64,000 nt of DNA from an uncultured virus (IMG/VR IMGVR_UViG_3300042898_002817) (Duplodnaviria; Heunggongvirae; Uroviricota; Caudoviricetes), in IMG/VR virus record IMGVR_UViG_3300042898_002817; one strand, given 5' to 3'. The notes beneath the pieces are model-generated. The model was not told the origin of the DNA and ran no database searches. It worked only from the letters and a program-made list of their open reading frames with translations. Of the stretch, positions 1 through 64,000 are shown in pieces (position 1 is the stretch's first letter; each line of letters begins with the position of its first letter). Position numbers and translations under genes: made by a program.

Positions 1-476
1 TACATTGTGTCGGCATCGTCTTCATATGTTATTTCTTCACCATCATATGTCTTTAAATCAGACTCTAACGATGATAATAATGATGTAAATTCATTATTTG
101 TAGATCCTTCTGTAGAATCCGTATATCCTTGTTCCTTTTGATCCTTACGGTATTGATCTACTGCGTCCATTACATCATTCGCGTCTTTAATGGTCATGCC
201 CCAATTATCTTGCCCGTATAACTCACCTGTTGAATCAATGCTTAAACGTCCGCCATCTTCACCGGTCTTTTCGTCGTAAGATCCAAAATCGATTAATTTT
301 ATTCCTGTAATTCTGTTTCCGTCAGTTATCTTTGGGCCTAGGTTATTAGCTTTCAAAATAGCATAAACTGCTCTTAAATTAATATGTAATTCATTATTTG
401 AGGATCCTTCCGTTGAATCTGGATAACCATTGTTGTTTTGATCTGTATCTTCTAATAATGTTTTTAATTTTATCAT
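1..476 (-). CDS. MIKLK-leader hypothetical protein, 3' end runs off the window; putative head-internal protein
   Basis: Not in the ORF track. Hand translation from ATG at 476 (MIKLKTLLEDTDQNNNGYPDSTEGSSNNE...) stays open to base 1. Confidence 0.85.
   Translation of the reverse strand, partial: MIKLKTLLEDTDQNNNGYPDSTEGSSNNELHINLRAVYAILKANNLGPKITDGNRITGIKLIDFGSYDEKTGEDGGRLSIDSTGELYGQDNWGMTIKDANDVMDAVDQYRKDQKEQGYTDSTEGSTNNEFTSLLSSLESDLKTYDGEEITYEDDADTM
88..428 (-). repeat. Two ~41-bp imperfect direct repeats exactly 300 bp apart (88-128, 388-428) encoding GY(P/T)DSTEGS(S/T)NNE
   Basis: aattcattatttg(ta/ag)gatccttc(t/c)gt(a/t)gaatc is seen at both positions, in frame. Confidence 0.85.
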
Positions 477-483
477 GATGTTC

Positions 484-915
484 CTATTCTGGCGGATAAA
501 TTTTAAAAAATGAGTCAATATCATTTCTTAATTTATTTGCATCTTTAAAGTTTATTGAAATTTCAGATCTATTATCTATTTGATATCCGCGTGACTTCCA
601 CCAATTGATCATCTCTATTTGATTTTCTTTATCTTCAGTGTTAAATAAATCCATCCGTTCTTTAGGTAAGTTTGGAGAGGTTGATGCAAGTGCAAACCCG
701 TATTTACCTCGAGCAGATTTAGTAGTTCCCCAATTCAAACTTTGAGATGGGATACCATCAAAGTCCATAAATGTTAATATTCTTGGTGAATAAGAAAGAG
801 TTTTTAATTTAGAAACCAAATTAATCCAATCAGGATTGTTTCTACCAAGTTTTTCTGTATCTGGCATTTCTGCCTCTGTTAAATTTTTTGTGTATAAATC
901 TTTTAGTTTTATCAT
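484..915 (-). CDS. MIKLK-leader hypothetical protein
   Basis: 143-aa ORF starting MIKLKDLYTKNLTEA, with an ATATTTAT motif 14 nt upstream. Confidence 0.8.
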   Translation of the reverse strand: MIKLKDLYTKNLTEAEMPDTEKLGRNNPDWINLVSKLKTLSYSPRILTFMDFDGIPSQSLNWGTTKSARGKYGFALASTSPNLPKERMDLFNTEDKENQIEMINWWKSRGYQIDNRSEISINFKDANKLRNDIDSFFKIYPPE

Positions 916-939
916 GATGTTTTTTATATATAAATATTG

Positions 940-1323
940 TTACCACGTTATTTTCTTGAAGAATATCAAATCAATCACTCGATATCCTGCCTCGTCTGTA
1001 AGTATAAATGAATTTTGATAAATGCTCCAATCTAATTGATATGTTTTGTCTATTACGCCGTTATTAACTGCCTTTATAATTTGATTGAGTGCATTAACAG
1101 TATACAGTGTATTGGTTTCTTTTTTACGATGAATGCTTATTGTGTTTTGACCTCTGCGTGTTCCTGCATCTGCATTATATGTGCAATACAAATTATCTCC
1201 AGCATCAGCATTTGCAAACACAAATATTCGTTGTTCTGGTATAATGTAGCTTTGTTGTATGTAATCCGATACAATGTTTAAGTCTGATCTATGTGCAAAT
1301 GTGCAAAGTAATTGTGTTTTCAA
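940..1323 (-). CDS. Hypothetical phage protein
   Basis: 127-aa ORF with a TTG start preceded by AAGGA; fills the gap between neighbouring genes. Confidence 0.8.
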   Translation of the reverse strand: MKTQLLCTFAHRSDLNIVSDYIQQSYIIPEQRIFVFANADAGDNLYCTYNADAGTRRGQNTISIHRKKETNTLYTVNALNQIIKAVNNGVIDKTYQLDWSIYQNSFILTDEAGYRVIDLIFFKKITW

Positions 1324-1332
1324 TTCATGTCC

Positions 1333-2544
1333 TTATACTTCAAATTCGTCTGTTGATGGAGTTATATCTTTTTCTATAATACGTATCTTGCCGGCATCAG
1401 TTGCTGCATAGCGGACATCTTGTGTTACGTTTGTACGATCTCTACGGAATATGATAAACGTTACATCGTTGATAATAGTTGTAACTGCTTCTTGCATATC
1501 TTTATTTAAATCTAATGGATTTCTAACATATTTTAATCGTCGTAATTCTGTATTAACATATGTTAAATTTTGACTTGTATCTCGTATAGGGCGAATTACA
1601 AAAGAGTCGCCATTAGCATCACTAATAGGTTCAATTGACATTTCAATTGGAATTGCATTTGGACCTCTTAAAATTACATTGGTATAACCTTTAATTTCAG
1701 ATTGTAATTTATTTGCTTCTTGATAAAATTGTTCTAAATATTGCTTATCTTTTATACCTAAATTTCCGGCCAAAATAATATCTCTTCGTCGTTCTAAATA
1801 TTGAATTGCTACTAATAATGATTCTGGCAATAGATTATCTAAATCAAATTTAGGTGTTTCTATACCTCGCAATTGTGATAATCGTTGAAATGTTGTTGTA
1901 ATTTCATCCCAAAATCGGAATCTTGTTACTGTACCTTTTGTTCCTAAACGAATTGATGCATTAGGTTTATCTGGATTACTGTAATCTTTTACTTCATACT
2001 TTTTACCATTAACATTTAAATCATATGATACGGTGCCGCCTTGTATATATGAATCTCGAACAAGTGTTGCTAAAAGTATTTCGCCTTTTCCTAAGCCAGG
2101 TTTATGTAATCGAAATATTTCGCCGTAGATTCCTGATTTAAAATTAAATGAATTTAATAATTCTTCACTAACCTCGGTTTCAGAATATAATAAATTTGCA
2201 AATCGTTGCGATTGTTCATTTGATAAATTATTTAAAAATTGTAAAGTTACCATTTCAGCTTCTAACGGTAACAAACTTAAAAATTTTGTTAAATCTTCAA
2301 CTTTATTAACGTCACTTACTGCTTTTAGTAAAAGTTGATTTTCTATAGAATCTATTTTGATTGCTTCATTGATAGAATTAATAACAGTGCCTTTTGCTCG
2401 TTCTACAATTTGACGGGCTTCTGAAGGTGTTATTTTTGCAGTTTCAATTAAAACATCATATAATACTTCATAATCTTGTGCGCGAGTTGGATACCCGCTA
2501 GGTAATCTGTAACTCCATTCTGTTAATATTGAATCAATGGTCAT
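1333..2544 (-). CDS. Hypothetical protein with a possible PD-(D/E)xK nuclease core
   Basis: 403 aa; GKGE...YDL...KKYEVK resembles a restriction-like nuclease active site; N-terminal ILTEWSYRLPSGYP module. Confidence 0.5.
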   Translation of the reverse strand: MTIDSILTEWSYRLPSGYPTRAQDYEVLYDVLIETAKITPSEARQIVERAKGTVINSINEAIKIDSIENQLLLKAVSDVNKVEDLTKFLSLLPLEAEMVTLQFLNNLSNEQSQRFANLLYSETEVSEELLNSFNFKSGIYGEIFRLHKPGLGKGEILLATLVRDSYIQGGTVSYDLNVNGKKYEVKDYSNPDKPNASIRLGTKGTVTRFRFWDEITTTFQRLSQLRGIETPKFDLDNLLPESLLVAIQYLERRRDIILAGNLGIKDKQYLEQFYQEANKLQSEIKGYTNVILRGPNAIPIEMSIEPISDANGDSFVIRPIRDTSQNLTYVNTELRRLKYVRNPLDLNKDMQEAVTTIINDVTFIIFRRDRTNVTQDVRYAATDAGKIRIIEKDITPSTDEFEV

Positions 2545-3863
2545 AAAGATATTGTGTTTAATTTATTATAAATATTCCCACACTTCACTTTCGTGGGAAA
2601 GTTGCCTTGTTCTAACACATGTTTGATTTGAGGCAACAACGCTTTTGCTTCAGTTACTGGCACATCAAACAAAATACTGTCATACGTATATAAAATTATA
2701 ACCGTTTCATGGGTTGTTAATAATGATTGTACTTGTTGTATTTTTTGAACTGATACTTCTGTTTCAACGGCTTGCAAATAGTAATTAAACAATTTGTTTG
2801 CAGTCATATTTTTTACCATATCCTTGGTAATAGGTCGTTTCAATATGGGCGTGTCAATGCGTCCTTTTGCTTTCCATTTAGCCCAAAGATCATATACAAA
2901 TGCATTTACCTTTTCAAAAAATGGAATTGATAAAAATTCTGAGTCAATGCCTCCATACAGCAATCGAAATGTTATTTGTTTGCTTTCCGCACGTTGTTCT
3001 TCAGTTAGTTCCGGGACACCAAAATAAAATCGGCCTAAATAATCATGTATTGATGATGTCGGCAAATCATATCCAATCAATCGAGCAATCAATCTAACAT
3101 GATATGAATCAAAATCCATTTCAACTAATGCTCCATTTTCAAACCTGCTACAAAAGGCTGTTCTTGTGCCATCTTCTTTGTTCATTGCAGCAAAGTTAAA
3201 TCCTCGATATGCATTGCTAGGACGACCTGTCATTGTATAATAATTATACTGCGAATAAACTCGATCATTGTTAACTAGTTCTGGCATTCTAAACGTATCA
3301 TTAACTTGTAGGCCCGCACTTTCTATTTCTGCAAACGTTTCTGGGTATATTGAATTAAACTGTAAATATGATTGAGTTTGTTCTGCGTTTATACACATTG
3401 GCCAAGCATAGTGTCGTATTTTTTGACACATTTCTAAATGTTTTTGCAATGGCACAATTCCATTAACATGATTTAAATTTTGATGTCGTCTCCAATAAAA
3501 TTGATGCGTTGCTGTTGGATAATGTCCTTCATCATATGCTTCATTATATGTGTACCACCATAATGCCTTTACATCTAATACGGCCCGGTTACCTCCTATT
3601 TGAAGCCACTGCTTCTTGTCATGAACAAAGATATTCTCCAATTCTAAAAAAGCACTTACATGTTCAGGAAAGCCGCTTATCTGTTCAGTATGACGAATCG
3701 GAATCAATCTTTCTATATCCTCTTCTGTATAAATGTATATTGCACAAAGTGAATTGATTGATGCATGAAGTGTTGGGCTAGAAAATATTGGCACTAACAA
3801 AGCTTTGCAATTTTGCAAATATTTAAGTGTTGCCGCAATATCTTCTATACTATCCACTATCAT
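2541..3863 (-). CDS. polA: Compact family-A DNA polymerase
   Basis: TGRPSN, motif A (LVEMDFDSYHVRLI), motif B (RAESKQITFRLLYGG) and motif C (ILYTYDSILFD). Confidence 0.88.
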   Translation of the reverse strand: MIVDSIEDIAATLKYLQNCKALLVPIFSSPTLHASINSLCAIYIYTEEDIERLIPIRHTEQISGFPEHVSAFLELENIFVHDKKQWLQIGGNRAVLDVKALWWYTYNEAYDEGHYPTATHQFYWRRHQNLNHVNGIVPLQKHLEMCQKIRHYAWPMCINAEQTQSYLQFNSIYPETFAEIESAGLQVNDTFRMPELVNNDRVYSQYNYYTMTGRPSNAYRGFNFAAMNKEDGTRTAFCSRFENGALVEMDFDSYHVRLIARLIGYDLPTSSIHDYLGRFYFGVPELTEEQRAESKQITFRLLYGGIDSEFLSIPFFEKVNAFVYDLWAKWKAKGRIDTPILKRPITKDMVKNMTANKLFNYYLQAVETEVSVQKIQQVQSLLTTHETVIILYTYDSILFDVPVTEAKALLPQIKHVLEQGNFPTKVKCGNIYNKLNTISL

Positions 3864-3870
3864 TATGGAT

Positions 3871-3899
3871 ATAATAAGAAAAATTTGTTAGAAATCCAA
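3871..3899 (-). promoter_or_regulatory. Class-A promoter TTGGAT-N17-TATTAT (leaderless polA)
   Basis: -35 at 3894-3899, -10 at 3871-3876, ATG 7 nt downstream. Confidence 0.7.
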
Positions 3900-3900
3900 T

Positions 3901-4476
3901 TTAATTGGTAGAATTTATTGGCTTGTTAATATTTGTAGGAACTACATAGTTTGTGCTTGTATAATATTGTAATGGATCCGTTAAATGTTGAATTAATGTA
4001 GGCATAGTCTTTTGAGCCCGTATACTATTTACGTTAAATTTAGATACGTCTGCAATTGATCCTGCAATAAACCATTTAATTTGAATACCAATATACATGT
4101 TAGGATCAATTTTAGCGGATGACCAATCATCATATGATTTTTTTGTTGATTCAATAATTAATAATTCATTAATTTTTTTAAAAAAATATCGCAATATAAA
4201 TTTATTTTCAATATCCGAAGTTGTAATTACAACAGGAGCAGATGTTATAGTATCATACTTTGTTTTTATTGATTTAAGTTTTTGGTATTTATATTTGCTG
4301 CTAGCAATATCTTGAAATGCTACCAATTTCTTTGAAGTTATATTGTTATATACTGGTTCAGTATATATTTCTGTTTCAGAAGCTTTATGATATAATCCTT
4401 TATATTCTACTCCATTTATATACATTAATTCATTGCCAAATGTATATAAATTATTGTTTGAATCAAGTTGTGCCAT
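3901..4476 (-). CDS. Hypothetical protein at the end of the baseplate operon
   Basis: 191-aa ORF starting 8 nt after the stop of the hub-like gene. Confidence 0.75.
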   Translation of the reverse strand: MAQLDSNNNLYTFGNELMYINGVEYKGLYHKASETEIYTEPVYNNITSKKLVAFQDIASSKYKYQKLKSIKTKYDTITSAPVVITTSDIENKFILRYFFKKINELLIIESTKKSYDDWSSAKIDPNMYIGIQIKWFIAGSIADVSKFNVNSIRAQKTMPTLIQHLTDPLQYYTSTNYVVPTNINKPINSTN

Positions 4477-4484
4477 ATGTTATC

Positions 4485-6728
4485 CTATATTTTTGGACGC
4501 ATAAGACATCTAATTGCAGTTGTCCATTGCCCATCGGTTGCTACTGAATCTGTTTGTCCTACTACTAAAAATACACAATTTTCTTGATATCTTTTTGGCA
4601 ATCCTACAAACGATAAAACATCTCCATATTTAAATCCATTAATTCCGTCTATTGTAAATGATGCATCAAATGGTATTATAGGTGCTTTCGTTTGATTAGA
4701 TTCTTGAATTGTAGGCGTTGGGTATTGCAAATATTTTCTCATTGCTACTGCCATGGTACCACGTAACACCGGGTTTGTAGGATCAGCTAGAAAATTTTTG
4801 GTTGCTTTATTTAATTCTGTAATTGATAATTCATGAGTTTCTAGATATGCCTTATTAATATCATCCAATTGTTGTTGAGTAATCATTGTCCCAACTGATT
4901 CAGTTCCGTCCCCACGTTCTACCGTATTATTGCTATACATGTATGATAAAAATGGGGCTATATCTTTTTCACTTATTTCTTTAGGGTTTATACTAACTGC
5001 ATATGCTAATGATGATGCATCACTTGGTAATTTTCCACTAAATGAAAATTCGCGTATTACAGTACCATATGGATGATTTGAAAACATGGGCACAGAATAT
5101 GGAACAACGGGTTTAACATCAGGACCTTTAGGGACGCCTATATTAATATCATAATATAGCAATATATCTTTATCACGTAAATCTGGCTCTGCTGGCGTTA
5201 TTAGTTTTAAATCAATGGCGCCGGCGGTTGCAGCATGTATTTCGCTGCTTATGCCATCTAAAAATGTTTCAATTGAAAACGCGCTTTGTTTGTTTCCAGA
5301 TTTAAATCGCTCTTCAATAACTTTCAAGTTGACGTAAATCTGCGATGTTGCAATTTTTGTATCATTAATTTTTACATTGTCGCCTGATAAAATATCGCCG
5401 GTATGTTTTGTCGACGTCTCACCTTTGCTATCTAGTTCTGTATATAATACATGCATCCAGCCGTTTTCATGACGATGCCGATATGCTCCTGGTTTATTAA
5501 TATTTTCTATTAAGATATTAGTAGTTGGAATTAATATTCGCTGTGGATCAACAGAAAATAAATATTTAAAATATGTACTGGTACAAATTTCATTGCACAC
5601 TATACTTTTATTTGGGGTCTTATTTGTTGTAGATTTTAATTTAGCATCAATGATTGTATTAATATAGGCAATTAAATAATACAATGCAATATATGTTTGC
5701 GGTTCACATGGAGTTGTATTTGTTGGAGCTGATATAAGGCCTGGGGTAAAATATGGACTTGCAAGATCTGCCGCAACTTTAGTTTTTAAATTTTGATAAA
5801 AATCTTTAAATATTGGGTTGGCTGTTTCGCCTTTTTCGTTTGCTTCTCGTTCTTTTTTATCAGCCTCAATTTTTGCAGCCCTAGCTGCTTTTTCTTCAGC
5901 TGTTTCCTGTTCCGGATTACCTATACCGTCCGGTGATTTTTTTTTGCTTTCATCTGCAGTTATTAATGATAATTCGTTTATTTGAGTTGCGCCACCACGT
6001 AATTCTATAATAGATGTGACAGACATATCTGTCTCGTATTGCATTGTAAATGTTGTTATTACTCCGTCAAATCTTTTAGAATTTAATTGTCCATACTGAT
6101 CAAGATAATCTTTAGGATCCATTTTATATAGATCTCGTAATGCAGTAGCAGTAGGGTTTGATCCTGAAGTTAATAGTCCATTATGTTCATTAATTGCAAC
6201 CAACGCAGTTGTTGGATGTTCTATTATAATTGTGCAATTGCGTCCTGGACGAAAATATACTGATTCAATAAAATTTAAATCTCGTTCTGGGTTTGGTATT
6301 GTTATATTAACTGTTGCGGTATTTAATAGTCCATTACTATTATCTGCTATATTAATTTCGCAGGCAGTTATAAATGGTGGTATTCTTCTAGATATATTAG
6401 ATATGTTTGTAGAAGCCTCATCAAATCCAGTGCCTTCGGCATTTACAGTTCTTGTTTTTTGTATTATAGCTCGATCAGATAAATAACCATTTTTACCGGT
6501 AGGCATATATTCTCCACCTCGCATTGCAGCGCCACCTAATGATGCATTGGCAATTTCTTTAGTTTTTGTTTCGTCAGTATATGGCGTAATATATACATTT
6601 GCAATTTTTTCAAGCATGAATTGCAAATCTTTGTTTGTTTTTGAACTAAATCCTGCTTTACCTCGTGCATTTAACTCGAGTTGCAAATTAGCATCAACTT
6701 GTGAATAAAAAATATCTCCGCCGCTCAT
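4485..6728 (-). CDS. Putative baseplate hub protein (gp27/late-control-D-like)
   Basis: 747 aa; follows tape measure, tube initiator and LysM-like genes; C-terminal GINGFKYGD...GQWTTAI is typical of hub/GPD-like proteins. Confidence 0.55.
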   Translation of the reverse strand: MSGGDIFYSQVDANLQLELNARGKAGFSSKTNKDLQFMLEKIANVYITPYTDETKTKEIANASLGGAAMRGGEYMPTGKNGYLSDRAIIQKTRTVNAEGTGFDEASTNISNISRRIPPFITACEINIADNSNGLLNTATVNITIPNPERDLNFIESVYFRPGRNCTIIIEHPTTALVAINEHNGLLTSGSNPTATALRDLYKMDPKDYLDQYGQLNSKRFDGVITTFTMQYETDMSVTSIIELRGGATQINELSLITADESKKKSPDGIGNPEQETAEEKAARAAKIEADKKEREANEKGETANPIFKDFYQNLKTKVAADLASPYFTPGLISAPTNTTPCEPQTYIALYYLIAYINTIIDAKLKSTTNKTPNKSIVCNEICTSTYFKYLFSVDPQRILIPTTNILIENINKPGAYRHRHENGWMHVLYTELDSKGETSTKHTGDILSGDNVKINDTKIATSQIYVNLKVIEERFKSGNKQSAFSIETFLDGISSEIHAATAGAIDLKLITPAEPDLRDKDILLYYDINIGVPKGPDVKPVVPYSVPMFSNHPYGTVIREFSFSGKLPSDASSLAYAVSINPKEISEKDIAPFLSYMYSNNTVERGDGTESVGTMITQQQLDDINKAYLETHELSITELNKATKNFLADPTNPVLRGTMAVAMRKYLQYPTPTIQESNQTKAPIIPFDASFTIDGINGFKYGDVLSFVGLPKRYQENCVFLVVGQTDSVATDGQWTTAIRCLMRPKI

Positions 6729-7019
6729 TTATCTGTTTCGATTAATGTTTAAAACTGCATCTCGTATACTGGTTGCGTTTGGTATTCGCAATGATGTGTT
6801 TCTAGGAATTATGTAGCTTCCTTTGCCTAGACCATTAGCTGCAGCAATTACCCACCATAAACTGCTATCTTCATAAAATTTTTGTGCTAATTTATCAAGA
6901 CGTTCAATTGATGTGGTTGTAATAAATATATCAGATTCTGTATTAATAACAGGATATATGGTTGATTCAAATCTTCGATTTAAATTTTCATCTCTAAGTA
7001 TTGTTTGTGTTGTTCTCAT
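6729..7019 (-). CDS. LysM-like baseplate protein (T4 gp53 / P2 gpX-like)
   Basis: ERLDKLAQKFYEDSSLWWVIAAAN...SLRIP motif. Confidence 0.8.
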   Translation of the reverse strand: MRTTQTILRDENLNRRFESTIYPVINTESDIFITTTSIERLDKLAQKFYEDSSLWWVIAAANGLGKGSYIIPRNTSLRIPNATSIRDAVLNINRNR

Positions 7020-7054
7020 AGTCTAGTTTCCTAAAGGTATTTTACTTATATTAT

Positions 7055-8452
7055 CTAAGTCTTCTTTGATTTGTCGCTGTCTTTATCCGTATGTTTATCT
7101 CTCCAGGCTGCTACTTCTGTTTCAGTCCAAGTTGCTTGATTATCAAATTCTGATAGCCAATTGTCATTACCAGGTTTTGGTATTGCCTCTTTGTCAAATG
7201 TCTTGGCCAATGTATAGAATTTTCCGCCTTTTTGTGGTAAATAATCCATTATTGGTGTAATACCCATAGAAACTCCAATTTTATGTGGTGTTTGCATCAT
7301 GGTTGGGTCATCTTCAAAATTTATTTCCCATGTTGTATCACTATCATGCAATGTATATCCTAGACTAGTTAAAATTACAGGCTGTTGCACAAATAGGTCT
7401 CCTATTGTCATTCGCATCCATGGCGCTCGCATTGCTATCGAGTCTTTGACATATTCTGGAGCAGTATATCCAGCTAATGCATTTAATTTGCGATATATAG
7501 GTTTTAATTCATCTCGGCTTGTTGCATACACCGTAAAATCTAAATTCATATCTCTACTAAATCCAGTATAATGATAATTTGGGTCTGCTCTACCAATCAT
7601 TGTTTGTGAGCTCCAACCTGGAGTAAATGTATCACTTAAACTATTAATGATTGCACGAAATACTATAACATCATCTTTTATGTCTTTATCATCTTTTGTT
7701 AGGCCTGCATGCAATTTAGGACCGGTGAAATAGAATTTTATAAAATCTTGAGTATTATTTATTAATGCACCAAGTGCGGTATCTTCTAGAACCGTGCTAG
7801 GTCGCCATTTGTATATGTTTTGTTTGTTACGTTGTCCAAAATCTATTACTGAAACTTTGTCTCCGCGGAATGGCGTTATAACCGATAATGGGTTTGTTGT
7901 CGGCGCCCAGGCTCCTTTTTTTATTGTTCCTGTTTTTGGTCCTGTTTCACCTACGGCTTCTGGATTCCATCTAGTTGCTATATGAGACTGTGCTGTATAA
8001 TCATTTCGTAATGCATATACATTGCCATGGTCACCCCAACCATAACCAGATTTGCCTGCTCCATTTAAATTGAATACACTGTATGTTCCTAGTGTTGATA
8101 TGTTCAATCCGGCAATTATACCGGCCTTAAGACTTTTGCGTGTGGCTGCAGACGTTCCATCTATGCGCATTGTAATAGATTGTGCACCAAATCCTTTTCT
8201 TAATCTAAGATCCGGAGTTTCGATACCAGCAAAAATGCCGTTACGATTTGCTGATGCTAATGGTGGGACTGCATATGCAAAATATGGTGAAAATTTGGTA
8301 GTTGAGCCTATTATACTTGCTCCAATTTGTGCTATTTGTGGTACTCCAGCAATTGATGCTACACTGTTTAAAGCGGCACCGGTAATTAATTGACCTATAT
8401 TGCTGTCAGTTATGTTTGTTGATCTTTCGTTGGATTTTACAAAAAACGCCAT
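7055..8452 (-). CDS. Putative tail tube initiator / baseplate protein (gp48/gp54-like)
   Basis: Tube-fold motif W...IGRADP.Y.YTGFSR.MNLDF; directly after the tape measure with a TAATG overlap. Confidence 0.6.
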   Translation of the reverse strand: MAFFVKSNERSTNITDSNIGQLITGAALNSVASIAGVPQIAQIGASIIGSTTKFSPYFAYAVPPLASANRNGIFAGIETPDLRLRKGFGAQSITMRIDGTSAATRKSLKAGIIAGLNISTLGTYSVFNLNGAGKSGYGWGDHGNVYALRNDYTAQSHIATRWNPEAVGETGPKTGTIKKGAWAPTTNPLSVITPFRGDKVSVIDFGQRNKQNIYKWRPSTVLEDTALGALINNTQDFIKFYFTGPKLHAGLTKDDKDIKDDVIVFRAIINSLSDTFTPGWSSQTMIGRADPNYHYTGFSRDMNLDFTVYATSRDELKPIYRKLNALAGYTAPEYVKDSIAMRAPWMRMTIGDLFVQQPVILTSLGYTLHDSDTTWEINFEDDPTMMQTPHKIGVSMGITPIMDYLPQKGGKFYTLAKTFDKEAIPKPGNDNWLSEFDNQATWTETEVAAWRDKHTDKDSDKSKKT

Positions 8453-10452
8453 TAGTATTTCTTTCCGTTAAATAATAAATCTGGTTTAACTGTGGCTACA
8501 AATGTTGCAGACTTCATGGCTGATACAATGGCTGACGCCATTTGATTGTAATCAATGCTTGCTCCTCCGCCTGTTGTTATTGCTCGAGCCAGCTTTTTAT
8601 TGCCATCAACGTTGGTTCCTGCTATCATGGTTGAGTCAGACACTTTCATGAATTTATCTGCTTTATTGAATTGTACTACACCGTCATTCATAAGTAATGC
8701 ATCGTTATGAGTTCCGGCCTTTTTAGCAAGAACTGTTTGAGGCTCCGTTACTGTACCTCCTATAATAGATACTGTAGAAAGATCTTCTATTGCTTTTGTT
8801 AATCCTGCTGAAGCTTTATCTAATCCAGGTATACCTTTTGTAAGTGAGTTTAATGCAGTTGACATTGGCGTTAGTGCTCCTCCTATAGCTCCTGCTTGAC
8901 CTAAAATAGTTGCTAGTCTCGGGTCATTAAACATTGTAATTAACTTGTCATATGATTTAGCTAACGTAAGTGATTCTGTTGATGCAGTGGCTACAATTGT
9001 GCTGGCTTTACCTGTTGTCCCCATTTGCTTTTGTGTTAGGCTTTGTAAGGTATAGGATTCAATTTTTGCTAAATGATCGTTTGCGGTTTGCTCAGTGGAA
9101 CGATTGTCCATGGCACCTCTTAACGCCTCTATTTGGGTTTTGTCAGCGCCGCTGTCAGCTAGCTGTTTGTATACGGTTTCCATGTCGCCATTGGCCATTT
9201 CAACTAAATTAGTTGCGCCTAGGCTGTTTAATAATTTTTGTTTTTGTATGCTTTTTGATAATGCAGCTTCGTCTATACCAAATAACTCGGCAGCTTTTTC
9301 ACGGGCGTACATGTTATTTTCTAAAGTGTCGCCTTGATCTTCTAGGAATCTACTCATTAATTGGGCTTGCTTTAATCCATCCCCTTTAATAGTTGCCATT
9401 CTATATTCATTTGTTAAGCTAGTGCCTTGTTCCGTAAGCAGTCGTTGACCTGATATTAATTGGTATTCTAATTCTTGGCCAATTGATTGTTCTATATTTA
9501 AAAATGCTTTGCCGGTTTTATGGAGTTGCTCCATTGACATACCCAATTTTTTTGCATACTGAGTTGCTTTTGCTAGCCCTGCAGGATATCGACTGTATTG
9601 CATTTGAGTGTCTGCAGATAATTCTGCAATATCAGTTATAATATCTTTTTGCATTTGTAACGGATCAACGCCAGCAAACGCTCCGGTGTTGGCCATTTGT
9701 TCAGCAATTTTTTTTATTCCTACAAGATTGTCAGCTGATGTCATTTTTAATCCTGCTGAAAATGATTCAAATGCTTGGGCTTCTTGTTCAGAAATACCTA
9801 GTTGATTTTGCATGATGGTTTGGCCTGCTAACATTTTTTCGCCCACTGATAACACGCTTTCTTCAGTTGATTTTGCCATGGTATTTACATTAATAAATCC
9901 GCGGGCTAAACCATCCAATGATCCTGCATAACTTGCAAGTTTTTCATCACCGATGCCTAAGGTAGTTGCTTGACCTCTTAATGCATGCATAAAATCGGCA
10001 GCTGATTCTCTATTTAAATTAAATGTGGTTGCTAAACCTCGGTTTGATTCTTCAAGATATGTATTGGCTTTTACTTGTGTTTTGATTCCATCAGAATATT
10101 TTCGCTGTTGGGCAATTATTATACCTAGGCCTCTAGAAAATCCCATGGTAGCACCGGTGCTGTTACTTACAACGGTACCTATTTCTTTCATCAAAGTTTT
10201 TAAACTTGGAAGTGCTTCTTTAAGCGCTTTCATTTGATTAGAAACAAGCTGTGTGGCGTTGGTTAAGCCGGTCATTGAGTTAGCTGTTTTGAGGCTAGCT
10301 GCTGATAATTCATTAAACCTAGTTGTGGTTTTGCCCGCAACTTCAGCTGCATTAATATTACTATCTATTGTATCTTTTGGATCTGGTGGATCGGCCATAC
10401 CAATACGTGCATGTTGTTTTAGCTGATATATTAAATTTGCATGCTTATTCAT
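8452..10452 (-). CDS. Tape measure protein
   Basis: 666 aa, Ala/Leu/Gln-rich helical composition; lies downstream of the tube and chaperone pair. Confidence 0.75.
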   Translation of the reverse strand: MNKHANLIYQLKQHARIGMADPPDPKDTIDSNINAAEVAGKTTTRFNELSAASLKTANSMTGLTNATQLVSNQMKALKEALPSLKTLMKEIGTVVSNSTGATMGFSRGLGIIIAQQRKYSDGIKTQVKANTYLEESNRGLATTFNLNRESAADFMHALRGQATTLGIGDEKLASYAGSLDGLARGFINVNTMAKSTEESVLSVGEKMLAGQTIMQNQLGISEQEAQAFESFSAGLKMTSADNLVGIKKIAEQMANTGAFAGVDPLQMQKDIITDIAELSADTQMQYSRYPAGLAKATQYAKKLGMSMEQLHKTGKAFLNIEQSIGQELEYQLISGQRLLTEQGTSLTNEYRMATIKGDGLKQAQLMSRFLEDQGDTLENNMYAREKAAELFGIDEAALSKSIQKQKLLNSLGATNLVEMANGDMETVYKQLADSGADKTQIEALRGAMDNRSTEQTANDHLAKIESYTLQSLTQKQMGTTGKASTIVATASTESLTLAKSYDKLITMFNDPRLATILGQAGAIGGALTPMSTALNSLTKGIPGLDKASAGLTKAIEDLSTVSIIGGTVTEPQTVLAKKAGTHNDALLMNDGVVQFNKADKFMKVSDSTMIAGTNVDGNKKLARAITTGGGASIDYNQMASAIVSAMKSATFVATVKPDLLFNGKKY

Positions 10453-10496
10453 ATCGCCTTTATAAATAAATATTCAATCAATTTATTTATGTTGTA

Positions 10497-10676
10497 TTAT
10501 TTTCTAGGGGTTGGTGCTGTATCATTCATTGCATTTATTTTTCTAACCCAATAATTGCGAATTTGAATAGGCAAGTTATAGATTGTATCCCAGTCCCATC
10601 GGCCACCTCCGGCCCATATTAATTCAAATATGTGATCATGCAGTTGTACTTGATCTTCAGGTTTAAAACCAAAAAA
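10497..10676 (-). CDS. Frameshift extension of the tail assembly chaperone (G-T / P2 gpE'-like)
   Basis: Overlapping frame encodes HDHIFELIWAGGGRWDWDTIYNLPIQIRNYW; it has no good independent start and is entered at CTTTTTT (10671-10677). Confidence 0.7.
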   Translation of the reverse strand, partial: FFGFKPEDQVQLHDHIFELIWAGGGRWDWDTIYNLPIQIRNYWVRKINAMNDTAPTPRK

Positions 10677-11442
10677 GGTCTGCTTGCAAGCGAAAGCTAG
10701 CATCGAAGGTGCCTCCATCTTCACCCTCAAACTGTACATTGTAGTTTATTCCAGGACTGTTTGTAGTTAAATAGGTCCTAAAGTTTTTTGCTTCAATTGC
10801 GCGCATTTCAAATTTAAGAAATTGTGTAATTGCTGCTTTATCTCGATTACCATTTATTTCAGTTATTGATAGTTCCATTAATTTGGATGCTGCATTGTCT
10901 TCACCAATTAATGATGTTTCTTTTGCAGTTATAAATTTAAACTTGAGTTGTATGCTGTTATCTGATGATGCATACTCAAATTCACCATCTTTATTAGGAA
11001 TCAATGCAAATGGTTTATGTTGCAATTTTGATAAATCAACTTCTCTAGATAATTTAGCACCTGTTTTTGGATCTTCAACTAGTACCGGATAAATTGGGCC
11101 ATAGGCATGTATTCGTGCGGCAATAATTAATTTATCTTGGTCAGAAACTGTTAAATCGTCTGGAGCTATTCCTGGAGTTAATATTAATGATTCCAATAAT
11201 TTTTTAAATATAACACCTTCTTTTAGATATGAGCTATTTGTTAAAATATCTTCATCATATGCTGTCATAAATCGCATTTCAATACTATTGCTACGTAATA
11301 TTGATGATTCTGGATATACTAGTCCGTTACTTGGCAATGTTACTATAGTCCCAGGTGTTTTAGCCCGTTGACTGTTTTCATAATTTTTTTTTGCCAATAA
11401 AACTAGATCTTGATTGTTTAATTTGCTTGAAACGTTTGTCAT
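10663..11442 (-). CDS. Tail assembly chaperone (T4 gp26-like)
   Basis: VTLPSNGLVYP...MRFMTAYDEDIL...IAARIHAYG; sits between tube and tape measure; SD AAGGA. Confidence 0.75.
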   Translation of the reverse strand: MTNVSSKLNNQDLVLLAKKNYENSQRAKTPGTIVTLPSNGLVYPESSILRSNSIEMRFMTAYDEDILTNSSYLKEGVIFKKLLESLILTPGIAPDDLTVSDQDKLIIAARIHAYGPIYPVLVEDPKTGAKLSREVDLSKLQHKPFALIPNKDGEFEYASSDNSIQLKFKFITAKETSLIGEDNAASKLMELSITEINGNRDKAAITQFLKFEMRAIEAKNFRTYLTTNSPGINYNVQFEGEDGGTFDASFRLQADLFWF

Positions 11443-11486
11443 TTGAATGTCCTTTTATAACTTTATTATAAATATGTGCGCACATG

Positions 11487-11512
11487 AAAAATGTGGGGCG
11501 ATAACCCCACAT
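11487..11512 (-). terminator. Intrinsic terminator after the tail tube gene
   Basis: Minus strand ATGTGGGG-TTATCG-CCCCACAT-TTTT. Confidence 0.85.
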
Positions 11513-11537
11513 CTACTTAAATTCTATAATTTACTGA

Positions 11538-12104
11538 TTAATATGCTAATTTAGCATAATCAAATCGAAGTGTTAAATCAATCATTACTACTTCTTCAGC
11601 TGACCAATCTAGTGCACCAAAATTGGCTTCAGTTATAAATGCACCAATTAGATTCCATTCTTCAATTATTTCACCTAATGGCGATAATTGTTGAAGTTGA
11701 ATATTTTTTTTATACATTTCAGAATAACCATCACGTCCTGTTACAGACTCATGATGTAATCTTACCCATTCTATAACGGCGCCTGCAGCAGAAGGTTCAA
11801 TTGGATCATACAATGTTATTGCCATTGTATTCCATACTGATTTTCCTTTTACGTATCTTTGCACGTTAATATGATCCAATGTAATTTCACCATTTGATAT
11901 AGTAGGTTTTGCAGCAGTCTTAATAAGATATGCAGGAATTCCAGCTATGCTCATAATAAATTGATGTTGTTTTTTTGGTTCCCAATTATATGCGTTACGG
12001 AAAAACGCATTATCAGTTCCAAAATCAGCAAGATCTGTGTCTACGCCTGTTGCTGTTCCTAATCTGCCGTTTAAGGTGTCATCCCATGTATTATCTAATG
12101 CCAT
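11538..12104 (-). CDS. Tail tube protein (gp19-like)
   Basis: WEPKKQHQF, GKSVWNTMAITLYDPI, EEWNLIGAFI, LTLRFDYA; follows the sheath gene. Confidence 0.9.
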   Translation of the reverse strand: MALDNTWDDTLNGRLGTATGVDTDLADFGTDNAFFRNAYNWEPKKQHQFIMSIAGIPAYLIKTAAKPTISNGEITLDHINVQRYVKGKSVWNTMAITLYDPIEPSAAGAVIEWVRLHHESVTGRDGYSEMYKKNIQLQQLSPLGEIIEEWNLIGAFITEANFGALDWSAEEVVMIDLTLRFDYAKLAY

Positions 12105-12183
12105 ATTATTCCTGTATTATTTTTGTATTGGTTTCTTATTTTAATATAAATATCAATTGATATTAAAAATAATATATTAATTG

Positions 12184-14913
12184 TTACTGTCCTGGAAATG
12201 CTGCTCCCGTTGGTTGAATATTAAAGTCTAAAACAATGAATTCAGCCGTACGTGTTGGCTGCAAAAATATTTGTCCGTATAAAATATTCTGATCAATTAA
12301 TGCTGGCGTATTATTTGATGCATCCATTACTACTTTAAATGCAAATAATCCTTGATTGGCTTGCACTTGAGTCATATATGGTTCAACAATATTTAAAAAT
12401 CTAGATCTAGTTTGCAATGTATTTTGTTCAAATACTAGATACCTTGTTGATGATGCAATAAATTTCTTAACTGCAATAAGTAGTCGACGTACATTTACTC
12501 GATCCAATGCACTAGGCACTGCTTGCAATGTTTTCTGACCCCATATAGCTATTCCATCATTAGGAAAGTTTGCAATTGGATTAATACGATTTTCATACAA
12601 TGTATCACGATTTGCTTGTGTTAAATTTACATATGTATCCAATACTCCAGTTATGCCTCCACGACTTAATCCAGCTGGTGCATACCATGGTGCTGCTACT
12701 CGGTCATTAAATGCTAATACTCCTGGAACAACTACTGATGGTGGTACATATACCGGTGTATTAGTTGATGGGTTTAAAATTTGAACCCATGGCCAATAGC
12801 TGGCTACATAGTTATTATCAATTACAGCTGTGTCTGTTACTACATTGGTGATTGATGAATCAATACCATGTGTATCCATAACATAAAATGTATCTTGTCG
12901 CATTTGTACCAATGATCTTGCAAGACTTGTTACATTGCCATGTTTATTGTTTAATATTCCCGGTGTTATTAACATGTTCATATCATAGTAATCAGTGTTA
13001 CTTAACAATGTGAATGCTTTATTATATGCTTTTGTCCCAGGTGAAGTGGATGTCGAACAATCAAATCCAAATACGTTGCCTTCTGTAATATTGGCACCTG
13101 AATATTTTGGTAGATTTGGACGTGCTCCATCAAATCCGAATTGCATTGGTACTATAAACTTGCGGGTTGATAAAGCAATATTGGTTGCTGTAGTTCCTGC
13201 TGTTATGGCTGCATCAATTGACCCTGTATATGGTGCTGTTAATGATGGCCATGCTGTTTGTGCACTTTGTAACACGGCGCCTAAATTAAAATCTAAATTA
13301 GATCCTGTTGTTGAGCCGCTAGTTGGTACTGGAGCTAAATAATTTAAATTGTTAACATTGGTATAATCAAATCCAAAATATGTGGATGCATTATATGTGC
13401 CGGTTGCAGCTTGTGATGTTACATACTCTACTGATTTTAAATTTACAGATCCGGATGGAAATGCTATCGGTGAATATACTGATCTAAATCCAAATGGCAA
13501 CAATGTTTTTGAATTTGCTTGTGATTCAACACTAGGTTCAATTTCTACTCGAATATATTTAGATTGATTTAAATATGTACCCGAAGTAATTATATCTCCA
13601 GAATCTGTAATTGTTGTTGATTTATCTCCAATCACTCTTCCAATATATTTTGGAGATTTTGGATCTAAATTAACATTAAATGTTTCTAATATTTCTGGTT
13701 GACTGTCAGTGTCTTGTGATGAATATGGTGAATTAGCAATATTTGATGTATTAACACGTCTTACAACAACTGTAAATTCACCGTATCCATTTGTAGCGGA
13801 TATTTCTCCCGGAAATTTTATGTTTGAAATTCCAATTTTTAATTCATGATTTGCACTAGTGCCATGAGAAATTGTATAAAATTTAAATAGGTCTTTAGCT
13901 GTTGAACCTTGTTTTTGTGAAGTGATCCATGGTGTTTCTGCACTTCTATAATCTGCTTCTAATGCATGATTCGATATTAATGCTAACTTAAGTGTTACAT
14001 TGCCTAGATTAGCAAATAATGTTTGTGGTTGTGGATGTTCGTATTGAACATATACTGGATAGTCTCGTGATTTTGGAGATTTACCAAATATGCTAGTTAT
14101 ATATGATGGTGTTGTTGACTGTATTGAACAACTAGTGTTAGCAGTAGGTGCAGTTAAAAATGCTTTATATCCTGGTATAGCGGTATCTACTTGATATGAT
14201 CCGGATACTTTTAATGCAAATGAACCCGATCCTGCATCTGCTAATGTTGAATTTTGAAATATATTTGTTGCACCAGTGCTAGATATGGTTTCTGTTGGAT
14301 GCAATACATGAGTTACATGAGATGTAATCTCGGCGCCTCCAGTAAAAGATGTTAGTGAACCTGTTGGGCCGCCAAAAAATGCGTTGCCGGCGGTGCCTGC
14401 TGTTGTTGCTGTTACTGTTAAAGTTTGACCAGAAAATGAAGCTGTAACTGTTGCTATTGCATTTATAGAAGCTGAAACATTATTAAATACAATTTGTTGC
14501 GTAGAACCTGAAAGCGATACCGTTGTTCCTGCAAACGAAGCAGAATATTGTGATCCTGTAGCACTTGTTAAATTAAGTGTAAATGATGCTGGAGTTAAAC
14601 TTCCTGATTCAGCAATTATTGCAAGTGCACCATCAGTTAATTTGTATCCATCTTCATACAATAATCGTGTTACTGTTATTGTGTTGCCATTTCTTAAATA
14701 ATCATTTACCACAAACGGAACATATGAATCATCTGTATATGATCCAAATATTGTTGTAAAATCTGCAAAGCTTGTAATTTGCGTTGGTACTAATGCTGGT
14801 CCTTTTGTTGTAGGTCCTACAATTGCTGCACCTATACTAGCAATTCCACCTGCTAAAAATGATTGATCTACTTCTTTTGTAAACACTCCAGGTGATACTA
14901 TTCTTTCTGCCAT
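12184..14913 (-). CDS. Contractile tail sheath protein (gp18-like)
   Basis: SPGVFTKEVDQS N-terminus; PWYAPAG, WGQKTL, RVNVRRLL, FEQN, PTRTAEFI; SD AGGAG. Confidence 0.96.
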   Translation of the reverse strand: MAERIVSPGVFTKEVDQSFLAGGIASIGAAIVGPTTKGPALVPTQITSFADFTTIFGSYTDDSYVPFVVNDYLRNGNTITVTRLLYEDGYKLTDGALAIIAESGSLTPASFTLNLTSATGSQYSASFAGTTVSLSGSTQQIVFNNVSASINAIATVTASFSGQTLTVTATTAGTAGNAFFGGPTGSLTSFTGGAEITSHVTHVLHPTETISSTGATNIFQNSTLADAGSGSFALKVSGSYQVDTAIPGYKAFLTAPTANTSCSIQSTTPSYITSIFGKSPKSRDYPVYVQYEHPQPQTLFANLGNVTLKLALISNHALEADYRSAETPWITSQKQGSTAKDLFKFYTISHGTSANHELKIGISNIKFPGEISATNGYGEFTVVVRRVNTSNIANSPYSSQDTDSQPEILETFNVNLDPKSPKYIGRVIGDKSTTITDSGDIITSGTYLNQSKYIRVEIEPSVESQANSKTLLPFGFRSVYSPIAFPSGSVNLKSVEYVTSQAATGTYNASTYFGFDYTNVNNLNYLAPVPTSGSTTGSNLDFNLGAVLQSAQTAWPSLTAPYTGSIDAAITAGTTATNIALSTRKFIVPMQFGFDGARPNLPKYSGANITEGNVFGFDCSTSTSPGTKAYNKAFTLLSNTDYYDMNMLITPGILNNKHGNVTSLARSLVQMRQDTFYVMDTHGIDSSITNVVTDTAVIDNNYVASYWPWVQILNPSTNTPVYVPPSVVVPGVLAFNDRVAAPWYAPAGLSRGGITGVLDTYVNLTQANRDTLYENRINPIANFPNDGIAIWGQKTLQAVPSALDRVNVRRLLIAVKKFIASSTRYLVFEQNTLQTRSRFLNIVEPYMTQVQANQGLFAFKVVMDASNNTPALIDQNILYGQIFLQPTRTAEFIVLDFNIQPTGAAFPGQ

Positions 14914-14948
14914 TTTATTACTCCTATATTTTTTATATAAATATGATG

Positions 14949-15230
14949 TTATTCAACCAAACCGGTACTAGGAGTAAATGTTCCTTCATTAATGTTAACT
15001 TGTCCTTCGCCGTATCGTTCTCGCAACGTTTCTAATAATTCAGATTCTTTTATTTGCAAGGCTTCAAATTCGGCAATTGCTGTATCTTGATTTGAATTTA
15101 ATTTGTCAATTTCTTTTTGCAACATAATTATGCGAATTGAATTGTTTCCGATTACATTGGAATTTTCTGCAAATTCATCCCGTAATTGTTGAATTAATAA
15201 TAAGTGTTCTTCATCCAGTTTTTTGGTCAT
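14949..15230 (-). CDS. Small coiled-coil hypothetical protein
   Basis: 93 aa with a heptad pattern; SD AAAGGA; class-A promoter upstream. Confidence 0.75.
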   Translation of the reverse strand: MTKKLDEEHLLLIQQLRDEFAENSNVIGNNSIRIIMLQKEIDKLNSNQDTAIAEFEALQIKESELLETLRERYGEGQVNINEGTFTPSTGLVE

Positions 15231-15251
15231 AGCTTGTTTCCTTTTTATTTT

Positions 15252-15280
15252 AATATATGTAATTTATCATGATAATCCAA
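15252..15280 (-). promoter_or_regulatory. Class-A promoter TTGGAT-N17-TATATT
   Basis: -35 at 15275-15280, -10 at 15252-15257. Confidence 0.65.
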
Positions 15281-15294
15281 GTATTATGTAGGGT

Positions 15295-15621
15295 TTAAGT
15301 TATTTCCATATAAGATAGTAGTGCGTCAGAACCACTTTGAAATGGTGTACTAATTTTTAGTGAATCACCGGTCTGTAATGCTATTGTATCTGATATAGGC
15401 TGAAATGATGCTTGAACCGGAACTGTTGACCCTGAAATTAAATAATAATTGATAGCAGATCCACTCTTGTTTAAAATAACATCTATGGTAACTCCACTAG
15501 AAGTTACATTTGCAATGTATAAACTTTTTACAAGAGTAGTTGTACCTAAGGGTGTTGTGTAAATTGTTGTAGAACCACTTGCGTTAAGTTCGTTTGCGTT
15601 TATTTTGTAAGTATTAGCCAT
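15295..15621 (-). CDS. Small beta-rich virion/fibre-associated protein
   Basis: 108 aa, Ser/Thr-rich, in the fibre cluster. Confidence 0.65.
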   Translation of the reverse strand: MANTYKINANELNASGSTTIYTTPLGTTTLVKSLYIANVTSSGVTIDVILNKSGSAINYYLISGSTVPVQASFQPISDTIALQTGDSLKISTPFQSGSDALLSYMEIT

Positions 15622-15877
15622 TATTTTGTATATTGTTTGTTTCGATTAATAAAGGTTTAGATAGTCCCATTGTGTATACTTCAGGATACCATTCTATTTG
15701 AAAAAATTCATAAGCTTCTTGTTCTGTGTCAAACCAATACCATCCATCTATTGGATAGGTATAAGTATCTTTTTCTTCTATTAGTAGTTTGTATTGGTCA
15801 TAAGGCCCGAATACATAATTGGGGCCATATATTACTATTCCGCTTGGGTCTACTTTATAAAATCCCGGTGTATCCAT
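15614..15877 (-). CDS. Hypothetical protein (possible fibre chaperone)
   Basis: 87 aa directly downstream of the LRR fibre gene; has its own ATATTTAT motif. Confidence 0.65.
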   Translation of the reverse strand: MDTPGFYKVDPSGIVIYGPNYVFGPYDQYKLLIEEKDTYTYPIDGWYWFDTEQEAYEFFQIEWYPEVYTMGLSKPLLIETNNIQNNG

Positions 15878-15931
15878 ATTCTTTATTTATTATAAATATT
15901 CTAATGTGTTTATATTCTTTATTTAGTACAA

Positions 15932-18871
15932 TTATCCTGTTACAGCCCATCCTTTTGCTGTTGCAATTGAGGGAGTATCATTTGCTGCACCCCAGTTACC
16001 AGTAACTGTAATGGTTTTTCCTGCACCTGTTGCAGATGCATTAGTATAAATTTCATTTAATGCTGTTGAATCTAAATTATTGCTTGAAACATCAAAACTA
16101 GCATTCATTCCGGTGGCGCGCATTCTTCTTAAGTTACCGGATCCAAAGTTGCCAATAGTTGTACTAGAAGTCATATTTAATGCTGGGATTTCAGTAGTGC
16201 CGCCGTTTTGAAACATGTTGGAGAAACTGGTTCCACGAGATGTATCCATTAATGGAATATTTTTTAGTGACGAACAGTTAGCAAAACAACTACCAAAATC
16301 AGTTACTTTGGATGAATTAAAGCCACCAATATCCATTAATGTAGTGCAATTTGCAAACAGAGAAGCAAAAGATGTAGCTACTGCAGTATCTAAATATGGT
16401 ACTGATTTTAATGCAATGCATGAACCAAACATGTTAGATATACTAGTACATTTAGTTAAATTAAAAATTGGTATAGTTGTAAGTGTTGTACAAGACTGAA
16501 ACATACCTGATACAGTTGTAGCTTGGCCTAAATCATAAGCCGGGACTTTTGCTAAATTAGTACAACTTGAAAACATGAAACTAAAATCAGTTCCTTTAGA
16601 TGTATTAAGAAATGGTGCTTCTCTAATACCAGAAGATTGAAACATGGACGCAAAACTTGTTGCATTAGAAGTTTCAAGTGCAGGAACTGATACTAAATTA
16701 GTACAATTTGTAAACATATTAGTACAGTTTGTGAGCCTTGCAAAATTTAATTTTGGTATAGATCTCAATGATACCGCACCATTAAATAAATTTGTTCCGG
16801 ATGTCACATTTATTGTATCAAACCATGGTATGGTTACTAAACTCCTGCAAGTTTGAAACATTGAAGTTATATCTGTTAAACTACGTGTGTTTGTAAAAAT
16901 TGGACATGTTTTAAGTGATAAACAGCCGCTAAACGTAGTTGACATAGTTGAATTTGCACTTAGATCCAACGTTGATGGTAATGATTCTAATTGGTAACAG
17001 TTGTTGAATGCAGTAGACCATGAACTAACTTTTGAAGTATTACCAATAAATTTAACTTGTTTTAAACTATAGCAGTTTTGCCATGTTGCGATGAAACTAG
17101 TATTGTTACTAACATTTAGTGGAGGATGTTTTTCTAAAGAATAACAATTAGCAAATGTACTATTATAGGTTGTAACAGCACTACTAAATGTAGCATTTAT
17201 TTTTTGTAGTGTATAACATGCGTTAAAAGTATTAGACCAAGATGTTACATTTTGAGAATTTAATAGTGTTATTTCTTTAAGGTTATTGCAACCGTTAAAC
17301 ATGGTTTGAGCATTATTTGCATTAGTAAAATCTAATGGAGGGAGTTTTTGCAAATTAGGACATGTTTGAAACATGTTGGAAAAAGTAGTACCGTTTGTTG
17401 TATAAAAGGATACAACTTCTACTAAACTTCTACAATTTGCAAACATGCTAGTAAAATTCGTTATGCTATTTGATCCGGAATACTCAAATGTTTCTAATTG
17501 CCCTGGGTGTAAAATAGTTCCGGTGCTTGACAGCACTATTGACGTAACTAGATTGCCGGCCATTTTAATTGACTTCCAGCTATTATTGCTACCGTTAACT
17601 AAGGAACCTGTTGGTAGTGTTGGTCGAGGGCTAAAATTGACAGAACTAAAACTTGTAGCACTGCCTGATAAAGTTACAGTAATTAAAGCTGGTTTGTATA
17701 AATCAGTTACTGAGTATATTGAGCTTGTTAAGGCTGCAAATGAAGCAGTTGTATATTGTTTTGACCCAGTTGCAGCTGAATTATAATTGTTTGAAGTACC
17801 ATCTCCCCAATTAACTGTGTATCCACCACCTCCATTTGTTGAAATTTGTAATCCAACAAAATTTGAGTTATTGTTATAAACACCATACCATGCCACTATT
17901 TGGTTGTTAGATATTGCAGGAAGTGGTGGCAAACCGCCGCTTATGTTAATTGAGGGTGCAGTTGAAAAACGTGATGAACCAGATGTAACAGATATTGTTG
18001 ATACTGTGTTTCCGGATAATACTGCAACTGCTGATGTGTCTTGTAGAGCTGCTCCTTGTATTTGTACGGTTGGTGGAGTAGTATATCCACCACCACCATT
18101 TATAACACCAATAGAGCCTATTCCGGCTATAAGAGATGATGATATAACTGCTCCGGTTCCAGTAGGACTTGTTATTGTTAAAGTTGGGTTTGAGGTATAT
18201 CCTCTACCACTACGTAATACAGGTACTAGTACAGCTTGTGTTCCTCCAGCTGCTAACCCTCCGCCACTTACTGTTATTGTTGGAAAAGATGTAGAAATAT
18301 AATTGCTACCTGATGTTGTAATAGTAACACCTGTTACCTTTCCATTTGTTATTGTAGCTGACCCAGTTGCGGTTTTAAGGGGTCTCCAAGTAGGATTGAT
18401 TGTAGGGGCTGAAAAAGATAATGTAGGTGCTGTTGAGTATGGTCCTCCTCCATCTGCTATAATTACATCTTGGATTGAGTACAAGGGAACAACTGCAGTT
18501 ATAACACCGCTACTGACAGTAGATACATATGCTGCAGCATCTTGGCCTCCACCATTAGAAAAACTCATTGTAACGTTTAAATTACTAGCAGGATATCCTG
18601 TACCGCCCGTATATGTTATCATGTTGGCTATTGACCCGTTTGATAATGATGCGGTAGCAATCGAGCCAGAACCTCCTCCTGTTGCAGACCCGGTAAAAAG
18701 TGGGGTGGTATCCTTATAAGGAGGACTTGACATTAGATTAGTATCAGTAGAATATGCATCATTTTGTGTAAAAAATCTAGTATCAAAATTTTTGTTTCTA
18801 GATATTATACCTTGATTATCAAGTCCTAGTGTTGGATTACCTATATATCCATTATTGTCTTTTTTAGCCAT
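15932..18871 (-). CDS. Tail fibre/adhesin with Gly-rich N-terminal repeats and BspA/DUF285-like leucine-rich repeats
   Basis: GxGYTxxPT repeats, then many ~22-aa MFxxCxxLxxIPxLDTS repeats. Confidence 0.75.
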   Translation of the reverse strand: MAKKDNNGYIGNPTLGLDNQGIISRNKNFDTRFFTQNDAYSTDTNLMSSPPYKDTTPLFTGSATGGGSGSIATASLSNGSIANMITYTGGTGYPASNLNVTMSFSNGGGQDAAAYVSTVSSGVITAVVPLYSIQDVIIADGGGPYSTAPTLSFSAPTINPTWRPLKTATGSATITNGKVTGVTITTSGSNYISTSFPTITVSGGGLAAGGTQAVLVPVLRSGRGYTSNPTLTITSPTGTGAVISSSLIAGIGSIGVINGGGGYTTPPTVQIQGAALQDTSAVAVLSGNTVSTISVTSGSSRFSTAPSINISGGLPPLPAISNNQIVAWYGVYNNNSNFVGLQISTNGGGGYTVNWGDGTSNNYNSAATGSKQYTTASFAALTSSIYSVTDLYKPALITVTLSGSATSFSSVNFSPRPTLPTGSLVNGSNNSWKSIKMAGNLVTSIVLSSTGTILHPGQLETFEYSGSNSITNFTSMFANCRSLVEVVSFYTTNGTTFSNMFQTCPNLQKLPPLDFTNANNAQTMFNGCNNLKEITLLNSQNVTSWSNTFNACYTLQKINATFSSAVTTYNSTFANCYSLEKHPPLNVSNNTSFIATWQNCYSLKQVKFIGNTSKVSSWSTAFNNCYQLESLPSTLDLSANSTMSTTFSGCLSLKTCPIFTNTRSLTDITSMFQTCRSLVTIPWFDTINVTSGTNLFNGAVSLRSIPKLNFARLTNCTNMFTNCTNLVSVPALETSNATSFASMFQSSGIREAPFLNTSKGTDFSFMFSSCTNLAKVPAYDLGQATTVSGMFQSCTTLTTIPIFNLTKCTSISNMFGSCIALKSVPYLDTAVATSFASLFANCTTLMDIGGFNSSKVTDFGSCFANCSSLKNIPLMDTSRGTSFSNMFQNGGTTEIPALNMTSSTTIGNFGSGNLRRMRATGMNASFDVSSNNLDSTALNEIYTNASATGAGKTITVTGNWGAANDTPSIATAKGWAVTG

Positions 18872-18878
18872 ATCATTA

Positions 18879-19748
18879 TTACATTAAAAAATAAAATTGT
18901 GCTTCAACAGCTGTTGTGTCACCTCCGCCGCCACCTCCTGCTACTGCTAAAGCAAATGAAGCAGTTACTGCTCTAGATGCTGAAGGAACAGTTTGTGCCC
19001 AATTTGCTTTACCATCTGATGTTTGGGAAACTAATACTTTACCTACACCTTCAGTACCATCCACTAATTGGACTGAATATGCATTTGTAGGTGGGTTATA
19101 ACCACCATTACCAGTAGCATCAAAATAACCACCTATACCATCGCCTATACTTCCAAATTCAGAAGTAAAAACGGTGCTATATACTCCGTATGCTGCTGTA
19201 GTGCCATTTATTCCCTGAAATTGACCACCATATGAAGTTAGTGGCGTTCCCGTTCCTCCTCCGATGGCTAATATTCCTATTTCTGTCCCGCGCGAATCAA
19301 TACCAGTACCAGCAGTACTCCAGTAAGCTTGGTTTACGAATAAACCTGTGGTTATTGCTGAGACTGGTGGGTAAAGGGATACTAATGTTGTTGATGCAGG
19401 AGTAAATCCAATGTAAACTGAATCATTATTAGAATTTAATATACTTCCAGTTAATGTTAATGGACCGCTAGCTGAACCTGACCATCTTGCTAATGCATTG
19501 TTTGTTGCTGTTGAGTTTCTTGCAATTATAGATCCAGACACTGAAAGACTTCCAGTTACTCCTAACGAACCTGTAATTTGTGCGGATCCTGTATATGGGA
19601 ATGCTGCACCACCTCCACCATTTAATGCAAACGATGCAGTTAATGCATATGAAGCTGATACAACACTTCCTAATAAAGTTTGAGCAGTCGAAGCATAAGA
19701 TGCACTTAATGCGTTAATTTCTTTTCCTAATATTTTTGTAGTTGGCAT
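18879..19748 (-). CDS. Tail fibre-like protein
   Basis: Gly/Ser/Thr-rich; SASYALTASFALNGGG..FPYTGSAQITGSL module. Confidence 0.65.
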   Translation of the reverse strand: MPTTKILGKEINALSASYASTAQTLLGSVVSASYALTASFALNGGGGAAFPYTGSAQITGSLGVTGSLSVSGSIIARNSTATNNALARWSGSASGPLTLTGSILNSNNDSVYIGFTPASTTLVSLYPPVSAITTGLFVNQAYWSTAGTGIDSRGTEIGILAIGGGTGTPLTSYGGQFQGINGTTAAYGVYSTVFTSEFGSIGDGIGGYFDATGNGGYNPPTNAYSVQLVDGTEGVGKVLVSQTSDGKANWAQTVPSASRAVTASFALAVAGGGGGGDTTAVEAQFYFLM

Positions 19749-19757
19749 AGTGTATCT

Positions 19758-21449
19758 TTATGTTTGTATCCAATCATTTGATGGACGAAATTTCATTATC
19801 CAATACTCCGGATATTCACTACTTTGCTGGTATGCATGTCCTAATACTCTGACATAGTCCCCTGAGCCTGTTGGGGAAGTTGTTGTCATAAACTTCCCGT
19901 CGCCGCTAGTAGGATATATTGGTAATCCATGGTCTAAATTATCAACTATAGGAGACTCATTGTGATAAGCTGAACTTGACAGTATAGTAATTGTTCCCTC
20001 TAACAAAATAGAGCCGGGACCGGGGACATATGGTATTGGTTGCGGGTCTTCAACTGGTGGTACTTCAAGACAAATTCCTAACAATTTAGTAAGACTGTTT
20101 TGAGGTCCGGCCGGATACCATACTCCGTCAGTCTTTAAGTATACTAAATCATATAATGTTACTGTCTCATCTACGGCTCCTATGATAACTTCACCTGCGT
20201 AGTTAGCCGTATTGCTAAGTATTGGAGTATCTACAAAGTTTTGTTGTACACCCAAATCAATTTTTGATTTATAGTAATAACTTGATGAAATAGCATATCC
20301 ATTATCGTCTACGTTCCAGTTTAAGGTAGGGTTGCCAAGTGTATTGGTCAGAGTTCTGTTTTCCCAATCAACTGACGTATAATCAGTCGAATCCTTCAAA
20401 TCTCTATAGTACCAACGTACGGAATTGATTCCAACAGAATCATACAATATTCTATTGTTCCATTCAACAGACTGTGTTGGAGGAGTTTGAGTATCATATA
20501 GTAATCGATTATTCCAATCGATTGATGTCTTATTACGGTCATCTAGTACTGTTCGATTATCTGTATTGAGTGAGCCTGTTTTTTTATTTTGTATAACTAT
20601 TAAGCTTCCAGTTATTTGTACTAGAGATCCTGAAGCAAAGATTAAGTTTGATCGAAGTGCTCCAAGTCCTGTTCCATTGCCTAGAATAAATGCGGATTGT
20701 GCTGAAGAGGAGAGGTTGTATTGACCTTGTACGTGTTGGTAAAATCCGTTAGCTACTGTACCAAGTCCTTCTGCGTGTGAACCGGTGCCAAATGCTGTTG
20801 CACCATAACCTTCTGCGTGTGAATAGTCTCCGATTGTAGTTGTACCATATCCTTCTGCGTGTGAGTAATTGCCATTTGCATTTGTACCAAACCCTTCTGC
20901 GTGTGAACCGGAGTCAAATGCCGTTGTATAATAACCTTCTGCGTGTGAACCGGGGCCTTTTGCAGTTGTATAATAACCTTCGGCGTGTGAATGTGATCCT
21001 GATGTTACTGTATTAAAACCTTCTGCGTGTGAATGTGATCCTGATGTTATTGTACTATAACCTTCTGCGTGTGAATAGTCTCCGTTTGCAGTTGTTTGCT
21101 CTCCCTCTGCGTGTGAACTTTGTCCGTTTGCTGTTGCACTATAGCCTTCTGCGTGTGAGTAATTTCCTATAGCATTTGCATAAAGTCCTTCAGCGTGTGA
21201 ACCTAATCCAGCTGCTGATGAATTATTGCCTTCTGCGTGTGAATAATCTCCTGTTGCACCTAAATCTATTCCTTGAGCATGAGCAAATAGGCCTGATGCT
21301 AAAGATGCAGATGCTTGATTGAATGATCCAGTTACACCTAATGATCCATTAATTTGAGCTGATCCGGTTACAACTAAACCTGCAGCGGCTGTTACTGAGT
21401 TTAATACGGCATCAGAGCCTGAGACTATGACTTTTTTCCAATTTGGCAT
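19758..21449 (-). CDS. Tail fibre protein with YadA-head-like SHAEG repeats
   Basis: About twelve 14-aa SHAEG repeats followed by S(V/I)xWxNRxL repeats. Confidence 0.75.
   Translation of the reverse strand: MPNWKKVIVSGSDAVLNSVTAAAGLVVTGSAQINGSLGVTGSFNQASASLASGLFAHAQGIDLGATGDYSHAEGNNSSAAGLGSHAEGLYANAIGNYSHAEGYSATANGQSSHAEGEQTTANGDYSHAEGYSTITSGSHSHAEGFNTVTSGSHSHAEGYYTTAKGPGSHAEGYYTTAFDSGSHAEGFGTNANGNYSHAEGYGTTTIGDYSHAEGYGATAFGTGSHAEGLGTVANGFYQHVQGQYNLSSSAQSAFILGNGTGLGALRSNLIFASGSLVQITGSLIVIQNKKTGSLNTDNRTVLDDRNKTSIDWNNRLLYDTQTPPTQSVEWNNRILYDSVGINSVRWYYRDLKDSTDYTSVDWENRTLTNTLGNPTLNWNVDDNGYAISSSYYYKSKIDLGVQQNFVDTPILSNTANYAGEVIIGAVDETVTLYDLVYLKTDGVWYPAGPQNSLTKLLGICLEVPPVEDPQPIPYVPGPGSILLEGTITILSSSAYHNESPIVDNLDHGLPIYPTSGDGKFMTTTSPTGSGDYVRVLGHAYQQSSEYPEYWIMKFRPSNDWIQT
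20765..21285 (-). repeat. 42-bp-period coding tandem repeat (SHAEG)
   Basis: ccttctgcgtgtga recurs every 42 nt, in frame. Confidence 0.9.
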
Positions 21450-21461
21450 ATTATATCTTAA

Positions 21462-21528
21462 TTATGTTGCGGTTAGATACATACACTAATGCCGTGTGTG
21501 TGCCTACTTCCTTGCGGCCAACAACAAG
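21462..21528 (-). ncRNA. Candidate structured 5' leader (three-way junction) of the SHAEG fibre gene
   Basis: GC-rich island in an AT-rich intergenic gap; UGUUG/CAACA closing stem, CC-GCAA-GG hairpin, long imperfect third stem. Confidence 0.55.
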
Positions 21529-21548
21529 TTATTTATTATAAATATGTG

Positions 21549-21731
21549 TTATCGAGATTTCTTTGGTTGTGGTGCAGACTGCATGTTTGCAATTTGTTGA
21601 ATCTCGGATTCTAATTTGATTTGCAATGCAGCTAAAAACTGTGCATCTTTTCCTGCAATAGTAATAACATCTAAGGATTGTCGCAATGTCTGAATTTCAG
21701 GCAATGTTAGTTCAATTGAAAAAATATTCAT
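21549..21731 (-). CDS. Small hypothetical protein
   Basis: 60 aa; its LDVITIAG segment resembles LKDVTITG in the neighbouring gene. Confidence 0.65.
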   Translation of the reverse strand: MNIFSIELTLPEIQTLRQSLDVITIAGKDAQFLAALQIKLESEIQQIANMQSAPQPKKSR

Positions 21732-21737
21732 GTTTGT

Positions 21738-21929
21738 TTATTTGGATTGTTCTATATATTGATTTTGTAATTTAACTACAAGATTATAAAACATTTCAAC
21801 TTGCGAACCGGTGATTGTTACATCTTTTAAAGAATTTAAAACAAATTCTAGTTCTTCTTGAACCAATTGATTTTTTGTTTCAACCACCGGCTGCTTTGAT
21901 TCGCCTATTATTTTAGAAAGAATACTCAT
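21738..21929 (-). CDS. Small hypothetical protein
   Basis: 63 aa; SD AAAGG. Confidence 0.65.
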   Translation of the reverse strand: MSILSKIIGESKQPVVETKNQLVQEELEFVLNSLKDVTITGSQVEMFYNLVVKLQNQYIEQSK

Positions 21930-21959
21930 TATAACCTTTTTTAGTTAATATATAGAATT

Positions 21960-23159
21960 TTATGCGTATATCCAAATGTCTAGGGCATTATCTGTATATA
22001 TTGCTCCTGCTTGTACAAATTCACCTGTAGTTGGTTTTGTAGTGTGAGCAGCTTGTGTAAATACATAGCCTGCGAATGCTGAGTTACCATTTGTTCCAAT
22101 AACAATTGCGTTGGTTGAGTCTAATAATCCGTTTTGGTAACCCCAACGATCTGTATCTGCATCAAAACCAAATGCAATATTTCCTGCCGCATCAGAACCT
22201 CTATCAATTATAATACCGCCATCACTTGCTGCTGCAGACCCGGATGCTAATATAATAAACTTATCTTCAACTAATAATTCTGTAGTGTTTATTTGTGTAG
22301 TTGTTCCATTAACAAATAAGTCTCCAGTTATTGTAGCATTTCCTGACACTGTAACATGGCCTAGGGAGGCTGTTCCTGAAACGTTTACTGCAGATAATGT
22401 TCCAACACTAGTAATTGCTGTTTGTGCTGCACCAGTAACTGTAGCTGCCGTAGTTGCAGTTGATGCATTGCCTGTTAAAGCTCCGACAAAAGTAGTTGAA
22501 GTAACTGATGATAATCCTGTTAAAGTAGTTGTTGCGGCTGCACCCAACGTTAATGTTTGTGATCCTAATAATACTGAAGCATTAGCTAAATTAGCATTTG
22601 TAATGCCGGCTGTTCCAGATAAGTTAGAATTAGTTAACCCAGTGACTTGAGATGATCCTGAAACAATGCCTGATGGTAATTGTGCACTACCACTAAAAAC
22701 TCCACTACCATTTAATACTTGTGCTGAACTAGATACAACTGCAATACCGGCAAAGAATGATCCACTATGAATTGACGTTCCGGCTAATATTTGAGAAGAT
22801 CCTGAAACAATGCCGGCAGGTAATTGTGCTGAACTAGATACAATATTGGGTGGAATGCTTGTCAATTGGGAATAAGTTATTTGAGAAGACCCAGATACTA
22901 CTGGGATACCGGCAAAGAATGATCCACTATGAATTGTCGTTCCTGCTAAATGTGCAACTATTTGTGCTGAACTTGTTACTGTACCTGCTGCTGGTATTAG
23001 GCCTGATAAACCAGAACCATTACCGGAAAACGACCCTGTAAATGATCCAGTTAAAGATGTAGTTGCTTGTGTTGTACCAATAAATTGGTTTGAACCAACT
23101 TGTAATGATGATAGATGGGCGCTACTACCCGATACTATTACTTTTTTCCATTCTGCCAT
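21960..23159 (-). CDS. Tail fibre-like protein
   Basis: MAEWKKVIVSGS start; VSGSSQ/VSSSAQ repeats; GDLFVNGTTTQINTTELLVEDKFI fibre motif. Confidence 0.7.
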   Translation of the reverse strand: MAEWKKVIVSGSSAHLSSLQVGSNQFIGTTQATTSLTGSFTGSFSGNGSGLSGLIPAAGTVTSSAQIVAHLAGTTIHSGSFFAGIPVVSGSSQITYSQLTSIPPNIVSSSAQLPAGIVSGSSQILAGTSIHSGSFFAGIAVVSSSAQVLNGSGVFSGSAQLPSGIVSGSSQVTGLTNSNLSGTAGITNANLANASVLLGSQTLTLGAAATTTLTGLSSVTSTTFVGALTGNASTATTAATVTGAAQTAITSVGTLSAVNVSGTASLGHVTVSGNATITGDLFVNGTTTQINTTELLVEDKFIILASGSAAASDGGIIIDRGSDAAGNIAFGFDADTDRWGYQNGLLDSTNAIVIGTNGNSAFAGYVFTQAAHTTKPTTGEFVQAGAIYTDNALDIWIYA

Positions 23160-23217
23160 GTTATGTTTTTTCTTTTTTTAATAAATATGATACTATTTTT
23201 TTTTTAATCTAAAAATG

Positions 23218-24129
23218 TTAATCTAATCCAACAAATAATGCGTTTGATGTAAAATATATTGCTCCATTTGCAGTTGGTCCAGTTAATTCAACTGATGAGG
23301 TAGCTAAAATTACTACTCCACTTTGTGATACAGTTAGTACGGCTTGATTGCTAGCATTCTTAATTAAGAACAAGTTAGCAGCACTTCCAGATATAGTCGT
23401 CAATCCGGTACTAGATACTGTAAATGGATTATAACTTGCAGACCTAATAATAAAAATGTCTCCAGTCGCATTAACACTTGCAGTTACGCTTCCGGTTGCT
23501 ATAAAAGTACTAGTGCCACTACTTCCTCCGGAGCCAAACCCACTAGCAGCTGCAGACTGTGATATAAATGTTGGATCAATATATGATGCTGTTGCAGCAA
23601 TTGACGCGCTTATAGATAAAGATGCGCCAGTATCGGATATAACTGTTTCGCTAGCATTACCTTGTGCATCTGTTGCGTTAAATACAAAAGTATTATCTCT
23701 AATACTAATGCTAGCAGAAGTTGTGGGTTGTCCAACACTTTGTGACATAAAGTATATAGTACCGTGACCAACATATAAACTATTCCACCAAGAAGTTTCT
23801 GATCCTAGATTGTATGGTGAAATAATACCGTCTGGTTTTGCAGGAACCCAATCACCTGATGGAGCTGCTGCAAATGCTGCTTCTCCTGCTGTAGTTGCAT
23901 TTGTTGCAGTAGTTGCATTACCTTGTAGTGATCCAGTAAATCCTGCAGTTGCCCTAACGCTTCCAGTAACTGCTAATGAACCTGAAATAATAGCAGATCC
24001 GGTGTATGGAAATGAGCTGCCACCGCCTCCGCCGCCGTTTAACGCAAAAGAAGCTGTTAATGCATAAGAGGAAGATATATTGAATAACGATCCGGTTTGT
24101 AATTGACCGGGTTTAAATTGTCTTGCCAT
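23218..24129 (-). CDS. Tail fibre-like structural protein
   Basis: Likely start MARQF at 24129 (TAATG overlap with upstream stop); shares the ALTASFALNGGG..FPYTGSA module. Confidence 0.65.
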   Translation of the reverse strand: MARQFKPGQLQTGSLFNISSSYALTASFALNGGGGGGSSFPYTGSAIISGSLAVTGSVRATAGFTGSLQGNATTATNATTAGEAAFAAAPSGDWVPAKPDGIISPYNLGSETSWWNSLYVGHGTIYFMSQSVGQPTTSASISIRDNTFVFNATDAQGNASETVISDTGASLSISASIAATASYIDPTFISQSAAASGFGSGGSSGTSTFIATGSVTASVNATGDIFIIRSASYNPFTVSSTGLTTISGSAANLFLIKNASNQAVLTVSQSGVVILATSSVELTGPTANGAIYFTSNALFVGLD

Positions 24130-25334
24130 TATGCCCATCTCCCATTCACAACTATTGTGTCTGTAGCCTCTATTGTGTATCCTAATATGCTTGTATCAAA
24201 TACAATTGATTGTGATGTTGTATTACTGGGTGTCCATGTATATATTGCTTTATCAATATATTGACCGTTTATATATACATTGAATTCGTTTTTTGTTGCC
24301 GTAGCGCCTGTTACAGGATTTGTTCCGGCTAATGCTGATATTGATACCGTTGTTGAATTAGAATAAGTTGCTATTTGTTCTGTTAAACTAGTTAAATAGT
24401 TTATTATGTCTGCAGTTAATTTGCCTGTTGTTGCTCCAAACATGTTTGCAGTTCCACCATTATTAATATGTGATTGCATTTGCAATATATTGCTAGGCAC
24501 CGCTGTAGTAGAAAATAAATCAGATGATACATATATGTTGGTGTCAAACACAACTTTTTTAATGGCATACATTTTTTTTATTGTTGATATTTGAGTTTCT
24601 GTTTCAGATAACAATGTTGCTAACACCGTTAACGGTATTGTTGCTCGTACTAGTCGATCTTCGCCTACTGTATTTATTGTTTCAAAATTAACTGATCCAA
24701 TTGTTGTTGGAAATTTTTCAGGGCCATTTCCCCATGAAAATCTACCATATGGTAATATTTGTTCTACAACATCATTCAATTGCATTGTAAAATCGCACCA
24801 AATCATCATATCATATTCTATTGTAACATATTTTGGTATATTAATTATATAGATTTTATCTTGAGCGGCGCCTTGATTGCCAATGTTAGGCATTGGATCA
24901 TTATATCTATTTCTTTCATTGTATTTAGAACGATATGTTAATACGTTTTCGTTTGGATTATAATTTACATCCAAAGTTTTTATGTTATCTCGTTCTATTA
25001 CACTGTTTCGTTTTAACATTATAACTGGTGATTGTAACATGCCTTTTTCATCACGCAAATATCCTAAACGCTGCACATTATCCCATTTTTCACCATTTGC
25101 ATAAATTATTGGAATATCAATCAATGTTTGATCAGCTGTAATTTGTGGACGTATATCATTTTCAATAAACCATTTAATGGCATAATCAATATCATACAGT
25201 GTTCGTTTTGGAGATCGTATTACATCATCATCTCTTCTAGTTTGTAATGCTCTATTTAATGTTACATTAGGCGAACCGATTGTTGTTGGTTTATTTGTTT
25301 TTTGATCAATATTTTGTTTGTTGAATATAGGCAT
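24129..25334 (-). CDS. Tail terminator / sheath stabiliser (gp15-like) with C-terminal extension
   Basis: IPIIYANGEKW, PVIMLKR, VTIEYDMMIW..QLNDVVEQIL; follows the gp13/gp14-like genes. Confidence 0.65.
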   Translation of the reverse strand: MPIFNKQNIDQKTNKPTTIGSPNVTLNRALQTRRDDDVIRSPKRTLYDIDYAIKWFIENDIRPQITADQTLIDIPIIYANGEKWDNVQRLGYLRDEKGMLQSPVIMLKRNSVIERDNIKTLDVNYNPNENVLTYRSKYNERNRYNDPMPNIGNQGAAQDKIYIINIPKYVTIEYDMMIWCDFTMQLNDVVEQILPYGRFSWGNGPEKFPTTIGSVNFETINTVGEDRLVRATIPLTVLATLLSETETQISTIKKMYAIKKVVFDTNIYVSSDLFSTTAVPSNILQMQSHINNGGTANMFGATTGKLTADIINYLTSLTEQIATYSNSTTVSISALAGTNPVTGATATKNEFNVYINGQYIDKAIYTWTPSNTTSQSIVFDTSILGYTIEATDTIVVNGRWA

Positions 25335-25336
25335 AG

Positions 25337-25855
25337 TTATCCTCTGTATGCAGGCGATTTATTGTCGCCGCCCCGTCTTAAATTTGTAATACCTATAGGT
25401 GTTTGTCTTGTAGCGTGGGCATCACATATAACGGATACACTGTATCCTGATGTATTACCATTTGGCCATGTATCTGGATTCTTTCCTGCAAAATACTGAT
25501 TTGATTCTACATTATCTAGTTCATAATATTCATTGTCCCAAAAAATAATATCTCCTGGGTCTGGATATAAATTTGCGGTTTCTAGCAAATCTCGAGATAA
25601 TCCAAATTGTGCTGTTCTTGTATATGTATGTCCGTAATCATCCATTTGAGATGTTTTTGCTTCTTTTGTTATAATGCACGGCAATAATATTGAATCATAA
25701 TATGTTTTTGCTTCTGATTCGCCGTATATGTTTGATTTGGTTGATTCTAATATCAATTTAAAAAACTCAATTTCAGTATCAATTATTGAATTAATTAATT
25801 CACTGTTAATTGATGCTAAAAATTTGGCATCTCGAACTCCCCCAAATAGTGCCAT
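25337..25855 (-). CDS. Neck / head-closure protein (gp14-like)
   Basis: NIYGES, YPDPGDIIFWDNEYYE; gene order. Confidence 0.7.
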   Translation of the reverse strand: MALFGGVRDAKFLASINSELINSIIDTEIEFFKLILESTKSNIYGESEAKTYYDSILLPCIITKEAKTSQMDDYGHTYTRTAQFGLSRDLLETANLYPDPGDIIFWDNEYYELDNVESNQYFAGKNPDTWPNGNTSGYSVSVICDAHATRQTPIGITNLRRGGDNKSPAYRG

Positions 25856-25922
25856 ATCTTATATCTCCATAAATTTGTTATTACAAATATATTTTATCAA
25901 ATTCAATTTTCTATTAATAACG

Positions 25923-27149
25923 TTAACCTACATATATTTTTAATGGAACTTTACCAAGAATTTCCATCATTTGAGTTGATTCGGCATTTTGCCTAGTAAT
26001 CATTGCCTCTTTAGTTAATTTATCTAAAAATTCTCGTAATTGAGTTATCAATTCAGTTTTTTCGGCTTGTCCTTGAGAAATTAAATCTGATCCGTTTAAT
26101 GTTACTTCGCCATTTGGTATTGGAACAGATGAATATTTTCCTCGTACTTGTCCTAACATTTCTTTGGCGGATGCAAGGCCGTATTTAATGATCCACGCGC
26201 GCCCCATATCATTAATTTTACTGTATGATTGATATGTGTATGGTATATTTGATGCGTCACTTACAACATTGTTTAAAAGTGCACTATTACCGAATAAAAG
26301 CCCTTCATTATTTTTTGCGTCATCAAATATAAAATTTACATAAACAGACTCAAAATATGGATTTGCAATAGAACTTCCGGTACCAGATGATGGTATTGGC
26401 CAGAATTTAATGTCATCTCCATGTATTTCAAAACTATATGCAGATTTTCTAATTTGATCGTTGAATTCAATTCCTTGTATTCGCAATAAATCAGCATGAA
26501 TTGGCATCATCATGAAACTAACAGATGGTGACATTCCGCCAAATCCAAATCCTTCTAACATGTTTTGCGAGCCCATTCCGGTACCAACAAATGGATCAAA
26601 AAATCTAGTAATTGCTGGCGGGGCATTATGAAGTACTCGTTTTACTTCAACTGAACTTGTTGTTACAGTTATTCCTAAAGATTTAGATATTGCGGTCTTT
26701 AAACTATATGTTTGCTGTCCTGGTACCATATCCACACGCAATGTTTGCCATTGCAAATTTCCGCCCGAGTCAGCTTCAGTTCCATATACTTTTGATAATT
26801 TAGTAATATAACCAAATGAATTTCCAACTAATCGTCCAGTAAACCCTGTGCCTGTTAAAAAACTTGATGCGGTATTAACACCCAATGTATTCATCAAATT
26901 ATTAACAATGTTAACTTGATTGATTTGATTAGAATATTCAATAGTAGCAGATTCAAATGCTGTATAAAAATTTATTGCTTGCAATTCGATATCCATTATT
27001 GGGTATCCTAGATGTCGTGCTGCAGCAACCGCAAATTTGTCAGCATGGCTTTGAAATGTTGCATCAGAATCAAAAAATCCAAATGGAGTTGATCCCGCAG
27101 TAAACGATGAACTTCCGGGCCATATTGGTTTTTGTATACTATAATCCAT
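25923..27149 (-). CDS. Neck / head-tail adaptor (gp13-like)
   Basis: LGYPIMDIEL; WIIKYGLASAKEMLGQVRGKY..IPNGEVTLNG. Confidence 0.8.
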   Translation of the reverse strand: MDYSIQKPIWPGSSSFTAGSTPFGFFDSDATFQSHADKFAVAAARHLGYPIMDIELQAINFYTAFESATIEYSNQINQVNIVNNLMNTLGVNTASSFLTGTGFTGRLVGNSFGYITKLSKVYGTEADSGGNLQWQTLRVDMVPGQQTYSLKTAISKSLGITVTTSSVEVKRVLHNAPPAITRFFDPFVGTGMGSQNMLEGFGFGGMSPSVSFMMMPIHADLLRIQGIEFNDQIRKSAYSFEIHGDDIKFWPIPSSGTGSSIANPYFESVYVNFIFDDAKNNEGLLFGNSALLNNVVSDASNIPYTYQSYSKINDMGRAWIIKYGLASAKEMLGQVRGKYSSVPIPNGEVTLNGSDLISQGQAEKTELITQLREFLDKLTKEAMITRQNAESTQMMEILGKVPLKIYVG

Positions 27150-27175
27150 TGTTCTGTTTCCTTTTTATATAAATA

Positions 27176-27841
27176 TCAATACTTTTCATTTAGTAGAGCC
27201 AAAATTTCATTTAACGCTACGTGTCGATGATTATCTGTTAAAATAATTTCATTTACAAATTGTGATGGTTTTAGTTTAGGGACTTCATGTACTGCTGAAT
27301 CATTATTAAATTTTAAATCTACTTGATATCTATCGCCCGTTAAAATCATGATACTGCCTTTACCTAATCTAGATAATACCATTTGCAGTTGTTGTTTTGT
27401 TAAATTTTGAAATTCATCAACTATACAAATTGCATTATCAAATGTTCTTCCTCGAAAATGAGCTAATGATACTAGTTCAATACTTTCTTCTTTTTCCATT
27501 TTATCTAACAGTTCTGGTTTATTATAAACCTTACGCATGTTGCTACGAATCGGAACTAACCATGGATCCATTTTTTCTTGCAATGTTCCTGGTAAGAATC
27601 CATTATCTTCATTTGATACTGTTGGTCGAGTCATGATAATTTTATCAATTCGTCGTTTAAAAAACATGTCCAATGCAATTTGAACTGCTAACAATGTTTT
27701 GCCAGATCCAGCTTTACCTAATATAAAATTAAACGGAGTTTCTATAATTTTTGCTTTTGCTAGTTTTTGTTCTTCTGATAATGTTACTGAAAATTTAATA
27801 TCAGTTTTTGGTGGAGTTTTATCCGAATTTAGTGTTGTCAT
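27176..27841 (-). CDS. phoH: PhoH-family ATPase
   Basis: GKAGSGKT, GFLPG, RGRTF, DEFQN, LSRLG, GDRYQVD. Confidence 0.95.
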   Translation of the reverse strand: MTTLNSDKTPPKTDIKFSVTLSEEQKLAKAKIIETPFNFILGKAGSGKTLLAVQIALDMFFKRRIDKIIMTRPTVSNEDNGFLPGTLQEKMDPWLVPIRSNMRKVYNKPELLDKMEKEESIELVSLAHFRGRTFDNAICIVDEFQNLTKQQLQMVLSRLGKGSIMILTGDRYQVDLKFNNDSAVHEVPKLKPSQFVNEIILTDNHRHVALNEILALLNEKY

Positions 27842-27857
27842 AATATAACCTTTTTTA

Positions 27858-28133
27858 TTAATCTAATTTTGTAAGCGTTGTTTCACGTAAATACATGTCA
27901 TGCAACATTTCAATTTTTCCTAAACACATTTTACGAATTGCATGAAATGTATTTCTAGGAGGATATGGTGTCAGTATTTTAATTTTAATCAATTCTTTGT
28001 TTGGCCCTAAATCCTTTTCAATATGTACCATAAGTACTAGACGAATTGCACGTATACGGTCCAATACATCAATTAATCTACCAGAATACCGAATATCTAT
28101 ATACATTTCATATTTTACGCGAGGTGCTGCCAT
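27858..28133 (-). CDS. Hypothetical protein
   Basis: 91-aa ORF with its own ATATTTAT motif. Confidence 0.75.
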   Translation of the reverse strand: MAAPRVKYEMYIDIRYSGRLIDVLDRIRAIRLVLMVHIEKDLGPNKELIKIKILTPYPPRNTFHAIRKMCLGKIEMLHDMYLRETTLTKLD

Positions 28134-28166
28134 AATACTTCTTTAATATAAATATATGTGCAGTAT

Positions 28167-28187
28167 AAAAGGGGCCGAAGCCCCTTT
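28167..28187 (-). terminator. Intrinsic terminator after the major capsid gene
   Basis: AAAGGGGC-TTCG-GCCCC-TTTT, with a C(UUCG)G tetraloop. Confidence 0.9.
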
Positions 28188-28234
28188 AATTTATTCGTAA
28201 TTGTTTAATTAATTAACTAGTTAGTTGTTAACTA

Positions 28235-29872
28235 TTATAGAGTGTTTAATCCGTGTACGTATACTTTTCCGTAAAATTCTGGACGAACTACTTTCTTTGC
28301 GTAACGTGTCATAACACCTTTACGTGGAGTGAAGTTAACTGGATCATATACTAATGGAGTCATGATAAGTGGAACATAAGGGCTAAATACTGCTCCTGTT
28401 TCAAGGAACTGTGACCCTCTGAATCCCATTAAAATAACATTCTCTGTCATATATGGATTTTTGTATACAGTGTATCGGTTATTGATTGCACCAATTTTTT
28501 GTACGCCTGCCGCAAACTCTAATTTAGTACCATCTGTGTCAGCTGCAAATCCCGGGATAGACTCAAGGATTGTTGCTACTGCTGGACTTGTTACTAGGAA
28601 GTTAGCACCACCACGTAATGTTTTTTGGTGAATTTTATTAGATACTTTTTGAAGTTTAGTACCTAAAGTTTGGAACCAACCACCTTGTGTATTATAGAAA
28701 CCATCAGGGTTTCCAGACCCAGCGTTTGTTTGTGTAAATCCGGTACCGTTCCATGTGTTGTTGTTTAATGCTGACCAATACTCAGTAGTTGGTGCTGCAG
28801 AAATTAACATGTCTAGAATTTCTAAATCAATTTCCATGGATACATATTCACTCAACATTGAAGTCAATTCAGCTTCAGCGTCAATTGAATGGTATGCATT
28901 TAAATCTTGAGCAAACTCTGGTGTCCAAACTGCTTTCAACTTACGAGTCTTGGCAACGATTGGTTCTGATTGCATTTCCAAGTTAATTTCTGGAATTTCA
29001 ATATCAACGTTGTATCCGTTACCATCGCTACCTTTGTTGTCTTCAAAGTCACCTCTAGTATAATCAAGTGGTTGTTTGCTGTACGATACAGTATATGATG
29101 TTGTACCATGCATTCCGGCTGATTTTGAAATAAAGAATTCAACATTACCTGAAGATGCATTATATTTTGTAAATGCAGGAACGGCCATTGCTTCTGTAAC
29201 AAATGATCCAGATGTTAATATGAATGATCTTACTGCAGTCAAATCTGCATTTGGTAAAGTAGTTGCTGCTACATAAACAACACTGTATCCTGATAATGTA
29301 CCTGTATAGTTAGCGTCAAAGTTAACAGACCCCGAACCAGCAGTCGCTGCAGATGCCGTTGTTGCTGCTACTACACTTGAAGTTTCATTGATTGAATATC
29401 CAAAACGACCTGCACCATATAAACCACCTGATGGATCAAGAGTTGTGCTTGTTACGCCAAACAATGAATCGTTAGCGTTAGGTGCTCCAAATGGATCGCC
29501 AGTGATGTTTAAATTGTCATTGTCAAATCCAGGTTGAGCTGTACCATATTTAAAGTCTAAGAAAAATATAAGACCTGATGGCAAGTTCATTGGTTGAACT
29601 GATACAAATTCTTTTGCTGCAAATTCAGCAAAAATTCTTCTTACTAATGGTAAAGCAACGCCTGCCCATTCTTCGCCGCCTTGTGCGCCTGTGGATGATG
29701 CTTCTTTTACTAGTTGTCTTGCTTGGTTCTCAAGCAATTGAGCCATACCGGCTTTTTCTGTTTCGCCCTTAAGGCCTTCTAATAAACCTGTTCTTTCCCA
29801 CTTTGAAGCTAACGCTTTAGCGTTGTTTCTTTGTACGAAATCATTGGTTTGTAATAAATTTGAAATACTCAT
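28235..29872 (-). CDS. Major capsid protein (T4 gp23-like)
   Basis: VQPMNLPSGLIF, AKTRKLKAVWTPEFAQDL.AYH.IDAEAEL, PYVPL, MTRYA. Confidence 0.97.
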   Translation of the reverse strand: MSISNLLQTNDFVQRNNAKALASKWERTGLLEGLKGETEKAGMAQLLENQARQLVKEASSTGAQGGEEWAGVALPLVRRIFAEFAAKEFVSVQPMNLPSGLIFFLDFKYGTAQPGFDNDNLNITGDPFGAPNANDSLFGVTSTTLDPSGGLYGAGRFGYSINETSSVVAATTASAATAGSGSVNFDANYTGTLSGYSVVYVAATTLPNADLTAVRSFILTSGSFVTEAMAVPAFTKYNASSGNVEFFISKSAGMHGTTSYTVSYSKQPLDYTRGDFEDNKGSDGNGYNVDIEIPEINLEMQSEPIVAKTRKLKAVWTPEFAQDLNAYHSIDAEAELTSMLSEYVSMEIDLEILDMLISAAPTTEYWSALNNNTWNGTGFTQTNAGSGNPDGFYNTQGGWFQTLGTKLQKVSNKIHQKTLRGGANFLVTSPAVATILESIPGFAADTDGTKLEFAAGVQKIGAINNRYTVYKNPYMTENVILMGFRGSQFLETGAVFSPYVPLIMTPLVYDPVNFTPRKGVMTRYAKKVVRPEFYGKVYVHGLNTL

Positions 29873-29899
29873 TTTGTTTTTTCCTTTTTTTTTAATGTG

Positions 29900-30922
29900 T
29901 TATAATAATCCTGCTAATTTTTTCCAACGATTTGCTAATTCAAATCCTTCGCCTAAAACTTGTCGTGTTGCTGTCGACGGTGCGGTTGTATTTACCGCTC
30001 TCGATGCTAAAGATTCTTTAACTACACGCTTTGTTGTTGGTCGCTTAAATGATTCAGCAATTGTTGTAAATACTAATTTTACTTCTCTTGTATTAGTTGC
30101 TCTATCAAAATTTTCAATTACTTTCATTTTTTGATTTTCTGACAACTCATAATTACGGAACAATTTGTTTGTATACAAAAGTTTTGCATTTAAAAGATTA
30201 ACTTCGTTGATAATACTTTTTAATTTTTTTACAGTATTATATGCTTCCGTTAATTTTTCTTCCGTATCTGCTAATTCAATTTTTGTATCTTCTAGCTCTT
30301 CACTTAAATCATCAGTTTTTTCAACTGGTGGTCCATATGGTGAATCGCCTTCTTCTGCTTCACGAAGAATTGCTTCGATGATTTCATCTATGCTTTCGTC
30401 GCCTTCTGGTGCCAGTTCTTCTTCATACAGGTTTTCGTCGGTATCTGCATACTCGTCTACAATTTCTGTATCCGGAGCTACTGTTGTATCGCCTTCTAAT
30501 TCTCGAATTATTTCGTCAAGATCTAGATCACCATGTATACCTTCGTTGTATTCTGCGCCCATATCTTCGTCAGATGCTGGCTCTTCTTCTGGCATTTCTT
30601 CTGGCAGGTCTTCGTCATCGCTGCCCATTCCAACTGTAAAGTCGTAATCGTTGCCTCCAACTGTTGCAGATAATGAATCGTCTGTCCATGTAAAGTCATC
30701 GCCTTCCGGTGCTACTTCTTCTCCTGCTGTTGGATCTATTGCTAGGTCTTCGGCCGGTAATTCTTCTTCGCCATCTAATTCATTCTCAATCTGATCGGAA
30801 ATCATACGTTGAATTCTAGGGGCGAATGCTTCTTGTAATGCAATTTTTGCATTTGCTAGAGCTGTTTGTTTAACTGCATTAGCATCTGCGATTGCTTCTT
30901 TTAGCAAATCTGATTTTGCCAT
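29900..30922 (-). CDS. Prohead scaffold/core protein (gp22-like)
   Basis: Very acidic with many LxE sites; directly upstream of the capsid gene; SD TAAGGAG. Confidence 0.8.
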   Translation of the reverse strand: MAKSDLLKEAIADANAVKQTALANAKIALQEAFAPRIQRMISDQIENELDGEEELPAEDLAIDPTAGEEVAPEGDDFTWTDDSLSATVGGNDYDFTVGMGSDDEDLPEEMPEEEPASDEDMGAEYNEGIHGDLDLDEIIRELEGDTTVAPDTEIVDEYADTDENLYEEELAPEGDESIDEIIEAILREAEEGDSPYGPPVEKTDDLSEELEDTKIELADTEEKLTEAYNTVKKLKSIINEVNLLNAKLLYTNKLFRNYELSENQKMKVIENFDRATNTREVKLVFTTIAESFKRPTTKRVVKESLASRAVNTTAPSTATRQVLGEGFELANRWKKLAGLL

Positions 30923-31050
30923 TTTTCTCCTTAATTTTGTTTGTTTTGGAAATAAGATTATTTGAAATCTTAATAGAAAATATAAATTATAGACACTATA
31001 TAGAACGATAGCGTATTTACAATAAATATATGAATGTTTAAAAAAACAGT

Positions 31051-31078
31051 AAAAAAGTCCTAACTTTTTGCTAGGACT
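31051..31078 (-). terminator. Intrinsic terminator after bS21
   Basis: AGTCCTAGC-AAAAA-GTTAGGACT-TTTTT. Confidence 0.8.
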
Positions 31079-31100
31079 AGTATTTTAATTTAAATTTTAA

Positions 31101-31346
31101 TTAAATTGCGTGTCTATCTCGTATTTTTTGAAAGAATTTTGCGTTGGTTAATTGTTGTCGCTTCTTGATGCTTGGTTTTATAAACTCGGTTAATTCTTTT
31201 GTTCTTTCTAAAATTTTAGAATGTTTAATTTTGCGTTTCCATGTTTTTAATGCAAATGATAGATCTTCTCTTGTTGATCCAATAACATTAACTGCATTTG
31301 TATTTCCTGGGATAATTGATTGATGGTGTTTTTGCTTTTTGTTCAT
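31101..31346 (-). CDS. rpsU: Phage-encoded 30S ribosomal protein bS21
   Basis: V.V....EDLSFALKTWKRKIK...ILE......FIKPSIKKRQ matches the bS21 pattern (ALKrFKRK...fxKPS.kR); basic, 81 aa. Confidence 0.85.
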   Translation of the reverse strand: MNKKQKHHQSIIPGNTNAVNVIGSTREDLSFALKTWKRKIKHSKILERTKELTEFIKPSIKKRQQLTNAKFFQKIRDRHAI

Positions 31347-31355
31347 ATAACTGTT

Positions 31356-32300
31356 TTAAATTGTTCTTTGTTGTGCAGGTCTAGTAGTTTGTTGTTCTCC
31401 TCGTACATTAAATCTAAAATGTTTAAGTTCTGGTTTTTGTGCTAGGTAACCTTGTAGTTTTTGTGATTCTAATGCAGGGTCTTGTCCTAATCTATAATAG
31501 ATATATCCAATACGTCCTGTTTTTGATAATGTGCTTTTAATAATATTAAAACCTTTTTTTGTAGACCATTGTTGTATTTCATCCATCACACTACGAGCTG
31601 TTTGTGGATCACGTACTACATATTCAATGCCGCCTCGATAATCTGTTAAATTATTAACTAGTTGAGCTTCTTCTAATTCAGCATCTGCTGCAATTGCAGC
31701 TGGATTTTTAGTGTCAACCGTTATCTTTGTTTCTCGTAATTTAATTTCAGCGTCTGCAACATAAATTACTGAATCTTCAGAATTTTCATGATCTACATTA
31801 TATCCTGCAGAATCTGCATAATCAATAAATCGATCAAATTCTTTTGTTGGTAATATATAATATACATCGCCCGTTACATCTTTTTTGTATTCTAATTCTC
31901 TGCTATGATTTGCCCGTAATATGTCGTCCAATTTTTCGTCATTAATTGAAAATATAATATTGTTAGGATCGGACATAGTTTTAAATACCTGAGCAAATGA
32001 TTTTGCATCATAAACTTCTTCGCCATATAATTCAATAGTTTCATTATCAAGATTTATGTAAATTTCAGCTCCTTGATGTTTCATATCTAAAATAATAGTG
32101 CTATAATTTTTACCAATAGCAGTTCCGCCGCTGATTCGTTTGCCTGACTTTTCTGCCCATGTTGCTGCTTTCTTAACAAGTGCTACTGCATAAGATCCTT
32201 TATTTTTAGCAAAATCCATTATGTTGTATGGAACATACGCAGCTTCGTTAAGCCGGTAGCCAAAAAAGTCTTTATACATTTGTTTGATTCGAGTCATCAT
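31356..32300 (-). CDS. Modular hypothetical protein, probably head-associated
   Basis: 314 aa; segments are separated by RLNE/A, KLRE/T and LEE/A sites. Confidence 0.7.
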   Translation of the reverse strand: MMTRIKQMYKDFFGYRLNEAAYVPYNIMDFAKNKGSYAVALVKKAATWAEKSGKRISGGTAIGKNYSTIILDMKHQGAEIYINLDNETIELYGEEVYDAKSFAQVFKTMSDPNNIIFSINDEKLDDILRANHSRELEYKKDVTGDVYYILPTKEFDRFIDYADSAGYNVDHENSEDSVIYVADAEIKLRETKITVDTKNPAAIAADAELEEAQLVNNLTDYRGGIEYVVRDPQTARSVMDEIQQWSTKKGFNIIKSTLSKTGRIGYIYYRLGQDPALESQKLQGYLAQKPELKHFRFNVRGEQQTTRPAQQRTI

Positions 32301-32311
32301 TTTACCTATAT

Positions 32312-32340
32312 ATTATAATATTTTTTATTCAAAAATCCAA
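32312..32340 (-). promoter_or_regulatory. Class-A promoter TTGGAT-N17-TATAAT driving the 32300-bS21 unit
   Basis: -35 at 32335-32340; perfect -10 at 32312-32317. Confidence 0.7.
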
Positions 32341-32341
32341 A

Positions 32342-32722
32342 TTAATTAACATCAAAATAACGATTCAAATGTTGTCCAATATTTTCATAGGCCATGGCCA
32401 TTCTATCTTGTGCTTCTTTTAATGTAGTAGCTGCATCAGCAAAGTCTTTGTAATCTTCATGCATACGTTTATTGCCTTTTTTATGGGCAACATTTTGCAA
32501 CCAATCGTCACTTTCCGTCATTATACGATCTGCTCGTTCAACTATGTTTTTAACACGTTCACATGTACGTTCTAAATCACCTTTTCCATAAACAGATTCT
32601 CCTAATACTGAAAAATTTGCTATTTCTTGCATAAAGTTTTGTTTTTCTTCTCGCGTCATTGGAGTAGGCGTATCTGCTTCTAGAATAGTTTCTAAAATAA
32701 ATTTTAAATTTGGAGTTCTCAT
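32342..32722 (-). CDS. Hypothetical head-module protein
   Basis: 126 aa, helical; starts MRTPNLKFILETILEA. Confidence 0.75.
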   Translation of the reverse strand: MRTPNLKFILETILEADTPTPMTREEKQNFMQEIANFSVLGESVYGKGDLERTCERVKNIVERADRIMTESDDWLQNVAHKKGNKRMHEDYKDFADAATTLKEAQDRMAMAYENIGQHLNRYFDVN

Positions 32723-32724
32723 AA

Positions 32725-33354
32725 TTATATTCTACATTTACCGTCATCACATAAAATTGATGTAATGATGCTGTTTACTTTGTTATATTTGTTATTGATG
32801 GTTTGTTTACTTGTTGATTCATTCATGTGCGTAGGACGCATAAACGCACCCTGTGTAGATGGATTAGATACAAAGTCCCAACATATTAATTCAAAGTCTT
32901 CTTGAACTTCGACGGTGCCTTCACTGCGCAATTCTTTAACTGAGCCTAACCCTCGACTAGAAATACCCAATGTTATTCCGGCCTTAAACAGTTCTTTTAA
33001 AATCTTTCCTGATGGCGTTTCTAGGATCTGTACAGCCCCACATAAATCATCGCCCTTCCACCATATCTTTAAAACATTGTGTGAAACATTGTTTAAATTA
33101 ACTACAGATGATTCTGGGTGATCTAATTCGCCTAATGCTCTATGTTGATCTATATATTCTTGTTGATATCGTTTGCATTCTCGTTCTAAAATAGATCTAG
33201 GATATATTCTGCCATTTTGATTTTTTGCAGATGCACGTTGTAAAACACCTTGTACAACAACACCCCCAGGTACTCCATATGCAGCACCAGATGATTCTGA
33301 TAATGACTCAAATGGTTTGAATGGCATATATTCTAATATTAGTTGTTTTGACAT
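32725..33354 (-). CDS. Prohead protease (T4 gp21-like)
   Basis: NQNGRIYP, ALGELDHP, VSH, GISSRGLGS, DFVSNPS. Confidence 0.95.
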   Translation of the reverse strand: MSKQLILEYMPFKPFESLSESSGAAYGVPGGVVVQGVLQRASAKNQNGRIYPRSILERECKRYQQEYIDQHRALGELDHPESSVVNLNNVSHNVLKIWWKGDDLCGAVQILETPSGKILKELFKAGITLGISSRGLGSVKELRSEGTVEVQEDFELICWDFVSNPSTQGAFMRPTHMNESTSKQTINNKYNKVNSIITSILCDDGKCRI

Positions 33355-33357
33355 TGT

Positions 33358-33903
33358 TTATTCTCCTAATGATCTTACTCGTTCTGCTATTTTTGTTAAT
33401 CGTTCTGCAATTTTTGTTAATGATCCATTAACTGATGTTCCGTATCCTTCTCTAGTTATCCCAGATTCTGTTTTTAATCGAGAACTATAATTTACTAGTC
33501 GTTCAATTTCTTGCAGTTTAATTGCAACATCTTTAATTGTACGTTTAACTTTATCTTCTGGCGTTGTTTTTGCGCCGTCTGTAGTAAATTTACGATATGA
33601 CTCAATAAGTTGTTCGTACTTTGAATCCATTGATTCTTGCACTTTTTCATATATGTTACTAGTTTTATCTAATTTTTGAGCTTCCAGTTTATTTACATTT
33701 TCATATTTGAATTTTTTCTTTTTAAAATTCTTTTCTGAAGTAAATGCGCCCGGAGTATTATATCCAGCAATTGCACCCGTTACGTTTTGTTCGTCTAAAT
33801 CAGATTCACATATACAGTCATCAATTGAATTGCTGCAATTGCTACATGTATCTTCTTCAAGTTCATGAAAATATTTAGACATTTCTGATATTAATGATTT
33901 CAT
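33358..33903 (-). CDS. Hypothetical prohead-core-like protein
   Basis: Lies between portal and protease, where T4 has gp67/gp68; charged and helical. Confidence 0.6.
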   Translation of the reverse strand: MKSLISEMSKYFHELEEDTCSNCSNSIDDCICESDLDEQNVTGAIAGYNTPGAFTSEKNFKKKKFKYENVNKLEAQKLDKTSNIYEKVQESMDSKYEQLIESYRKFTTDGAKTTPEDKVKRTIKDVAIKLQEIERLVNYSSRLKTESGITREGYGTSVNGSLTKIAERLTKIAERVRSLGE

Positions 33904-34760
33904 ACATGAATTTCTTTTAACTCTCGAATTAGATCAAAATATCGTAATAATGATAATACATGAGATTCTTTAATAGTTTTCATGTTTTCTACAGTACATA
34001 ACATTTCAGATAATTTTTTTACTTTGATTTTAGTAACAGTATCTGTAATTTGTTTTGACTGCGTAGCTAATTGAGTTTTGATTTTAGGAATAATTGTTTG
34101 TATATATTCTTTTAATGCGGTTGTATCATTTACATTGGTAATGTATTTATTTAACAATTGCTTTTGTGATTCGTCTAATACCGAATATTTTTGATTGAAT
34201 TTATCTACAATTAATTTGTATGTTAATAATCGCATATCTGTAGATTGTGATTTAAATGCTTCTAATACCGGATCTTTTTCGTTTGTTAATAATTGATTAG
34301 ATTTGGTATTACGTCCATGATTAAAAATTACAAATTTGCATTCTAACAATTGTTTTGGATTTGCTGTCTCAACGTTATCAAATATCATGCAAATAGATGC
34401 TAATGATTTATAATTTGGTATATGCATTTTTGACATGTTTTCAAAAAGGAACTTTTGTGAAATTTCTTTTATCAAATTATATCGCTGACGTTTTAATAAT
34501 GATTGATTCAAATTTGAATGTGCTAATTTCATTGTACGAATATATTCAAATGCACGGGCTTCGCTAGAAAATGTTTCTTTAATTAAAGATGTATACATGC
34601 ATAATTCTTTAGATAATTCGGTATTTTTGCCAAAATATTTTTTTATTAGGTCAGCAGTTACTGTTCTATTCGAAGACATTGTTTCTGATGTTAATTTATG
34701 TACCAACATTTCAAACAAAAGTCCGGTGTTTTTATACTTCGAATGTTTTAATTTCTTCAT
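33900..34760 (-). CDS. Hypothetical head-module protein
   Basis: 286-aa ORF downstream of the portal with its own ATATTTAT motif. Confidence 0.75.
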   Translation of the reverse strand: MKKLKHSKYKNTGLLFEMLVHKLTSETMSSNRTVTADLIKKYFGKNTELSKELCMYTSLIKETFSSEARAFEYIRTMKLAHSNLNQSLLKRQRYNLIKEISQKFLFENMSKMHIPNYKSLASICMIFDNVETANPKQLLECKFVIFNHGRNTKSNQLLTNEKDPVLEAFKSQSTDMRLLTYKLIVDKFNQKYSVLDESQKQLLNKYITNVNDTTALKEYIQTIIPKIKTQLATQSKQITDTVTKIKVKKLSEMLCTVENMKTIKESHVLSLLRYFDLIRELKEIHV

Positions 34761-34801
34761 ATGAATGTAATCATTTTATTTATGTATAAATATGTTGTTT
34801 C

Positions 34802-36637
34802 TTATAAAATATTATCTTCATCTAATAATGAGCCTCGATCACTATCGGATTTTACTATTTTATTTGATTTTAATGATTCTAGTATTATTTTTGGTGTTTT
34901 GCCTTTTAAATAATTTAATATGTTATGACGACTTTCTGCAGTCGGTGCTTTTTCAGCAGTCGGTTTGCCTGGAAGAAATGCTGTTGTTTGATTTTTTGCG
35001 TTAAATGCTTGATCAATTTCTTTTTTACCGGTAGGATCCCAACCAAATTCATTTTTGTGTTGACCATATTTAATTCCTTCGGGAGGTCTCCCTCCTTTAT
35101 CTTTTTCTTCAACTTCATTTGATGACATATGCACTGTTGCTAAATCATGCGGTGTACCAAAAGATATTCCTGTAATAGCAGGATCATTTCCTTCTTGTTC
35201 AATTTGATTTTGACGGAATCGTAATTTTAAATCTTCAACTACATCATTGCGTTCTTGTAGCCATTGTTCCTCTGACATATTAAATATGTATTCATATATG
35301 TATCTATCTGAAACTAGTTTCGAATCTTTCATTGCATTAGCTAATGTTATTTTTTCATTCATTAATGCAACTTTTTGTTGATCATATATTATTGATGGTG
35401 ATGTTAATTGTAGTTCAAATCCAACTAAATCTTCGCCTTCAAACCCTTGCGCATATAAATGTACAATTGCAATCTTTGTTAATTCAGAAACTACAATTTT
35501 TTGAATGCGTTCTATTGTTCTAGCAAATCGTATGTCCATTGATGCTAATGTAGTTTTGCCTTCAACGCCTTCGCTGTATCCCAGAAACGGTTTAGGTATT
35601 TTAAGTGCAGCCATCATTTTATGTTTAACATAATCAATATCTTCTATTCCGGTAAAAGTCATACCCGGTAATGTATCAATTGCTGTAGATGATTGGCCTC
35701 CTCGTACTGGTAAATAATAATCTTCTAACATGTTATTTAGATTAAATTTAAGATTATAATTTCCCGTTTGTGAATCGATATGTGGAATTTTTTTCATTTT
35801 AGTAATAATTCCTTCCATAAATGTATCTACTTCATTTGGCGGAATATTACCAATATCAATTTTAAAAACACGTTTTTCTGGTGCACGCATAATACGATGT
35901 ATTAACATAGCATCTTCTAACATCATTAATTTTTGAAATTCCTTGCGAGCTCCTTCTAACATAGATCTACCATATGGTAAAAAGTTAGAGTCTGATAACA
36001 TTCGAAAATGTGCTATCTCAAATACATCGTATGGCAGATTTTGTGCTGATGGGTGCTTAAATGTAATTTTATATTCGCCAGTGTCTTCACTATATTCTTC
36101 AAATCTTTCAATTTCATAGCTAGAAAATGGTCTAGCATTTAATATCCCAACATTTTCAGCAATATCTAATTTCAAGAAAAAATCACCATATTTGGTCATG
36201 TTGCGAATCCAAGTCCACAAATTAAAATCAATGTTTAATACATCATAAAATAAATTATAAAGTATTTTTTGTATTTGTGTTTTGCTAGTTTTAATTGTTA
36301 AAATATCTCCAAATTGATCAGCTAATGTTGATTCGTCTGAATATATATCTAATGCTGAACTAATAATTGGGTCTTTGTCCATCATTTCGTAATCAGTATA
36401 TAATTGAATACGATTTTGATTTAAATTGTAGTTTGTATCATATCCTCCATTTGCACCTCCGGAGTATTTGTTTGAATTATACATTCTAGCATAGCGATCA
36501 GTAACTTTTGTTTGATTTATATTACCAACACCTTGCAATCGGTTTGTATCTACTACACGTAATCGATCTTTTCCATATGACCGTACTATTACGTTTGTAC
36601 TAAATAGATTTTGTAAGCGTTTTCTTAAAGATGGCAT
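34802..36637 (-). CDS. Portal protein (T4 gp20-like)
   Basis: LEDAMLIHRIMRAPEKRVFKIDIGN, EDYYLPVRGG, IDTLPG, ALKIPK. Confidence 0.96.
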   Translation of the reverse strand: MPSLRKRLQNLFSTNVIVRSYGKDRLRVVDTNRLQGVGNINQTKVTDRYARMYNSNKYSGGANGGYDTNYNLNQNRIQLYTDYEMMDKDPIISSALDIYSDESTLADQFGDILTIKTSKTQIQKILYNLFYDVLNIDFNLWTWIRNMTKYGDFFLKLDIAENVGILNARPFSSYEIERFEEYSEDTGEYKITFKHPSAQNLPYDVFEIAHFRMLSDSNFLPYGRSMLEGARKEFQKLMMLEDAMLIHRIMRAPEKRVFKIDIGNIPPNEVDTFMEGIITKMKKIPHIDSQTGNYNLKFNLNNMLEDYYLPVRGGQSSTAIDTLPGMTFTGIEDIDYVKHKMMAALKIPKPFLGYSEGVEGKTTLASMDIRFARTIERIQKIVVSELTKIAIVHLYAQGFEGEDLVGFELQLTSPSIIYDQQKVALMNEKITLANAMKDSKLVSDRYIYEYIFNMSEEQWLQERNDVVEDLKLRFRQNQIEQEGNDPAITGISFGTPHDLATVHMSSNEVEEKDKGGRPPEGIKYGQHKNEFGWDPTGKKEIDQAFNAKNQTTAFLPGKPTAEKAPTAESRHNILNYLKGKTPKIILESLKSNKIVKSDSDRGSLLDEDNIL

Positions 36638-36688
36638 AATTAATATATTTTAATTATAAATATAACTTGTTTTAGAACAATGCAAATT

Positions 36689-38266
36689 TTAACGGATAAG
36701 CCACGTTAAATCTTCATTATTGAAGCCATTGTTCCATGACCAACCGTCGGGCTGTCCTGCAGGCTTTCCGGTATATATAACCGGGTCTGTTTTTTGAAAT
36801 TGTGATAATGATCTTTTTGTTAATTCAATTCCTTGTTGTCGTAACTTGAGTGATGTATCTCGTAACCAAAGTCCAATACAGAATGCCATAACTAGGTCAT
36901 CATTGTATCCAGATTGTGATTGAGCTTTTCCGTTCAACCAAATAAATACAAATAATTCTTGAATTAATCGTTTACTTCTAATTACTGGAGTTCGTTCACG
37001 CATATACATTTCTAGTGCTGATATCATTAATGGCCTAGTGCGAGTTGTAGTTGATACTCCAGGAACCATTTGGCTCTTATCTTTCATATCATACCCTTTT
37101 TTCAATTGCACATCAGTATCAACATATCCATCATCTTTATATGTATAAAATATATTTTCATAGTTTCTGTCTAGTGCCGGCTGTATTGCAGCCCAACCAA
37201 TGTTTGCATTTTCGATTGCTAGCAACGCCATATTCCATTCAGTTGCAACTGTTACAAGCATATTGCCAAAATCTTTGGGAGGTAGTTTGCCTTTATACTC
37301 AGCAACTTGTCTAGTGTCTTGAATATCTATTACATGAAATGTTGACCAGTCACCTCCATCGCCTCTAGCAACGTCAGCAACAACTAAATAATCTTTTGCA
37401 TAGTCCGGATATTCCCATATCCAATATGCATTATCAAATCCTCGCTTTTCAATTGGTTCACTACATTTTAAATCATATTCTAATAGTATTGAACCATCAA
37501 TTACAGTATGACCTGAACTAATAAAATCGCAATCACATTCTTGTGCAGCACCACGTTCGCCTAATAGTTGTGTTTGTTGATCGCGCCAATCTTGGTTACG
37601 TTCTGGGTGTAATTCCCAATTCAATTTAATTGTATGGAATCCATTTATTTCTGCTTCCGCATCTGCCCATGTTTGATGAAACCAATTACCTACTCCGTTT
37701 GGCGTAGACAAAACTATGGCTCCTCCACCTGTTGATAGTGTTGCCTGCGATGCTATCCAAATTTCTTCAATGTTACGAATAAATGCTGCTTCATCTATAA
37801 TAAGCAATGATAATGCTTCTGAACGTGCTCCAGTTGTTGCAGATGATACTGCTTTAATTTGTGAGCCGTTTTTAAATTTAAGTGAAAGTTTATTGTCAGC
37901 CTCAATTGTACCTTTTAGCCAACTAGGCAAATTGTCGTGCATTACTCGCACTTTAGTTACCAAGTTTTTTGCTACTTCTTGAGTTGTTGCAATAACTAGT
38001 ACGTTAAAATCATCTGCAAATAGCATGCTCCATAATGCAAATCCTGCTGATAGTGTTGATATTCCTAACTGTCTAGATTTGAGTATAACGCTGTATCGAT
38101 TGTCTCGTAATTCAGTTAACGACTGCTCCTGAAATGGAAACAAATTAAATTTAATTTTACCTTGTTTGGGATGTTGAATGTAACAATATTGCCGCATAAA
38201 AAATACAGGATCTTTAGCACACATTAAATATTGTTGCTGTATTATCTGCTTTATGTTGGTAGACAT
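36689..38266 (-). CDS. Terminase large subunit (gp17-like)
   Basis: KSRQLGIST, LLIIDEAAF, STPNG, VADVARG, DDLVMA. Start placed at MSTNIKQ (38266) to avoid a long overlap. Confidence 0.95.
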   Translation of the reverse strand: MSTNIKQIIQQQYLMCAKDPVFFMRQYCYIQHPKQGKIKFNLFPFQEQSLTELRDNRYSVILKSRQLGISTLSAGFALWSMLFADDFNVLVIATTQEVAKNLVTKVRVMHDNLPSWLKGTIEADNKLSLKFKNGSQIKAVSSATTGARSEALSLLIIDEAAFIRNIEEIWIASQATLSTGGGAIVLSTPNGVGNWFHQTWADAEAEINGFHTIKLNWELHPERNQDWRDQQTQLLGERGAAQECDCDFISSGHTVIDGSILLEYDLKCSEPIEKRGFDNAYWIWEYPDYAKDYLVVADVARGDGGDWSTFHVIDIQDTRQVAEYKGKLPPKDFGNMLVTVATEWNMALLAIENANIGWAAIQPALDRNYENIFYTYKDDGYVDTDVQLKKGYDMKDKSQMVPGVSTTTRTRPLMISALEMYMRERTPVIRSKRLIQELFVFIWLNGKAQSQSGYNDDLVMAFCIGLWLRDTSLKLRQQGIELTKRSLSQFQKTDPVIYTGKPAGQPDGWSWNNGFNNEDLTWLIR

Positions 38267-38271
38267 CTTGT

Positions 38272-38658
38272 TTATTTTATAAGTTGATTGACAAGTATCC
38301 CAACGCCAAACGCTGAAACAAATCCTGCTCCGAACCACAATGTATTTTTATTGTACCATTTTGGTTGCAATGATTTTTCTCGTTCCACATACAAATCGAT
38401 GTTGTCTTGTAACAATTTAATTTGTGTGTCCTTATAAGATATTTGTGTTGTATTTAGTTTAATCAAAGTATCTTGTTGCGTTACTAGTATTTTATATTCA
38501 GCAATAATGCTAGTATTTTTTTCATCAGCATGCAATAATGAATCTATCATATTAGAGATTTCAATCAATTCTTGTTGAGTAAAACAGGTATCAGGAGCTT
38601 GCGTTTTTTGTGTAAAAATGCTGATTGGTATCAATAATATGAGTGCTAGAAGTTTCAT
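38272..38658 (-). CDS. Membrane protein, possible spanin component
   Basis: N-terminal signal-like hydrophobic stretch, coiled coil, C-terminal transmembrane segment. Confidence 0.5.
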   Translation of the reverse strand: MKLLALILLIPISIFTQKTQAPDTCFTQQELIEISNMIDSLLHADEKNTSIIAEYKILVTQQDTLIKLNTTQISYKDTQIKLLQDNIDLYVEREKSLQPKWYNKNTLWFGAGFVSAFGVGILVNQLIK

Positions 38659-38987
38659 ATGCTATTTTTTTTATTGTTGCGAACTTTATTTAAAATATTT
38701 TGTTTAGCATTTTTTGCTGTTGTTGGCTCTACTTTGATTGGTTGTGATTCTAATTGTTCAATTTTTGTTTTTTGTTCATCAATTGCAGTAACTAGTAAAT
38801 CAGATTGTTCATCTAATATTATTGTTTTACCTTGCAATTCATCAAATTGCTGTTTATTGTCATCAATTTTCTTTGCAGTTTTTTTTAATTTTCGATTAGT
38901 ACGTTGAGTTTGTGTTATTGTTAGTATCCCAATAAGTCCAATAATAGCAGCTACGATCCAGTGCCAATATAATTTAATTGTTTTCAT
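38655..38987 (-). CDS. Putative inner-membrane spanin (Rz-like)
   Basis: Single N-terminal TM helix (WIVAAIIGLIGILTI) followed by a coiled coil. Confidence 0.55.
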   Translation of the reverse strand: MKTIKLYWHWIVAAIIGLIGILTITQTQRTNRKLKKTAKKIDDNKQQFDELQGKTIILDEQSDLLVTAIDEQKTKIEQLESQPIKVEPTTAKNAKQNILNKVRNNKKNSI

Positions 38988-39618
38988 TTTGTCTTCCGTT
39001 TAGTTTATTTAAAAAATTTTCTTTGAATATATCAAATTGTTTTTGTATGGTTTCGTTAAATTCTTCTGGTGTCATTTTTGCTGACCAATGTTCAATTTCT
39101 CCGGTGCCACTTGTTACGAACTTAGATGCTTGTGTATATGTATCTTTTAATAATGCAACATCTTGTTCTGCTGTTGCTAACCATGCCATAGCATTTTCAT
39201 GAATTTTTTTATGTTCATATTCATCATACGTGCCGGCTGTTCTTAATTCGTGTTCCATTTCTATTACGCAATCAAAACACATTTTATGTATAGTTTGCAT
39301 TTTTTTATCTAATGGATGTACTCCAGCACATGTGCAGGTTTCTTTTCTACAATTAGGAAATTGTTTTAATTCGGTACGTAAATTATTGATTAAATCAGTT
39401 TTTTTTGTTTTACGTACTCGATATCCATCTTTTTGTTCAACAACATGTATAGTACCAGACGTGGATGTTTCTTCCCAAATATCACCAACATCGCGATGTT
39501 TTGTTTGTTGATCTACAACTTGTTTATCTTTAAATCCTATTATTTTTTTGGATTGAAACTTGTGTTCGCCATCTAACATTTGTTGGACAGCTTTAATATT
39601 ATGTAACTTTTTAGACAT
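38974..39618 (-). CDS. Hypothetical protein with a Cys cluster (possible Zn finger)
   Basis: CRKETCTC...CFDC. Confidence 0.65.
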   Translation of the reverse strand: MSKKLHNIKAVQQMLDGEHKFQSKKIIGFKDKQVVDQQTKHRDVGDIWEETSTSGTIHVVEQKDGYRVRKTKKTDLINNLRTELKQFPNCRKETCTCAGVHPLDKKMQTIHKMCFDCVIEMEHELRTAGTYDEYEHKKIHENAMAWLATAEQDVALLKDTYTQASKFVTSGTGEIEHWSAKMTPEEFNETIQKQFDIFKENFLNKLNGRQNENN

Positions 39619-39621
39619 TTG

Positions 39622-40446
39622 TTATTGTTCGGATTTAGATTTATCAGCTGTATCTAGTTCTGCTAGTTTCTTTAAAGAAAATGTTTTTAGCATTTTATAA
39701 AAATTATTTTTATCTTCTGGTTCAGCTTCTTTAAATGTTGAGTTTAAAACTTTTGCTAATGTTTTGATTCTAGCAATATTTCCTGTTTGTTCTGACATAT
39801 GTTTTGAGAATCTAGTTATTGCTAATACATCAATTGCTTCAGGATCTAATTTTTTGTCTGCAGCAGGTGCTTCAGTTGGTGCTGCCGGATCTGTTGTGGG
39901 TGCTTCGGGGGCAACAGGAGCTTCTGTTGGCACCGGTGCTTCAGGTGCAGGCGGAGCTTCGGCTGTTGGTGCTTCAGGTGCAGGTGCTTCTTCTGCAGGT
40001 GGTGCTTCTGGTGCTACCGGTTCTTCTTCTGGAGCTGCTGCATCTTGTTCTGCTAATAGTTTTGACATTTTTCTACGTATATATTCTCTGACTAGTAATT
40101 CTTTACTTTCTCTAGTTAAATTTTCTATTTTGTCTTTAAGTACAGCTGACGTATTTTTTTCTTCATCGTCTTGTCGTTTTTTAAGACGTTTTGCAGCAGT
40201 TTTTGGATCATAGTCTGCATCTTCTAAATCTTTGTATAATCGGTCATCTGCATTATATGTTGGATACATTTTGCCGTCATCTTGCATTTCTTTGTCTGTT
40301 TTACGTAAAACGCCTAGATGCTTATCTCCAGTTGTAAACGGATTCAATCCATTGCTTTTATCATCCATTGTATAATCTTTAAGATCCTTACGTGATGTTG
40401 GTTTGCTGTTTTCTGGTTTTTTGTATTTGCTTTTGTGTTTTTCCAT
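39622..40446 (-). CDS. Hypothetical protein with a Pro/Ala/Glu-rich linker
   Basis: EAP repeats after LLAE/Q; ATATTTAT motif upstream. Confidence 0.75.
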   Translation of the reverse strand: MEKHKSKYKKPENSKPTSRKDLKDYTMDDKSNGLNPFTTGDKHLGVLRKTDKEMQDDGKMYPTYNADDRLYKDLEDADYDPKTAAKRLKKRQDDEEKNTSAVLKDKIENLTRESKELLVREYIRRKMSKLLAEQDAAAPEEEPVAPEAPPAEEAPAPEAPTAEAPPAPEAPVPTEAPVAPEAPTTDPAAPTEAPAADKKLDPEAIDVLAITRFSKHMSEQTGNIARIKTLAKVLNSTFKEAEPEDKNNFYKMLKTFSLKKLAELDTADKSKSEQ

Positions 40447-40469
40447 TTTGTATCTTTATAATAAATATG

Positions 40470-42524
40470 TTACCGAGTATATTTCAATACTCCTAGTAGT
40501 TGATTAACTGGTGCAAATGCTCCTGTCATTTTATATGTATTGCCTTGAAATGTAAATACAACCCCTTCAGTTGGTACAATTGCATCAAACCCGCCTAATT
40601 TTTGTATGCGTTTTAGTTCATGTTCTAATTTTTGTATTGTAGCAGCATCGCCTTTGGCTTGCAAATCTTTGATAAGTTGAGCTAATTCTGTTTTTATTTC
40701 TTGAACCGTTTGGTCTGGATTTGCTGCTAGATAATTGGTTGCATTTTGCAATACCAAAACTCCTAAGCGCAAAAAGATTGATTCAAATGGTTCTAAATTT
40801 TGTTTTTTGTATTGTTTGAAATCTTTTTTATCAAACTCATCAACCCATGCTAAAAATTCAGGATTTACAATTTGTTTTTTAAGTATGGATATATTTGTTG
40901 ATTTATCATTAAATGACCATCGATACATCAATGTATCAACCAACTCGTCTGTAATATCATATCCTAATTGTTGAGCCTTTGATTTGATAACATCTCGCCA
41001 CCATGATTTGTGATATTCACTAATTAAATCTGTCTCTTTAAGATTAAATTTTGTTTGTAGTTGTGTAATCTCATTAAAGAATGCTGCTTGTTGATCTTCA
41101 AAATCATATACTCGACCCAATTTAATACGTTGTGGTGGAATAAAAGAAAATGTTTTTTGCATGTGTGCATTTGCATCTTGAATGATTTTTTGCATGGTTG
41201 CTCCGCCGGTTAAATCAGTTTCAATTACTTTTCCTTTTTCATCATATTCAACCAAATTATGAAATTGTAAATGAGCTTTATCATATGCAATTACATTTTT
41301 AGTTGCTGGATAAATAATTTCCATGTTAGCAAATACTCGGCCATTTTTGAATATTTGATTCAAAGTATTTTCAGGAATAACATTAAATGCTTCCGTTAAA
41401 TCTTCAGCACAAGCCTGATATGCATCTACTACCGGTTGATAATTTGCTCCCGCTTCAGCTCCTTTTTCTGCTATAGCTTTTTGTTGTTTGCGTTGAAAAT
41501 CTGCAATAATTTCGGACGTTGTCATTGGATTAGTTATAGTTCCAGATCCTCGAGCAAATCCAATTTCATTGTTTTTCCAAGTTACAAAAATATTTTGGCC
41601 ATCAGTTTTTTCAGTTACTGCTTGTTCAATATCTAAACGTCCTTCTAATGCTCTTGATACAATTTCTTTCATATCATTAAAAGTTAATCCGTGATCGTCC
41701 CATGGGTGTGCCATATGTCCTGCTGCACCGCCTTCCATTAATGATACTCCCATTACTGTTTTAGGGAACTGATCAAAATCATAAACAAATGATGCATCTT
41801 GTTTGCGGTCTAAAAATTTATTGAGTTTATTGATCTTTTTTTTGTGATTTGCCGTTTCGGCGTTATTCATTGTTGCAGCAAAAACTTCGTCTACTTCTTC
41901 TTGCAAATTGCTGATCCACCAATTTTTTGAAAATAATGCCTCCTGAACTCCTTTACATGTTTGCCATGCATTTTTAACTAGTGCATCTTCAAATTGTGGA
42001 TATGATGAACGAAATGTATCATAATCATTATCTTGAATTGATTGTCGAACAATTGTTGCTGATATTGGTTCTCCGTTAGTGTATGTTAATGGATCAACAT
42101 TGATGCTTAATTCGATTGCGTTGATACCGCTAGGAATTGTACGGCCTTTTTTATCGCCAATTGTAACATACTTATCTACATTTGGAACAAAATCTTTGGC
42201 ACGAACATAATCATTGCCTTTAGTTGAAGCTGCCATTGCATATCTTCCTGTTGCATCTTTTGGTAATGCAAAAAGATATTCATATGCGGCTGTTATTGGA
42301 GAATTAAATTCAGTGGACTGTATTTCAATGTTTGGATCAGAATTTAATAGATTGAATAATTCAATTGTTTTGCTGCGAGAAATTCCTTGTCGCTCTGTTG
42401 GTCCAATCAAAAGAATTACTTGGTCAACTGCAGGATCTTCTGCATATCGTTGTGCTAATGCTAAGTGTGCTCCAGTTAGTGGTTTGAATCCACCTGGAAA
42501 AAGTATTGTTGTTTTATTCATCAT
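40470..42524 (-). CDS. Fusion of an HxGH-type nucleotidyltransferase-like domain and an RNA-ligase-like domain
   Basis: N-terminal LFPGGFKPLTGAH and ISATIVR; C-terminal TEKTDGQN (KxDG), NMEII, EGVVF, YK. Start moved to MMNKTT. Confidence 0.65.
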   Translation of the reverse strand: MMNKTTILFPGGFKPLTGAHLALAQRYAEDPAVDQVILLIGPTERQGISRSKTIELFNLLNSDPNIEIQSTEFNSPITAAYEYLFALPKDATGRYAMAASTKGNDYVRAKDFVPNVDKYVTIGDKKGRTIPSGINAIELSINVDPLTYTNGEPISATIVRQSIQDNDYDTFRSSYPQFEDALVKNAWQTCKGVQEALFSKNWWISNLQEEVDEVFAATMNNAETANHKKKINKLNKFLDRKQDASFVYDFDQFPKTVMGVSLMEGGAAGHMAHPWDDHGLTFNDMKEIVSRALEGRLDIEQAVTEKTDGQNIFVTWKNNEIGFARGSGTITNPMTTSEIIADFQRKQQKAIAEKGAEAGANYQPVVDAYQACAEDLTEAFNVIPENTLNQIFKNGRVFANMEIIYPATKNVIAYDKAHLQFHNLVEYDEKGKVIETDLTGGATMQKIIQDANAHMQKTFSFIPPQRIKLGRVYDFEDQQAAFFNEITQLQTKFNLKETDLISEYHKSWWRDVIKSKAQQLGYDITDELVDTLMYRWSFNDKSTNISILKKQIVNPEFLAWVDEFDKKDFKQYKKQNLEPFESIFLRLGVLVLQNATNYLAANPDQTVQEIKTELAQLIKDLQAKGDAATIQKLEHELKRIQKLGGFDAIVPTEGVVFTFQGNTYKMTGAFAPVNQLLGVLKYTR

Positions 42525-42558
42525 ATAATTAAATATTAATTTGTTTAGTTTTATATTA

Positions 42559-45500
42559 TTAACCCGGGGCCGTATAGTTTCCCGGAAGTTGGTCGGGTGC
42601 AAGTGTATTGCCTAAAATTCTGCTTGACCGGAACACCCATCCCCTTGTGTTTCCACTAACTAAGTCAGCAGTAGTTCTACCTATTATTGCATATATTTTA
42701 ACATATTTTCCGGTAAAACCAATTAAATTTATATTAGTATTACATGTAGCATTTCCTTTTTTTGGTGTGTTTCCTAGGTTGGCCGGGAAGTAAGCAAAGT
42801 TTGTTGCTGTGCCTGTTGTTGGTGTTGTCCATACATCAAATTCATTAGCGGCAGCAGTTTGTATATAAAATTTTACAGTCATATATGAAGAAACAGCTGT
42901 TGTTGTTGGCGTAAAACTATACATAAATGATGCTTGAATATTTGTTTCGCCAGGTAACAAAAATGTTTCAAATATACCTAAAGATGATGAAAAAGGCGTT
43001 GCTAGCAAGTTTGCATTCGGGCCAATAGTGTCTGTACCACGATTAAAAAATAATACTCGACCTACATTTAATGCATCTATATAGCCATCTTTTGGGGCAA
43101 ATAATATATTGGGGCCTTTTTTTATTTGTAGACCATCAGTAGAATCGTATTTTATATGGCTAGAACCCGGATCGCCGGCTCTAAATTCACCGGTGGAACT
43201 GTTACCTAACCAAATTCCGGAGCCTAAGGTGGCACTGGTAGCGTTACCTAATGCGATGCTAGGGTTTGTACCTGCTGTAAGGGTTATACCGGGAGCCGTT
43301 ATATTAGACGTACCTATTGTAAACCCTCCAATTACGCCGGCATCGGCGGTGACAGTACCGGTAAATTTACCTCCCGTAAACAACACACTGCTACCTGTTA
43401 CATCACCATTTGCTTTAACATTGAATTTGCTTGAACTTATAAAGAAACCATTTCCGGTGGCAGATCCTGATAAATAAAATCCAGAACCTGTTATTGCATT
43501 TCGAGTGATTTCAAATCCTCCAATGTTACCGGTGGTTGCGTTTATGTTTCCTGTAACTGATACTGAGCCTGAAAACAATGCAGATGATGCGGTAACATCG
43601 CCATTTGCTTTAACATTGAATTTTGAAGATGAAATAAAGAAACCATTTCCAGTTGCAGATCCTGATAAATAAAATCCAGAACCTGTTATTGCATTTTGTG
43701 TAATTTCAAATCCGCCAATTCGACCTGTTCCTGCAGTTATTTTTCCAGACATCGTTACATTGCCGGTTGTATCTAAATTAAAATTGTCAGAACCTATTAC
43801 AAGTTTGCCGTTGCTACCACTTATGTATTGAGTGCTATCTCCTAAAAAGAATTTAGGTGTTACTAAATTAATTTGTGATCCGGATATTGTGGCTTGATCA
43901 GAAACTTTTAATATGAAAGAACCGCCACCAAATGATATTTGATTGTTGGCATCTTTTTTAAATAAAAATTCTCCGGATGAACTTATATAAGCATTCCAGT
44001 CCGGAGAATTATAATATCCTAGATAATTTGACGATAAAAATAATCCTGGTCCACCAGCTGGCGTATTATTTGGTTTAATTATTTTATTATCAGCATTTGT
44101 TACAATTGTACTAATTATTGATGATGATACTCCAGTTATTCTTGTATTAAGTGATGATGATGTTGAAGTTATTGACGATGCTAACGATGATGATGCTGAA
44201 GATAATGAAGATGAGAGTGATGATGATACTCCGGTTATTGTTGTATTAAGTGATGATGATAATGAGCTAGTTGCTGCATTAAGTGATGCTGTAACAGATG
44301 CAGGCGTAGCAAATCCAGTACCACTTTCAATATTCACGACACCGGATATTGTTAATGTGCTACCATTCCATGAAAGTTTGTCTTTCAACGAAAATTGACT
44401 GGAGCTGTCTAAATAAAATCCAGTATTAGAATTATTAAATGTGCCTGTGCCTGTAAATAATTTGCTCGAGGCCATATTTATTCCGCCAATACTACCCGTA
44501 TTAGCAATAATACCACCTTGCAAAAATACATTATCGGTAGCTAAACCAAAACCAGGATTAGATTTTCCAAACACATAACTGTTACCTGCTAGTCCGGATA
44601 AATCTCCTAAACGAGCTTTTAATGCAACATCATAAATTCCGCTTCCGGTTCTTTCAACAATGTCAATATATGGCGTTGCTTGATCATTTGGATTAGCATT
44701 GATACGAATGAATCCGGTGCCTTCTTTACCAGTTGACACAATTACTTGCGAGCCTGAATAACTTTGACCTGTGCTAGGTTGTTCTCCTAATGATGCTGAA
44801 TTTCCTGTAAGGCCATTTCCGTATGCTCTAGTTACATATATTCGTCCAAATAAATCTTCTCCGGTGCCATCTCTAGATGCTGAATTTATTCGCATATACT
44901 CTGTTGCAAATCCAGTGCTACTAAACTTTTTAGCAGTAAGTATTTCTCCAGACTCAAATCCTGTAACATTTTCTACAGACATTGTTGTTTGCGTAGGAGT
45001 ATAATTACCGGTTGGACTTGCTCCAGCAAAACTTGATCCTGTTAATGTAGTTGAATTTGCAACATATAATTGTCCTCCAACAGCATTAACTGATGTTTTT
45101 TCAAACACTGCAGTTGATAACGTCCCTCGAATTTTTGCATTTTCAAATTCTGCAGAGCCATTTCCTGCGGCGGAAATTTTCCATCCTTTTAAATCAGATG
45201 CATAGTCAGACGTTTGAATTGAACCTGCACTATCTATTACAATGTTTGTGCCAGTAATTTTTGAAGAATCAATTGTAAATCCTCCAATTTTACCTCCATC
45301 AAACAATACTTGAGACCCGGATACTGTACCATCTTGTCGAACATTGAATTTGCTTGAACTTATAAAAAATGCTGTACTTAAATTGGATGGATCTACTGAA
45401 CTTGATATTAAAAAAGTTGTTGCTCCACTAGTATTAATTCCACTTAATGCATTGTTAGTTAATGTAAATGATCCAATTTTACCACCGGTAAATAATACAC

Positions 45501-48138
45501 TACTACCGGTTACATCACCGTTTCCTTTAACATTGAATTTTGATGATGATATAAAAAATTGAGTACCGGTTGTTGCAGAACCAGATATTAAAACGCCACT
45601 TCCAGTTATTGCATCTCGGGTAATTTCAAATCCACCAATGTTTCCTGTAGTTGCATTAATATTTCCTGTAACTGATACAGAACCTGAAAACAATGCAGAT
45701 GATGCTGTTACATCACCGTTTGCTTTTACATTGAATTTTGAAGATGAAATAAAGAAATCATTGTTAGCTGCGGTGCCTGATATAAAGAAATTGGATCCAT
45801 TAGATAAAGTGCTATCACTAATTGTGAATCCGGCTATTTTGCCTCCAGTAAACAATACATTGCTGCCGGTAACATTGCCATTTGCTTTTACATTGAATTT
45901 GCTTGAACTTATAAAAAAGTCGTCTCCGGTTGCATTTCCTTGTAGATAAAAATTAGAGCCATTGAATAAAGAGTTATCGTTAATTGTAAAGCCGCCTATT
46001 ACACCTGCTGTTGCGTTGATGGTGCCGGCCATTAATACATCGCCATCTTCATCTAAAACAAAATTGGATGACGATATTACCAAACTTCCCGATCCACCAT
46101 TAATAAATCCTTCAATATATGATGAACTAGGACTTCCTAGGAAAAACGTGTTTGTACGTATATCTAGTTCACTGTCTGATGTTGAATATCTAAAATAATT
46201 GTTAGGATCTTGATATAATTCTAGGCCAACACCTGAATATGGATTTCCTTTAGATAATTTTCCTGGCAATGCAGATCCTGACCACATTAAAAATCCTGCT
46301 ATGTCATCGTCAAATCCTTGATATCCGGAACTTATAACATGTCCGGAATTCGTATTGCCGGATATTCCTAGACCAGTACCTAAAGAATCTCCTACCCACA
46401 CTGACCCCGTAATCATTGAAAAATCACCATCAATATAATGATTCCCACCTTCCCAATTATTATCGTTTACATATGAAATATATTTGCTTTTTTCGCCTTG
46501 CACATTGTAGTATTCAACTTTAAATGAAAGTTGATTGTTTGATTTATGCGTAGTTGGTACTAACGATTTAATTCTTGTATAATTAGGAGAAAACCCAACA
46601 TCATTATTTGAAGTGACATGTATATTAGAAACGTGCCAATTCCCAGATTCAACAACTAGTATTAAAACACCAGTTCCGGAATAGTCAGACTCAAAATCAA
46701 TTACATATTCATTAAATTTTTGATTGTTAACTAACGTTTGTAATTCACCAATTCGTTTGCCGAACTTGTAAGGAAATTCTTGATTAAAATAATCAGTTGG
46801 ATCTTGATAAAATGAACTGCCAGAAACATAAATTGATAATATTGGAGATTCACTTCCTGTTTTTATGCCAGCTGCATCTAAAGTTAATTTGTATGACGAT
46901 TTTTCTGCAAAAGTTCCTGCATACGCAGACTTTATTTTTGCAACAAGTACTGTATTTTTATTTGACAAATCTATTGAACTAGATATAGTCATTGCATTTA
47001 ATATCGATGCTGTTGTATATGTTAATACAGGACTGGACAATATTGTGGTTCCTGTAAATGCTTGTCCATCCCAAAAATCAGTTATATCATCTTGTTTATT
47101 AAAAACACCAATTGGCGGAATTGGGGATATTGACCCGGTATTCGTTTCAAATATTTCTGTTTTTTCTAGTTCAATATCATTGATTAATTCCCATGTTCCA
47201 ATTGTTCCACTATTATTAGAAAAAACTTTTATTCTTGATATATCTCCCGTTGCTGGTTCTAATTTATTAATTTTTAAATCTAAAAAAGAATGTGAATTTT
47301 GTGTAGGAGTATAGATTGGAGTTGCTTCATATGTTAATGCGTATGAAGATAATTCAAATGTATTATATGTATGATTTAATATATTTTGTGTATCAGTTAC
47401 TTGGTATGCTGTATTTAATAACGCCGTTGTGGGAGTTAAAATTTTTTTAATGGTAGAAACATATGTCGACGATGATACAACAAAATCGATTGCGGGTAAA
47501 GGCAGTACAGGATTTGATACAGTTATAGTACCATTAGACATATCAGAAGTAAAAAATCCATTTGATAATTCTAGTGCCGGTTGTTCGTTATAATTAAAAT
47601 ATCTTACAGTACCGGTAGAATATGATGCTGTTTGTAGATTATTTGCATATGTACGATTTAATTGTGGGGCTATTAGTTCAGCAACAGTAACTTCTGGATC
47701 TGTATCAAATATTATTTCAGAAACGTTTGGTGTTCCAGGATTAACTGCTACTGTTCTTGACCATTTTACGTTATAACGGTCAATCCATTCTTCTGTTACA
47801 AATTCATCTGCTGCAGAACCTATAATAGTTATTGTGCAATCTCCTGGCGATGTATCTTCATAAATATATATAGCAATTATTCGACTGTCATCTTCGTCAA
47901 TATAATTAACTAGTTCTGCATATATCGGATCTCCGTTATAATCTAATACTTCAAAATCTATATTGGCACCAATTTTTAAATTTGTAGGATGTCCTCGAAG
48001 TTTAAATAAATTTTTGCCGGCGGTAAGTCGTAATGGAAAATTAGATATTTGAAACCAGTCCGGAGATGTTTCCGATTCATCATTAAAATAAACAGGAATT
48101 AAATTTAATTGTTGTAATACTGCTGGTTTACGATTCAA
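42559..48138 (-). CDS. Large repeat-rich tail/baseplate-associated fibre protein
   Basis: 1859 aa, TTG start; six FFISSSKFNV-containing repeats, GxIGGFxI beta repeats, and a PYIDI...KARLGDLSG segment. Confidence 0.7.
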   Translation of the reverse strand: MNRKPAVLQQLNLIPVYFNDESETSPDWFQISNFPLRLTAGKNLFKLRGHPTNLKIGANIDFEVLDYNGDPIYAELVNYIDEDDSRIIAIYIYEDTSPGDCTITIIGSAADEFVTEEWIDRYNVKWSRTVAVNPGTPNVSEIIFDTDPEVTVAELIAPQLNRTYANNLQTASYSTGTVRYFNYNEQPALELSNGFFTSDMSNGTITVSNPVLPLPAIDFVVSSSTYVSTIKKILTPTTALLNTAYQVTDTQNILNHTYNTFELSSYALTYEATPIYTPTQNSHSFLDLKINKLEPATGDISRIKVFSNNSGTIGTWELINDIELEKTEIFETNTGSISPIPPIGVFNKQDDITDFWDGQAFTGTTILSSPVLTYTTASILNAMTISSSIDLSNKNTVLVAKIKSAYAGTFAEKSSYKLTLDAAGIKTGSESPILSIYVSGSSFYQDPTDYFNQEFPYKFGKRIGELQTLVNNQKFNEYVIDFESDYSGTGVLILVVESGNWHVSNIHVTSNNDVGFSPNYTRIKSLVPTTHKSNNQLSFKVEYYNVQGEKSKYISYVNDNNWEGGNHYIDGDFSMITGSVWVGDSLGTGLGISGNTNSGHVISSGYQGFDDDIAGFLMWSGSALPGKLSKGNPYSGVGLELYQDPNNYFRYSTSDSELDIRTNTFFLGSPSSSYIEGFINGGSGSLVISSSNFVLDEDGDVLMAGTINATAGVIGGFTINDNSLFNGSNFYLQGNATGDDFFISSSKFNVKANGNVTGSNVLFTGGKIAGFTISDSTLSNGSNFFISGTAANNDFFISSSKFNVKANGDVTASSALFSGSVSVTGNINATTGNIGGFEITRDAITGSGVLISGSATTGTQFFISSSKFNVKGNGDVTGSSVLFTGGKIGSFTLTNNALSGINTSGATTFLISSSVDPSNLSTAFFISSSKFNVRQDGTVSGSQVLFDGGKIGGFTIDSSKITGTNIVIDSAGSIQTSDYASDLKGWKISAAGNGSAEFENAKIRGTLSTAVFEKTSVNAVGGQLYVANSTTLTGSSFAGASPTGNYTPTQTTMSVENVTGFESGEILTAKKFSSTGFATEYMRINSASRDGTGEDLFGRIYVTRAYGNGLTGNSASLGEQPSTGQSYSGSQVIVSTGKEGTGFIRINANPNDQATPYIDIVERTGSGIYDVALKARLGDLSGLAGNSYVFGKSNPGFGLATDNVFLQGGIIANTGSIGGINMASSKLFTGTGTFNNSNTGFYLDSSSQFSLKDKLSWNGSTLTISGVVNIESGTGFATPASVTASLNAATSSLSSSLNTTITGVSSSLSSSLSSASSSLASSITSTSSSLNTRITGVSSSIISTIVTNADNKIIKPNNTPAGGPGLFLSSNYLGYYNSPDWNAYISSSGEFLFKKDANNQISFGGGSFILKVSDQATISGSQINLVTPKFFLGDSTQYISGSNGKLVIGSDNFNLDTTGNVTMSGKITAGTGRIGGFEITQNAITGSGFYLSGSATGNGFFISSSKFNVKANGDVTASSALFSGSVSVTGNINATTGNIGGFEITRNAITGSGFYLSGSATGNGFFISSSKFNVKANGDVTGSSVLFTGGKFTGTVTADAGVIGGFTIGTSNITAPGITLTAGTNPSIALGNATSATLGSGIWLGNSSTGEFRAGDPGSSHIKYDSTDGLQIKKGPNILFAPKDGYIDALNVGRVLFFNRGTDTIGPNANLLATPFSSSLGIFETFLLPGETNIQASFMYSFTPTTTAVSSYMTVKFYIQTAAANEFDVWTTPTTGTATNFAYFPANLGNTPKKGNATCNTNINLIGFTGKYVKIYAIIGRTTADLVSGNTRGWVFRSSRILGNTLAPDQLPGNYTAPG

Positions 48139-48164
48139 AATTTAGATTTCTTTTTATATAAATA

Positions 48165-51100
48165 TCAAGTATGTAAAATCTTGCTGTATCCGTTTATTTT
48201 GTTTACTTCAATTAAATTGTCGACCATATCACGCATAGAATCTACATGAGAAATAATTATTGAGAAGTCAAATTTAGTTCGAAAATATTCAAATAAATTT
48301 ACTACAGCAGATATATGCTCTGCATCTAAACTGCCCCAACCTTCGTCTATTGCAATAAAATTTGGTCTAGGGAGTGCTGACACGTTAATTAATGCAATAC
48401 GTATTGCTAATGATGCAATAAACTTTTCCATGCCGCTAGTTAATTCTAATGGCCAATAATTATCTTCATCATAAATAATATATCCATTGATATTTTTTCC
48501 GTCAGTATTTAATACCATATTAAATTCAACAATCTGATTGAGCACATTGTTAATTTCTACTTCTATCTTAGGAAGTGCTTTAACCACCAATTCCATAGCA
48601 ATGCCGTCTCGTTTAACTGAATCTAGATAATATTCATATGCTTTATATTCAATTTCTAATTGTTGATATTTTTCTAAATTTTCTAGGGCAATACTTTTAT
48701 GTGTTTTTGCTACTTCTATAGCCCCATACATGTTTTTAATTTGTTCTTGAATTGATTTTATATCAGTAGTGCATCCAATAATTTCCAATTTACATGCCTC
48801 AATTAATTCATCAACTGTTTCATTATGTTTAATTGCTGTTTCGTTTTTACTAAATAGTTCTTGTCGATCTAAACATGTTTCTAGTTCAGATTCGCGAGTT
48901 TGTAAATCAGATTCTAAAATTTGTTGTTGCAATTTAGATCGTTCACGCAAATTAATATTTGTTGTAATATCAGCCGTTAATTCATTGTATGTTTGATTTA
49001 TTGCTATAAATTCAGTTAACATGGAAATTTTAGATTGATAATTTAACAATTCTATTTGCAAACTATTTAATATTTCTTGATCTGTATTAATTGTAGTTTG
49101 GGCTTGGATTGCATCTTGTACAAATATGTTAGATGTACAGTATTTACAATTTGGATCATATTGGTGGGTGTTAAGATGATCAATTTTTTGTTGTTTTTCA
49201 TTGCATGTTCTTTGTTGTTCTGTAATTTGTAACATTAAACTATGTTGTTGATCTTGCAAGTCTTGTAATTTTTGCAATTTATTTGTTACAGATTTGATAT
49301 TAATTTTTGATATGTTTGTTCTTGCTTTAGAAATTGTTGCAGATATTGAATTAATTGATGTTTCTGAGATTTCTATATCTTCTTGCAGTTGTTCAATTAA
49401 ACTTTCTAAATTTTGTTCTATTTTATTTAAGGCATTGATATTAGGTCCATCATACGTTGTTGGTAATTTTGTTTCAATTAATAAAACAATTTTTTCTTGT
49501 AATGTGTTTCTAGTTTCTTGTAAAGTGGCTTCTGATTGTTCTAATTTTTGAATTTTATTTTGATTTTTAGTTATAATATCATCTGAATGAATAATTATTT
49601 CTGCAAAATCCGTTTTTTTATATGTTTTTAATTTGCCGGAAGTTTCTTTAATTTCGTCAGCTGCAAGTTGATATAGTTGTTCAAATACAGTGATATCTAA
49701 AAACTGTGAAAGCAAATCTTTGCGTTCTTTTTGAGACTTTTCAATAAAATTATTGTTGTCAGCTTGAAGTGAAAATGCAGTTAAAATAAAATCATCATAT
49801 GTACCTAAATATCTTCGAATTGATTTGTTTGTATCACTTCGTTCTTCACCATTTAAATTTTCTGTATCTGTATAAAAATCTACATCTACCTTAACATGTT
49901 TTTCTTTTTTCTTGGTTCCACGTCTTTCAATTGTATATTGAATGCCGTTCATTTCAAATTTAAAGATGCCTTTAAATGTAGTTTTTTTGTTGTTTAAAAC
50001 TTCATTCGCTTTTCCTGTTTTACTGCATTTATCAAATATAGTATATGTAATTGCATCTAATAGTGATGATTTACCTGATGTATTTGCCGCAAAAAGTCCG
50101 CAAACATCTGACAAATTATCAAAATTTAAAATATTATTGTCTCCATATGAAAACATGTTTTCAAATTCAAATGATATTGGATGCCACGTGGTATGTCGTA
50201 TCGATTCTACTGCTGGTAATTTTGAATTAATGGTTCGATTAATATGTCGTACCGTATCAAGTTCTTGTGCAGTTGCTTGTGGAAAGTTTATATCAATATA
50301 ATCAGTCAACAAAGTATTTTGATATTCAACGTCTCTAACATTGCCAATTGATATTGAAGTTGCAGAAGTTGAATCAGTACTGGTTATTGTTCTCTGAATA
50401 GTTATGTCTTGTACATTGTATTTTTTTCGAATAGTTGCAATCAACCGTTTCATGTCTGCTGCACTAGTTTCATTAAATTTAATGCGAATTCTAGGTTTAT
50501 TTGGCATTCGATGTGGCGATGCAACAATTGAAGAACCCAATGTTTCAATAGTTACATATCCATAATCATTTGGTATTTCAGCAAAGTCAGCCCGTCGATT
50601 TTCAACGTCCCACACCAATATCCCGTGGTCTAATGCTTCTCCGTGATTTTGTTGAATCAATGACCCAGGATATGCAATAGTTCGGTTAGCATCTAAAAAT
50701 TGTGCTGGTTTATGTATGTCTCCTAACAATGTTAAATCATGTCCTTTAAATGTGTCTATGGTTACATGTTCATTTGAAATTTGATATCCAATATCTGTTT
50801 TAGCAGTATTTACTGCTCCATGATGCAATGCAATTTTATATGGCGCTTCAAAATCTTTAGCTTGAATATAATGCTCCGGGGCGATATCGACTGCCATATG
50901 ATTCCACGTAATTCCGCCAAATTCAAACAATCCATTGTCACGTATAAAATGAATATTTTTATTATCAATAACATCTAGAATAGGACTAACAGCATCAATG
51001 CGATGCATATTATTTAAATTCATGTCATGGTTGCCTAGAATAACAATTGTAGGTATTGTAAATCCTTTAAAGAAATTTATCAACATTTGTACTAGTTCTG

Positions 51101-51305
51101 GAGACATATCAAGTTTACTATGAACAATGTCCCCCGTAACAACTGCAATACTATTTTTAGTTGCGTGACTATTAATATAGTCGAACATGTTTTGAAATAC
51201 TTCTCGGTATTCTGTATGTCGTTTCAATGTACGAATATGAATATCAGATACATGAAAAATTTTATCAATTTTAGTAATAGTTGATTGTATTTTTTTTATT
51301 TCCAT
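48165..51305 (-). CDS. Fused SbcD/Mre11 nuclease - SbcC/Rad50 ATPase (gp47-gp46-like)
   Basis: SDIH, GDIVH, GNHD, GDIH, YPGS; then NTSGKSS, CKYC hook, SGMEK, IDEGWGSLD, ISH. Confidence 0.93.
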   Translation of the reverse strand: MEIKKIQSTITKIDKIFHVSDIHIRTLKRHTEYREVFQNMFDYINSHATKNSIAVVTGDIVHSKLDMSPELVQMLINFFKGFTIPTIVILGNHDMNLNNMHRIDAVSPILDVIDNKNIHFIRDNGLFEFGGITWNHMAVDIAPEHYIQAKDFEAPYKIALHHGAVNTAKTDIGYQISNEHVTIDTFKGHDLTLLGDIHKPAQFLDANRTIAYPGSLIQQNHGEALDHGILVWDVENRRADFAEIPNDYGYVTIETLGSSIVASPHRMPNKPRIRIKFNETSAADMKRLIATIRKKYNVQDITIQRTITSTDSTSATSISIGNVRDVEYQNTLLTDYIDINFPQATAQELDTVRHINRTINSKLPAVESIRHTTWHPISFEFENMFSYGDNNILNFDNLSDVCGLFAANTSGKSSLLDAITYTIFDKCSKTGKANEVLNNKKTTFKGIFKFEMNGIQYTIERRGTKKKEKHVKVDVDFYTDTENLNGEERSDTNKSIRRYLGTYDDFILTAFSLQADNNNFIEKSQKERKDLLSQFLDITVFEQLYQLAADEIKETSGKLKTYKKTDFAEIIIHSDDIITKNQNKIQKLEQSEATLQETRNTLQEKIVLLIETKLPTTYDGPNINALNKIEQNLESLIEQLQEDIEISETSINSISATISKARTNISKINIKSVTNKLQKLQDLQDQQHSLMLQITEQQRTCNEKQQKIDHLNTHQYDPNCKYCTSNIFVQDAIQAQTTINTDQEILNSLQIELLNYQSKISMLTEFIAINQTYNELTADITTNINLRERSKLQQQILESDLQTRESELETCLDRQELFSKNETAIKHNETVDELIEACKLEIIGCTTDIKSIQEQIKNMYGAIEVAKTHKSIALENLEKYQQLEIEYKAYEYYLDSVKRDGIAMELVVKALPKIEVEINNVLNQIVEFNMVLNTDGKNINGYIIYDEDNYWPLELTSGMEKFIASLAIRIALINVSALPRPNFIAIDEGWGSLDAEHISAVVNLFEYFRTKFDFSIIISHVDSMRDMVDNLIEVNKINGYSKILHT

Positions 51306-52237
51306 AGTAGTCCCATTTTTAATTCCATAACATGTTCAAATGTTAGTACTTGAGTATTTTGTATGATTTCTGTTATTTTATTGAATCCTAATTCTGATGC
51401 ATCTTCGACCTGTAATTCTATAAAATATACATTTAGACCTTCTGCCATAAATCGCTCTGCAAATTGTAATGCATTGCGTAATGCATCAGCATCCAAACAA
51501 ATATAAATGTCTCGTACACGTTTTTCAATGATTTTTTTTTGAAGTGCAGGTTGAATAATTTTTCCAAATAATGGAATAGCATTTCTTTTAACTGCGATTG
51601 CATCAAATGCTCCCTCGCATAATACGATTGGCTCTGACCAATTGATTGTTAGATCAAACCCAATAATGTCTTTTGAAATTTTAGGATTTTTATGTTTAAA
51701 TTTATCAGCTCGATAAAATGCTCTAGATACAAAATAATTCAATTGTCCGTCAGCATCATAGCTAGGTATAATTATTTTGCCGGAGTATTCGCCAGCTTCA
51801 CAATAACCAATACGATACTTTAAAATATCAAAAATAGTTACGCCTCGTTGTGTAAGATAATGAATTGCATTTCTATAATCAGGTGTATTTTTTTTGTTCC
51901 AAAGCGGAACGTATTCTTTTGGCAATTGTATTATTTCTTGTTTTTCCGTAGTTGTATCAACACGATATTTTGCTGATTCAATTATTCTAGCAAGTTGTTC
52001 AAAACGTTCTTTTGGTAAATTTAATTGTTTAAACAAAGAAGCAATGCTTCGACCTTTTTTATCGGATATCCAACAATGCCAATGATTTTCTCCAGCACTA
52101 GTTGTTTTAATGTTAATTTCTAGTTTGGGCTTGTAATGTGAAACAAATGGAGAAAAGAATGCAATGTTGTCTCCGGAAGTAGATTTTCCTTTACCTAATA
52201 TAGATTCAAGTAACTGCAGAAGTTTAAGATTCTTCAT
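51296..52237 (-). CDS. dnaG: DNA primase (DnaG-type Toprim)
   Basis: YLTQRG, IIIP, VLCEGAFDAI, ICLDADA, DASE. Confidence 0.88.
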   Translation of the reverse strand: MKNLKLLQLLESILGKGKSTSGDNIAFFSPFVSHYKPKLEINIKTTSAGENHWHCWISDKKGRSIASLFKQLNLPKERFEQLARIIESAKYRVDTTTEKQEIIQLPKEYVPLWNKKNTPDYRNAIHYLTQRGVTIFDILKYRIGYCEAGEYSGKIIIPSYDADGQLNYFVSRAFYRADKFKHKNPKISKDIIGFDLTINWSEPIVLCEGAFDAIAVKRNAIPLFGKIIQPALQKKIIEKRVRDIYICLDADALRNALQFAERFMAEGLNVYFIELQVEDASELGFNKITEIIQNTQVLTFEHVMELKMGLLWK

Positions 52238-52243
52238 ATTATT

Positions 52244-52272
52244 AATATAATAAAATTCTGAGCAGAATCCAA
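52244..52272 (-). promoter_or_regulatory. Class-A promoter TTGGAT-N17-TATATT (leaderless primase)
   Basis: -35 at 52267-52272, -10 at 52244-52249, ATG 6 nt downstream. Confidence 0.7.
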
Positions 52273-52381
52273 TTAATTATAATAATATTATATATTAAGC
52301 ACATACATTACATTACTGGCTTAATGATCAATTCAATAAATGAATTAATCTATTAATTAAATAACTTCATTAATATACAAG

Positions 52382-52410
52382 AATATATTAAATTAAATTG
52401 TAACTTCCAA
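52382..52410 (-). promoter_or_regulatory. Class-A promoter TTGGAA-N17-TATATT
   Basis: -35 at 52405-52410, -10 at 52382-52387. Confidence 0.55.
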
Positions 52411-52412
52411 CC

Positions 52413-52895
52413 TTACCCAAAAAAACTTTTCACAATAACCGGTGATTCATTTGTTTTTAAGCACTCAGCGAACCACTCCACAGGAATATCTTTTTTTGCT
52501 ACATGTTTAATTCCTAATTTTAAAGCATAAGCTTCATATGTAGTTGGCGATCCTTTTGATATTTTTTGTGTAGGAGTTTGGAATACCATGCGTATATCAA
52601 TACCCGGGTTTGATGCTAATACATGTTTCATTTTAGCTCGATCAATGCTAGTCCACCGGCCTTTTGTTTCAATGTATATCAATTGACCATTACGTTTTGT
52701 AAATATGAAATCAGGAGTATATTTTGCTTTACGTTCAGGTACCACGTAATTAAGTGTTTCTGTTTCGTAATTTAATGGATACTCTGCAGTTTTTATTTGT
52801 TCTGCAACTGTATGTTCTAATCCAGATTTATAACCGTATTTTAATGCAGCAGCCCGTTTTGAATTGCCTGAGCTGTGGAAATGATTTTTTTTCAT
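52413..52895 (-). CDS. T7 endonuclease I-like Holliday junction resolvase
   Basis: GYKSGLE, YTPDF, IETKG, DIRMVF. Confidence 0.9.
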   Translation of the reverse strand: MKKNHFHSSGNSKRAAALKYGYKSGLEHTVAEQIKTAEYPLNYETETLNYVVPERKAKYTPDFIFTKRNGQLIYIETKGRWTSIDRAKMKHVLASNPGIDIRMVFQTPTQKISKGSPTTYEAYALKLGIKHVAKKDIPVEWFAECLKTNESPVIVKSFFG

Positions 52896-52924
52896 AACTT
52901 GTATTATAATTAAGAGTTGATTAA

Positions 52925-54685
52925 TTAATCAGCAAGTCCTGGATTTTTAATTGGCTTACGATATTTGCCTTTTTTATTATAAAAATCCTGAGCTTGTTTG
53001 TTTGTAACTGTTTTTTTCGGGTTTCCTTTAAATGCTGCGTTTTGAACTCCAGACAGATAATCCCATTTAATTTTAAAATCCGTAGGTGCTCCTGTGAATG
53101 GATTTTGTATACGTAAATATACAGTCATAGACCCGCCTTTACGTATCATGTCAATTACATCATCTTTTCTTCGATTAATTTCTTTAATATTTTTTTGAGT
53201 AGCTGTATTACGTATCTTTGCTGCTGCAGCTAATTTTGTGCCCCATGCTTTATTCCATGCTGATTTAAACCATGCAATTCCATTTTCATTAGCATTTGAT
53301 CTAAATGATAATCCATTCCAACGTAAGTATTTCTTCCAATAATCATGTGGATTTGTTGTTGTTATTTTTCTTAAATCTTTTGCAGCGTCTAAACAAAGTT
53401 GATATGCTTTTGTTAATGCAACTTTTTCAGTGTCGCCTTTTATTATATCATCTTTTTTAATGTCATCTTTTTTAATGTCAACTTTTACAGGATCTAATAA
53501 TACCGGTGCGTTAGTTATTAATTTTAATTGATCATCAGTAAAATTAAATTGTTCTGTTAGTTTTATTTTAGACTGCATTTTATCAATTAATGTTTGCTGG
53601 AAGTCAGGTTCTAGAATTTTTCCGTCTTTATTTGTATAGTTAAATATTATCTTAAGATCTACAATTAATCTACTAGTTAATGGCCCATAATATCCTGTCA
53701 TTTTATCAGTCGCTATAAAAGCTTTCATGTTAGGCGTAAGATTTGACCCAGCTTTTAGCTGAGTTTTTAATTCATCTTGAAATATTTTTAAATCAACGTT
53801 GTCTTTCATGCCAAAGGTAAATGTTTGCATTTTTATTGATGATCCATCGATGTTTACGTTTTCAACTTCGCCTGAGCCTACTTCTTGTTTGTTAGTATTA
53901 GCAGTAACAGACCCATTATCTGTTTTTGTATCATCAGCTGGTGCTACATTGTCTTCGTCAGACATAAATCCAGGAACTTCACTACCACTCGTAGACATTA
54001 ATGGCGCTCCCTGTTTTGTTAATACTGTTATTAAATCTGCGGGCAATGTTGCATAGCCTGGGTCTTTATCAATAAAAATTATGTTTGAACCCTGGTTGAT
54101 GTTCGTACGTTTGTCTGTTGAATCATATACTGCCTCTGCTGTACCTCGCGCTTTGTGATGTTGAGCTTCTAAGTCACCGGATTTTCGTCCTATTGTATTT
54201 GTTGCGTAACCATCAACAACAACATCTGCGTTGCTATTATCCGGTTCTAAAAGATACTTTACTGCTGCATTAAACTTTGCAGAATTAAATGACTTCATAG
54301 TTTTAGCAGTTACTATAATTACATTAGCAACATATTTTTTGTCTGGGGTTTTATGCATATTGCTGCCAACAAAATATGTATAATTTAAATATGAATTATA
54401 AGGAGAACTTGTTCCATATTGACTGTTTGTCTGTATCTTTCCACGCACCTGATCAAGACTAATCGGATAATTAGCTGAAATCTTAAATCCAAAACCATAT
54501 TTACTGGTTAATGCAATAACTTTATTATCAAGTTTAGATATTACTACTTTCTGAGCTGCCTCTGTTATAACTTGTTTAATTAGTTTATTTAAAATAGTAT
54601 CACTATCTACTTGGTTTGTTAAACGTTTAACGGTAGTAGCTTCTACTACAACCTGTCTAATTATTTTATTTAATATTTTATCCAT
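52925..54685 (-). CDS. Hypothetical protein with a duplicated N-terminal leader; probable head-internal protein
   Basis: ILNKIIRQVVVEA and ILNKLIKQVITEA; internal QDEL...GYYGPLT loosely resembles a peptidoglycan-binding domain. Confidence 0.65.
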   Translation of the reverse strand: MDKILNKIIRQVVVEATTVKRLTNQVDSDTILNKLIKQVITEAAQKVVISKLDNKVIALTSKYGFGFKISANYPISLDQVRGKIQTNSQYGTSSPYNSYLNYTYFVGSNMHKTPDKKYVANVIIVTAKTMKSFNSAKFNAAVKYLLEPDNSNADVVVDGYATNTIGRKSGDLEAQHHKARGTAEAVYDSTDKRTNINQGSNIIFIDKDPGYATLPADLITVLTKQGAPLMSTSGSEVPGFMSDEDNVAPADDTKTDNGSVTANTNKQEVGSGEVENVNIDGSSIKMQTFTFGMKDNVDLKIFQDELKTQLKAGSNLTPNMKAFIATDKMTGYYGPLTSRLIVDLKIIFNYTNKDGKILEPDFQQTLIDKMQSKIKLTEQFNFTDDQLKLITNAPVLLDPVKVDIKKDDIKKDDIIKGDTEKVALTKAYQLCLDAAKDLRKITTTNPHDYWKKYLRWNGLSFRSNANENGIAWFKSAWNKAWGTKLAAAAKIRNTATQKNIKEINRRKDDVIDMIRKGGSMTVYLRIQNPFTGAPTDFKIKWDYLSGVQNAAFKGNPKKTVTNKQAQDFYNKKGKYRKPIKNPGLAD

Positions 54686-54706
54686 ATCATACTTTTTAAT
54701 AAATAT

Positions 54707-55273
54707 TTACCAATCAACCATTACCATGTTACCATTCCATATCATTATATTATCTGACTTAAAATCTAGATCTAGATCCAAATCCGTAATATTTAATTTT
54801 TCAATATCTGATCGTAATGCTTCTATAAAATTTATAATCATCGGGTCTATTCGTTTTAATCCTGATTGATCTACAAAATCAAAAATAGAAACTTCGCCGC
54901 CTTGTTCATATGCGTACACTTTATATTTTTCAACTATGCGATCAATACTTCGTTTTAAATTAGCAGATAATTTTTCTGCATTTGCCATCACAATAACATC
55001 AGTATATTTTGCTTGGCCTCCGTATAAATCTCCTACATAATACACCGGAATAAATGTAGAATAATCAGATATTTTATTTTGTATTTGCCGAGCAACTTCA
55101 ATTTCATCTGTGCTAGTTGTTAGTTTAAAAACTAGGTCTTGATTATTAAATTTGTATACGCGCGCATTGTCCCCGGCGCCGACATATCGAAAATCTTGTG
55201 CTTCAATTCTTTTGCCTAGGTGTCGAATTTCTGCGTCAGTCATTTCAGATAAAATTTGTTTTAATTTTATCAT
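54707..55273 (-). CDS. Minimal protein-kinase-like protein with a MIKLK leader
   Basis: G-loop VGAGDNARVY, VFKL lysine, DEIE helix-C Glu, catalytic LDFKSDNIM, terminal VMVDW. Confidence 0.75.
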   Translation of the reverse strand: MIKLKQILSEMTDAEIRHLGKRIEAQDFRYVGAGDNARVYKFNNQDLVFKLTTSTDEIEVARQIQNKISDYSTFIPVYYVGDLYGGQAKYTDVIVMANAEKLSANLKRSIDRIVEKYKVYAYEQGGEVSIFDFVDQSGLKRIDPMIINFIEALRSDIEKLNITDLDLDLDFKSDNIMIWNGNMVMVDW

Positions 55274-56853
55274 ATTTCCCTTACAATGTTATTTACTACT
55301 TTTGAATCTAGATCTATTCGCAACAAAAAATTCATGTCGACATCAGGCCTATTGCGAATTGCTTGTGCTAATTTTCCTACTGCTAATAATTGACCATGAC
55401 TATCATATAATCCTATAGTTGTAATATATGGCATAAATGAGCTACCAGTAACAAACGGCAAATACTTTATATCATCATCGCCGGTTAAACTTATATTTGA
55501 AGACATATTAAAATCTCCTGCATTTAATTGTACTAGCACATTTAATTCATAGATTGTTTTTGTGCTACGATATGATGCTGTATATGGACATTGCAATATG
55601 TTATTTACTCGATAATCTGCAGAAGATAATACTGCAAGTCCTTGCTTTGTAAAAATATTCCCAACATGTGCCGTTTGGAGAACCGTGCCGCCTTCTGCAC
55701 GGTCATTTAATGCGGCTCGTTGACCTGAAGTTAACTGCTTATTATATATTCTAACTTCATCAATTGAACCTATTAGATTTGAGCTATTGGTGCTATACCC
55801 TCCAATTTTTAATGTATCTTTGTTGTCAATTCTTGCAGTTAATATTAATGGATCGGTTTGCTGACTTAAAAACGTGGATGTATCTGTGCCTTGCAATGCA
55901 TTGTTTGCATACATTTGAATAACACTGCCTGATTTTTGACAAACAATATGTGTCCATGAACTAGTAACATACACTGAAGATGTTACTAAACATTTAATAT
56001 TCGTTGCCCCAGCAACAGTATAATGTATTTTACCTCCGACCAATTCAATGCGGAACGGATATGACGGAGTAATAGAGCTACTAGCTTTTGTTAATATTAA
56101 ACCAGGCGTTATAGCAGATGCACTACAAATAAAAAATGAAATAGCATAATCTGTTTCTCGTGTATATGAGCCATTGATATCAGTAGAAATAAATCCACTA
56201 CCATCAAATTTTGCTGCTAATCCTAAAGATTTTTGTTGCCCGGTGGTAGTCGGTATGCCTGGTATATATGTAACTCCGGAGGATTCATACATGTTTCTAG
56301 AAGCATCGAATGATTCATTAAATCCTTCATAAAATATAACATTGCTAATAATTGATCCGGTTGCATATGATGCATCAACAATGTTTCCAAATTTATCACT
56401 AATATATGAGCCAGAAACTGTGCTATCTATTTTAAATGAAGCAGGTTTTATGCCATCCCCAATTTTACGTTGCAATATTGAAAAAATTGATGCTGTTTCA
56501 AACAAATGTTTAAATGATACATTTAAATTTGTAGGGCCAAATGTATGTGCTGGTGTATCTTTGCGTTTATAGTATAAATGATCGATTCCAAAATATGTTA
56601 TTGATTGCAATGAGCCATCTATATTTGTAGCATCATTATATGTTAATTCACTTCCTATAATAGGTAATACATTGATGTCTGTATAAATTCCTTGAGATGG
56701 TGTTATTAAATCATGGCTTCCGGAATATGCGTACCATTGTTTATAAACATTGAATGGATAAACATTGATATCCGATACGTCTACTGATTTAAACACCGTC
56801 GGTATTGGTCCAGTATATGTATCTTCGTTATTTTGTATTTGTGAATATGACAT
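55270..56853 (-). CDS. Virion protein with a LamG/ConA domain and a C-terminal tail-collar-like motif
   Basis: FDGSG, WTHIV, GSIDEVRIYNKQL; PYITTIGLYD..GQLLAVGKL. Confidence 0.75.
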   Translation of the reverse strand: MSYSQIQNNEDTYTGPIPTVFKSVDVSDINVYPFNVYKQWYAYSGSHDLITPSQGIYTDINVLPIIGSELTYNDATNIDGSLQSITYFGIDHLYYKRKDTPAHTFGPTNLNVSFKHLFETASIFSILQRKIGDGIKPASFKIDSTVSGSYISDKFGNIVDASYATGSIISNVIFYEGFNESFDASRNMYESSGVTYIPGIPTTTGQQKSLGLAAKFDGSGFISTDINGSYTRETDYAISFFICSASAITPGLILTKASSSITPSYPFRIELVGGKIHYTVAGATNIKCLVTSSVYVTSSWTHIVCQKSGSVIQMYANNALQGTDTSTFLSQQTDPLILTARIDNKDTLKIGGYSTNSSNLIGSIDEVRIYNKQLTSGQRAALNDRAEGGTVLQTAHVGNIFTKQGLAVLSSADYRVNNILQCPYTASYRSTKTIYELNVLVQLNAGDFNMSSNISLTGDDDIKYLPFVTGSSFMPYITTIGLYDSHGQLLAVGKLAQAIRNRPDVDMNFLLRIDLDSKVVNNIVREI

Positions 56854-56862
56854 GATAGTTTA

Positions 56863-56897
56863 AGCCTAGGTACATTTAATATAAATATACCTAGGCT
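56863..56897 (-). promoter_or_regulatory. Long hairpin enclosing an ATATTTAT motif and overlapping the RBS region of the LamG gene
   Basis: Perfect 10-bp inverted repeat AGCCTAGGTA/TACCTAGGCT, extendable to 16 bp with one G-U pair on the minus strand. Confidence 0.7.
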
Positions 56898-56912
56898 CAA
56901 ATAATAGTTATT

Positions 56913-58280
56913 TTAAAAATCTAACTTAACTCTTATTAATGCTTCACGTTGAAACGATTTTAATAATGGTTTAGATAATTTAGCTACAGCCAATAATTCT
57001 AATCTATTATTATATAGGCCTATAGTTGTAACATATGTTTTTGGATCATCAATAAAAGATTTTTCTTTTATTTGACCAACACTACCAGTAACATATGATG
57101 GATTATTTGAAAAATTATATTCTGCATTTTTAATTCTTACAAAAAAGTGCGTACTAGTAATTTTTTCAGTATTACGTGCTAAGAACACATATTTATCAGC
57201 CGTTAACGGATTTGTTTGTACGCCGCTTCCAGATATTGAATGAAACAACGAAAAGTGATTATTTCCTTCAGAACTAGATCCTGTATTTGTTCTAAAATTC
57301 AATTGTTGATCCAACATTTTTCCGTCTAATATCAAGGTACCATAATCCGGATATGCTAATCCATAATACACAGATTTACCACCAACTTTATAAATACCAC
57401 CATTAATTGATCCAGAAACTATACTATATACACGTCCCGACTCTCCTAATTTAGCGCTAGCTTCTGATGAATCATCAATCAATGTTATAACAGATCCACT
57501 TGCAGTTAACGACCCTGTTTTATTTGTAATATCAGTTGCATTAGTCATAGTAGCTAATGGTAATTCAAAGTTTCCTGGATCTAATCTTTCTTTTAATAAA
57601 GACCGTTTAAAATTAATTACGTATATAGAATCAGTACTGCCTGATCCTTCTGTTGTAAATCTAGTATCTTCTGGAGATAATAATAATTGTCTGTATTGAC
57701 CATATATGGCTCTACTAGGTGAATCATTTAATTGTCCCACTGATTGCGAACCACTACCCAATGCATGTCCATATGCAATTGAAAATTGTGTTGCACTAGT
57801 ACTATCACTAGGTGTTGCATTTAAAATATCAACATAATATCTTCGTTGATCGGTTGTCTGCGCAGAGCTAGTAAACATGGTACTTAATCCTGCTACTCCC
57901 GTACTCCATACAGTTGCAGAAACAATTTCTGTTTGTTTTGAAATGATATCATTTACGGTATCAAAATTTGTATATGTACGGCCTGCCCTTGATAAATTTT
58001 TTGACGCTTCTTGTTGGTCAAACATTTGTTTGGCCAAAACTTGTGCTGCTGCATTAATTTGTTCATTTAATGCTGCCGTCGACATACCGGTAGCTTGTTG
58101 TGCCGGCATTGGTGTCGTCATGGGTTTAGATGTCGTCGGCGTAATCCTAGGAGGTGCTGGCTGAGCCCGGAGCTGAGCCTGAGCCCGGAGCTGAGCCTGC
58201 CGATTTTGTAAGCCACGCATCACGCTCGGTAAGATTCCATGTCGATGCTGTTGTTTTAATTGATTAACTAATGTTTTCAT
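56913..58280 (-). CDS. Baseplate/tail-collar-like structural protein
   Basis: C-terminal EYNFSNNPS...YVTTIGLYN..ELLAVAKLSKP, paralogous to the C-terminus of the downstream gene. Confidence 0.65.
   Translation of the reverse strand: MKTLVNQLKQQHRHGILPSVMRGLQNRQAQLRAQAQLRAQPAPPRITPTTSKPMTTPMPAQQATGMSTAALNEQINAAAQVLAKQMFDQQEASKNLSRAGRTYTNFDTVNDIISKQTEIVSATVWSTGVAGLSTMFTSSAQTTDQRRYYVDILNATPSDSTSATQFSIAYGHALGSGSQSVGQLNDSPSRAIYGQYRQLLLSPEDTRFTTEGSGSTDSIYVINFKRSLLKERLDPGNFELPLATMTNATDITNKTGSLTASGSVITLIDDSSEASAKLGESGRVYSIVSGSINGGIYKVGGKSVYYGLAYPDYGTLILDGKMLDQQLNFRTNTGSSSEGNNHFSLFHSISGSGVQTNPLTADKYVFLARNTEKITSTHFFVRIKNAEYNFSNNPSYVTGSVGQIKEKSFIDDPKTYVTTIGLYNNRLELLAVAKLSKPLLKSFQREALIRVKLDF
58161..58199 (-). 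repeat. Perfect 18-bp GC-rich tandem duplication (QAQLRA x2)
   Basis: ctgagcccggagctgagc at 58161-58178 and 58179-58196. Confidence 0.95.
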
Positions 58281-58301
58281 ATTATATTATATTTCTTTTT
58301 T

Positions 58302-58952
58302 TTAAATTGTTGCTGTCGTTGCTTTTTTAACTGTTATACGCATAGTGACAGTTCCACCGGTTTCGTTAGCTATAATAGTTACTGTTGCAGTTTTATCTTC
58401 AACCATTTGTGTTTTAGCTGTAACTTTAAACTCAAATCCAGAAACAGCTACACTTTGAGCATCTTCATTATCTCCAATAAATCTAGCAGTTGTAGGCATA
58501 ATATTATTTTGTAACGCCTTAGTAACAATAATATCGCATACACTTGAATCAGATAATATTGCAGAATATCCTAAAGTGGCATTTCCTCCTCTAAAATTAC
58601 TAGTGTCAGGAGAAATAATAGTGCTATTACCAGGTGCATTCAATGTAATAGAAGTATTACCAACATTGATAACTGGTATATTTTGTGTTTTTTTAGGCAA
58701 TGTAATTAATTTATATTTTAATGCTTGAGTTTCATCCGGGATTGCTTCAATTATCGGCATTCCTTCAATGATTGCACCATAATATGCTGTACCTAATGGG
58801 TGATCTGAATTCCATAATGAATAATCAACTTCATCATCTCCTAATGCAAATTGCGTAATATTAAATTCTCCAGCTCCGCGGGCTAAAAGTTCTCGTCCTT
58901 TAATTGTTAAAATTGCGTCGACTGTAACGCTTGAATTATTTAAATATCCCAT
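58302..58952 (-). CDS. Baseplate/tail-collar-like structural protein
   Basis: AILTIKGRELLA....FNITQFALGD resembles the start of P2 gpH-type fibre-attachment domains. Confidence 0.6.
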   Translation of the reverse strand: MGYLNNSSVTVDAILTIKGRELLARGAGEFNITQFALGDDEVDYSLWNSDHPLGTAYYGAIIEGMPIIEAIPDETQALKYKLITLPKKTQNIPVINVGNTSITLNAPGNSTIISPDTSNFRGGNATLGYSAILSDSSVCDIIVTKALQNNIMPTTARFIGDNEDAQSVAVSGFEFKVTAKTQMVEDKTATVTIIANETGGTVTMRITVKKATTATI

Positions 58953-58991
58953 AATTTTTTATCCTTTAATATAAATATATACATGTAAAAT

Positions 58992-61900
58992 TTATCTATT
59001 TAAAAAATTTCCATTTTTTCCAGGGGTTTGTACTTGAAGTTTATTTGGATTGACAATGAAAAATTCGACTACCGGCCCACCATCTACCGTTTGTTTAGAT
59101 TTTACATTAAATGCGGTCGACGTTAGTTTGCAGCCATTATATCGATGATTTTTAATTCCAAGTGATAAATTGCTAGTACTAGATGCTGATTGATATAATC
59201 TATAAGTTTTGCTTCCAGAAATAAAAGTTGTTATTATCTTAGTTAATGATCCTGATACAATTGAATTTGGCGATATATGCGGTGTATCAATTATTATTTG
59301 ACTAGCATCAGATCTCCATGGAGGAGTTGATGCCGTTATATATAATTGCGAACCAGGTACTCCCGGAACAAACAATTTGTTTTGAATTATACTAATATAA
59401 TTATATGTTGTTCCTTGATATCGTTTAGCTTGTGATGAAGTTAAATATCCTTGCAATTGATCATCATCTGATCCTATAATTTGCCTAGATATTTTAAATA
59501 ACTGAGTATCTAATATTTGAAGCGAACTATTAATTTTAGTTGGTTTCGATATTGGTTGTGCTTCATATATTTGGAATGAACTAGTAATTTTAGTTGGTTT
59601 AACCACAGGGCTTGCTTCATATATTTGGAATGAGCTAGTAATTTTAGTTGGTTGTAGTACTGGGTTTGCTTCATATATTTGAAATGAGCTAGTAATTTTA
59701 GTTGGCTCCAATATTGTATTTGCATATAACGTTTCATCAACCCATGATTGCGTCATATATAATGGTAATATACCTTCAACTGTTAAATCGCTAGCTAATA
59801 TATCAATTAACTCATCATCAATTGTTACACTATATGAATTATCAAATCGTTGTATATCTGGTAATATATCTAATTTGCTTCGCTCTAATAACGTTGGTTG
59901 AATTAAAACACCTGTTAATTTATTGACACGTGCCGGTAGTAATTGATCCAATTGTTTAAAAAACGACATATCAAACAATGTAAACATGTTTATGTACATG
60001 TTAATGTTGGTTTTATCTTTATATTTTTGCCAATACGTATATGAATAATTTATTAGGTCTGGATATGAATTTTTACTAATTGTAGTATCCGGATCACCAA
60101 TATATTGATTTAAATCGCTATTACTTAATTGTGCTATAATATCTTCATCAACCATTGTCTGCGGAGAAAAATATACTCCTAATTTATTGTTATCTAATGG
60201 AGCAGTATCATACTGACTAAATTCAGCTCTTGTTTTTACATCTAACGTACCAATTAAATTATTGGATTCTAATCGTATTTTATTATCATCATAAGTACTT
60301 GATCCAATAGATGGGGCATCAAAATAATATGACTCTTCAAGTGAATCATATGGTTTAGATTCAGTCCATCCTGTAAATGATGAAGATATTGCAGAGAATT
60401 TAGGTTGTATACCCGAGCTTGTTGTATATGTTTGATGATTTATTTGTGATGTTAATGGTAATCTATAAATTAAATCATTGTATGGATCTGCACTATTATA
60501 TGCTCCTGGCGCTTTTACATGATTTGCAAAATATGAATTATCTAACGAAGATGACCATAATCGCAATTCTTGCAATTGACCTTGTAATCTAGAACCACCC
60601 GTTGTTCCACCTAAAGTTAAAGTACCTTGTCCGGCAAAAGAAGCAGTAGCTGACGCAGATACTACTGTTATAATTTTACCATATTTTGCTCTACTAGCAA
60701 CTAGGTCTAACTTGTTGCCATTTGTTTTTAGTATAACAGATGTCCAACCACCATCAAATAATTCAATATTTGCAGAACCAGTATTGTTTATTTTTAATTG
60801 ACCAACAGTTCCAGAAACATAATTTAACGTTACCGTGTTGCTACCAATTGTAAACAAGTTCATGGTACTAGGTAACGTAGGAGTTTTTGTTACATCAGCT
60901 GTACGGAATCTTAATTGTACCGTATTAATTGATTGACTGTAATTTGTTGTAACAGTACCAGCAGTATTAGCTATTAAATCTAATGCATAATTTGAAGTAA
61001 ATGATTCATATATCGGTGTTCGATCAATTTGCGGTCCGCCGTATTCATTAATACTAATCAATGATTTTGGAATTCCATAACAAGATAATAATGCTTGTAT
61101 ACTTCGTTTTGTTCCTTTTGATTTCAAAAGAACAGGTAAATTATTTACAATGCGACGCCAAATGGCATATGTAATATGCTTACCAGATACAGCCGGGTCA
61201 CCAACCGAGTTAGACCCTGTTAATGGTGTTCCTGTTTCATCTGTACCTAATACATATTTCCATAAATCTTGACCTTGTTGCCCGTCTGTTAAAGACCATC
61301 CAAATTGTTTTGCTACCGAATATAACAATTCATTCGGCATTCCTAATTTAGGATTTTCTTCGCGAGAATTAATTTTTGATATATGATTAATATATGAATA
61401 TAATATATCATAATGATGACCTAACATGTTAACAAATGTTTCTAATTGCACATTGTTTTCATCTAATCGAATATATTCTGGTATTGCATATATTAATGCA
61501 TTTCTATTTAATTGGTCATATAATATTGACTTTTCTCGAAGATCATCATGCCAAACTTTAAATGTAGGGCTAGTGGTGCTTGCTAAGGTATGCGGTCTTG
61601 TTGAATTTAATTTAGGAGCAGGTAAAACAAAGCTACCTGTTAATTGTGATACATGATATGATTCGTTTGGTATATAATGGGTAGTAGTTGTATATGATGA
61701 TGAATTATAATATAAATATTGTTCAAATCCATCAAATCCTCCAATTAAATTGGCTGCTAATTTTGAAAATTCTGAAGAATTGGTTGATGCCACACTTCCG
61801 GATATGTTTGCAATGTCTAAACTTTTTGATGTATAATATTCTAATAAATTTAGTTTGTATATAAAATTTTCAACACGTTCTGTTGCTGAGCTATAAAATA

Positions 61901-62831
61901 TAAAATTATTAAAATTAGAATAATCTAAATTTAAATCCGATGTCGACAATGATCCTGAAAAATATGTATCTATAATTTGCTGTGACGTAGATGTGGACGC
62001 TCCTAATAAATCGGTCCATGATTTCAAGCCACTTTCAGTTGATGTATTATATGAATAATTTGCTTGCCAATTAGCTCCGGATATTGATTTAAATGTTTTT
62101 GGAATAGTATGTGATATTATACTAACATTGTCTATATATGGACTTTTTAATTCTTCAACAACCCAACATTTAAAATTTATGTCAATTTCATCAGGCAATC
62201 TATCTTTTAATTTAACATATAAATGATTGCCAACTACAACACTATTAACAAATTGTACCGTTTGATTTTGACTAAAATTTAATAGATATGTACGATATCG
62301 GTCGTCTGGATTATATGTTGTAGATGTTTGTTTTACTGTCTGAATAAAATTAGTAATTGACTTTAAAAATGCAGCATTTTTTTCGTCAATTGCACGAAGT
62401 TTAATTTCAGTTCTGTCAGGAGAAATTTCTTCAACTCGCAAATGTTGAATAACATAATCTCCTATTAAATTGCGAAAGAAATTTATAGCAAATTTATAAT
62501 TTCCTGTTACAATTTTTAATTTATCTAACTCATCTTTAAGATTAATGCCAATTGGCACAGATAATTCAATTTGTTTTTTGGTGACCGAATCTATACGTTT
62601 TGGAGTCGCTGAGACTTGTTGAATACGATGTTCACCAGTAATCCATTTATCAGCCGAATAAACATGTAATTCTAAACGTACGTCTTCGCCGGCACTTGCT
62701 ATCTCCGGTACCTCTGTATATTGTTCGTTTACATATGAAAATAATTGTTGTTCATTAAATGAAAATCGTTCAGCAGCTATAGCATTATTAGCAGATAATA
62801 ATTTAGAACTATTTTTATACTGTGATATCAT
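58992..62831 (-). CDS. Large baseplate wedge-like protein (P2 gpI / T4 gp7-like segment plus LamG-like domain)
   Basis: IWRRIVNNLPVLLKSKGTKRSIQALLSCYG; GQLQELRLWS. Confidence 0.6.
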   Translation of the reverse strand: MISQYKNSSKLLSANNAIAAERFSFNEQQLFSYVNEQYTEVPEIASAGEDVRLELHVYSADKWITGEHRIQQVSATPKRIDSVTKKQIELSVPIGINLKDELDKLKIVTGNYKFAINFFRNLIGDYVIQHLRVEEISPDRTEIKLRAIDEKNAAFLKSITNFIQTVKQTSTTYNPDDRYRTYLLNFSQNQTVQFVNSVVVGNHLYVKLKDRLPDEIDINFKCWVVEELKSPYIDNVSIISHTIPKTFKSISGANWQANYSYNTSTESGLKSWTDLLGASTSTSQQIIDTYFSGSLSTSDLNLDYSNFNNFIFYSSATERVENFIYKLNLLEYYTSKSLDIANISGSVASTNSSEFSKLAANLIGGFDGFEQYLYYNSSSYTTTTHYIPNESYHVSQLTGSFVLPAPKLNSTRPHTLASTTSPTFKVWHDDLREKSILYDQLNRNALIYAIPEYIRLDENNVQLETFVNMLGHHYDILYSYINHISKINSREENPKLGMPNELLYSVAKQFGWSLTDGQQGQDLWKYVLGTDETGTPLTGSNSVGDPAVSGKHITYAIWRRIVNNLPVLLKSKGTKRSIQALLSCYGIPKSLISINEYGGPQIDRTPIYESFTSNYALDLIANTAGTVTTNYSQSINTVQLRFRTADVTKTPTLPSTMNLFTIGSNTVTLNYVSGTVGQLKINNTGSANIELFDGGWTSVILKTNGNKLDLVASRAKYGKIITVVSASATASFAGQGTLTLGGTTGGSRLQGQLQELRLWSSSLDNSYFANHVKAPGAYNSADPYNDLIYRLPLTSQINHQTYTTSSGIQPKFSAISSSFTGWTESKPYDSLEESYYFDAPSIGSSTYDDNKIRLESNNLIGTLDVKTRAEFSQYDTAPLDNNKLGVYFSPQTMVDEDIIAQLSNSDLNQYIGDPDTTISKNSYPDLINYSYTYWQKYKDKTNINMYINMFTLFDMSFFKQLDQLLPARVNKLTGVLIQPTLLERSKLDILPDIQRFDNSYSVTIDDELIDILASDLTVEGILPLYMTQSWVDETLYANTILEPTKITSSFQIYEANPVLQPTKITSSFQIYEASPVVKPTKITSSFQIYEAQPISKPTKINSSLQILDTQLFKISRQIIGSDDDQLQGYLTSSQAKRYQGTTYNYISIIQNKLFVPGVPGSQLYITASTPPWRSDASQIIIDTPHISPNSIVSGSLTKIITTFISGSKTYRLYQSASSTSNLSLGIKNHRYNGCKLTSTAFNVKSKQTVDGGPVVEFFIVNPNKLQVQTPGKNGNFLNR
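59515..59712 (-). repeat. 54-bp-period coding tandem repeat (PTKITSSFQIYEAxPxxx, ~3.5 copies)
   Basis: gcttcatatattt...ctagtaattttagttgg recurs every 54 nt. Confidence 0.9.
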
Positions 62832-62867
62832 GATATAATTTTCATTTTTTTTATTATATTTTTGGCG

Positions 62868-64000
62868 TTAAGGTTTTAATTTGCGATTCCAAACATCAAC
62901 CTGTTTTTCTGCATTTGTTACTGATAGCCATGTTTTATCTGCATTGATTATTATTTTTGGGTCTCGAGCGTCGAATGCTGCTTTTGCTAAGTCATACGCA
63001 ACTTTTCCTTGCTTGGTGCCAATATGGCCTTCATTAGGCTTATAAACAACTTTTGATGTAAAACCATCATTGTTAGACCAACGCGTGAAACCATTACTTG
63101 TCTTGCTATCTTCTGCAGCGATAAAAGCTTCTTTTGGCCCAGAACGATACTGGGCCTTTCCAAAAATATCATAGGTTCGGTTAAGTTCTTCTTCCCATTC
63201 AAAGCCATCCCGTATATATTCATTATACACATCTCTATGTTCGCTGCCAGGCAACCAATCGTCATATGCGTTTTTCCGGGCGCCAGTTGTTCGACGTCCT
63301 TCACCAGATCGCATTCTTTCAACAAGGCCTCGCTTTGTTGGCTCTACGTAGGTATTAAGCACCGGCTCCCACCAATCCGGAGCAACTATAGTTTTCATGT
63401 CTCTAATTTGTGTTGCAGACCCAGGCTGATCTGATTCATCTCGAGTAATCCACCTACCATTTTTTCCCTTTCTATACCAGTTTTCCCATGAATGATCCCA
63501 ATAATTGGTAAATTTACCACCATGTTGGCCAAACCAATGCCATTTTGTATCCCATTGCTCTTTATAATATACAATTACAACGCTAAATTTATCTCCTTGA
63601 TCATAATCCCACCATGGCACGGTAATATCTAATATCCCGGTGTTTAAGCCAGGTGTTAACGTTGCGTCTATAGCGTCACCTCTATTTTTAATACCAGTAA
63701 CGGTGTCGGGCGGAAGATCCGGCCATTCATATTCCGTAACCCATCCTGGGAAATAGCCGCCTGAAGAAATTGTCCTATTAGGAGATTCTTGCAACAGACC
63801 AATTTGTGCTATTACCGTATCGTTACCAGTTATGCCCTCAACCGTAATATTCCAATTAAATCGGAATCGTAACGGTTTATTTTCATCTTTAATTGCTTTA
63901 TTAATATAGTATCGATTAGGTTTTTTTTGTGCGTTGCCATCTTCAATTTCAGATAATTCAATTGGCGCCCAATTTTCTGTAGGTAAATCAATTGATTCGT
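62868..64000 (-). CDS. Trp-rich hypothetical protein, 5' end outside the window
   Basis: The frame of ORF 62868-63794 stays open to the window edge (ESIDLPTENWAPIELSE...). Confidence 0.75.
   Translation of the reverse strand, partial: ESIDLPTENWAPIELSEIEDGNAQKKPNRYYINKAIKDENKPLRFRFNWNITVEGITGNDTVIAQIGLLQESPNRTISSGGYFPGWVTEYEWPDLPPDTVTGIKNRGDAIDATLTPGLNTGILDITVPWWDYDQGDKFSVVIVYYKEQWDTKWHWFGQHGGKFTNYWDHSWENWYRKGKNGRWITRDESDQPGSATQIRDMKTIVAPDWWEPVLNTYVEPTKRGLVERMRSGEGRRTTGARKNAYDDWLPGSEHRDVYNEYIRDGFEWEEELNRTYDIFGKAQYRSGPKEAFIAAEDSKTSNGFTRWSNNDGFTSKVVYKPNEGHIGTKQGKVAYDLAKAAFDARDPKIIINADKTWLSVTNAEKQVDVWNRKLKP

Follow-up and report, generated by a model that had tools for sequence, protein, structure and literature searches.

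The leader of a tail-fibre gene

The stretch of DNA analysed here, called the window below, is 64,000 nucleotides long and comes from an uncultured virus of the class Caudoviricetes (IMG/VR record IMGVR_UViG_3300042898_002817); the public runs that contain its own sequence are lake and freshwater metagenomes. Reading along the minus strand, one meets the stop codon of a 60-aa ORF (21549-21551), then a box, ATATTTATA, ten A/T-rich bases, a 62-nt element (21465-21526), a linker and an ATG; the element lies in the leader of a tail-fibre gene (Table 1). The 563-aa fibre ORF contains YadA-head-like repeats (Pfam), and its relatives in the Flavobacterium phage immuto, which is introduced below, are annotated as tail spike or tail fibre-like protein. 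ARAGORN found no tRNA or tmRNA gene in window 21000-22000. For the two small ORFs upstream, of 60 and 63 aa, neither Pfam nor PHROG gave a match, and their nearest clusters in the ESM Atlas are viral hypothetical proteins only; a search of the two with these three resources gave no candidate RNA-binding protein. The record nearest to the window, G001, begins within the fibre gene and so is without the leader.

Table 1. Features of the fibre-gene leader in the window, in the order in which they are met on the minus strand
Feature	Position	Strand	Basis or remark
Late-promoter-like box, ATATTTATA	21537-21545	-	ATATTTATW match, kept in relatives; putative promoter
P1, 5' strand: UGUUGU, bulged U (21520), GG	21518-21526	-	MFE fold, covariation
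P2 hairpin, CC-GCAA-GG	21510-21517	-	MFE fold; length and loop vary among relatives
J2/3 joiner, AAG	21507-21509	-	AAG in 156 of 157 unique cores
P3 hairpin: UAG/CUA base, GC...GU, 2-nt AU bulge or internal loop, long stem	21474-21506	-	Covariation
P3 apical loop, GGCAUUA	21487-21493	-	GGCAU invariant in alignment A1
J3/1, A	21473	-	A in 157 of 157 parsed unique cores
P1, 3' strand: CC-GCAACA	21465-21472	-	Covaries with 21518-21526
A/U-rich linker from P1 to start codon, 15 nt	21450-21464	-	Sequence varies among relatives
ATG of the fibre gene	21447-21449	-	ORF start
AUGCC (start codon and two Pro bases), complement of P3 loop GGCAU (21489-21493)	21445-21449	-	Putative pairing
Tail-fibre gene, 563 aa, N-terminus MPNWKKVIVSGS	19758-21449	-	ORF

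A preliminary description of this DNA had pointed to an unusually long and G+C-rich leader between the box and the start codon, and the sequence is indeed present on the minus strand. The box and the ATG of the fibre gene are 88 nt apart, whereas in the window's other genes with a box this distance is 13-27 nt and in one case 41 nt, and the junction has a G+C content of 48% versus 33.6% for the whole window. The same description drew the leader as a three-way junction (3WJ). The MFE folds of the 99-nt leader and of the 66-nt core give this same junction, with a UGUUGU-U-GG/CC-GCAACA stem (P1), the CC-GCAA-GG hairpin (P2), the AAG joiner and a third stem (P3) that is long and contains C.A mismatches; between P1 and P2 the junction strand, J1/2, is empty. 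Two registers of P3 are possible in the long form of the element. The one in which GC/GU is followed by a 2-nt bulge suits the whole family, and three sequences with paired C-to-U and G-to-A changes favour the register given in the preliminary description.

The folding energy is ordinary, both for the 99-nt leader (z 0.03; 107 of 200 shuffles equally good) and for the 66-nt core (z -0.27; 72 of 200), and therefore the single sequence alone proves nothing. The energy is ordinary in the copy of phage immuto as well, where P1 is not part of the MFE fold.

The late-promoter-like box (ATATTTAT) that precedes the element is one of many. The window has 23 matches to the motif ATATTTATW, of which 22 are on the gene strand, and an ORF start usually follows 13-27 nt after a copy; shuffled sequences had a mean of 13.3 matches on both strands and a maximum of 22, so that none of 100 reached 23. 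The box upstream of the RNA is conserved among the relatives described below. A G+C-rich hairpin with a U tract, resembling a terminator, ends a few bases short of the box in 22 of 87 unique upstream regions. This arrangement, a terminator and then a box, suggests that the box is a late promoter and that the junction lies at the extreme 5' end of the fibre mRNA. No terminator was found before the box in the window itself, and read-through transcripts are therefore likely there as well. Contigs from RNA libraries (X19-X22) span the leader and the box; such contigs show no ends, strand or level, and they may derive from read-through or from DNA in the library. There was no sign of a transcription start on the downstream side of the structure, an observation that the preliminary description had named as a refutation. 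The distance from the box to P1 (5-11 nt) and that from P1 to the AUG (6-24 nt) add up to about the usual distance between box and ATG of other late genes, and judged by this spacing the junction looks like a closed module that was set into a normal leader.

A family of RNAs in front of one gene

The element precedes tail-fibre genes with an MP[NS]WKK... start in hundreds of phage contigs of IMG/VR. A 19-mer from its 5' half occurs exactly in 36 IMG/VR stretches, and in 35 of them the whole element is present together with the box and an ATGCC start, while the flanks differ; the 36th (L093), an unrelated GC-rich sequence, was judged by eye to be a chance match and dropped. A pattern for the 3' half has at least 120 matches in IMG/VR, with 84 unique 138-nt versions among the matches listed. 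A gapped pattern in which GUGGGC replaces GUAGGC also has at least 120 matches, with 102 unique versions among those listed, and it exposed a second, more diverse subfamily in which P3 is short and very variable. Over all of the loci collected, a parser recognised at least 235 unique cores of 45-69 nt in at least 500 instances, which are not all separate contigs, the locus sets of the scans overlapping.

The subfamily with short P2 and P3 is the largest, and it includes a cultured phage, Flavobacterium phage vB_FspM_immuto_2-6A (NC_055915.1, 160,410 bp), the host of which is Flavobacterium sp. LMO8 from the Baltic Sea. Its element, at 137885-137948, precedes gp052, annotated as 'putative tail fiber-like protein', and the gene order is that of the window. 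The leader found no match by blastn among 50,697 records of cultured phages, and immuto was recovered only via the N-terminus of the protein. In bacterial genomes, the 19-mer of the window type, which does not cover the type with UGG/CCA at the base of P3, has five matches by string alone, all of them in proteobacterial records. Apart from these matches, phage contigs are the sole place where the element was seen.

A consensus was drawn up from 157 unique cores. The box, TATTTAT, is followed, mostly after 5-11 nt, by P1, whose outer helix mostly has 5-8 bp (3-4 bp in 15 of the 157 cores) and leads to a bulge of 1 nt (U 95, A 51, C 11), a G-C or A-U pair and a G-C pair. P2 is a CC...GG hairpin of 2-8 bp with a free loop, and AAG comes next. 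P3 starts with U-A, then either A-U or G-C, then G-C, G.U and C-G, and continues with a variable hairpin and a 2-nt bulge on the 3' side (AA, AU, UA). Then come an A, the 3' strand of P1, the linker and AUGCC. The outer pairs of P1 vary, the first being U-A, U.G, C-G or A-U and the second A-U or G-C, and few unpaired nucleotides of the element are conserved. In one subclade, a hairpin competes for the 5' strand of P1. Left out of the set were 13 anchors that the parser did not fit and seven at the edges of loci; also dropped were L290, the downstream ORF of which lacks an MP[NS]W start, and L548 and L605, which have no downstream ATGCC start, all three being taken by eye as chance matches. A few variants with U at J3/1 did not fit the parser either.

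Conservation and covariation in relatives had been named in advance as a check on the proposal, and all three helices covary. RNAalifold, run on 79 window-type cores, gave five P1 pairs with 22, 25, 3, 7 and 8 sequences changed on both sides, and the inner P1 pair changes from G-C to A-U in nine of the 157 unique cores. In P2, the stem varies in length, its third pair is C-G in 64 cases, U-A in 28 and U.G in two, and the loops are GNRA in 123 and UNCG in nine of the 235 unique cores (at least 235 among the loci collected). At the base of P3, UAG/CUA exchanges with UGG/CCA (A-U 71, G-C 86 in the 157 unique cores), and the exchange holds in the sets whose search pattern had left the 3' side free. 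The upper P3 pairs covary in two alignments, A3 and A4. A3 consists of 84 short-P3 cores aligned with MAFFT, with the structure supplied by the analyst; seven long-P3 rows and L285 were left out, as was L255, which is incomplete, hence 84 of 85 unique cores. In it, 96.1% of the cells are paired versus 85.3% in shuffled alignments and the covariation score is 0.313 versus 0.120, with none of 500 shuffles reaching either value, whereas registers slid by 1-3 columns have 24-48% of cells paired and scores of 0.04-0.06. A4 holds 90 distinct sequences from loci selected solely by the coding pattern of the fibre N-terminus; 96.8% of its cells are paired and 12 of 18 pairs changed on both sides, in an alignment that was fitted to the model and hence leans towards the structure. 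No shuffle out of 500 matches A4, but since the sequences are related, neither this nor the other shuffle counts are probabilities. The structure is under selection in all three helices.

The pairs also tell the strand. The helix cells of 204 unique cores comprise 3509 Watson-Crick pairs, 431 G.U, 34 A.C and 42 others, and the excess of G.U over A.C means that the fold is that of RNA of the gene strand, not of double-stranded DNA or of an antisense RNA.

The link to the fibre gene was seen from both sides. A scan for the fibre N-terminal pattern MPNWKK..SG.. gave at least 120 loci, and with a model of the RNA, R2, the element was recovered at 100 of 100 and at 20 of 20 of those listed, always with E of 4e-7 or lower; at three of these loci the RNA is about 110 nt further upstream, with an extra conserved leader. 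Conversely, a pattern of the RNA only, without box or start, also gave at least 120 loci, and at 114 of the 120 listed an MP[NSA]W start follows at no more than 45 nt. The other six are one with such a start at 118 nt, two with an ORF that begins with MPNY, as HNH ORFs do, one (L524) with another downstream ORF in which a GIY-YIG-like motif was read by eye, and two without a downstream ATGCC. Among 77 loci chosen by similarity of the fibre body, the RNA is found at all seven MP[NSA]W starts. The copy number in the window is one with either model (R1 or R2). R1 finds one copy in four of five CheckV-complete phage genomes and misses the diverged copy of G006, and R2 finds one copy in five of five phage genomes, immuto included. 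The fibre proteins are conserved over about 20 N-terminal residues and hypervariable in the remainder, and in a few contigs ORFs of the HNH family are inserted at just this place. The RNA is a structure of the gene strand, present in a single copy and strictly tied to the fibre start.

Known RNAs and rival readings

The comparison with Rfam that the preliminary description had proposed was carried out, and no family matches the leader. With Rfam 15, nothing anywhere in the window reaches the gathering score; at E<=10, window 21300-21700 has only two chance matches, both on the other strand, and at E<=5 nothing was found at the element in 16 related loci. The family with which the preliminary description had compared the leader is the glutamine-I (glnA) riboswitch, RF01739, which also occurs in aquatic and phage metagenomes. 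Its covariance model, the gathering threshold of which is 35 bits, has no match at the element in any of five complete or near-complete phage genomes, and its sole match in these genomes, of 15.1 bits, lies elsewhere in G003.

Part of the likeness stood up. The Rfam glutamine consensus reads UCAuCccc..gggGaCGGAAGUAgGc..gCcGAAGGA, and the string GGAAGUAGGC of the window matches ten letters of its CGGAAGUAgGc. Both RNAs are small 3WJs in 5' leaders, with the same order of helices and with P2 and P3 as hairpins, and in both the string is at the transition from P2 to P3. The features of the glutamine family are missing, however. RF01739 has P1, a P2 hairpin, eight unpaired bases, a P3 hairpin, four unpaired bases and P1, whereas the element has no loop E, and the GAAG(GA) partner strand is missing from it. 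Both G of the element's string are paired in P2. Its UAG forms Watson-Crick pairs with CUA, and these covary with UGG/CCA; only one nucleotide, an A, makes up J3/1, with CUA-A-CC or CCA-A-CC as the 3' strand. According to PMC6698751, the ligand site of glutamine-I consists of conserved P1 pairs (C1:G59, and a G22>G2:C58 triple), but P1 of the element varies freely, and the gene downstream is a tail fibre, not one for nitrogen metabolism. That the element is a diverged glutamine-I riboswitch, as the shared helix order and the identity of GGAAGUAGGC to the consensus might suggest, is thus scarcely credible: the absent covariance-model match, the missing loop E and the free P1 all speak against membership in the glnA family.

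Several other known systems offer partial parallels. Phage translational operators with known protein partners include the leader pseudoknot of T4 gene 32, the RegA sites and the MS2 coat-protein hairpin. They resemble the element in being cis-acting leader structures at structural or late phage genes, and protein binding is our model here too; they differ in being hairpins or pseudoknots, whereas the element is a 3WJ, in phages of Bacteroidota largely without Shine-Dalgarno-led initiation. Hammerhead ribozymes, which are common in phage DNA, share with the element the 3WJ, the variable stems and the short junction strands (J2/3 of 3 nt and J3/1 of 1 nt in the element); their core, CUGANGA ... 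GAAA, is absent from it, and Rfam gave no match. The put RNAs of phage HK022 are polymerase-binding antiterminators of two stem-loops that are not tied to a start codon. Like them, the element is a promoter-proximal, cis-acting and phage-specific folded RNA, but it is a 3WJ and is tied to the start codon. The SAM-II/V and preQ1-II riboswitches hide the start region in a pseudoknot. The pairing of a loop with the start codon that is proposed below would likewise be a pseudoknot with the aptamer itself that occludes initiation, but this putative pairing is confined to two subfamilies of the element. SAM-II/V and preQ1-II are named in PMC6698751.

These parallels lead to the rival explanations. 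One is that the element is a true riboswitch, a junction that binds a metabolite or an ion and, by ligand-dependent closure of P1, adapts translation of the fibre to the host's state. The element is aptamer-like, with variable, covarying stems around a small invariant junction; P1 is weak and the element stands directly before the start codon; ten nucleotides of junction string are common to the glutamine-I consensus, and one subclade has the competing hairpin noted above. On the other hand, apart from the five proteobacterial matches of the window-type 19-mer, the RNA was encountered in phage contigs alone and ahead of a single structural gene, unlike known riboswitch classes; the conserved unpaired nucleotides are few, and neither a conserved expression platform nor an Rfam aptamer match was found. 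We regard a riboswitch as unlikely, if by no means fanciful, and the more specific proposal of a virus-specific class, in which a minimal 3WJ aptamer of Flavobacteria phages senses a host metabolite or ion and sets fibre output, likewise as unlikely. Because the GGAAGUAGGC strand is in common with glutamine-I, the element might in that event be a third scaffold for an amino-acid-type ligand.

A simpler idea, and a rather doubtful one, is that the element is a passive 5'-terminal stabiliser or processing signal that does not switch and protects the long fibre mRNA from decay that depends on the 5' end. P1 begins 5-11 nt after the box and hence would be at or near the 5' end, and the terminator and box mark off a separate transcript in 22 of the 87 regions. 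Yet a plain hairpin would suffice for such a role, while the junction nucleotides and the pair identities are near-invariant over 157-235 unique cores; no such fold accompanies the box at other late genes of the window, and loops complementary to the start arose in two different arms. The position of the element, with a promoter-like box immediately upstream and a long, repeat-rich gene downstream, would also suit an RNA that acts on the transcribing polymerase, like put of HK022, and a 3WJ with an invariant core, as in hammerheads, would suit a small ribozyme of a new kind that trims the fibre mRNA by cleaving itself. We think both improbable, in that no known ribozyme family matches, the hammerhead core CUGANGA was absent on reading, and one site per genome with a constrained spacing to the start codon suits translation better. 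Finally, the conservation might be one of DNA, the element being a target for recombination or a homing endonuclease at the left border of an exchangeable fibre cassette and having no role as RNA. The hypervariable fibre bodies beside a conserved leader and about 20 conserved codons fit this idea, as do the HNH ORFs, and one that is GIY-YIG-like by eye, which are inserted exactly here in a few contigs. Against it stand the compensatory changes that preserve pairing in three helices, the loops that alternate between GNRA and UNCG, and the 431 G.U against 34 A.C pairs, an excess not to be expected of a site in double-stranded DNA, and we consider this explanation highly improbable.

How the leader may act

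The element is a new family of cis-acting structured leader RNA, and its fibre context in phages of Bacteroidota is unusual. The suggestion of a cis-regulatory leader RNA for the fibre gene, made in the preliminary description, thus holds as far as a conserved, covarying structure is concerned, while its tie to the glnA family, for which Rfam has no match, does not. The full-text literature that was searched, which included few subscription journals, gave no structured leader RNA tied to a phage receptor-binding protein. In the parts of the text that are accessible, a paper on phage-encoded S21 (PMC9723584) does not mention motifs, UTRs or promoters, and a preprint on ncRNA from genome language models has nothing on the element.

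The leader RNA probably controls the initiation of fibre synthesis. Our preferred reading, which we advance tentatively, is that of a new 3WJ RNA family in the late-box-led leader of the fibre mRNA of immuto-like Flavobacterium phages, acting in cis on the start of translation. The core of the device would be the bulged P1 with GG/CC, the CC/GG of P2, the AAG, the P3 base URG/CYA with GC/GU and a 2-nt A-rich bulge, and the A. Most likely, this fixed core fold binds a factor in trans, and we would favour a phage or host protein, possibly the conserved N-terminal part of the fibre itself. A protein operator is preferred because all copies seen are in phage contigs and precede a gene that is conserved only at the adjoining N-terminus; since the RNA was met in phages alone and with a single gene family, and since no conserved platform was found, a metabolite riboswitch is less likely than a translational operator. 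Translation in Bacteroidota starts without Shine-Dalgarno pairing, and closing of the weak, A/U-rich P1 might shorten an unstructured, A/U-rich landing pad on which the ribosomes of these bacteria depend.

In the subfamily of the window, the apical GGCAU loop may in addition pair with AUGCC and so hide the start codon. Loop and AUGCC are both invariant in 84 aligned window-type relatives; as they never vary, the pairing is beyond a covariation test. There are 94 unique leaders in the group with such a P3 loop, in which a long P3 is tipped by an invariant GGCAU(A/U)A, and in one GGUAU loop variant the pairing with the start is kept via a wobble. A second group of 28 unique leaders, with 14 combinations of stem and loop, has a lengthened P2 with a conserved UGGCA loop, the complement of UGCCA at the fibre start; the Pro codon is CCA in all 28 of them, while the other two groups have CCA in 117 of 151 and in 69 of 94 leaders. 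Altogether, loops of these two kinds, here called anti-start loops, are present in 122 of 273 unique leaders, and their presence in two different arms is the best clue to function. GGCA occurs in 148 of 267 unique leaders, in 30 of 132 distinct P3 inserts and in 13 of 104 distinct P2 inserts and, apart from one 4-mer that is due to the fixed end of P2, it is the commonest 4-mer of the variable hairpin parts, but these counts come from related sequences and therefore are not of independent events. The duplex of loop and start has an energy of -5.3 kcal/mol, or -6.6 kcal/mol with the flanking A-U. The distance between junction and AUG is tightly held in the GGCAU group (quartiles of 21-22 nt) and the UGGCA group (17-18 nt) and looser in the short-P3 group (14-17 nt). 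A covariation between the loop nucleotide after GGCAU and position -1 was considered and rejected, as mismatched cases exist.

No conserved expression platform was found, the linker being variable and a platform of the terminator type absent; the anti-start loops, and in one subclade the competing hairpin, might serve as couplings of this sort. The largest subfamily, which includes immuto, has no anti-start loop, and therefore the pairing with the start is not the core function. In our reading of these sequences, the conserved junction would be the core device, and anti-start loops would have been gained at least twice. The promoter and the 5' end, the pairing of loop and start, the repressive direction of the effect and the nature of the factor are predictions of the model.

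The element is abundant in lake and other aquatic viromes, is very small and displays textbook covariation. Because a cultured pair, phage immuto and Flavobacterium sp. LMO8, has the element, these ideas are testable at once. If a ligand exists, the element would be a new aptamer class, and if a virus-specific riboswitch is true, it would mean that phages adjust the fibre loading of their virions to the physiological state of the infected cell. To our knowledge, the ways in which phages of Bacteroidota control late translation are poorly known, and an RNA that gates the start codon, if true, would open this question.

Box ATATTTATW and late leaders

The box ATATTTATW occurs at 22 sites on the minus strand of the window, often with WTAAA after it, and lies 13-27 nt upstream of many structural-gene starts. 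The T4 late promoter motif is TATAAATA, and its reverse complement is the core of this box. The box looks like the late promoter of the phage.

Many late leaders of the window also carry AGGA or GGAG 8-14 nt upstream of the ATG, even though the Flavobacteria, the host group, are known for initiation without Shine-Dalgarno pairing. In the long-P2 subfamily of the junction RNA (loci such as L428, L493 and L514), each of the 28 leaders has GGAG.

Variants of the leader

Two groups of related phage loci differ in the surroundings of the three-way junction. In one subclade an extra hairpin, AUAUC-loop-GAUAU, is found immediately 5' of the junction. This hairpin takes up the 5' strand of the outer stem P1, and therefore it may compete with P1. 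In a small clade (L376, L427, L433 and L539), about 110 nt separate the junction from the downstream ATG. The stretch in between forms another conserved leader, in which two hairpins are predicted; one of them adjoins the start codon.

A separate observation concerns the 174-kb genome of a relative, G003, which has a weak glutamine-riboswitch-like match away from the junction RNA. It scores 15.1 bits (E 0.17 to 0.8), which is under threshold.

Features of the window and of related phage loci
Feature	Location	Strand	Remarks
ATATTTATW, example sites	window 58970-58978, 36655-36663, 27168-27176, 14936-14944, 929-937	-	
Late leaders with AGGA/GGAG, examples	window, before 58952, 27149, 14913, 11442		
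AUAUC-loop-GAUAU hairpin	around 620-680 of L343, L258, L267, L279, L284, L298, L348		
Distant junction	about 22-91 in L376, L427, L433		ATG at 201
Glutamine-riboswitch-like match	G003:C1:35137-35200 = L243:1501-1564	-	weak; includes CGGAAGUAG
HNH ORF	L112:1574-1972	+	Pfam HNH matches
HNH-like ORF	L249:360-605	-	resemblance by eye; same contig as L492
ORF with GIY-YIG-like motif	L524		motif read by eye
60- and 63-aa ORFs	window 21549-21731, 21738-21929	-	directly upstream of junction RNA
979-aa protein, DUF285 repeats	window 15932-18871	-	two genes downstream of fibre gene

Insertions, neighbouring genes and the fibre body

In five loci (L112, L249, L229, L569 and L524), homing-endonuclease-type ORFs are placed exactly between the junction RNA and the fibre gene. 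Those of L229, L249 and L569 are alike by eye and start with MPNY, that is, the first three fibre codons are kept. In L249 the end of the HNH ORF and the ATG of the fibre gene overlap. The homing-endonuclease-type ORFs may target the invariant DNA of the junction RNA and fibre start.

The 60- and 63-aa ORFs recur in L112 and L249, and the corresponding position in the cultured Flavobacterium phage immuto holds ORFs of comparable size. They match no Pfam or PHROG family, and their closest Atlas clusters are unnamed viral proteins.

The fibre of L068 (1399-5451) has 1350 residues and contains dozens of tandem units of ~14 residues (..SHAEG..), which sit after the same conserved N-terminus as in other fibres. 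It exemplifies the extent to which the fibre body varies downstream of a constant leader.
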